Assembly: GCA_003144275.1 (NCBI GenBank)
Contig: NJBF01000006.1
Location: 77,677-109,676, forward strand
From: Candidatus Heimdallarchaeota archaeon B3_Heim
Lineage (GTDB): Archaea > Asgardarchaeota > Heimdallarchaeia > Hodarchaeales > Hodarchaeaceae
Direction: 5' to 3'
DNA: 32,000 bases
A program made the translations under genes and the position numbers. This document shows positions 1 to 32,000 of the stretch, one piece after another; the stretch's first letter is position 1; each line of letters opens with the position of its first letter. The notes below the pieces were generated by a model. The model worked only from the letters and a program-made list of their open reading frames with translations. It did no database searches and was not told where the DNA came from.

Positions 1-3
1 CTG

Positions 4-852
4 ATGATTGATCTTCTTGCTGCTATACTCATGGCTCTATTTCAAGGAATTATTGAATGGCTTCCGATCTCCTCAGAGGGCCAATTATCATTACTATTTG
101 TAACAATATATGGTCTCGATGAATTAGCTGCTGTAACACTAGCCCTATTTTTACATCTGGGTACAATGATGTCAGTCATCTGGTACTTTAGAAAAGACTT
201 ACTAGAAATGGTGGATCAACATTCACCAATTTTTGAAATAATGATCCTTACCACAATTGGAACAGCTTTAACAGCCGTGCCAATTGTATTAATCTTCAAG
301 ACTTATTGGGTATCCTTTACAACCAACCTTATTATTCCTGCAGACCTTCTTTTTACAATAATTGTAGGAAGTTTGCTAATTCTTACTGGTTTAGTTTTGA
401 AGAAACAATCAGATCAGGGCACTAGAGAAATATATTCAGTGACACGAAAAGAAGCTTTTTTACTAGGTCTCGCCCAAGGAATTGCTGCATTACCCGGCAT
501 TAGTCGAAGTGGGATGACGATTACATTCTTGCTTATAATCGGGATCATGCATAAAGATGCATTTAAGATTAGTTTCTTGATATCAATTCCCGCAGTATTA
601 GGAGCCACGTCATTAGAGTTTCTATTAGAAGGTTTTCAGATAGATTTTACTGGTATGACTGTCGGAAATGTATTTTTTCCATTCCCATTATTAGTCTTCT
701 CAATCTTCTTAACAGCTATCATCGGAATCTTAACGATGGATTTATTACTAAACCTTAAGAAAATACCTTACGATAAATTCTGTTTCGCCTTTGGTACCAC
801 AACTATTTTATTAGGTTTCTTGTTTTTCTTTATTAGAGTAGTGAGTGCTTAA
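4..852 (+). CDS. uppP: Undecaprenyl-diphosphate phosphatase (BacA/UppP family)
   Basis: Motifs QGIIEWLPISSEG, HLGT, QGIAALPGISRSGMT and SFLISIPAVLGA; hydrophobic multi-TM protein of 282 aa. Confidence 0.92.
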   Translation: MIDLLAAILMALFQGIIEWLPISSEGQLSLLFVTIYGLDELAAVTLALFLHLGTMMSVIWYFRKDLLEMVDQHSPIFEIMILTTIGTALTAVPIVLIFKTYWVSFTTNLIIPADLLFTIIVGSLLILTGLVLKKQSDQGTREIYSVTRKEAFLLGLAQGIAALPGISRSGMTITFLLIIGIMHKDAFKISFLISIPAVLGATSLEFLLEGFQIDFTGMTVGNVFFPFPLLVFSIFLTAIIGILTMDLLLNLKKIPYDKFCFAFGTTTILLGFLFFFIRVVSA

Positions 853-2210
853 TGACAATACTTACAACACATCTAAGCTTAGCAGGGATAGCTTTTTGGT
901 CCTTTCTTTCCCCCACAGATAAAAATAACTTTAAAGAGAAGAAATATCTTTTCTGGATTGTCTTAGCCTTTTCTATCATCCCAGATGTTGACATCTTCTT
1001 GGGGATACATCGTGGGTTATCTCATAGTCTTATCCCTCCGACATTATTGGTCATTCTTGGGATTAGTATCCACATTTTGAATCGTTATAATATTGGTCTT
1101 GGAAATAATAGCACTGGGAATCCAATTCACCATAAAAATGCTTTTAGGGGACGACTTTTCCTGTACGCAGGCCTTTTATGGATTTTTCATATATTATTGG
1201 ACTTTCAATATCCCTTGGCGATTTTTTACCCCCTCTCTGATCGTCTTTATCAGCTTGATTTTGTTTATCTTCTTAGTTTAGTCCCATGGTTATTCTTTCC
1301 AGTTATGATAGTCGGAGCAGAATTTCATCTAACGAGTATCTCCTATTTAAGGGGAATTGCAAGTTATTTCGTAAATCTACCCCCCTCTGAAAGAATAGAA
1401 GTTTTTGGGACAGATGTTATTGCAATACGCATAGACGATATTTTTATTCACTTGTTCCTCCTTCTAATCTTCCTCCAAGTCACGAGACCAATGTTACCCA
1501 AACTTTCAACGCAATGGGTTCGGACCCTAAGATCACGGATGGACTATGACGGCTATGTCATGACGACAGGAGTGGTACTATTACTAATTGGTATGGTCAT
1601 GGGGCCTATGATTGGAACTCAAGTTATTGACTCTAGCTCAAATAATTCTTCTTTCAACATTTCACCCACATCTTTTGCTCCTTCTGTTGCATTGTCCATA
1701 GAACCAACGAATTATTTTTTCCAACCACAAACAATTATAAAAGTGCGTGGTTCCTTAATAGTCGAACCTCAGAGTGGTGATTTTGATCATATCCTACTAA
1801 TTTCCTCTCAAGAACACTACAACTCCTTTAACCAAGATCTCTCCTCACTATTCAAGCAAAAACCTCCCAATTCGAGCGAAAATCTTGCCTCGTTCAGGAG
1901 TAATTATTCGATTCTACTAGATCAGTTATATAGCACAACACTGGCTATGAATTTTACAAACATTGATGAAACAACGATCTATACACAGATTCTTAGCAGT
2001 CCTGTAATTGTTGTAGGCGTAATGGAAAACTGGAATGATTCACTGTTACTCAGTGGATATGAACAAAGTATGTCTGCTCAACTCACAATCACTGTTACAA
2101 CAAGTCGTTTATCCCTTTTTATTATTGGTCTAGGGGCGATGGCTGTTGGATGCGTAGCGATCATCATTTCCGTTAAATTAAAAAAGCACAATATCAATAA
2201 TTTACCATAG
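852..2210 (+). CDS. Membrane-bound metal-dependent hydrolase (YdjM/DUF457-like) with a C-terminal extracytoplasmic domain
   Basis: N-terminal TH, PDVD, HRGLSHS and HILLD motifs; several TM segments; ATG overlaps the uppP stop (TAATG). Confidence 0.75.
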   Translation: MTILTTHLSLAGIAFWSFLSPTDKNNFKEKKYLFWIVLAFSIIPDVDIFLGIHRGLSHSLIPPTLLVILGISIHILNRYNIGLGNNSTGNPIHHKNAFRGRLFLYAGLLWIFHILLDFQYPLAIFYPLSDRLYQLDFVYLLSLVPWLFFPVMIVGAEFHLTSISYLRGIASYFVNLPPSERIEVFGTDVIAIRIDDIFIHLFLLLIFLQVTRPMLPKLSTQWVRTLRSRMDYDGYVMTTGVVLLLIGMVMGPMIGTQVIDSSSNNSSFNISPTSFAPSVALSIEPTNYFFQPQTIIKVRGSLIVEPQSGDFDHILLISSQEHYNSFNQDLSSLFKQKPPNSSENLASFRSNYSILLDQLYSTTLAMNFTNIDETTIYTQILSSPVIVVGVMENWNDSLLLSGYEQSMSAQLTITVTTSRLSLFIIGLGAMAVGCVAIIISVKLKKHNINNLP

Positions 2211-2256
2211 ACTCATAATCAAATATTTACTGAAAAATACAATAGGTGCTGTACAT

Positions 2257-2442
2257 ATGCCTTCCTATCGTTGTCAAAGCTGTGGGAAAACAATATCTCC
2301 CATTCCACAACACTGTGGAAAAGATATGGTCATAGGGGAAATTAATGGAGCTCCAAGTTTAATTTGTGTCAATGGTGAAGATTGTCATCATGAACCACTC
2401 CCCAAATGCTGTAGTATGCCTGGTTACACACGGTGGATTTAG
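2257..2442 (+). CDS. Small Cys/His-rich putative metal-binding protein (61 aa)
   Basis: 7 Cys and 3 His arranged as CxxC...HC and Cx5C...CC; AGGTG ribosome-binding-like site at 2244-2248; fills the gap between flanking genes. Confidence 0.75.
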   Translation: MPSYRCQSCGKTISPIPQHCGKDMVIGEINGAPSLICVNGEDCHHEPLPKCCSMPGYTRWI

Positions 2443-2451
2443 TTCATTTTT

Positions 2452-3687
2452 TCAGTTAAGAAAAGCATTTAAATACTTAATAAATGGGAATGCAAGAGTC
2501 ACCTTTAGTGGAACACGACAATGAACCACGGCATTCACATCTGACGATTTTAACCTATTCAGGTACCATTGAACTTGACTATCACGTCCAGATGATATTT
2601 TATCGAACAGTCGTCTTAATTTATATGCACGTGTGAACATTGTCATCATCTGTTCTTTCCATTTAGTCTGATAATCAAGAAGTGATCCATTTCCAGTTAG
2701 ATAATTATGGATTGATTCTGCAACAATAGATCCAGCTACCATAGATGTTGGTATACCACCTCCAACGCTGGAAACAACTTGACATGCGGAATCCCCTACT
2801 AATAGTGTATTTGACTGTTCATCAACGGTTTTTTTCAGCGGTAATCCGACTGGGACAAGACCTCCAATTGTCGAGTCGATTGTAGCTGACTGTAACAATT
2901 CACTTACGAATGGATGCTCTGAGGTAAAATTTTCCAATGCTTTGGATACTGTGATTTTGCCTTTAGTCATGGGGGTTCGTAGTCCAACTCCTACATTGGC
3001 AGTATTTCCATTTTTCGGAATCACCCAAGCATATGCTCCTGGAGCGTAGTTCTCCCCGAAAAACATCTGTATATCTGTGGGATCATAATCTGGGGAATCT
3101 ATGTTGGTCATTACATGTTGTTTAGCATAAACAAAATGCTCTGTATTCCTTTTTTCAGAGAGCCCAGTCCATCTAGCTATTCGGGATCGGGCACCATCTG
3201 CTCCAACAATTACTTGTGCTTTTATAGGTTCAGGAGTTGATCCCTCACGGGAAATCCAAACGGAATTCTTGACCTTGTTTACAGCTCGCGCCGATCTCCA
3301 AATCTGTGCTCCAGCTTTTTCAGCAGAAATAAGTAAATCTTCATTCCAAGCTCCCCGATGTAATGTATATCCTTCAAAAGGAGTTTGGATGATTTTTCCC
3401 ATCGGGGAATGAAAACTTATTCGGTTAGTTCTGGAACTTATGTATTTTGATTCAAAGGTATAAAAATTAAGTGCATCGGGAACATCAGGAGTGAGAATAG
3501 CCATTTCCTCTGGAGAGGGCATAAATTCTCCACATTGCACAGGGAAACCTGGTCGTTCTCGTTTGTCTATACCAAGTATTGAAAGGTCTTTGCCTGCTAT
3601 TTTTGTTAAGTTTTTCAACGTGGATGCTCCAGCTGGACCTAATCCTACAACTAGCACATCAACTTTCATGATCATTGTTCCCAACAA
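2452..3687 (-). CDS. Geranylgeranyl reductase family FAD oxidoreductase (DGGR-like)
   Basis: GLGPAG dinucleotide-binding motif, QCGE, PGAYAWVIPK (close to the PxxYxWxFP signature), LVGDSA...GGGI. The true start may be the ATG at 3675 or 3669. Confidence 0.88.
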   Translation of the reverse strand: MLGTMIMKVDVLVVGLGPAGASTLKNLTKIAGKDLSILGIDKRERPGFPVQCGEFMPSPEEMAILTPDVPDALNFYTFESKYISSRTNRISFHSPMGKIIQTPFEGYTLHRGAWNEDLLISAEKAGAQIWRSARAVNKVKNSVWISREGSTPEPIKAQVIVGADGARSRIARWTGLSEKRNTEHFVYAKQHVMTNIDSPDYDPTDIQMFFGENYAPGAYAWVIPKNGNTANVGVGLRTPMTKGKITVSKALENFTSEHPFVSELLQSATIDSTIGGLVPVGLPLKKTVDEQSNTLLVGDSACQVVSSVGGGIPTSMVAGSIVAESIHNYLTGNGSLLDYQTKWKEQMMTMFTRAYKLRRLFDKISSGRDSQVQWYLNRLKSSDVNAVVHCRVPLKVTLAFPFIKYLNAFLN

Positions 3688-3704
3688 AGACTAACAAGGA
3701 ATGT

Positions 3705-5291
3705 TCAAGACTGAATGAAGTTGTTTGCAGCGTCAACGGCAAAATCAAAAATAGCTCCTGGGATCACACCGATGAGAATAATTAGAATCACTCCAATTCC
3801 AATAGCCATTGCATATGACATTGGGATTCGATAAGTTTTCATAGATTCAACATTGACTGTATGGGATTCAATTAGTTCTTCGGCTGGTGGATCGAGAATC
3901 ATTAATTTTATTACTCGTATGTAATAGAAAACAGATATTGCACTGTTGATTACTCCAATTATTGCTAACCAGATCAAATCAGCGTAAAGAGCAGAGAAAA
4001 AGATAAACAACTTGGAAATAAATCCAGCTAGAGGGGGAACACCCATTAAACTTAGAAGAGCTATTGTCATTGCAAAGACTATCCACGGATGCCGTTTCCT
4101 GAGCCCAGCATAGTCATTAATTTCCTCACTGCCTACAGAAAAGGAAACAACAATAACAACTGTAAAAGCAACAATCTTCATCACAGCGTGAGTCAGAATG
4201 TGGAACTCAGCTGCAGCAATTGAAAAACTTCCAACAGTTATATCAATGAGTCCTGTAATAGCTGCTGCAGGTTCATTTGCTGCGGCAGCTAATGCTATTA
4301 GTATATACCCCGCGTGTGCTATACTAGAGTAAGCCAACATTCTCTTGATATTAGTTTGAACCAATGCAACTAAGTTACCAAGAGTCATTGTTAAAACAGC
4401 CAATATAGCAAAGATCATTCCCCAAATTTCTCCTAAATCCGTTAATCCCACAACGACTATTCGCATTATTGCAGCAAAACCCATCGCTTTGGATCCAGCA
4501 GCAAGAAAAGTCGTGATAGCTGTAGGGGTTCCTTGATATACATCCACTGCCCACGCATGGAAAGGAACTGCAGCCATCTTATAACCAAAACCGACAAATA
4601 GAAACATCAGTGCCAATACATGTAAAGGAGAATAACTCGATAAATCTGCAAAAGAAGCGATTACTGTTTCTAGACTTGTGGGTGTGAGGGATCCTGTTGA
4701 GCTTGTGATACCATAAATGAGTGAAATTCCAAATAATATGAAGGCTGAAGACATTGCACCGATTAAAAAGAATTTCAACGCACTTTCGCTGGTTTCAGCT
4801 CTTGATTTCTGGTACGCTGCAAGAGAATATACTGGGAGAGAGCCCAGTTCCCAAGCTACAAATATTAAAAGTAGATCATTTGCTGCAACTAGAACCATCA
4901 TGCCAATAGTAGCCAGGATGAGAAGTGAGTAATAGACACCCAAATTGTAGTCGGTTTTCATATAGTCACTACTAGATATGGCTACGAAAACTAATACAAT
5001 GAGAAAAATAATTGCAAAGAATCGAAAGAAATCATCGATAATGAATAACCCAGAAGGATGGGTGTGTGTGTGTGTTGTTTGGACATCGAGGAAATCAACA
5101 GGATTCCCAAAAAGATAAGAAATATCACCATTTACACTTAAAATAACACTATAGAGTGAGAGAAATCCACCAATAATAGTGATAGGGGGAGTGAATCTCC
5201 TTGCTATATTGAACGCTTCAAGAAGAAGACATATGATCATAGTTCCTATTAATATTAGGAAGGGTAACAGTATAATGGCGATATTACTCAT
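3705..5291 (-). CDS. nuoN: Complex I-like antiporter-like subunit N
   Basis: AWELGS, SESALKFFLIG, YKMAAVPFHAW, KRMLAYSSIAHAGY, GVPPLAGFISK; AGGTGA RBS upstream. Confidence 0.95.
   Translation of the reverse strand: MSNIAIILLPFLILIGTMIICLLLEAFNIARRFTPPITIIGGFLSLYSVILSVNGDISYLFGNPVDFLDVQTTHTHTHPSGLFIIDDFFRFFAIIFLIVLVFVAISSSDYMKTDYNLGVYYSLLILATIGMMVLVAANDLLLIFVAWELGSLPVYSLAAYQKSRAETSESALKFFLIGAMSSAFILFGISLIYGITSSTGSLTPTSLETVIASFADLSSYSPLHVLALMFLFVGFGYKMAAVPFHAWAVDVYQGTPTAITTFLAAGSKAMGFAAIMRIVVVGLTDLGEIWGMIFAILAVLTMTLGNLVALVQTNIKRMLAYSSIAHAGYILIALAAAANEPAAAITGLIDITVGSFSIAAAEFHILTHAVMKIVAFTVVIVVSFSVGSEEINDYAGLRKRHPWIVFAMTIALLSLMGVPPLAGFISKLFIFFSALYADLIWLAIIGVINSAISVFYYIRVIKLMILDPPAEELIESHTVNVESMKTYRIPMSYAMAIGIGVILIILIGVIPGAIFDFAVDAANNFIQS
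5062..5075. repeat. (GT)7 dinucleotide tract inside nuoN, encoding THTHTH
   Basis: Read directly: gtgtgtgtgtgtgt. Confidence 0.9.
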
Positions 5292-5300
5292 TTTTTCATT

Positions 5301-5306
5301 TCACCT
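5301..5306 (-). promoter_or_regulatory. Archaeal-type Shine-Dalgarno site AGGTGA before nuoN
   Basis: tcacct on the + strand, 9 nt before the ATG. Similar GGTGA/GGAG sites precede nuoL, nuoJ, nuoH, nuoD and the TPR gene. Confidence 0.7.
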
Positions 5307-6878
5307 TTAGAATTGAGATTCGAAAAATGCTGTTGCTTCAGTCATCATATCTAGCAGCAATGCTGGGAAAAGTCCCAATATTAAAGTAAAGAGACTTAAT
5401 AATCCAAGTACGGAATATTGTGACCAATGGGATACATCATGGGCATGTGAAAGTTCAGGATTCTTATCACCAAAAACAGTTCTTTGTAACATCCAAAGAT
5501 AATATGCTGCTGTAAAGATAATTCCGAAAATAGCTATAAAAGCCAGAACTGGTACCCATTCAAAGAGAGCAATGAATACTAATAGTTCTGACCAAAATCC
5601 CGCAAGTCCTGGCAAACCTGCACTTGCAAATGAGGCAAAAACTAACACTGCCGCAGTTATAGGCATATGTTTGGCTATACCACGTAATTTAGGGATATCT
5701 CTAGTATGTGCAGAATGTCCTATTGTTCCAGCTATAAAGAACAATAAAGGAGATATGATTCCGTGAGCTATTTGCATAAATTGTGCTCCAGCGAATCCTT
5801 CCTCTGTTTGAGCAGCAACTCCAAGAAGAACGATTCCCATATGGCCAACACTACTGTAAGCTACAAGAGATTTCATATCTACCTGTCTTAAAGCAACCCA
5901 CGCACCATATAGCAAGGAAACAATTCCTATTACAGCTACTAACCAAGCAAATTCCGTTAAGGCGTGGGGTAGAAACCACCCACTCATACGCATTAGACCA
6001 TACCCACCCATTTTCAATAATAATCCAGCCAATATCATAGATCCAGGAGTTGGGGCTTCAACATGCGCTAAGGGAAGCCAAGTGTGAAAAGGTACGCTTG
6101 GTACTTTGACGATAAATCCAAACAGTAATGCCAAGAATATTAATAATACAAAAGTCTCTGCTCCAAAATCTATTTGTCTCAGGAGATCAAATGAGAAAGT
6201 TCCACCACCGCCTGTGACCTCTGGATAATCTGCTGACTTTAGCCAAATACCGATTATTCCTAACAGCATAACCATAGATGCTACATGTGTATATATGAAA
6301 AAGTAGATTGCAGCATATTCCCGTCGGGGTCCACCCCAAATACCTATTAGGAAGAACATTGGTACAAGCACCAATTCCCAAGCAACATAAAAGATTACAA
6401 AATCTGTAGCGAGAAAAGTACCCAAGACACCTGTCTCTAACAATAGAATCATTGCATAATAAGCAGGTTCTCTTTCATGAATATCCTTGAATGAAGCAAG
6501 TATTGCGATACAGAATATGAACCCACTTAAGAGAACTAAAGGCATGCTTAGCCCATCAACTCCAAGTGAAAAATTCATTCCTATCGATTCAATCCAAGGA
6601 ATATTTACCACTAACGTCCAACCACCGCTAGCAAGAGCATCACGATTTGCATGCATAGAAGAATCCAATAATGAATGGTTTTCATACATCATCCAAGCCA
6701 ATATAGCAAGACCAAACGTGATTACGCTCATTAGCAGCGCAAAATAGCGTGCAAATCCTTCACGCACACGGCCAATAAACCATGTGGGTAGTGCAGCTAG
6801 AATTGGTAGAAGGAAAATAAGAGTTAACACTCCGATTCCGTTTTCACCAAATAATATTTGTGTTATCATTGTCTTCAA
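5307..6878 (-). CDS. nuoM: Complex I-like antiporter-like subunit M
   Basis: FYVAWELVLVPM, VKVPSVPFHTWLPLAHVEAPT, LLKMGGYG, GLPGLAGFWSE; conserved charged residues of the proton path are present. Confidence 0.96.
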   Translation of the reverse strand: MKTMITQILFGENGIGVLTLIFLLPILAALPTWFIGRVREGFARYFALLMSVITFGLAILAWMMYENHSLLDSSMHANRDALASGGWTLVVNIPWIESIGMNFSLGVDGLSMPLVLLSGFIFCIAILASFKDIHEREPAYYAMILLLETGVLGTFLATDFVIFYVAWELVLVPMFFLIGIWGGPRREYAAIYFFIYTHVASMVMLLGIIGIWLKSADYPEVTGGGGTFSFDLLRQIDFGAETFVLLIFLALLFGFIVKVPSVPFHTWLPLAHVEAPTPGSMILAGLLLKMGGYGLMRMSGWFLPHALTEFAWLVAVIGIVSLLYGAWVALRQVDMKSLVAYSSVGHMGIVLLGVAAQTEEGFAGAQFMQIAHGIISPLLFFIAGTIGHSAHTRDIPKLRGIAKHMPITAAVLVFASFASAGLPGLAGFWSELLVFIALFEWVPVLAFIAIFGIIFTAAYYLWMLQRTVFGDKNPELSHAHDVSHWSQYSVLGLLSLFTLILGLFPALLLDMMTEATAFFESQF

Positions 6879-6889
6879 CCTTCAATTTT

Positions 6890-9178
6890 TTAGAGGGGAA
6901 ATACCCCTGCCATTAGTAAACCGATGATAATAATTGCAATTGCACCCAGTAAGGAGTACAGTGCGTAATTTTCGACTACTCCCGTTTGAACGTGACTCAT
7001 ATATCTCCCAGTCTTCATAACACCTTTAGCTGAGCCCCTTATTAACCCTTGATCGATGATTCGTTCATCTGTTGCTTTTGCTAAACTACACAATGCAACT
7101 GAGGCACGACCTGTTAAACGAACCAAACCATCTATAACCGTATCATCCCACCACTTAGAAAAACCACAGAGCGCAAAACCAATTCTTCCAGTTAATCTCA
7201 CAGCTCGATCGAAGACGTTCTTCTCGATCCAGTTCATAGCTTCACAATAGTACTCATAGAATAGATGAACAAGTTTCAGATATAGGGTATCAATATAATA
7301 TCCATTTTCCAATATTAGTTGAACTCCCCGACCAGGTGCTGAAGCCTTTACTCCACGTACAAAAGATCGAACTTTCAATTGAATATTTGTAATTCTATCA
7401 GATGGTGCCTCAGGTACATCTATTTTGAAGGAAGGTTCATCTTTTGGAAAAGTGATTTGAGCTTTTGCACGGGGGTAGTAAATCAAATACGCTAGAGCTA
7501 TTCCAATAGTGGTTACAAAAATTGAGGTGCTACCTGTCTCAAAATCGAAAACTGGCCCTATTCCACCTTCTAACCATTCCACCATATGGTGTTCAATATT
7601 AAAAAGTGAAAAAAGCTCAATTTTGAACGTACTTCCTATCAGACCAACTGAATATATTCCCGCTAATACCAATGATACAATAGCTAGGATCCATAATGGT
7701 TTAGTCATCCATCCATCAGATTCATGAATATCATGACCAGAACGATTTTCGCCTGGAAAAACTAGGAACCACATTCTAGAAATGTAAAATGCTGTTAAGA
7801 ACGCTGTAATTAACGCAGAAAGCCAAACTAGCGCGATTAATGGTTCATGTACTATATGGTTCCTTGCATGTGAAATAATTGCATCTTTGCTAAAGAATCC
7901 ATTTCCGAAGCCTGCAAGTGAAAGTGAGCCTATAGCCATAACCTTCCAAGTATCAGGCATATGTGATTTTAAACCACCCATTTCACGAATATCTTGCGTT
8001 CCAGATCCATGAATGACTGAACCTGCAGATAAAAAGAGCAAAGCTTTGAATATCCCATGGTTAATGACATGAAAGATAGCGACCGCCATTCCTCCCACAC
8101 CTAAACCTATGGTCATATATCCTAGCTGGCTGATAGTGGAAAACGCCAAAATACCTTTGATATCTGTCTGAACTAATGCAATAGAACCGGCCATGATTGC
8201 TGTAATTCCACCAATGAGAGCAACAATTAACAAAGCATTTGAATCTGCAAATTCAAAAACGAAGTAACTACGAGCTATCAAAAAAATTCCTGCTTTCACC
8301 ATCGTTGCGCTGTGGATTAGACAGCTAACCGTAGTAGGTCCTGCCATGGCGTCAGGTAGCCATACATGAAGTGGGAATTGAGCTGATTTTCCAACAGCTC
8401 CACCAAAAATTAATAAGGCGATGAATGCGAACAATCCGGGATCAAAGATTCCAGGAATTACTCCTGCTTCTATCATATGTCTAATTTCAATAAAATCGAA
8501 AGAGGGATGATATATTCCATGATATCTTTGTGAAGCTGCAACAGTAACGAGATAAAGCAATATTATTCCTGCGAATAAGAAGATATCTCCTATCTTGGTT
8601 GTCAAGAACGCCTTTTTAGCTGCCGAAGCTGGATGAGGTTGTCCTTCTGGTACAACTTCTTTTTCATAGAAATAACCAATTAGTAAGTAACTGCAAACAC
8701 CCATAAGTTCCCACCCGATGAAGAGTTGAATAAAATTTGGGGACAAACAAAGGGTTAACATTGCTGCTGCGAACATGTTTATTTCAGCATAATAACGAGG
8801 AGACCCCTCGTGAGACATATAACTTCTACTATACACAACCACTAGAAAAGCTATAAGAGCAACCATTAAACTTACAATAACTGAAAGAGGATCAAGAAGT
8901 ACACCAATTTCTACTTTTACATCCCCTACTTGAAACCATGTTGTGACAATTTTTTCTTCTATATGTGCATGATCAAAGAGAAGACGAAAAATAATTTCGC
9001 CCGAAACAAGTAGAGTTAAAATAAGACTTCCGCCAGTTGCAATAAGTGCAATCAAATTTCCGTGTGCTTTTTTGTCATAATATTTTCCAATAAACAGTAC
9101 AATGAAGGATGCTACAATTGGAATAATTGGTATAAGAATAGCAAAATTGCCAAAAATCAGTATTACTTCTTCAGCCAT
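6890..9178 (-). CDS. nuoL: Complex I-like antiporter-like subunit L, unusually long (762 aa) with an extended lateral helix
   Basis: FIGWELMGVCSYLLIG, GKSAQFPLHVWLPDAMAGPT, HSATMV, FKALLFL, FFSKD; C-terminal YYID...QTG...Y plus final TM. Confidence 0.96.
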   Translation of the reverse strand: MAEEVILIFGNFAILIPIIPIVASFIVLFIGKYYDKKAHGNLIALIATGGSLILTLLVSGEIIFRLLFDHAHIEEKIVTTWFQVGDVKVEIGVLLDPLSVIVSLMVALIAFLVVVYSRSYMSHEGSPRYYAEINMFAAAMLTLCLSPNFIQLFIGWELMGVCSYLLIGYFYEKEVVPEGQPHPASAAKKAFLTTKIGDIFLFAGIILLYLVTVAASQRYHGIYHPSFDFIEIRHMIEAGVIPGIFDPGLFAFIALLIFGGAVGKSAQFPLHVWLPDAMAGPTTVSCLIHSATMVKAGIFLIARSYFVFEFADSNALLIVALIGGITAIMAGSIALVQTDIKGILAFSTISQLGYMTIGLGVGGMAVAIFHVINHGIFKALLFLSAGSVIHGSGTQDIREMGGLKSHMPDTWKVMAIGSLSLAGFGNGFFSKDAIISHARNHIVHEPLIALVWLSALITAFLTAFYISRMWFLVFPGENRSGHDIHESDGWMTKPLWILAIVSLVLAGIYSVGLIGSTFKIELFSLFNIEHHMVEWLEGGIGPVFDFETGSTSIFVTTIGIALAYLIYYPRAKAQITFPKDEPSFKIDVPEAPSDRITNIQLKVRSFVRGVKASAPGRGVQLILENGYYIDTLYLKLVHLFYEYYCEAMNWIEKNVFDRAVRLTGRIGFALCGFSKWWDDTVIDGLVRLTGRASVALCSLAKATDERIIDQGLIRGSAKGVMKTGRYMSHVQTGVVENYALYSLLGAIAIIIIGLLMAGVFPL
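6995..7228 (-). repeat. Three degenerate 26-aa tandem units in the NuoL lateral helix
   Basis: VFDRAVRLTGR / VIDGLVRLTGR / IIDQGLIRGSA; the conserved Asp codons lie at 7208, 7130 and 7052, exactly 78 nt apart. Confidence 0.88.
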
Positions 9179-9196
9179 GATTTGTCACCCGAGTTT

Positions 9197-9508
9197 TTAT
9201 CCTTTCAATGATTGAAAGTCTGTTGCCTCCACTGTTCCATGATTACGATAAACGGACAAAATAATTCCCAATCCTACTGCTGCTTCTGCAGCTGCCAATG
9301 CTATGCTAATAATTACTGCTATTTGTCCTGTTACAAATCCTACATCATTATAAAGTGCAAAAATTGCAAAATTGATATTCGCCGAGTTCAACATTAATTC
9401 TACTGCAATAAGCATACGTATTGCTGATTTAGATTTAATAAAACCTGCTAAACCAATGAAAAATAATAATAATGCTATACCTACAAAAATTGAAGCATCT
9501 GCGATCAT
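9197..9508 (-). CDS. nuoK: Complex I-like subunit K
   Basis: 103 aa, 3 TM, AVELMLNSAN and AAAEAAVGL. Confidence 0.95.
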   Translation of the reverse strand: MIADASIFVGIALLLFFIGLAGFIKSKSAIRMLIAVELMLNSANINFAIFALYNDVGFVTGQIAVIISIALAAAEAAVGLGIILSVYRNHGTVEATDFQSLKG

Positions 9509-10074
9509 AGATCCTCAACCTCCTTCTTTACAAGATAGACACTTCCAAGCATTGCTCCTAACAGTAACAATCCTAAAGTGAGAATTGTGCCTCCGTGCGT
9601 AGTAAACATTTGTTCAGCCAAGTTACCTATTAACACGTTGTCAAAATTTTCAACATCTTTTGCAGCTAAATCTTGAAGAGCCCAAAAAACACTACTTACC
9701 TGAGTGAGAACATATGCTGTAATCATGAATAACAAAAATGCTCCAGCAAAGCTTAAGCGCCAATCCATCAATTTTCCTGAACCTGGTTTTTCAAACATGG
9801 CATCTTTCCCTGATAACGAAATAGCGAATAGCATTAAGATTGTAATACCGCCAGCGTAAACAATTATTTGTATAACCAATAATAATGCAGAGCCAGCATA
9901 AAGCAAGAAAATCATAGCAACTCCGAGGAGACAGAATATTAGCCATACAACTGCGTGATAGACACTTTTAACGGAAACTGCGAGGTATGCAGAGCCAGTC
10001 GTATATATGACGAGTAAAAATAATACAAAATATTCTAACAGTTCAAATAATTCAGGTGGGATCAAATAGGCCAT
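9505..10074 (-). CDS. nuoJ: Complex I-like subunit J
   Basis: QIIVYAGGITILMLFAISL motif; hydrophobic; stop overlaps the nuoK ATG. Confidence 0.92.
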   Translation of the reverse strand: MAYLIPPELFELLEYFVLFLLVIYTTGSAYLAVSVKSVYHAVVWLIFCLLGVAMIFLLYAGSALLLVIQIIVYAGGITILMLFAISLSGKDAMFEKPGSGKLMDWRLSFAGAFLLFMITAYVLTQVSSVFWALQDLAAKDVENFDNVLIGNLAEQMFTTHGGTILTLGLLLLGAMLGSVYLVKKEVEDL

Positions 10075-10076
10075 AA

Positions 10077-10733
10077 TTAACTCTCCTTATTAGTCTCCGT
10101 CAGTAGCTTTCGATTATCTTGATATTCTCTATCACCATACTTCTCTACATACTCTTTCCAGTGATCTGCATATTCTTTTGGATAATAGAGCTTGAACAAC
10201 CCGTATAAATCTTGATAATCATGATATAATTCTTCTTTATTGGACGTTGCTGCATCAAATCCAGGTGTATGATGTAATGCATCATACTTACACGCTTCTA
10301 CACAAAAACCGCAGTAAAGGCATCTCCCGATGAAAATTTGTGGGTGTAACAACGGTCGGGGGGATTTTCCTTCACGAGCTTTTTGTTTTTCTACCCAATG
10401 TGCTGGAGTAGGGGTAATTTCAACCATTTCTATGCATTTATTTGGACAAACTCGTTCACAGGCTTTACAACCTGTACAGTTTGGTGCATTTAAACCAATT
10501 AATCCCCGAGAATTTGGTGAGATGTGGGGTGTTGCTTCAAACACATCGGAAAATGTTAATTCTCGATCAAGGATAGTTTGACCCTTTTCAGCCAATGCTT
10601 CTGGGAAATAGATTGTATCCTTATTCCGACGATCACCGTCATATATGGCAATCGGCTTTTTAAAGAGTAATCGCCCTACGTAAGCTAATGGCCGAGTTAT
10701 CAAGACATTAGGAATTAATTTGAAATTCACCAT
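10077..10733 (-). CDS. nuoI: Complex I-like 2x[4Fe-4S] subunit I
   Basis: CTGCKACERVCP and CLYCGFCVEAC motifs; position in the operon. Confidence 0.93.
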   Translation of the reverse strand: MVNFKLIPNVLITRPLAYVGRLLFKKPIAIYDGDRRNKDTIYFPEALAEKGQTILDRELTFSDVFEATPHISPNSRGLIGLNAPNCTGCKACERVCPNKCIEMVEITPTPAHWVEKQKAREGKSPRPLLHPQIFIGRCLYCGFCVEACKYDALHHTPGFDAATSNKEELYHDYQDLYGLFKLYYPKEYADHWKEYVEKYGDREYQDNRKLLTETNKES

Positions 10734-10734
10734 T

Positions 10735-11877
10735 TTAACTCACAACACCAAATAATGCTGGATTCATAAGAAACATAACGATAATTAAGAATATATTTAC
10801 AAAAGCAAGAGGTATTAGACGTTTCCAACCGATATCTAACAATTGATCTATTCTGACTCTCGGTAGGGCAGCTCTAACCCATATAAATATGAAAATAAAT
10901 GCCCAGATCTTTACAACAAGAATTGCTGTTGATAGTAAAGGGATACTTTCAATTGTGCTCGCTGGGATAAACGGTAGATAGGCCCCACCCCAAAAGAGGG
11001 ATACACCAATAAAGGCACCAATCAGCAGAATAAAGTATTCTGTTGCCATCGACATCATATAACGAAAGCCAGTTAATTCCGTTCGCCACCCCATGACTAA
11101 TTCTGCTTCTGCCTCGGGAATATCGAAGGGAATTCTTTCAGTTTCTGCAGCTAAAGACACCATAAATACTACAAATCCAATAGGCATGAAAATCATAAAT
11201 GGAAGTCCTGCAGGAGTATAGGTTTGTTGGTAGGCGATATCAACCAATGAAAATGAATTGGTTACTATTACTACTGCGCCAACAGACAAGATCAGGGGAA
11301 TTTCATAACTAATCATTTGAGCTGCTGATCTAAATCCTCCGAGTACTGAATATTTATTATTTGAAGACCATCCAGTTATCAAAACACCTACAGGATAGAG
11401 AGAGAACAGTGCAAAGATTAATAGAAAACCAACTGCAGGATCTGCTATAACTTGGGTTGCTCCAAGTGGAAGTAATGCTCCGAGCATAAATGGTGGAGCA
11501 ACAACGAATGCAAAAAAACCAATGTTAAAAGGAAATTTGTCCGCTTTTTCAGGTACGATATCTTCTTTCGAAAAAAACTTAAGAAACTCTGCTATATTTT
11601 GTAGAAGCCCAAACTTCCATGTTCGTCCGAAAAAATGCCCATAGTTGAAATCTATGAACACAGGGCCTCGTCTATTCATCATACGACCTACAAGTTTTCT
11701 TTCAAACCAAATTAGTAAGATAGTATTAACAATTAGGAATACCAAAATTGAGGTCATTTCTAAGCTATCGATTAAAGTTAAACGTAAAGAATCTTGAAAT
11801 TCAACCTGACCTGGTAAAATATCACTGATTAATCCGAGTAACCAGTCAGCAAACCCTTCATATATACCGTAACCCAT
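10735..11877 (-). CDS. nuoH: Complex I-like subunit H
   Basis: WFERK...RRGP, SNNKYSVLGGFRSAAQMISYE, ERIPFDIPEAEAEL, PRVRIDQL. Confidence 0.96.
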   Translation of the reverse strand: MGYGIYEGFADWLLGLISDILPGQVEFQDSLRLTLIDSLEMTSILVFLIVNTILLIWFERKLVGRMMNRRGPVFIDFNYGHFFGRTWKFGLLQNIAEFLKFFSKEDIVPEKADKFPFNIGFFAFVVAPPFMLGALLPLGATQVIADPAVGFLLIFALFSLYPVGVLITGWSSNNKYSVLGGFRSAAQMISYEIPLILSVGAVVIVTNSFSLVDIAYQQTYTPAGLPFMIFMPIGFVVFMVSLAAETERIPFDIPEAEAELVMGWRTELTGFRYMMSMATEYFILLIGAFIGVSLFWGGAYLPFIPASTIESIPLLSTAILVVKIWAFIFIFIWVRAALPRVRIDQLLDIGWKRLIPLAFVNIFLIIVMFLMNPALFGVVS

Positions 11878-11887
11878 CTTCTATCAC

Positions 11888-12976
11888 CTATCTATCGATT
11901 TCTCCCATGCAAAGATCTGCACTAGCTATAATTGGTGGAATATCAGCAACTTTGCCACCCGTTATCAAATGCGAAGTTAAACATAGATTGGAATATGCTG
12001 GTGATTTTATCTTCACACGGTAAGGGATTTTATCATCGTTCCCAATAATATAATATCCTGCTTCACCACGAGGATCTTCGGTTCTAAAATAAACTTCTCC
12101 TTGAGGGAGTCTCCTGGGTGCCTTCTGATTAATTTCACCTTCTGGAGGGAGATTATCTAAAGCTTGACGTATAATGTGAGTAGACTGTCTTATTTCCTCC
12201 ATTCTAATTTGGAATCGTGCTAAGCAATCTCCACCAGTTCGGACTGGAACCTCAAAATCCAGTTCAGGATAGACTAAATACGGTTCAATCTTTCGAATAT
12301 CACCCTGAACTCCTGATGCTCTTAAAACAGGGCCAGTTGCCCCAAGATTCAGAGCGTTCTCTTTTGAAAGAACACCTACCTCCACACTTCGAAGCATAAA
12401 AACCTTCGAATCTTCTAACATTGCGCTATATTCTTTTATACGCTCATCAAGATAGTAAGTCAGTTTTCTCGCATCATTAACAAAACCCTGAGGGAATTCA
12501 TGCTTCAGTCCTCCTACACGAAAATAATTATACATCATTCGAGAACCTGTAACATGTTCTAATAAGTCAAGAACATATTCTCTTTCCCGGTACGGGATAA
12601 CAAGCATTGTCAATACTCCCAAATCTCCCGCGTAAGCAGAAAGCCATGTGAAATGCGATGCAATTCGTTGAAATTCGAGCATTATCACTCGCATATATTG
12701 AGCTCGTTTGCTAACTTCCATCCCTAAAAGTTTCTCAATTGCCATTATGTAAGTCCCTTCCCATGACATTGCTGAGACATAGCATAATCTATCTGCAAGT
12801 GGCTGAAATGTATCATAAGGACGTGATTCAGCCATTTTTTCAATCATACGAAAAATATAACCAATGAGGATTTCTGAACCAACAACTTGTTCTCCCTCAG
12901 TCTTAACTTTTAATGTCCACAAACCATGATTAACTGGATGCTGAGGACCCATATGAATATACATTTGTTCACTCAT
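11888..12976 (-). CDS. nuoD: Complex I-like quinone-binding subunit D
   Basis: MGPQHPVNHG, DRLCY, GATGPVLRASGV, EDPRGE, C-terminal GEIDR. Confidence 0.96.
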   Translation of the reverse strand: MSEQMYIHMGPQHPVNHGLWTLKVKTEGEQVVGSEILIGYIFRMIEKMAESRPYDTFQPLADRLCYVSAMSWEGTYIMAIEKLLGMEVSKRAQYMRVIMLEFQRIASHFTWLSAYAGDLGVLTMLVIPYREREYVLDLLEHVTGSRMMYNYFRVGGLKHEFPQGFVNDARKLTYYLDERIKEYSAMLEDSKVFMLRSVEVGVLSKENALNLGATGPVLRASGVQGDIRKIEPYLVYPELDFEVPVRTGGDCLARFQIRMEEIRQSTHIIRQALDNLPPEGEINQKAPRRLPQGEVYFRTEDPRGEAGYYIIGNDDKIPYRVKIKSPAYSNLCLTSHLITGGKVADIPPIIASADLCMGEIDR

Positions 12977-12978
12977 GG

Positions 12979-13497
12979 TTAGACCTCCTTATTGGGTTGT
13001 GGTTTATAGGAAAAAGGTTTTTCTGGTAAAGTGTATGCTCTTCTCATAGGGTACAATTCGGAAATGTGTTTATGTTCATAATCGTCCCAATCTTCGGGGA
13101 GTAATAACCGTTTCAAGTTAGGATGCCCAGATACGTGAATTCCAAACATATCATACAGCTCCCTCTCGTGCCAATTCGCAGAAGCCCAGATGGATGTTAT
13201 TGAGGGAACTTGGGATTTATCTCGATCATCCAGCTTGACACGGACTTGGATGACCGTTGAATCTCCATCCCAGCGATCGATGTGATATACTACATCAAAA
13301 TGAGTTTCCCAATCAACTCCAGAAATAGCTTCCAAAGATGGAAATTCCAAATCCTGAGCTACAAAGGTCATTACCTCAAAAAGATTGTCAGAACTAGTTT
13401 TAATTTCAAGACGGGAATCAGCGATAATTTGAACATCATCGATTTTTCCTGAAAGTTTTTCCTGAATTTGCTTTCTGTGTTCCTCTATAGGCGTCAT
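12979..13497 (-). CDS. nuoC: Complex I-like subunit C
   Basis: ISGVDW, SANWHERELYDMFGI, GHPNLKRLLLPEDW. Confidence 0.95.
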   Translation of the reverse strand: MTPIEEHRKQIQEKLSGKIDDVQIIADSRLEIKTSSDNLFEVMTFVAQDLEFPSLEAISGVDWETHFDVVYHIDRWDGDSTVIQVRVKLDDRDKSQVPSITSIWASANWHERELYDMFGIHVSGHPNLKRLLLPEDWDDYEHKHISELYPMRRAYTLPEKPFSYKPQPNKEV

Positions 13498-14129
13498 TTC
13501 TCTTCTTCCTCCAGTAATTTGCCTTTAAGGATTATCCGATGATCTATCAAGGGAGGGGCTCTCTCATAGAACTCTCTAGGAAGCTCTCGAAGAGGTTCTG
13601 GGACATAAACACCATCTGCTTTTATTTTTTCTTGAAGACGATGAAGTCCAGCCCACATTGCTTCTGGTCTGGGGGGACAGCCTGGTACATAGATATCAAC
13701 AGGAATTACTTGATCAGTTCCTTCCAAAATTGTTGGAGCTTGCCAAAATGGACCTCCACTTATAGCACATTCTCCTGTAGCGAAAACCCACTTCGGTGCT
13801 GCCATCAAATCGTAAACGGTTCTCAATCGTGGAGCTGCTTTGATAGTCATTGGCCCATTAATCCATAGAACATCACAATGACGGGGACTTGCCCGAGCTA
13901 AAATTCCTATTCGCTCTGTATCATACCGAGAAGCCATTGTTGCAGCCATTTCAATAGCACAACATTTCATACCTAAAAATACTGGGTATAAACTGGCTCT
14001 TTGACTCCAATTCCTTAACCAATTCAGTATTACCGTCGTAAAATTTCGACTTTTCGTTAACACCACATTGGGCATTGGTTCATAGATTTCAAGCTCTCCA
14101 AGAGCTTTTAATTCTTTATATTCAGCCAT
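13494..14129 (-). CDS. nuoB: Complex I-like N2 [4Fe-4S] subunit B
   Basis: CCAIEM, ASPRHCD, GECAISGG, DIYVPGCPPRPEA. Confidence 0.96.
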   Translation of the reverse strand: MAEYKELKALGELEIYEPMPNVVLTKSRNFTTVILNWLRNWSQRASLYPVFLGMKCCAIEMAATMASRYDTERIGILARASPRHCDVLWINGPMTIKAAPRLRTVYDLMAAPKWVFATGECAISGGPFWQAPTILEGTDQVIPVDIYVPGCPPRPEAMWAGLHRLQEKIKADGVYVPEPLRELPREFYERAPPLIDHRIILKGKLLEEEEK

Positions 14130-14132
14130 GCT

Positions 14133-14501
14133 CTACACCCAAGACATTGTTCCCTTTTTCATCCAAAAGAATACCCCGAATAGCACTAAAGCTGCGAAAA
14201 GCCCCATGACGATCATAATTGTTACTTGATTTGTAACAATCCTAAAAGAATAAGCCCAAAGAAGAAAAAGAATTGTTAAGATGTCAAATACTACAAAAAC
14301 CACTGCAAAAGTAAAGAATTGGATATTAAATCGTACTTGGGCAGTACCAATTGGTTTTTCTCCACATTCGTAAGTTGCTGTTGACGCTTTTAACCGGGGG
14401 ATACTAGGTGAAAGAATCAGCTGGATTATTTTGATAGCTATTGGACTTGCGAGACCTGCAATTAAAAATAAACCGAAGTGTGTGATTTGCTCGTCATACA
14501 T
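14133..14501 (-). CDS. nuoA: Complex I-like subunit A
   Basis: YECGE, FVVFDI, 3 TM, 122 aa; first gene of the operon. Confidence 0.95.
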   Translation of the reverse strand: MYDEQITHFGLFLIAGLASPIAIKIIQLILSPSIPRLKASTATYECGEKPIGTAQVRFNIQFFTFAVVFVVFDILTILFLLWAYSFRIVTNQVTIMIVMGLFAALVLFGVFFWMKKGTMSWV

Positions 14502-14612
14502 GAGATTCCCATTAATGAGTGAATTTGAGTTAAATTATGAATTAAATAACCGATCACGAAGGTAGTTCGTATTATTTTTATGATCGGTATCTAACCTGTC
14601 CATAAATTTTCT

Positions 14613-14630
14613 TTTATAAACGATTTTCCC
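14613..14630 (-). promoter_or_regulatory. Candidate BRE/TATA promoter of the nuo operon
   Basis: The minus strand reads GGGAAAATCG-TTTATAAA, about 110 nt upstream of the nuoA ATG. The region is AT-rich, so a chance match is possible. Confidence 0.45.
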
Positions 14631-14747
14631 TTCAAACTACCCATTTATTAATATCTTTCTCGAAATGATTAGAGAATGAACAATAATTAACTATACCGTA
14701 ACAGTTCTGTAATTAGGATGCAACTTGTAAACATTGTAAACAGAGCA

Positions 14748-14756
14748 TTTTATTAA
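14748..14756 (+). promoter_or_regulatory. Candidate TATA box of the radical SAM gene
   Basis: TTTTATTAA ending 32 nt before the GTG start. Confidence 0.3.
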
Positions 14757-14787
14757 CTCAGAGATAAGCGCTCTTCCTGATGTTAGA

Positions 14788-16227
14788 GTGAAAATTCTTC
14801 TTGTAGTACCTCCCACAATTCTGGAGAAGACTATTTCAAAATATAAACTTGCATTCCTTAATTTTACCGCTCCACCTCTGGGTTTAGGTTATATAGCAGC
14901 AGTTTTAGAAAAACATGGCTACTCCAATATAAATATCCTTGATTCTCAAGCGTTAGCATTATCTCCGAATGATTACCGTAGATATTTAAAACGCTATAGA
15001 CCCGATTTTGTTGGCATTCAAACTCTTACACCAAATTTTGCAGATGCATTAGCGGCAGCAAAAATCGCTAAGGAACAAAATGTTCCAATTGTAGCTCTAG
15101 GGGGTTATCATCCTACTGCTATGCCTGATGAGAGTCTTCTTCTTGGGAAAGGCAATGTTGATCTTATTTTTAGGGGTGAAGCAGAATATTCAATCTTAGA
15201 ATTTATCCAAAAGTACGAAAAAGGTCAGGATTGGACAAATATAAAAGGAATTTCATTTTTAAAGGAAATACCCCAGCATAATCCTCCCGCTCCACTAATT
15301 CAAGATTTAGATACGTTACCTTTGCCTTCTCGCCATTTACTCCCAATGGATCGGTATAAAATCTTTGGATCTGCTTTCCCAGCAACTTCGGTTATCACTA
15401 GCCGTGGATGTCCTTTTTCATGCGATTTTTGTAGTGTATCGGCTTTTTACGGTGCAAAGTGGCGACCAAGGTCACCGGAAAAAATAGCCGAGGAAGTTCG
15501 ATTTTTAAGAGAAGTAATGGATATAAAAGCCACAGCTTTTGTTGACGACTTATTCTTCATCTCTAATAAAAGAGTCAAGATTCTTTCCAGTGCTCTTTCA
15601 AGAATTAAAGATATTTACTGGGGAGCTACAACCCGTGCTGACAAAGGAGATCTTGAATTATTAACTTTGATGCGCAGAGCAGGCTGTCGTCTGGTGTTCG
15701 TAGGAGTAGAATCTGGAAATCAAATGATATTAGATCAAATCCATAAAAAAACGACATTAACCCAAATTGAAAGATACTTCGACAATATTAAAAAATCTCG
15801 TATGGATTCTCTCGCCTCTGTTTCGTTTGGTTTCCCTGGGGAAACAAAAAAGACCATTGAGTCAACTGTTGATTGGGTAATAAATCGTCTTGACCCTTCA
15901 CTTGCATTATTTACTCTAGCTACACCTTATCCTGGAACAGAATTTTATGAGAAGATGCTCGCAGAAGGAAGAATTAAAGAGCATGATTATTCTAAATACA
16001 ATCTCTTTTATCCAATCACAGAACTATCAGGATTGACTAGAGATGAGATGAAGACATTAACCAAAATGGCATATAAACGCTTTTATATGCGCCCACGCAA
16101 AATTTTTCAAAATACAATGCGAGAATTGCGTTATTCTATGGAAAGTTATGGTTTTGGACAATTTTTATATAATAGTAAAGTTTTTGCAAAAGGAATCATC
16201 AATATGAAGATTCTTACCTCAATGTAA
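14788..16227 (+). CDS. B12-binding domain radical SAM protein (class B / BchE-like superfamily)
   Basis: N-terminal PPLGLGYIAAVL, VALGGYHPT and RGEAE cobalamin-binding-type motifs; TSRGCPFSCDFC (CxxxCxxC), FVDD, GVESG, TPYPGT. Confidence 0.92.
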   Translation: MKILLVVPPTILEKTISKYKLAFLNFTAPPLGLGYIAAVLEKHGYSNINILDSQALALSPNDYRRYLKRYRPDFVGIQTLTPNFADALAAAKIAKEQNVPIVALGGYHPTAMPDESLLLGKGNVDLIFRGEAEYSILEFIQKYEKGQDWTNIKGISFLKEIPQHNPPAPLIQDLDTLPLPSRHLLPMDRYKIFGSAFPATSVITSRGCPFSCDFCSVSAFYGAKWRPRSPEKIAEEVRFLREVMDIKATAFVDDLFFISNKRVKILSSALSRIKDIYWGATTRADKGDLELLTLMRRAGCRLVFVGVESGNQMILDQIHKKTTLTQIERYFDNIKKSRMDSLASVSFGFPGETKKTIESTVDWVINRLDPSLALFTLATPYPGTEFYEKMLAEGRIKEHDYSKYNLFYPITELSGLTRDEMKTLTKMAYKRFYMRPRKIFQNTMRELRYSMESYGFGQFLYNSKVFAKGIINMKILTSM

Positions 16228-16232
16228 CATAA

Positions 16233-16478
16233 TTAAACAAAATTTCTTCCTTTTGAAGTCAGAACAAAGGAATTTGGTCTCGATTCAATCTCCTTAATCA
16301 AACCTCTCTTCTCCAATTGATGAACAGCCTTCTCAAAATTAGAGTCTTCCAAAGTCTTGCCTGTTACTTTATTCATTTCTTGAAGTTGGCCCTTGACAAG
16401 CAATATATGAATATCTCGCTGTTGCGAAATGATTTCTAAAATAGATAAAGATAAATTAGTCAGTTCACTATCATTCAC
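16233..16478 (-). CDS. Small winged-helix-like protein
   Basis: 81 aa ending in QLEKRGLI...FVLTSKGR, a typical wHTH wing; GTG start. Confidence 0.6.
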   Translation of the reverse strand: MNDSELTNLSLSILEIISQQRDIHILLVKGQLQEMNKVTGKTLEDSNFEKAVHQLEKRGLIKEIESRPNSFVLTSKGRNFV

Positions 16479-16698
16479 TTAATTTCATCTCAGATTTGGA
16501 TTATAATCGCTTTATCAGCCTTTCAAATTGAGACATTCGTCTCTCGAATACTGATTTTTCTTATTATTCGTGCAAATTTTCGGTTTAATATAAAAAACAA
16601 TAAAAGGTTATAAGGAAATATTCATACGACCTTCTCAATAATTCAAAATAGATTACACGAACCAAGAAATTCAAGCTTCAAATTCGAGGTGATTCAAG

Positions 16699-17286
16699 TT
16701 GGAGGATATTAAAGCATTAATTACCAAAGCAAAGGCCCTAAAACAAAGTAAACAAGTTGCGGAAGCAATTAATATTCTTAATCAGGCACATGAGATTGGA
16801 ATTACAAATAATGAAGTTGAAAATCTTGTAGATATCCATAATCAGTTAATGTTACTTCATTATCAAAATGATGATTCTGAATCCTTTCAAAAATCCTTTA
16901 AATTTGCACGTACTTTAGCAGCTAGAATTAATTATAACAAAGGTCTTGTAGAAAGCTATATGAATAAGGCTTGGATCGAAACCGATAACAAAAACTTTAT
17001 TGAGGCTATAACACACGCATCTCAAGCTTTAGCAATTGATGAAATTTTAGAAAGTGCAACAGCTTTTACTACAGCCTTGTACATTATTTCTGAAGCAAAT
17101 TACAGTGTAGGAGACAACGTAAAGGGGGATAAATACAAACAACTCTACCAAGATAAATTAATGAAATTGACGGAGAGCGAGGAACAGGTACTTAAAAGCA
17201 TTGAAGGATTATCTGTGGGGATAGCTAAAGAAGAAGATTTAGACTCACGCGTTAAACAGGCTTTACAAGAGCTAGATTCTTTCTAA
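16699..17286 (+). CDS. Tetratricopeptide-repeat-like helical protein
   Basis: Helical pattern such as EAINILNQA and EAITHASQALAI; GAGGTGA RBS before the TTG start. Confidence 0.65.
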   Translation: MEDIKALITKAKALKQSKQVAEAINILNQAHEIGITNNEVENLVDIHNQLMLLHYQNDDSESFQKSFKFARTLAARINYNKGLVESYMNKAWIETDNKNFIEAITHASQALAIDEILESATAFTTALYIISEANYSVGDNVKGDKYKQLYQDKLMKLTESEEQVLKSIEGLSVGIAKEEDLDSRVKQALQELDSF

Positions 17287-17367
17287 GCTCTACATTTCTT
17301 CCACATTGTTCATATTCGCGTTACTAAGTTTCATTGCCTTGGAATTTATTCCCTATGAGGTATATTT

Positions 17368-18549
17368 GTGGTCTCTAACTATTCTTTGGTTCCAAAAAAA
17401 GAAATTGAAAAAAGACATGGTCAATTAAGGAAAAAACTCTCCAAATTAGACGTATCTGGTGTTCTCTTATTCTCAACTGTTGAAATATTTTATTACTCAG
17501 GAATAGGATTGGAGGGTGCTCTATATATCCCGCAAGAAGGCGAACCAATTCATTTAGTAAAACGAAATATTGAATTAGCAACTGAATTTTCTTCTATTTC
17601 TAATATTATTTACTTTGGAAGATTATCTCAAATCTTTGATACCTTAAAAATTAATGCCAGGAGTAAAATAGGGGTTGAATTAGATATTCTTCCTTATTCT
17701 CATGTAGAATTCCTTAAGACACTAAAAAAAGAAATCACCCTTGTTAATGTAAATCAATTCCTCAGAAAACAACGTGCAGTAAAGACGAACTATGAAATTT
17801 CTCAGATAAAAATGGCAGCTAAACTAGTTGATCAATCTTTTGAGTACTGTCTGGAAATTGCTACACCTGAAATGACTGAAATTGAGTTAGCGGCGAAATT
17901 AGATAAATGGCTACTCAATAATGGTCACCGAGGTTATATAACTACGCGAGCATTTAATTCGGCATTATTAAATTTTTCATATGTAATTAGCAAGTCGTCT
18001 TCAATTCTTAATATTCATTTCACACCTATTTCTGGTTGGGGTTTATCATTAAAATATCCTTATGGACCATCAACTCAAAAAATTGGAAAAGATCCCTTTT
18101 TTGTAGATACATGTGGTAATTATAATGGATACATATCTGATACAACACGAACATTTGTTCACGGTAAATTTGATCCTGAAACCAGGTATCAACTTGAAGC
18201 ACTACAACACGTGAAGCAATTACTATTGAAGGAATTAAAACCAGGTATTAATCTTGGGGAAGTTTATACAAGGGCAATGAATTTAGCTAATGAATTAGGC
18301 ATTAGTAATAATTTCATGGGAGAAGCTAACGACAAGGTTCAATTCTTAGGTCATGGTGTAGGATTGGAATTAGATGAGCTACCAATTCTCTATGCTAAGG
18401 GAGGCCAGACAGAATCGGGAAACATTCTTGCATGTGAACCTAAATTCATCGAAAAAGGACGAAAAGTATTGGGCATTGAAGATACTTATGCGATCACCGA
18501 ATCAGGAACTCACTTACTGTCACAATCACCAGACTATTTTGAAATTTAA
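17368..18549 (+). CDS. M24 family (Xaa-Pro peptidase-like) metallopeptidase
   Basis: Creatinase-like N-domain; metal ligands in VDTC, SDTTRT, GHGVGLE, CEP and GIED. Confidence 0.9.
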   Translation: MVSNYSLVPKKEIEKRHGQLRKKLSKLDVSGVLLFSTVEIFYYSGIGLEGALYIPQEGEPIHLVKRNIELATEFSSISNIIYFGRLSQIFDTLKINARSKIGVELDILPYSHVEFLKTLKKEITLVNVNQFLRKQRAVKTNYEISQIKMAAKLVDQSFEYCLEIATPEMTEIELAAKLDKWLLNNGHRGYITTRAFNSALLNFSYVISKSSSILNIHFTPISGWGLSLKYPYGPSTQKIGKDPFFVDTCGNYNGYISDTTRTFVHGKFDPETRYQLEALQHVKQLLLKELKPGINLGEVYTRAMNLANELGISNNFMGEANDKVQFLGHGVGLELDELPILYAKGGQTESGNILACEPKFIEKGRKVLGIEDTYAITESGTHLLSQSPDYFEI

Positions 18550-18567
18550 TTTTATGAGGTATTCTTA

Positions 18568-19845
18568 ATGGAAAATTCCCGAAATTCCTTTAAATCATTT
18601 TTTTTTGATTTATACTTAAATCCAACCTTATTATTGATTGCTTTTTATCAAATAATTGCAACAGGAGCTTTTACAGCCCAACAAATATTATTAGCAGCTT
18701 ATTTGGATGATTTAGGTTACTTAGAAGCCCTCAGTCTAGTAAGTGGGTTAATTCTCGCAATATATTTTGTCTTCTGGTTTATCTTAGGACCTATAAGTGG
18801 TTCACTGAGTGATTTGCATGGTCGGAAATTTTTGATCATTTCCGCTAATATTGTCAGCGGCTTTGGATTCATTGGATTAGTTCTTTTCCAACATCCATTA
18901 TTGTTGTTTATGGTTAATGGAATATTAGGGATAGGTGCAGCATTACGTATTGGATCTGTTATTGCCCTATGGATTCAACATAGTCCAAAGGATCGTATTG
19001 GTGAATCTATGGCTTACATAAATATCATTTTAGGAATTGGAGGAATTGGTGCGACAATTATTGGCTTTATTCTTTGGTCAGAGATCAAAGAAGTTTCATT
19101 TTTTGTTTTCGGTATTCTACTGCTATTTTCAGCTATATTAATCCTTCCTATATCCGATGAGGGTGACTATATTCCTTTTTCATTTGGCGGAACTCGTGAT
19201 ATGGTAAGATCCAAGCTCTCAACAAAAATCTCAGATAACTTCTTTTTAACTCCTCCAATTATTAAACTAGGCATCCATTGGTTAGCACTATCTGCCATCG
19301 TCTCATTTGGAACCTTCTTAATTCCGATTATTGATAGAATTATTGAGGAATTACCCCCAGATGTAGTTCTCCCTTTGGTTCCCCTATTTACCGTTGGTGT
19401 GGCAATGATGATAGCTGCTTTTACAGGATTAATATTTTGGGGAAGAATATCAGACAAGTGGGCTAGACGTCCAGTCTTGATTATAGGGTTTACTAGCACA
19501 GCTATATTAATGGTGACAATTTTTTTGATCTTTCAATTTAACCAAATTCCAATGATCATAGAAGGACTCAACACTGCAGATACTCTTGTCATAATTCTTG
19601 TTTTGATAATAGTAGCCCTCTTTTTCACAATGACTTCTCTCATACCTACTCCTATGGCTTGGATTGTAGATATTATGGGGAAGGAAAATCTGGGAAAGGC
19701 GATGTCACTGCGTCAAGCACTCATTGCTATCGGAACAATATTCGGTACCTTTATAGGTGGATTTGTTATAGGAACATTTGGTATTAGTGGCTTGATTTTG
19801 GTTATATTGATTTGCCTAATAATCTCTGCTATAATAATCGTGTGA
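18568..19845 (+). CDS. Major facilitator superfamily transporter
   Basis: About 12 TM; GSLSDLHGRK and GRISDKWARR motif A copies. Confidence 0.9.
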   Translation: MENSRNSFKSFFFDLYLNPTLLLIAFYQIIATGAFTAQQILLAAYLDDLGYLEALSLVSGLILAIYFVFWFILGPISGSLSDLHGRKFLIISANIVSGFGFIGLVLFQHPLLLFMVNGILGIGAALRIGSVIALWIQHSPKDRIGESMAYINIILGIGGIGATIIGFILWSEIKEVSFFVFGILLLFSAILILPISDEGDYIPFSFGGTRDMVRSKLSTKISDNFFLTPPIIKLGIHWLALSAIVSFGTFLIPIIDRIIEELPPDVVLPLVPLFTVGVAMMIAAFTGLIFWGRISDKWARRPVLIIGFTSTAILMVTIFLIFQFNQIPMIIEGLNTADTLVIILVLIIVALFFTMTSLIPTPMAWIVDIMGKENLGKAMSLRQALIAIGTIFGTFIGGFVIGTFGISGLILVILICLIISAIIIV

Positions 19846-19912
19846 GAATTTGTCAAAAATGAATTTGATCTAGTGAAAAATCATTAATATTGCATCATTT
19901 TCCACTTTTCTT

Positions 19913-21298
19913 ATGGGTCAATGGTTTGGTAGCTCAGGTGTTAGAGGCACCTATGCTGAAATATCCCCAAATTTTGGATTTAAATTAGGTATGGCCGTTG
20001 GAGAAACTTTTAAACTTAATAAACCAGTATTAATTGCCTCTGATATAAGAGCAACTGGAGATATTCTTAAATTTTGTTTCATGAGTGGTTTTTCAAGCGT
20101 TTCTGGTAATATTATTGACATTGGCTTGAATCCAACTCCAGTACTGTCTTATATATCAGATATTCAGGATACTTTAGGAATAATGATTACGGCTTCACAT
20201 AATCCACCTGGAAATAATGGTTTCAAACTTTTCTGGAAGGGAGGGGAATGTAAGGAAGCGGTTGAGGGAAAAATTGAAGAGAGAATACGTTCATCGACTT
20301 TTCCAAGTATTAATTATGTCTATAATCAATCAGAATGGAATTCGGTAGGTACTGGCTCATTTACAAACCCAAAACCTATTATTGATGATTATATTGCCCT
20401 ATTGATACAGAAACTCAAAATTCCAAATACAAATCTCAAATTAGTTATCGATTGCGCGAATAATGTCCCCAATCTTGTAACTCCTCTAGTCTTGAAAAAA
20501 TTAGGTTTTATGACAGTTACTGAGATTAATAGCCATCTAGACGCTTCATTTCCAGGACGACCAAGCGAACCTACAGCCGAAAATTTACAAAGGTTAATTT
20601 CTAGAGTTAAGGAAGAAAATGCTGAAGTTGGAATAGCCCATGATGGGGATGGGGATAGATTTGCCATCATTGATGAAAAAGGAAGTCTAATTAAAGCGAC
20701 AACTCTCATTAACTTCTTTCTAGATCATTTGGATTATTCAAATACGGACAAGGGAATAGTCTATCTTACGAGTGACTGTACTAGTGAAGCAGCAAGTATA
20801 GCAAAGCAACATGGAGCTATAGTTAAAACTAGTCGCATAGGACGAAATAGAGAGCATGTGAATGAGCCAGGAGTCATATTTCTAGCTGAACCAAATAAAC
20901 TAGTCTTTCCAGAGCTTGGTAACTGGATTGATGGCTTATTCCCAGTCCTAAAACTTATCGAAATTGTGAGAAAACAAAAATTGTCTGTTGTTATGCAAAG
21001 ATATGAACAAAGAAAAACACTGAGGAAGGCGTTCATATATAGTCAAAGTGATATGCAATACATTCACGACCATATACAAAATCTACCCTCTTTGTGGTCC
21101 CAACAGATTGAGAGAGTCATAAAACTTGATGGATTGAAACTGTATTTTAAAAATAAGTCGAGTGTTCTAATTAGGTTCTCAGGAACAGAACCTAAAGTGA
21201 AATTTTACTTAGAATCAGAATCTGACTCAATGAATAATAATTTACTTTCTAAACTAATATCAGAATTTAATTTACAGGGAGAACATTTGGATTGTTAA
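19913..21298 (+). CDS. Alpha-D-phosphohexomutase superfamily enzyme, probably archaeal phosphopentomutase-type
   Basis: FGSSGVRG, ITASHNP (phospho-Ser), DGDGDR (metal), RFSGTEPK; the sugar loop reads FLAEPNK instead of GEES/GEEN. Confidence 0.85.
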   Translation: MGQWFGSSGVRGTYAEISPNFGFKLGMAVGETFKLNKPVLIASDIRATGDILKFCFMSGFSSVSGNIIDIGLNPTPVLSYISDIQDTLGIMITASHNPPGNNGFKLFWKGGECKEAVEGKIEERIRSSTFPSINYVYNQSEWNSVGTGSFTNPKPIIDDYIALLIQKLKIPNTNLKLVIDCANNVPNLVTPLVLKKLGFMTVTEINSHLDASFPGRPSEPTAENLQRLISRVKEENAEVGIAHDGDGDRFAIIDEKGSLIKATTLINFFLDHLDYSNTDKGIVYLTSDCTSEAASIAKQHGAIVKTSRIGRNREHVNEPGVIFLAEPNKLVFPELGNWIDGLFPVLKLIEIVRKQKLSVVMQRYEQRKTLRKAFIYSQSDMQYIHDHIQNLPSLWSQQIERVIKLDGLKLYFKNKSSVLIRFSGTEPKVKFYLESESDSMNNNLLSKLISEFNLQGEHLDC

Positions 21299-21321
21299 CA
21301 TAGGATCTAATAACTGCTGAT

Positions 21322-22197
21322 GTGAAAGCGTTGAATAAAAAAGCTACAGGTGACATCAAAGGAGTGGACATAGTTTCAGATGAGGAGGGAAGACAATATC
21401 ACATAGGATTGGCCAAAGGAGACTTAACTGAAAACATAATATTGGTTGGGGATCCCGCAAGACCAAACTTAGTGAAACATCTGTTTTCAGAAATATATTT
21501 TGAAACACAAGTTCGAGAATTTCTTACTATTACTGGTCGGATTGGAGAGACAGATATCTCAATTATGAGTACTGGTATTGGTCCAAGTAACATTGAAATC
21601 TGCATGGTTGAAATCATGCAAATTTGTAAATCACCAACAATAATTCGTGCTGGGAGTTGTGGGGGTTTGCAATTATATCTCAACATTGGAGATTTAGTCA
21701 TATCTACTGGATCAGTTCGTTTTGAGGACACCAGTTTGTATTTTATTCCTGAAGGTTACCCTGCAATTGCTGATTGGGAAGTCATATTGGCTTTAGGTGA
21801 AGCTGCAAGAAAAAAAAATTATTCTTATCACATAGGTCTCTCAGCGTCTGGATCAGGATTTTATGGAGCTCAAGGAAGGGATATTCCAGGATTACCTGTA
21901 AAAAATCCCAATGCTATTAACTATTTAACACAAGTGAACGTATTAAACTTCGAGATGGAGGCTTCGACGCTATTTAATTTAGCACAAATTTCTGGTTTGA
22001 GATCAGGTATGGTAAGTACGGTTTTTGCTAATCGTGTCACAAATGAATTTATTACTAATGAGTTCAAACATGATGCTGAGATTAATTGCGTGAAGACTGC
22101 TATTGATGCGATAACAATCCTTGAACAAATGGATCAAGAGAAAACAAAACATAAGTCAAGATATTGGTCTCCTAAGATGAAGATACCTAATAAGTAA
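21322..22197 (+). CDS. udp: Uridine phosphorylase
   Basis: QYHI, VGDPAR, REF, STGIG, RAGSCGGL, FYGAQGR, NFEMEAS. Confidence 0.88.
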   Translation: MKALNKKATGDIKGVDIVSDEEGRQYHIGLAKGDLTENIILVGDPARPNLVKHLFSEIYFETQVREFLTITGRIGETDISIMSTGIGPSNIEICMVEIMQICKSPTIIRAGSCGGLQLYLNIGDLVISTGSVRFEDTSLYFIPEGYPAIADWEVILALGEAARKKNYSYHIGLSASGSGFYGAQGRDIPGLPVKNPNAINYLTQVNVLNFEMEASTLFNLAQISGLRSGMVSTVFANRVTNEFITNEFKHDAEINCVKTAIDAITILEQMDQEKTKHKSRYWSPKMKIPNK

Positions 22198-22216
22198 GGA
22201 TCTAGTGTAATTTAAG

Positions 22217-23179
22217 ATGAAAAATCGTCGCGTTTTTTGTTTAGGACATATTTCAGTTGATATTTTTATACACAGAAAAGATTTAGCTGCGCTGAAAATC
22301 GGGGGATGTATCTCGTCACCGAATTTATCACTACAAGGAGGAGGAGTAGCTGCCAATGTTTCGTATTGGCTTGGAGTACTAGGTACCGATGTTTCAATGA
22401 TAGGAGTGATAGCTGATGATCCTGCAGGATATTTTTTACGTAAGGATTTAGAAAGAGTAAATGTTAAATGTTATTTGAAAAGTTCAACAATAAATCCTTC
22501 AGCTAGTATTCTGATTATGGTGGAAGACGGTGGAGAAAGGTCTTTTATAATAAATGGTAAATGTTTAGATGAAATAGTAATGGAAGATGTTCCAATAGGA
22601 GAAATCCAAGGTGGAAATCTTTTTTATACTTCTGCATATAATATAGAGAATTCACCAATAAAAAATACTGTTATAGATGTTCTGAAAATGTCCAAAGCAG
22701 AAGGTCAATCTTCTTTTGAAGTATTATTCAACTTAGCAGCTTATACCACTGTGGAAAGCCATAAAGATATGCTTAAAGAGGATATTCTACCTTACGTAGA
22801 TATTCTCATTGGGAATCTTGAAGAATATGAAGCTCTACTCCACCTGACTAGGGACCAAATCACTGCGAGTCAGCTCTTAGAAATGATTTCAACAAAATTT
22901 CCAACCATAAAAATACTTCTCCTTACCGATGGCGAAAACGGTTGTTATTATTATTCTCTTGAGGATAGAGGACATATTCCTGCTGAACGTGTGTCTGTCA
23001 TTGATACCACAGGAGCTGGAGATGGATTTTGTGCTGGGTTTATTAATGGGTACATTAATGGTCTCTCATTGCATGATGCTATTAAATCAGGTACTTCTTT
23101 AGGTGGGCATATCTGTCAAGGATTCGGAGCAAGATATAACTCAACTGACTATATTGCTTTTAGGAATAATATTCAATGA
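22217..23179 (+). CDS. PfkB/ribokinase family carbohydrate or nucleoside kinase
   Basis: GGGVAANV N-terminal signature and DTTGAGDGF C-terminal signature. Confidence 0.92.
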   Translation: MKNRRVFCLGHISVDIFIHRKDLAALKIGGCISSPNLSLQGGGVAANVSYWLGVLGTDVSMIGVIADDPAGYFLRKDLERVNVKCYLKSSTINPSASILIMVEDGGERSFIINGKCLDEIVMEDVPIGEIQGGNLFYTSAYNIENSPIKNTVIDVLKMSKAEGQSSFEVLFNLAAYTTVESHKDMLKEDILPYVDILIGNLEEYEALLHLTRDQITASQLLEMISTKFPTIKILLLTDGENGCYYYSLEDRGHIPAERVSVIDTTGAGDGFCAGFINGYINGLSLHDAIKSGTSLGGHICQGFGARYNSTDYIAFRNNIQ

Positions 23180-23461
23180 TTTTATATTGGAAAATCATTT
23201 TAATGATTATAACCAAGCAAGTATGAAATCTCAAGATAGAACTCGCAATATAATAATAAAATTAGCTAGAATCCAAGTTCATAACATCGGGGGAGAATTC
23301 CAATTCATAAGAACTATTAAAAATTCAGATAGTCAACTGGTATACAGATTTTCTTCGGAACAACACAGGAAGAAAATTCAAGTTATCAGTCTCTCGTTTT
23401 TGTAATCTCATTTCTTACAAAAATGATTAGAGTAGATATAGAGATATTTAGAGGTTTTATT

Positions 23462-24496
23462 ATGGGTAAAATTAGACCAGTCGGATTAACATTTATTGTG
23501 TTAATTTCGATTATAGCACTCTCAGGTTGTACCGAGTCAGCAGCTGAGTTTGAATTTGCCATCATTTTCGCCACAGGTGGACTTGGTGACAAATCATTCA
23601 ATGATGCCGGATATCGTGGACTTGAACAAGCTGAAGAAGAATATGGTTCACAAATCAACATCGATTATGTTGAACCAGAAACAATTCCCGAATTTGCTAC
23701 GTTCCAAAATGACTTAGCAAGCGAAGGAAAGTACGATTTGATTATTTGTATCGGATTCCTGCAAACAACGGCCTTAAATGACACTTGGAAGGATTATCCA
23801 AACCAGAAATTCGTATTGATTGATGATGTGCTCACTCATGAGAATATAAGCTCCATCACATTCAAAGAACATGAAGGATCTTTCTTAGTTGGTGCCATGG
23901 CTGCTATGACAACCAATACCTCCAAGCTTGGTTTCTTAGGTGGATTAGACATCTATTTGATTAATAAATTCCTTGCGGGATATCAACAAGGTGCAGCATA
24001 CATCGATCCACTTATCAATGTAACTTCAGTTTACTCACCAAATCCCACAAATCCATGGGGTGATGCAGCTGGTGGAAAACAAGTTGCTGAAACCCTTTAC
24101 AGTCAAGGAATTGACGTTGTATACGCAGCTGCAGGTGGAACAGGTGTTGGTGTATTCCAAGCTGCTGATGAAGGTACAAATGTTATGGCCATTGGTGTAG
24201 ATAGCGACCAAGATTACTTATATCCAGGTAAAATTCTGTGTTCTATGCTGAAAAAGGTAGAAACAGCTGTTTTCAGTTCTGTTCAAGGAATTGTTGATGG
24301 CACTTGGAGTGGTGGTCATACTGAATTGGGTATTGCCCAAGATGGTGTTGGAATATCAGACATGTTGTATACTCAAACAACAGCAACTGGTGACTTCGTA
24401 TTCGGCGGTACTACCAAAACACGTTGGGAATGGATTCTCGATATCAAAGCAAAAATCGTCGCTGGCACAATCATTGTTGACGATGAACCAACCTAA
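23462..24496 (+). CDS. BMP family ABC substrate-binding lipoprotein (nucleoside/purine-binding, PnrA-like)
   Basis: GGLGDKSFND, FKEHEGSFLVG, IGVDSDQ, SMLKKVE. Start moved from 23423 to the ATG at 23462 because of the GAGGT RBS and a signal peptide ending in the lipobox LSGC. Confidence 0.92.
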   Translation: MGKIRPVGLTFIVLISIIALSGCTESAAEFEFAIIFATGGLGDKSFNDAGYRGLEQAEEEYGSQINIDYVEPETIPEFATFQNDLASEGKYDLIICIGFLQTTALNDTWKDYPNQKFVLIDDVLTHENISSITFKEHEGSFLVGAMAAMTTNTSKLGFLGGLDIYLINKFLAGYQQGAAYIDPLINVTSVYSPNPTNPWGDAAGGKQVAETLYSQGIDVVYAAAGGTGVGVFQAADEGTNVMAIGVDSDQDYLYPGKILCSMLKKVETAVFSSVQGIVDGTWSGGHTELGIAQDGVGISDMLYTQTTATGDFVFGGTTKTRWEWILDIKAKIVAGTIIVDDEPT

Positions 24497-24505
24497 ACCC
24501 CAACC

Positions 24506-24521
24506 TTTTTCTTTTTTTTTT
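24506..24521 (+). terminator. Oligo-T tract, candidate archaeal terminator after the binding-protein gene
   Basis: TTTTTCTTTTTTTTTT beginning 10 nt after the stop, followed by further T-runs. Confidence 0.55.
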
Positions 24522-24558
24522 CACATTTGACTAATTCTTTTTTGGAGATTCTTTTCTT

Positions 24559-26142
24559 TTGGCAACTACAAATGGACCAATACCGAACATTTCTTTCGCT
24601 GTTCAGATGAAAAATATTAGTAAAACGTTTCCAGGACCAGTAAAGGCAAATATTGCCGTGAATTTACATATCCAAAAAGGAGAAATTCATGCACTTCTTG
24701 GAGAAAATGGAGCTGGCAAAACTACTTTAATGAACGTCCTTTATGGTCTGTACGGACCGGATCAAACTGAAGATTCATATATATTAGTGAATGGAAAGGA
24801 TGTACAAATTAAGGAACCAATCGATGCAATGAATGTGGGGATTGGAATGGTTCATCAACATTTTATGCTTATCCCAAATATGACTGTTGCAGAAAATTGT
24901 GGTTTGGGAGCTGAATCCACGTTCATAGGGGGAAGGCTAAATGAAATGGAAACGAAGGCTAAAGTCGCCGCGATTTCTCACGAATATAGATTGGATATAG
25001 ACCCAGACATTTTAATAGAAAAACTCCCTGTTGGTTTGCAGCAACGAGTAGAAATTCTAAAGATCCTATATAGAGGAGCGGAAATTCTTATTTTAGATGA
25101 ACCCACAGCGGTTTTGACGCCTCAAGAAGTGGATTCTCTATTTAAAACCTTAAAAATGCTACAAGAAAAAGAAAATAAGACAATAATCATTATTACACAT
25201 AAATTAAAAGAACCAATGGCTCTTGCTGATCGAATTACGGTATTAAGGAGAGGAGAAGTTATTGGTACAGTAGATACAAAAGACACCTCACCAGCTCTAT
25301 TAGCAGAAATGATGATAGGACGAAAATTAATAACAATGACGAAGGATGTCATAAAGAGGGGAGAAAAAGTTCTAGGGATTGAAAATATTGTTGCAGAAGA
25401 TGATAGAAGCCAAATTGCTTTAAAAGGCATATCATTAGAAATTCATGCAGGGGAAATTCTTGGAATTGCAGGAGTGGTAGGGAATGGACAACGAGAGTTA
25501 GCAGAGGTAATTACAGGGTTAAGATCGCTGAAAAGTGGAAAAATTACTCTGAAAAACCTAGATATTACAGGAAAGGATCCAAGATATTTATATGACCATG
25601 GATTGGCTCATATTCCCGAAGATCGTCAAAAAACTGGATCTATTGGAGACTTTACAATTGCAGAGAACCTTATTCTAGGGGTACATCATCAAGATGAGTG
25701 GTACAGCTCCTCGACTAGGGGAGTAACATCAAAAATAATAAAATTTTTTGATTGGAATAAAATCAATCTTACCGCTGCTGACAGATCTGAACGATATGAT
25801 ATTCGAACGCCTACAATATTTACCATTATGAAGTATTTATCAGGCGGCAATCAACAGAAAGTAATTGTTGCAAGGGAACTATCAAAAGAACCCATTCTAA
25901 TCGTAGCAAGTCAACCTACTCGAGGCCTTGATGTAGGAGTAATAGAATATGTTCATAAAAGACTTTTTGAACTACGTGATTCTGGAAAAGCAATCCTTCT
26001 AATTTCAAGTGATTTAGACGAGATATTAACATTATCCGATCGAATTGCAGTTCTTTTTGAAGGAGAAATTGTTGCGATCGAAGATCCCAATGAAACAAAT
26101 GAACAAAGACTTGGGCTTCTTATGGCAGGACACAAGGAGTGA
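24559..26142 (+). CDS. ABC transporter ATP-binding protein with two NBDs (CUT2 nucleoside type, NupA/YufO-like)
   Basis: GENGAGKTT, LILDEPTAVLT, LSGGNQQK, SQPTRGLDVG. Confidence 0.95.
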   Translation: MATTNGPIPNISFAVQMKNISKTFPGPVKANIAVNLHIQKGEIHALLGENGAGKTTLMNVLYGLYGPDQTEDSYILVNGKDVQIKEPIDAMNVGIGMVHQHFMLIPNMTVAENCGLGAESTFIGGRLNEMETKAKVAAISHEYRLDIDPDILIEKLPVGLQQRVEILKILYRGAEILILDEPTAVLTPQEVDSLFKTLKMLQEKENKTIIIITHKLKEPMALADRITVLRRGEVIGTVDTKDTSPALLAEMMIGRKLITMTKDVIKRGEKVLGIENIVAEDDRSQIALKGISLEIHAGEILGIAGVVGNGQRELAEVITGLRSLKSGKITLKNLDITGKDPRYLYDHGLAHIPEDRQKTGSIGDFTIAENLILGVHHQDEWYSSSTRGVTSKIIKFFDWNKINLTAADRSERYDIRTPTIFTIMKYLSGGNQQKVIVARELSKEPILIVASQPTRGLDVGVIEYVHKRLFELRDSGKAILLISSDLDEILTLSDRIAVLFEGEIVAIEDPNETNEQRLGLLMAGHKE

Positions 26143-26148
26143 CAAAGA

Positions 26149-29100
26149 ATGACAGAAACCGCACACGAAAAATTTAGATCCGAAATTTTACGTTCATCAA
26201 GATTTGAGGGACTGAGATCAAAAATTGCCATACCTTTGATTTCAATATTGCTGGCTGTTATTGCTGGTACAATTATTCTATTGTTAATGGCAGAGGATCC
26301 AATCACTTCCTTTTATTACATGACATTTGGAACCATGAAACCAGTCAAAATTGCTGATACACTATTTAATGCGACTCCATTATTATTTACTGGGCTATCT
26401 GTTGCGGTGGCTTTTCGTGGGGGTATGTTCAACATCGGGACAGAAGGACAAATGATTTTTGGAGCTTTTTGTGCGGCATTGGTGGGTTTTGGCCTCCCAA
26501 TGTATTTTAATATCAATTTACCTCCGTATGTTCTGATACCATTACTCTTATTGGTTGGAATGGTAGGAGGAGCTATCTGGGCTCTCGTACCAGCCATTTT
26601 AAAGGCAAAAACAGGGGTACATGAAGTCATTACAACGATTATGATGAATTATGTTGCTTTGACGCTAATGGTTTTTTTTGTTGGTGATCTCAGTTCTCCC
26701 TTTATTGATAGGAAATATCATGGAAATGTATCTCCACAATCTCCAAAAATAGCTGAAACAGGTGTTCTTGACAAAATCTCAACCACATTCATAGGAACTG
26801 TCGTTGAATTTTTATTTGCACCATTTAGAACCTCAAAGTTACATTGGGGTTTTGTTATTGGTATTATTGCCTGTTTTGTTATATTTATTCTGTTATGGAA
26901 AACTCAACTTGGATATGAAACCAGAGCTGTAGGTTTCAATCAATCTGCGTCCAAATATGGGGGAATTAATGTCTCTAATAATCTTATCAAGGTCATGCTT
27001 ATATCTGGTGCACTTGGAGGGTTAGCCGGGGCAATAGAAGTAATGGCGGTTTGGGGAAGGTATGTAAATGGGTTTTCATCTGGATATGGTTTTGATGGTA
27101 TTGCAGTAGCCCTTATTGGAGGAAATCATCCGATTGGTGTGATTTTCGGGAGTATCCTGTTTGGTTGGTTAAAATCTGGTGGTCAGGTACTTCAAATCTC
27201 TGGTACTTCAAAAGATTTAGCTAATGCTTTAAAAGGGCTTATTGTATTCTTTGTAGCAGTTCCCTTGATTGCAAAATCCGTCCTTGATCATTTCAGCGAT
27301 AGTAAAGAATATGAAACTTATCAAGAGGCTAGGAATCAATTTAAAACCCACGAGGGGTTTGAGTCAATTTCTATGATTGAAAAAATTCGTGTACAATCAA
27401 TTCAATATACCAATTTCGTTGTAGGAATATTTTCCACTGAAATTATTCGAATTGTGAACTCTATTCGCGATAATATTAGAATTATCACTGCAATGTTAAT
27501 AATGGCCTTTGGAGCACTACTAGCAGGCTTGATTGCGTCAACACTCGCCCCCTCTATTCAAGAAATTGGAGACAACTTATTTTCTCCGATTTCAGCTCAA
27601 ATTACAAAAATTGAGTTCTTAATACCAATTAATGATTTTCTGACAAACATATTCTCAATTGAAACACTATTTTCAATCCTTCTATTTCTCACTTCTGCAT
27701 ACGGGTATTTTTGGGTGAACCGTTTTGAGAATTCGAAATATTATCGGCGAATGTTCCTGTTCTTTCTAGGTATATTCGGCATAAGTTCTTTCCTAGGTAT
27801 TAACACAATAATTGGCCAAGAACTTACATTACTAGTATTTACTTTAATAATCATGGGTTTTATTGTATATCAGGAATATCTTGCCATTCAAACCAAACCT
27901 GTTGAACAAAGGAGTTTAGATAATTTACAATACACCCCTCAACAGAAAATTGCAATAAGAATTTATTCCTTATTCTCTGGAATCGTAGTTCTATTAATAA
28001 TTGCCTTAATTTACTTAAGTCCTGGTATCATTCCCATTCCGTTTGATTTTGGAGAAGAAATTAAAATAGGGGAGACTTTTGATTTCTTTTTCTTTTCTCT
28101 GAATAATTATGGAGCACTTCTTGGAATTGTGGGATTGGTTTTCTTAATCATCTGTTTTATCGTAATGCTGCGAATTCAATTACCACGAAATCATCGATTA
28201 TCTTATATATTCAACATTCTAGCGTTGATATTCTTTTTCTTCGCTGTTTCAGGTGTGTATAATTTAAATGCTACACTGTTATTCACAATGACCCTTTCCA
28301 TTGCGGCACCAATTGGTTTGGCATCATTAGGAGGAATGTTTTCAGAAAAATCAGGAGTAGTTAATATAGGTCTTGAAGGAATGATGCTAACAGGCGCATT
28401 CGTATCCGTTTGGTTAACATATGAAACTGGAGACCCTTGGGCTGGAATAATTGGTTCTATCGTTGCTGGAGGATTAATAGGTCTTTTACACGCAGTAGCA
28501 TCAATAAAATATCGTGCAGATCAAGTAGTAGTAGGTGTAGCTATTAATCTTCTTGCCTCTGCACTTACTACACTAGGTTTAATCGCTGTATGGAATGTAC
28601 GAGGAACCAGTCCCACGGTAACCAGTCTAACCAATATCAGAATTCCTGTGTTAGAAGCAATTCCTATTATAGGTGATTTGCTCTATGCACTATCTGGGGG
28701 TAAGAATGGGCTATCACCGGTTGTTTATATTTTTCTTTTAGCAATTATAATTAGTTGGTGGGTCATCCAAAAAACTTCTTTCGGATTGAGAGTGCGTGCT
28801 GTGGGAGAACACCCCAGAGCTGCGGATACTCTTGGCATTAATGTATTTTTAATTCGATATATCTGTGTGATGTTGTCAGGTGTGTTAGCTGCGTTAGGTG
28901 GCGCACAACTCACACTAGGTACCGTTCCAATTTTCGTAAAGAATATGACATCTGGCCGTGGTTTTGTAGCCCTTGCAGCCTTAATTTTCGGTGCATGGAA
29001 CCCGATTGGGGCGGCTTTAGCAAGTCTACTTTTTGGGTTTGCATATGCTTTCCGTTTTCAATTAGATTCGTTGGGGATAAGTTGGTTATTCCAAGTAAAT

Positions 29101-29634
29101 TGGCTACCAGCTATAATGGCTGTGCTAGTACTGATAACTTTTATTCTATTAGGCTTAATACTTCTAAGATGGATCATTCGATTCCTTAAGATCGATATCC
29201 TTGGTAAAGAATCTCTTGAGCGTATTACGTTACTTCCTGCTCTTGTTATAGTCTTCATTACTATGCTAAATTTGTCGTACGTTGTTAACGAATGGATACT
29301 CACAGTTTTTCTTGACGATTTTCTTCCAGAAAAATACTCTATCCTTTTTCCACCATTAGAAGTCAATGTAATTGGGATAATTGTAACTTGGGTTGTGATT
29401 CAACTCCTCAGATCTGATCCTCAACAACTTTCTTCACGAATAAGGATCGTTGTGGGTTTAAGCATCTCTCTAACAATAATTGGGATTATTTTCATAATTG
29501 CTCAAACTGATTTATTCTTAGAAAAATTAACACCTACACTACCATTTCTAATTACAATGATAGCTGTCGCGACAGTCGCCAAACGTGGGAAACCACCTGC
29601 TGCTGACGGAATACCCTACATCAAAGAAGGTTGA
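26149..29634 (+). CDS. Fused double ABC permease (NupB-like plus NupC-like) with extra membrane domains, 1161 aa
   Basis: Domain 1: FNIGTEGQ, EVITTIMMNY, GFDGIAVALIG. Domain 2: SEKSGVVNIGLEG, AVGEHPRAADTLG, GRGFVALAALIFG, LPFLIT...PPAADGIPY. One uninterrupted ORF. Confidence 0.9.
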   Translation: MTETAHEKFRSEILRSSRFEGLRSKIAIPLISILLAVIAGTIILLLMAEDPITSFYYMTFGTMKPVKIADTLFNATPLLFTGLSVAVAFRGGMFNIGTEGQMIFGAFCAALVGFGLPMYFNINLPPYVLIPLLLLVGMVGGAIWALVPAILKAKTGVHEVITTIMMNYVALTLMVFFVGDLSSPFIDRKYHGNVSPQSPKIAETGVLDKISTTFIGTVVEFLFAPFRTSKLHWGFVIGIIACFVIFILLWKTQLGYETRAVGFNQSASKYGGINVSNNLIKVMLISGALGGLAGAIEVMAVWGRYVNGFSSGYGFDGIAVALIGGNHPIGVIFGSILFGWLKSGGQVLQISGTSKDLANALKGLIVFFVAVPLIAKSVLDHFSDSKEYETYQEARNQFKTHEGFESISMIEKIRVQSIQYTNFVVGIFSTEIIRIVNSIRDNIRIITAMLIMAFGALLAGLIASTLAPSIQEIGDNLFSPISAQITKIEFLIPINDFLTNIFSIETLFSILLFLTSAYGYFWVNRFENSKYYRRMFLFFLGIFGISSFLGINTIIGQELTLLVFTLIIMGFIVYQEYLAIQTKPVEQRSLDNLQYTPQQKIAIRIYSLFSGIVVLLIIALIYLSPGIIPIPFDFGEEIKIGETFDFFFFSLNNYGALLGIVGLVFLIICFIVMLRIQLPRNHRLSYIFNILALIFFFFAVSGVYNLNATLLFTMTLSIAAPIGLASLGGMFSEKSGVVNIGLEGMMLTGAFVSVWLTYETGDPWAGIIGSIVAGGLIGLLHAVASIKYRADQVVVGVAINLLASALTTLGLIAVWNVRGTSPTVTSLTNIRIPVLEAIPIIGDLLYALSGGKNGLSPVVYIFLLAIIISWWVIQKTSFGLRVRAVGEHPRAADTLGINVFLIRYICVMLSGVLAALGGAQLTLGTVPIFVKNMTSGRGFVALAALIFGAWNPIGAALASLLFGFAYAFRFQLDSLGISWLFQVNWLPAIMAVLVLITFILLGLILLRWIIRFLKIDILGKESLERITLLPALVIVFITMLNLSYVVNEWILTVFLDDFLPEKYSILFPPLEVNVIGIIVTWVVIQLLRSDPQQLSSRIRIVVGLSISLTIIGIIFIIAQTDLFLEKLTPTLPFLITMIAVATVAKRGKPPAADGIPYIKEG

Positions 29635-29682
29635 AGCCTTCTTTCATTTGGTTTTTTCATTGGAAAAGTTGTAAAAACATAT

Positions 29683-30918
29683 GTGTGGATAAATATGGAA
29701 AAAACGATGGTTGGCTTTTTTTCCCCAATTTCAGATGGTGAAAAGAATTTAGAATTACGCAACAAGAGTAAAAAGGGAGGATGGAAAATAATCTTGCCTT
29801 CCGAGGTTGATGAAATCTCGCAAGATCCTGAAGATAATCTTTTGTGGTTTTTTATTGGGACAGGAGGAACAGAAAAGAGTGTAATTGATTATCTATCAAA
29901 GTTCTCTGATAAAACCATTCCTCTCATCGTAACCCATGATCATTACAATTCACTCCCTTCAGGAATGGAAATTAGGAAACATTTGGCGGATTTAGGAAAA
30001 GAAACAAGGATTATCCACGTCGATATGGATAGAATATCTGATGTCCTAAATAAAGAATATTTACTACTTGAAGTCAAGCAAAAATTGCAGGACTATAAAC
30101 TAGGGTTAATTGGTGAAGTTTCTGACTGGTTAATTGCCTCACGAATTGATCCGAAGCGCGTAAAAGATGTCTGGGGGGTAGATTTAATCCCGATACCAAT
30201 CAAGGAGCTAGTTGAAACTATAACTCATCATAGAGATGAAAAATTAAGTGAGACTACCGAACAATTTCTTAAGCATGCACAAGCGACCGATCGAACGGAT
30301 AACCAGATCTTTGAAGCTCAATATGTCGTACAAGCAATTGAGGCTCTGGTAAAGAAATATAATCTTGATGCATTCTCTATTGAATGCTTTTCTCTAATTC
30401 AAGAAACCGATAGCACTTCATGTTATGCTCTTTCTTATTTTAATGACATCGGGCTTGTTGCCGGATGTGAAGGTGATCTTCCTTCCACTTTTACAATGAT
30501 ATTAGCTAAACTCCTTGTAGATAAACCCTCCTTTATGGCAAATGTTATTTCTGTTAGTCCAGAAGAGAATAACGTGAATCTTGCTCATTGTACAGTACCA
30601 CTAACTATGACTGAAGGCTATTCAATCCGATCTCATTTTGAATCAAATAAAGGAGTGGCAATTAAAGGCGAATTTAAACTCAATGAACCAGTCACACTTA
30701 TTAAAATTGGTGGAAGATCGTTGACAGACTGGTGGGTTTCCTCGGGAATCATCCTAAAAAACCAAGATGATGAAGGATGCTGTAGAACTCAAGTTGAAAT
30801 CCAACTCAAGGATTCTGTTAATTATTTTTTACAAAATTCCTTAGCCAATCATCATATAATGATTTTAGGAGATCATCAAGTATTATTTGAGACTTTCCTT
30901 AAACAGTTCTTACAATAA
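29683..30918 (+). CDS. L-fucose/L-arabinose isomerase-like protein
   Basis: DAFSIECF, GCEGDL, LAHCTVP, HFES and CRTQ motifs. The start may be the ATG at 29695. Confidence 0.75.
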   Translation: MWINMEKTMVGFFSPISDGEKNLELRNKSKKGGWKIILPSEVDEISQDPEDNLLWFFIGTGGTEKSVIDYLSKFSDKTIPLIVTHDHYNSLPSGMEIRKHLADLGKETRIIHVDMDRISDVLNKEYLLLEVKQKLQDYKLGLIGEVSDWLIASRIDPKRVKDVWGVDLIPIPIKELVETITHHRDEKLSETTEQFLKHAQATDRTDNQIFEAQYVVQAIEALVKKYNLDAFSIECFSLIQETDSTSCYALSYFNDIGLVAGCEGDLPSTFTMILAKLLVDKPSFMANVISVSPEENNVNLAHCTVPLTMTEGYSIRSHFESNKGVAIKGEFKLNEPVTLIKIGGRSLTDWWVSSGIILKNQDDEGCCRTQVEIQLKDSVNYFLQNSLANHHIMILGDHQVLFETFLKQFLQ

Positions 30919-30932
30919 TTGGAAAAAATAGG

Positions 30933-32000
30933 TTAACTTGCGCGAAGGCGAGAGTTAATAGCCAATCTTTCTAGAGTCATCTTTATTGTATCCTTTACCT
31001 TATCATTTTTCTGCATGTAACCTTCTAAGTAGGCCTTAACTTCATCAGGGTTATTCAACCCAGCTACAGATACAATATTGCTAATAACGCCTTCTAAATG
31101 CATCGGGTGGAGTTCTTCTAATTCAACTATATTTTTCTTGAACCATTCCCACAAATGATCAACTACAAACAAATTTCTCGCTGAGATCATAATTGGGAAA
31201 ATCTTGTTTTTACTTGGAACTTTTTCAATGACATAATCAAGTGCTTTTAACTGGAGATCCTTATCTTCAAAACTACCAATTGCACGAAGAATATTAATCG
31301 TTTCAGGTTCAGGTATGTCTGCACTCTCGAGTTTTTTAATTAAAATAGCAAATGATGAGGGAACTTGTGCAGCTCCAATACGCATTATACTAGATAATAG
31401 ATCAGGGTGAACAGATTTTCCTTCAAGATATTCATTGAATTTTTGGAGGCCAAATTCGGCGACTCCTTCATCATTGAAAAGATAACTTGAAATTAACAGC
31501 GAACTACGTAGATTTGTAACTTGGTGCGGTTCATCTTCTTTGGGTTCATAGCCAATATGTTCTAGGACTTTATAGAACGCTTTAAAGCCAATTGCACTAA
31601 TCCTTTCTCTCCGTGATTCAACAACTTGAAACGCATGAACTAGATTTGCACTCATAGCAACTAAGGGGAGATAATTGTCTTCTTCGGTAAAATATTCCAT
31701 AAAATCCAAATAATCGTCGATAGAATAGTCCTCACTTCTCACAAACGCATAAAGATTATTATGCAAACCATAACGATCTCTTGGGGATAAAACTTTCTGT
31801 TTAACTAATTTTCCAAGCGCATGGAGATTTTTCTTTTCATAAATCACTCGGTAAAAACCTGATTGTTCAAAATTTAATTTGTAAGCGGTTACCCCATCTG
31901 GTAAGGAAATATCCATTGATTTTTCGTTAAATACGAATCTTTGTGTATCAATCAATTGAGTTTCTCTGTAAAATGAAATTGTAAGAGGGATCATCCACAC
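30933..32000 (-). CDS. M1 family aminopeptidase, C-terminal (ERAP1-like) part; 5' end lies outside the window
   Basis: KLNFEQSGFYRVIY and LSPRDRYGL followed by helical repeats; the frame stays open to the window edge. Confidence 0.85.
   Translation of the reverse strand: MWMIPLTISFYRETQLIDTQRFVFNEKSMDISLPDGVTAYKLNFEQSGFYRVIYEKKNLHALGKLVKQKVLSPRDRYGLHNNLYAFVRSEDYSIDDYLDFMEYFTEEDNYLPLVAMSANLVHAFQVVESRRERISAIGFKAFYKVLEHIGYEPKEDEPHQVTNLRSSLLISSYLFNDEGVAEFGLQKFNEYLEGKSVHPDLLSSIMRIGAAQVPSSFAILIKKLESADIPEPETINILRAIGSFEDKDLQLKALDYVIEKVPSKNKIFPIMISARNLFVVDHLWEWFKKNIVELEELHPMHLEGVISNIVSVAGLNNPDEVKAYLEGYMQKNDKVKDTIKMTLERLAINSRLRAS

What the first reader, a model, noticed from the sequence alone, without database searches (positions are those of the whole stretch)
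6986..7291. NuoL lateral helix is extended by two exact 26-residue units, but the operon has no extra pump subunit
Seen: there are 100 residues between YYID (aa 630) and QTG (aa 731). They contain three degenerate units with Asp at aa 657, 683 and 709 (period 26) and RLTGR repeated twice. Established, from memory: canonical NuoL/Nqo12 has about 46-50 residues here, with one such Asp about 22 residues before Q(T/S)G, which matches the last unit here. Complex I variants with an extra NuoM (2M complexes) carry an insertion of about 26 residues in this helix, one subunit width. Inference: two extra units could clamp two more antiporter-like subunits, giving a five-pump membrane arm with higher ion/electron stoichiometry. 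The operon has only single L, M and N genes, so the extra subunits would have to be encoded elsewhere, be repeated copies of NuoM, or have been lost; alternatively the helix binds a different partner.
Basis: partly seen in the sequence, partly recalled or inferred. Interest (0 to 1): 0.8.

Follow-up and report, generated by a model that had tools for sequence, protein, structure and literature searches.

The report
Lengthened NuoL strap helix, one nuoM
In this Asgard archaeon, the long "strap" helix that holds the proton pumps of respiratory complex I together is two 26-residue modules longer than normal, yet no extra pump genes exist, so what lies under the extra length is unknown.

Summary
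NuoL (window 6890-9178, minus strand, 762 aa) has 101 positions between the Asp of YYID and the Gln of QTG. Canonical NuoL has 48-50. The excess is two in-phase 26-residue modules. Modules 1 and 2 are 13/26 identical, and lag 26 is the only significant periodicity.

The lengthening is fixed across the Hodarchaeales-type clade. Forty-nine homologues show no indel in the helix, and the modules are about as conserved as the whole protein.

The five-pump reading has no support from gene content. The operon has one L, one M and one N. The genome's only other antiporter-like genes belong to a separate hydrogenase-like cluster with its own short helix. A closed genome of the same genus has exactly three such genes.

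Lengthened helices with a single nuoM are common. In a GTDB sample, at least 13 two-module NuoLs had one nuoM and 5 were true 2M cassettes. A 3-module and a 5-module bacterial NuoL also had one nuoM. This scan has noted the same mismatch many times on other DNA.

What fills the extra length is unresolved. My leading guess, at low confidence, is extra copies of the single NuoM. Two related genomes carry tandem nuoL paralogues that differ by exactly one module.

The parts
6890..9178 (-). nuoL, 762 aa (P0001), including the stop codon
   Evidence: PF00662 and PF00361. The AF2 model matches E. coli NuoL at Z 44.7, rmsd 2.1 A, model 10-650 = chain 1-562.
7301..7477 (-). Insertion of 59 aa between TM15 and the start of the lateral helix (aa 568-626): a beta-hairpin plus a helix of about 30 aa
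   Evidence: DSSP of the AF2 model shows E574-576, E585-587, H595-612 and H614-624. E. coli NuoL has almost nothing here, judged from the VIA ranges. Its length is conserved in the clade.
7223..7300 (-). Lateral-helix module 0 (aa 627-652), beginning with YYID
   Evidence: It superimposes on the start of the E. coli HL.
7145..7222 (-). Lateral-helix module 1 (aa 653-678), with Asp657 and RLTGR
   Evidence: 13/26 identical to module 2. Mean pairwise identity 0.70 and no indels across 49 homologues.
7067..7144 (-). Lateral-helix module 2 (aa 679-704), with Asp683 and RLTGR. This is the module absent from the 2-module paralogues and outgroups.
   Evidence: There is an exact 26-column gap in P0054-56, P0062, P0065 and P0073 relative to the 3-module forms. 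Conservation is 0.70.
6980..7066 (-). Lateral-helix module 3 (aa 705-733), with Asp709 and ending in QTG. It corresponds to the single canonical module.
   Evidence: Asp lies 22 residues before QTG, as in canonical NuoL. It is the most conserved module, 0.82.
6893..6979 (-). TM16 anchor (aa 734-762)
   Evidence: Hydrophobic helix at the end of H701-756 in the AF2 model. The canonical QTG..(E/Q)NY motif is kept.
5307..6878 (-). nuoM, single copy (523 aa from the TTG; the likely ATG start at 6869 gives 520 aa)
   Evidence: PF00361 and PF01059. Orthologues are named NuoM.
3705..5291 (-). nuoN, single copy (528 aa)
   Evidence: PF00361.
9197..14501 (-). nuoA-B-C-D-H-I-J-K, the rest of the 11-gene operon; there is no nuoE, F or G
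   Evidence: Pfam hits. A closed genome of the same genus has the same gene order.

Best explanation
Shown. The lateral strap helix of NuoL in this Hodarchaeales-type Asgard archaeon carries three D..(V/I)ID docking-type modules after the YYID module, where canonical NuoL has one. It grew by tandem duplication of a 26-residue module. The family's older state has two such modules, and this clade added module 2. Both length and sequence have since been kept under purifying selection. No extra pump gene accompanies the lengthening.

Inferred. The helix still works as the clamp and ruler of the membrane arm, and TM16 still docks at its usual site near NuoN/J/K. The two extra docking positions are most likely filled by further copies of the single-gene NuoM, giving an L-M-M-M-N arm whose length is set by the strap. 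The operon lacks the NADH module. If its donor is low-potential, such as ferredoxin, a higher ion/electron ratio or reverse operation is energetically conceivable. The donor was not tested.
For: The repeat is real and exactly phased.

Helix length is quantised in NuoLs of many phyla: 48-50, 74-77, 100-101 and 150. The 3-module and 2-module paralogues differ by exactly 26 columns.

The extra modules are as conserved as the protein overall (0.70 against 0.73). There are no indels across 107 helix positions in 49 sequences, and the module Asp residues are at least 90% conserved. That argues for specific contacts and not a floppy loop.

Internal control in the same genome: the L' of a cluster with only two antiporter-like genes has a YID-to-QSG distance of 21-22, about one module shorter than canonical.

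The AF2 model starts the helix on the canonical path (rmsd 2.1 A to E. coli up to residue 650). It predicts one continuous helix 626-693, longer than the whole canonical span, and shows no compact fold-back.

In E. coli, 6-7 aa insertions in this helix reduce pumping (PMC3274701), so length matters.

Two genomes keep tandem nuoL paralogues with 2 and 3 modules, one M and one N. The difference persists despite a gene-conversion tract in the core of the gene.
Against: There is no direct evidence that NuoM is present in more than one copy, and no solved complex I has repeated copies of one antiporter subunit (one search lists only canonical helices).

Bacterial NuoLs with 4-5 modules and a single nuoM would need 6-7 pumps under this model, which strains plausibility.

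The 26-residue quantum follows automatically from origin by module duplication, so quantisation alone does not prove a ruler function.

AF2 confidence in modules 2-3 is below 50, and the model coordinates could not be inspected.

In true 2M cassettes the second M is an old, distinct paralogue and not a recent copy of M. So there is no sign that a homomeric state preceded gene duplication.
Confidence: 0.35

Rival explanations
1. Three-pump arm with a meandering strap. The complex is an ordinary L-M-N arm. The two extra modules form a hairpin or a kinked surface excursion lying on the membrane or on the pumps. They add stability or lipid contacts without changing pump number.
For: Gene content is exactly L, M, N. 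The same mismatch is the majority state among 2-module NuoLs and also holds for 3- and 5-module bacterial NuoLs. This is more parsimonious than 4-7 pump arms built from one gene. Two extra modules could in principle go out and back with no net displacement. AF2 places a helix break at 694-700, between modules 2 and 3. Modules 1 and 2 are amphipathic (muH 0.40-0.47).
Against: The most common extension is a single module, which cannot go out and back. The extra modules keep the canonical docking signature (Asp motif, Gly) and strict length over deep divergence. AF2 predicts modules 0-2 as one straight 68-residue helix with no intramolecular packing.
Confidence: 0.3
2. A different partner. The extra length clamps membrane proteins that are not antiporter-like, such as lineage-specific accessory subunits, an electron-input module anchor or a supercomplex partner.
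For: No antiporter-like candidates exist. The operon lacks an input module. NuoL also has a clade-specific 59-aa insertion before the helix, which hints at extra contacts.
Against: No conserved unassigned membrane gene sits in or beside the operon in the window or in the closed genome of the same genus. The extra modules copy the pump-docking module and not a new sequence. Similar extensions occur in unrelated phyla with different neighbourhoods.
Confidence: 0.15
3. The strap overshoots NuoN. The arm is L-M-N, the helix stays roughly straight, and TM16 docks further along, beside NuoJ/K/A/H, so the strap spans the whole membrane arm.
For: From recalled structures, not measured here, the arm continues about 60-70 A beyond NuoN. 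One extra module (39 A) could be absorbed this way.
Against: Two extra modules (about 78 A) would overrun the end of the arm, and 4-5-module forms cannot fit at all. The TM16 motif QTG..ENY is canonical, which suggests the usual docking site. No tool result supports this reading.
Confidence: 0.1
4. One reading: two additional antiporter-like subunits encoded elsewhere in the genome complete a five-pump arm.
For: The own genome has two more PF00361 genes on another contig.
Against: Those two genes are the L' and M' of a complete separate hydrogenase-like cluster, and L' has its own short helix and TM16. A closed genome of the same genus with the same 3-module NuoL has only L, M and N. Genomes of the order have 3-7 PF00361 matches. 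All that can be placed are nuo L/M/N, L'/M' or a second nuoL.
Confidence: 0.03

Closest known systems
NuoL of '2M' complex I (Chadwick et al. 2018, ISME J 12:2668; read only through PMC9040806)
   Same: [quoted passage not shown] My sample includes true 2M cassettes with a 2-module helix and three M/N-type genes (Nitrospira L017 and L040, Acidobacteria L023 and L064, Verrucomicrobia L044).
   Different: Here there are two inserted modules, not one, and no second nuoM gene. The M2 of true 2M cassettes is a distinct old paralogue clade that has no counterpart here.
Complex_I_1 and Complex_I_2 of 'Ca. Manganitrophaceae' (Yu et al. 2022, PMC9040806)
   Same: Canonical gene content (single L, M, N) combined with an HL insertion. 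The authors left open whether these complexes can take extra pumps or are in evolutionary transition.
   Different: Those are bacterial with a single 26-aa insertion. This case is archaeal (Asgard), has a double insertion fixed in a clade, and has related tandem nuoL paralogues of two lengths.
Complex_I_3 of 'Ca. Manganitrophaceae' (five pumping subunits; PMC9040806)
   Same: This is the only described complex I proposed to have five pumps, the number this helix length would suit.
   Different: There the five pumps are five separate genes (two MrpD-like, two NuoM, one NuoN). Here only three genes exist.
Canonical NuoL/Nqo12/ND5 of solved complex I (E. coli 7p64, T. thermophilus 4he8, M. smegmatis 8e9g and others)
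   Same: Same fold for the core and the start of the helix (Z 44.7, rmsd 2.1 A over 545 residues). Same YYxD, D..IDG and QTG landmarks.
   Different: The solved chains whose helix could be read from the alignments (M. smegmatis, T. elongatus, P. denitrificans, T. thermophilus) have the short, one-module helix, and no listed chain looks extended. This protein has 52 more residues in the helix and 59 more before it.
Heimdallarchaeial complex-I-like group 4 [NiFe]-hydrogenase complexes (Appler et al. preprint, 10.1101/2024.07.04.601786)
   Same: Same organism group. The own genome's second cluster (contig C58) fits that description, with a fused NuoCD carrying a hydrogenase signature and a shortened membrane arm.
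   Different: That is a different complex. Its L' helix is shorter, not longer. The preprint does not discuss the helix length of the true nuo operon.

Membership tests
NuoL / Nqo12 / ND5 (complex I subunit L) | Proton_antipo_N and Proton_antipo_M domains | tested here: met
   PF00662 at 53 bits and PF00361 at 221 bits, both over their cut-offs.
NuoL / Nqo12 / ND5 (complex I subunit L) | C-terminal extension of TM15, long lateral helix and TM16 | tested here: met
   AF2 secondary structure shows H546-567, H626-693 and H701-756. VIA alignment to E. coli NuoL runs into the helix. The YYxD, D..IDG and QTG landmarks are present.
NuoL / Nqo12 / ND5 (complex I subunit L) | Position between nuoK and nuoM in a nuo operon | tested here: met
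   Gene order is A-B-C-D-H-I-J-K-L-M-N.
2M complex I (four-pump cassette) | In-phase insertion of about 26 aa in helix HL | tested here: met
   Two such insertions: the distance is 101 against 48-50.
2M complex I (four-pump cassette) | A second nuoM-type gene in the cassette | tested here: not met
   Only one gene lies between nuoL and nuoN. There is none elsewhere in a closed genome of the same genus. So this locus is not filed as 2M.
Single-nuoM complex I with lengthened HL (as Manganitrophaceae Complex_I_1/2) | Canonical L, M, N gene content together with an HL insertion | tested here: met
   The same state was found in at least 13 other sampled operons and in Asgard relatives.
Single-nuoM complex I with lengthened HL (as Manganitrophaceae Complex_I_1/2) | Insertion of one 26-aa module | tested here: not met
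   Two modules are inserted here. That is why I call it a variant and not a plain member.
11-subunit complex I without the NADH module | nuoA,B,C,D,H,I,J,K,L,M,N present and nuoE,F,G absent from the operon | tested here: met
   Pfam assignment of all eleven genes; the flanks encode GGR-like and radical-SAM proteins. The electron donor was not tested.

The most novel reading that the evidence does not exclude
Strap length sets pump number. NuoM from a single gene polymerises between NuoL and NuoN until the strap is filled, so this archaeon runs a five-pump complex I (about 6 ions per 2 e-). Relatives with two tandem nuoL paralogues (2 and 3 modules) could switch between four- and five-pump 'gears' by exchanging NuoL. 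This would be a variable-stoichiometry complex I in the closest known archaeal relatives of eukaryotes.
Probability: 0.2. Interest if true: 0.9.

Novelty: new variant of a known kind. Interest (0 to 1): 0.5.

Why it matters
The accepted reading of a longer NuoL helix is "one extra pump gene per 26 residues". This locus breaks that rule, as do many others found here and earlier in this scan. In Hodarchaeales the break is two modules wide, fixed by selection, and present in a closed genome with only three pump genes. There are two ways out. Complex I may build longer pump arrays from one gene, which would change how its ion/electron ratio is inferred from genomes. Or the strap may have a second, unknown role. 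Because the lineage is the nearest known archaeal relative of eukaryotes, the energy yield of its respiratory chain bears on models of the pre-mitochondrial host. The tandem nuoL paralogues that differ by exactly one module offer a natural experiment. On its own, however, the locus is one more example of a recurrent and still unexplained pattern.

Tried and rejected
1. Complex prediction of two copies of NuoM (residues 9-508, own alignment A2, collected). The verdict was 'no answer' (score 0.00 in both runs, controls not run). This counts neither for nor against M-M binding.

2. DNA-level tandem repeat search found nothing. The first repeat finder failed on a strand error and was not repeated.

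3. Order-of-events test: does M duplication follow helix lengthening? The M2 subunits of the 2M cassettes from Nitrospira, Acidobacteria and Verrucomicrobia form one old clade separate from ordinary M (FastTree). No such inference is possible.

4. Search for a solved structure with a 2-module helix. M. smegmatis NuoL, from a phylum where some NuoLs have two modules, turned out to be canonical. No solved chain with an extended helix was found by sequence.

5. Chadwick et al. 2018 could not be read; it is not held under its DOI or PMC id. Its content is cited only through PMC9040806.

6. Extra pumps encoded elsewhere: rejected.

The angle at the 694-700 break, and therefore hairpin against straight, could not be measured.

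8. A module-profile search of 1.84 billion representatives returned mostly C-terminal fragments. It shows that up to 5 modules occur, but gives no usable frequencies.

9. My regular expressions for the YYxD landmark mis-placed several sequences. The class counts quoted rest on visual checks of the printed sequences and are lower bounds.

Full report
WHAT IS THERE

The window carries an 11-gene complex I operon on the minus strand, in the order nuoA-B-C-D-H-I-J-K-L-M-N (3705-14501). It has no nuoE, F or G. The best homologues of NuoL and NuoM come from Hodarchaeales, Kariarchaeaceae and Heimdallarchaeota metagenome-assembled genomes. The organism is therefore an Asgard archaeon of the Heimdall group. 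Its assembly is 3.95 Mb in 103 contigs, 94% complete.

CHECKING THE OBSERVATION

NuoL is 762 aa. Its landmarks are as follows:
- YYID at 627-630 and QTG at 731-733.
- RLTGR at 661 and 687.
- Asp at 657, 683 and 709, exactly 26 apart.

Modules 1 (653-678) and 2 (679-704) are 13/26 identical, with z = 7.9. Lag 26 is the only positive autocorrelation lag, and no shuffle reached it. There is no detectable repeat at the DNA level, so the duplication is old.

In a sample of NuoLs from GTDB species genomes, the distance from the Asp of YYxD to the Gln of QTG falls into discrete classes. These are 48-50 (canonical, one D..IDG module), 74-77 (two modules), 100-101 (three modules, as here) and 150 (five modules). 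The observation and the canonical comparison are both correct.

IS THE LENGTHENING A STABLE, SELECTED FEATURE?

Yes. All 49 full-length homologues down to 64% identity have the same three-module helix. There is not one indel across 107 helix positions. Mean pairwise identity is 0.68-0.82 in the modules against 0.73 for the whole protein, and the module Asp residues are at least 90% conserved. A closed 4.9-Mb genome of the same genus (CP070695.1) has the same operon and a 757-aa NuoL.

A tree built without the helix places the three-module clade inside Asgard families whose NuoL has two modules (P0061-P0094). An alignment shows that the extra element is exactly 26 columns, corresponding to module 2. 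The clade therefore added one module to an already lengthened helix.

STRUCTURE

AF2 used a 57-sequence alignment and gave mean pLDDT 82.9. The core and the start of the helix superimpose on E. coli NuoL at Z 44.7 and rmsd 2.1 A, with model residues 10-650 matching chain residues 1-562. The helix therefore starts at the canonical place. Residues 626-693 are predicted as one continuous helix. A break follows at 694-700, then a helix 701-756 that includes TM16. Confidence falls below 50 after residue 688, and the coordinates could not be inspected.

A further 59 residues (568-626; a beta-hairpin plus a helix of about 30 residues) sit between TM15 and the helix, where E. coli has almost nothing. 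The solved complex I chains whose helix could be read from the alignments have the short helix.

ARE THERE EXTRA PUMPS?

No.
- The own genome has five PF00361 genes: L, M and N here, plus L' and M' on contig C58.
- C58 holds a complete separate complex-I-like cluster: a fused NuoCD with a hydrogenase signature over its cut-off, H, I, a split J, K, L' and M'. It fits the heimdallarchaeial hydrogenase-like complexes with shortened membrane arms described in 10.1101/2024.07.04.601786.
- Its L' has only 21-22 residues between YID and QSG, about one module less than canonical, and it pairs with only two pump genes. This is an internal example of helix length tracking pump number.
- The closed genome of the same genus has exactly three PF00361 genes.
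- Across 21 genomes of the order, matches number 3-7. Those that can be placed are nuo L/M/N, L'/M' or a second nuoL, never an extra nuoM beside the operon.

Extra pumps encoded elsewhere are rejected.

HOW UNUSUAL IS THE MISMATCH?

It is not unusual. Among sampled operons with a two-module NuoL and enough downstream sequence, at least 13 have a single M plus N. These include Acidobacteriota, Actinomycetota, Zixibacteria, Planctomycetota, Binatia and NC10. Five are true 2M cassettes from Nitrospira, Acidobacteriaceae and Verrucomicrobia. Other examples:
- A three-module bacterial NuoL (P0101) has one M and one N.
- A five-module NuoL (P0100) has one M and one N.
- Asgard two-module NuoLs (P0062, P0073) also have a single M.
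- A module-profile search of 1.84 billion representatives found up to five modules.

The literature already records a 26-aa insertion in the NuoL of gene-canonical Complex_I_1 and Complex_I_2 of 'Ca. Manganitrophaceae' and leaves it unexplained (PMC9040806). Earlier notes of this scan describe the same mismatch in more than 20 other genomes, including a first-stage note on a related Asgard genome. These agree with what I found independently.

A NEW DETAIL: TWO nuoL GENES OF DIFFERENT LENGTH

In two genomes of the same GTDB genus (G017 and G019), nuoL is missing from the operon, which runs A-K followed by M and N. Two nuoL genes lie in tandem elsewhere: one of 722 aa with two modules and one of 749-754 aa with three. 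They are 69% identical, and the only large indel is the 26-residue module.

Codons 64-190 are 95-100% identical at the DNA level, against 55-65% in the flanks. That indicates a gene-conversion tract. The length difference persists despite this. By the FastTree topology, the two-module copies nest inside the three-module clade, which suggests that a module was lost.

MECHANISM

Shown: the helix is a selected, quantised, duplicated docking element with no matching pump genes. The rest is inference.

I rank repeated copies of single-gene NuoM first, at 0.35. The arguments for it:
- The extra modules keep the docking signature and strict length.
- The helix shortens when a complex has fewer pumps.
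- E. coli data show that off-register length changes hurt pumping (PMC3274701).
- The two-length paralogues make sense as alternative rulers.

The arguments against it:
- There is no direct evidence and no precedent for repeated copies of one antiporter subunit.
- Four- and five-module forms would need six or seven pumps.
- Quantisation follows from the duplicative origin in any case.

The other readings rank as follows:
- A meandering strap on a three-pump arm: 0.30.
- A non-antiporter partner: 0.15.
- An overshooting strap that docks beyond NuoN: 0.10. This fails geometrically for two or more extra modules.
- Separately encoded extra pumps: 0.03.

The M2 subunits of true 2M cassettes form an old separate clade, so they say nothing about the order of events.

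VERDICT

This is a two-module variant of a known and recurrent phenomenon: a lengthened NuoL helix without an extra nuoM. It is fixed in the Hodarchaeales-type lineage. It is not a demonstrated five-pump complex. The open question is what lies under the extra strap. That question is real and testable by stoichiometry or structure.

Noticed in passing
G000 contig C58 = L006:7505-16627 (minus strand): A second, complex-I-like cluster in the same genome. It has a fused NuoCD (583 aa, NiFeSe_Hases hit over its cut-off), NuoH, NuoI, a NuoJ split into 94- and 91-aa genes, NuoK, L' (672 aa from the listed start) and M' (519 aa), then a 355-aa protein with no Pfam match. No NuoB-type gene was found among the neighbouring ORFs scanned. 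L' has a lateral helix about one module shorter than canonical.
   Followed up: partly
L010:1747-6601 (= G017 contig C50); operon on L011:5908-14722; also G019 contig C114: nuoL is absent from the nuo operon, with a 270-bp gap between nuoK and nuoM. Two tandem nuoL paralogues lie elsewhere, of 722 aa (2 modules) and 749 aa (3 modules). They are 69% identical and differ by exactly one 26-residue module.
   Followed up: partly
L010, codons 64-190 and 244-263 of both nuoL paralogues: DNA identity is 95-100% in these stretches against 55-65% in the flanks. This indicates a recent gene-conversion tract between the tandem nuoL copies that stops short of the helix region.
   Followed up: partly
window 7301-7477 (NuoL aa 568-626): A clade-conserved 59-residue insertion between TM15 and the lateral helix. 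It is predicted as a beta-hairpin plus a helix of about 30 residues. It might extend the strap backwards over NuoL itself.
   Followed up: no
window NuoL aa 645, 671, 697 (within 7088-7246): A conserved Cys recurs at the same phase in modules 0, 1 and 2 (period 26) across the clade. Its meaning is unknown.
   Followed up: no
window 2452-3687 (minus strand): A geranylgeranyl-reductase-family flavoprotein lies directly downstream of nuoN. The same synteny is seen in the closed genome of the same genus (L009:15540-16754), and a GGR-like gene lies near the L-M-N cluster of another Heimdall MAG (L093). An earlier first-stage note on another genome pointed out the same pairing.
   Followed up: no
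window 26149-29634 (plus strand): An 1161-aa ORF with two BPD_transp_2 permease domains follows a Bmp/PnrA-type binding protein and an ABC ATPase. It looks like a fused double permease of a nucleoside-type ABC importer.
   Followed up: no
L017, L040, L023, L064, L044 (true 2M cassettes): The second NuoM of 2M cassettes from Nitrospira, Acidobacteria and Verrucomicrobia forms a single deep clade apart from ordinary NuoM (FastTree). This suggests that the four-pump cassette spread as a unit and did not arise by repeated recent duplications in these lineages.
   Followed up: partly
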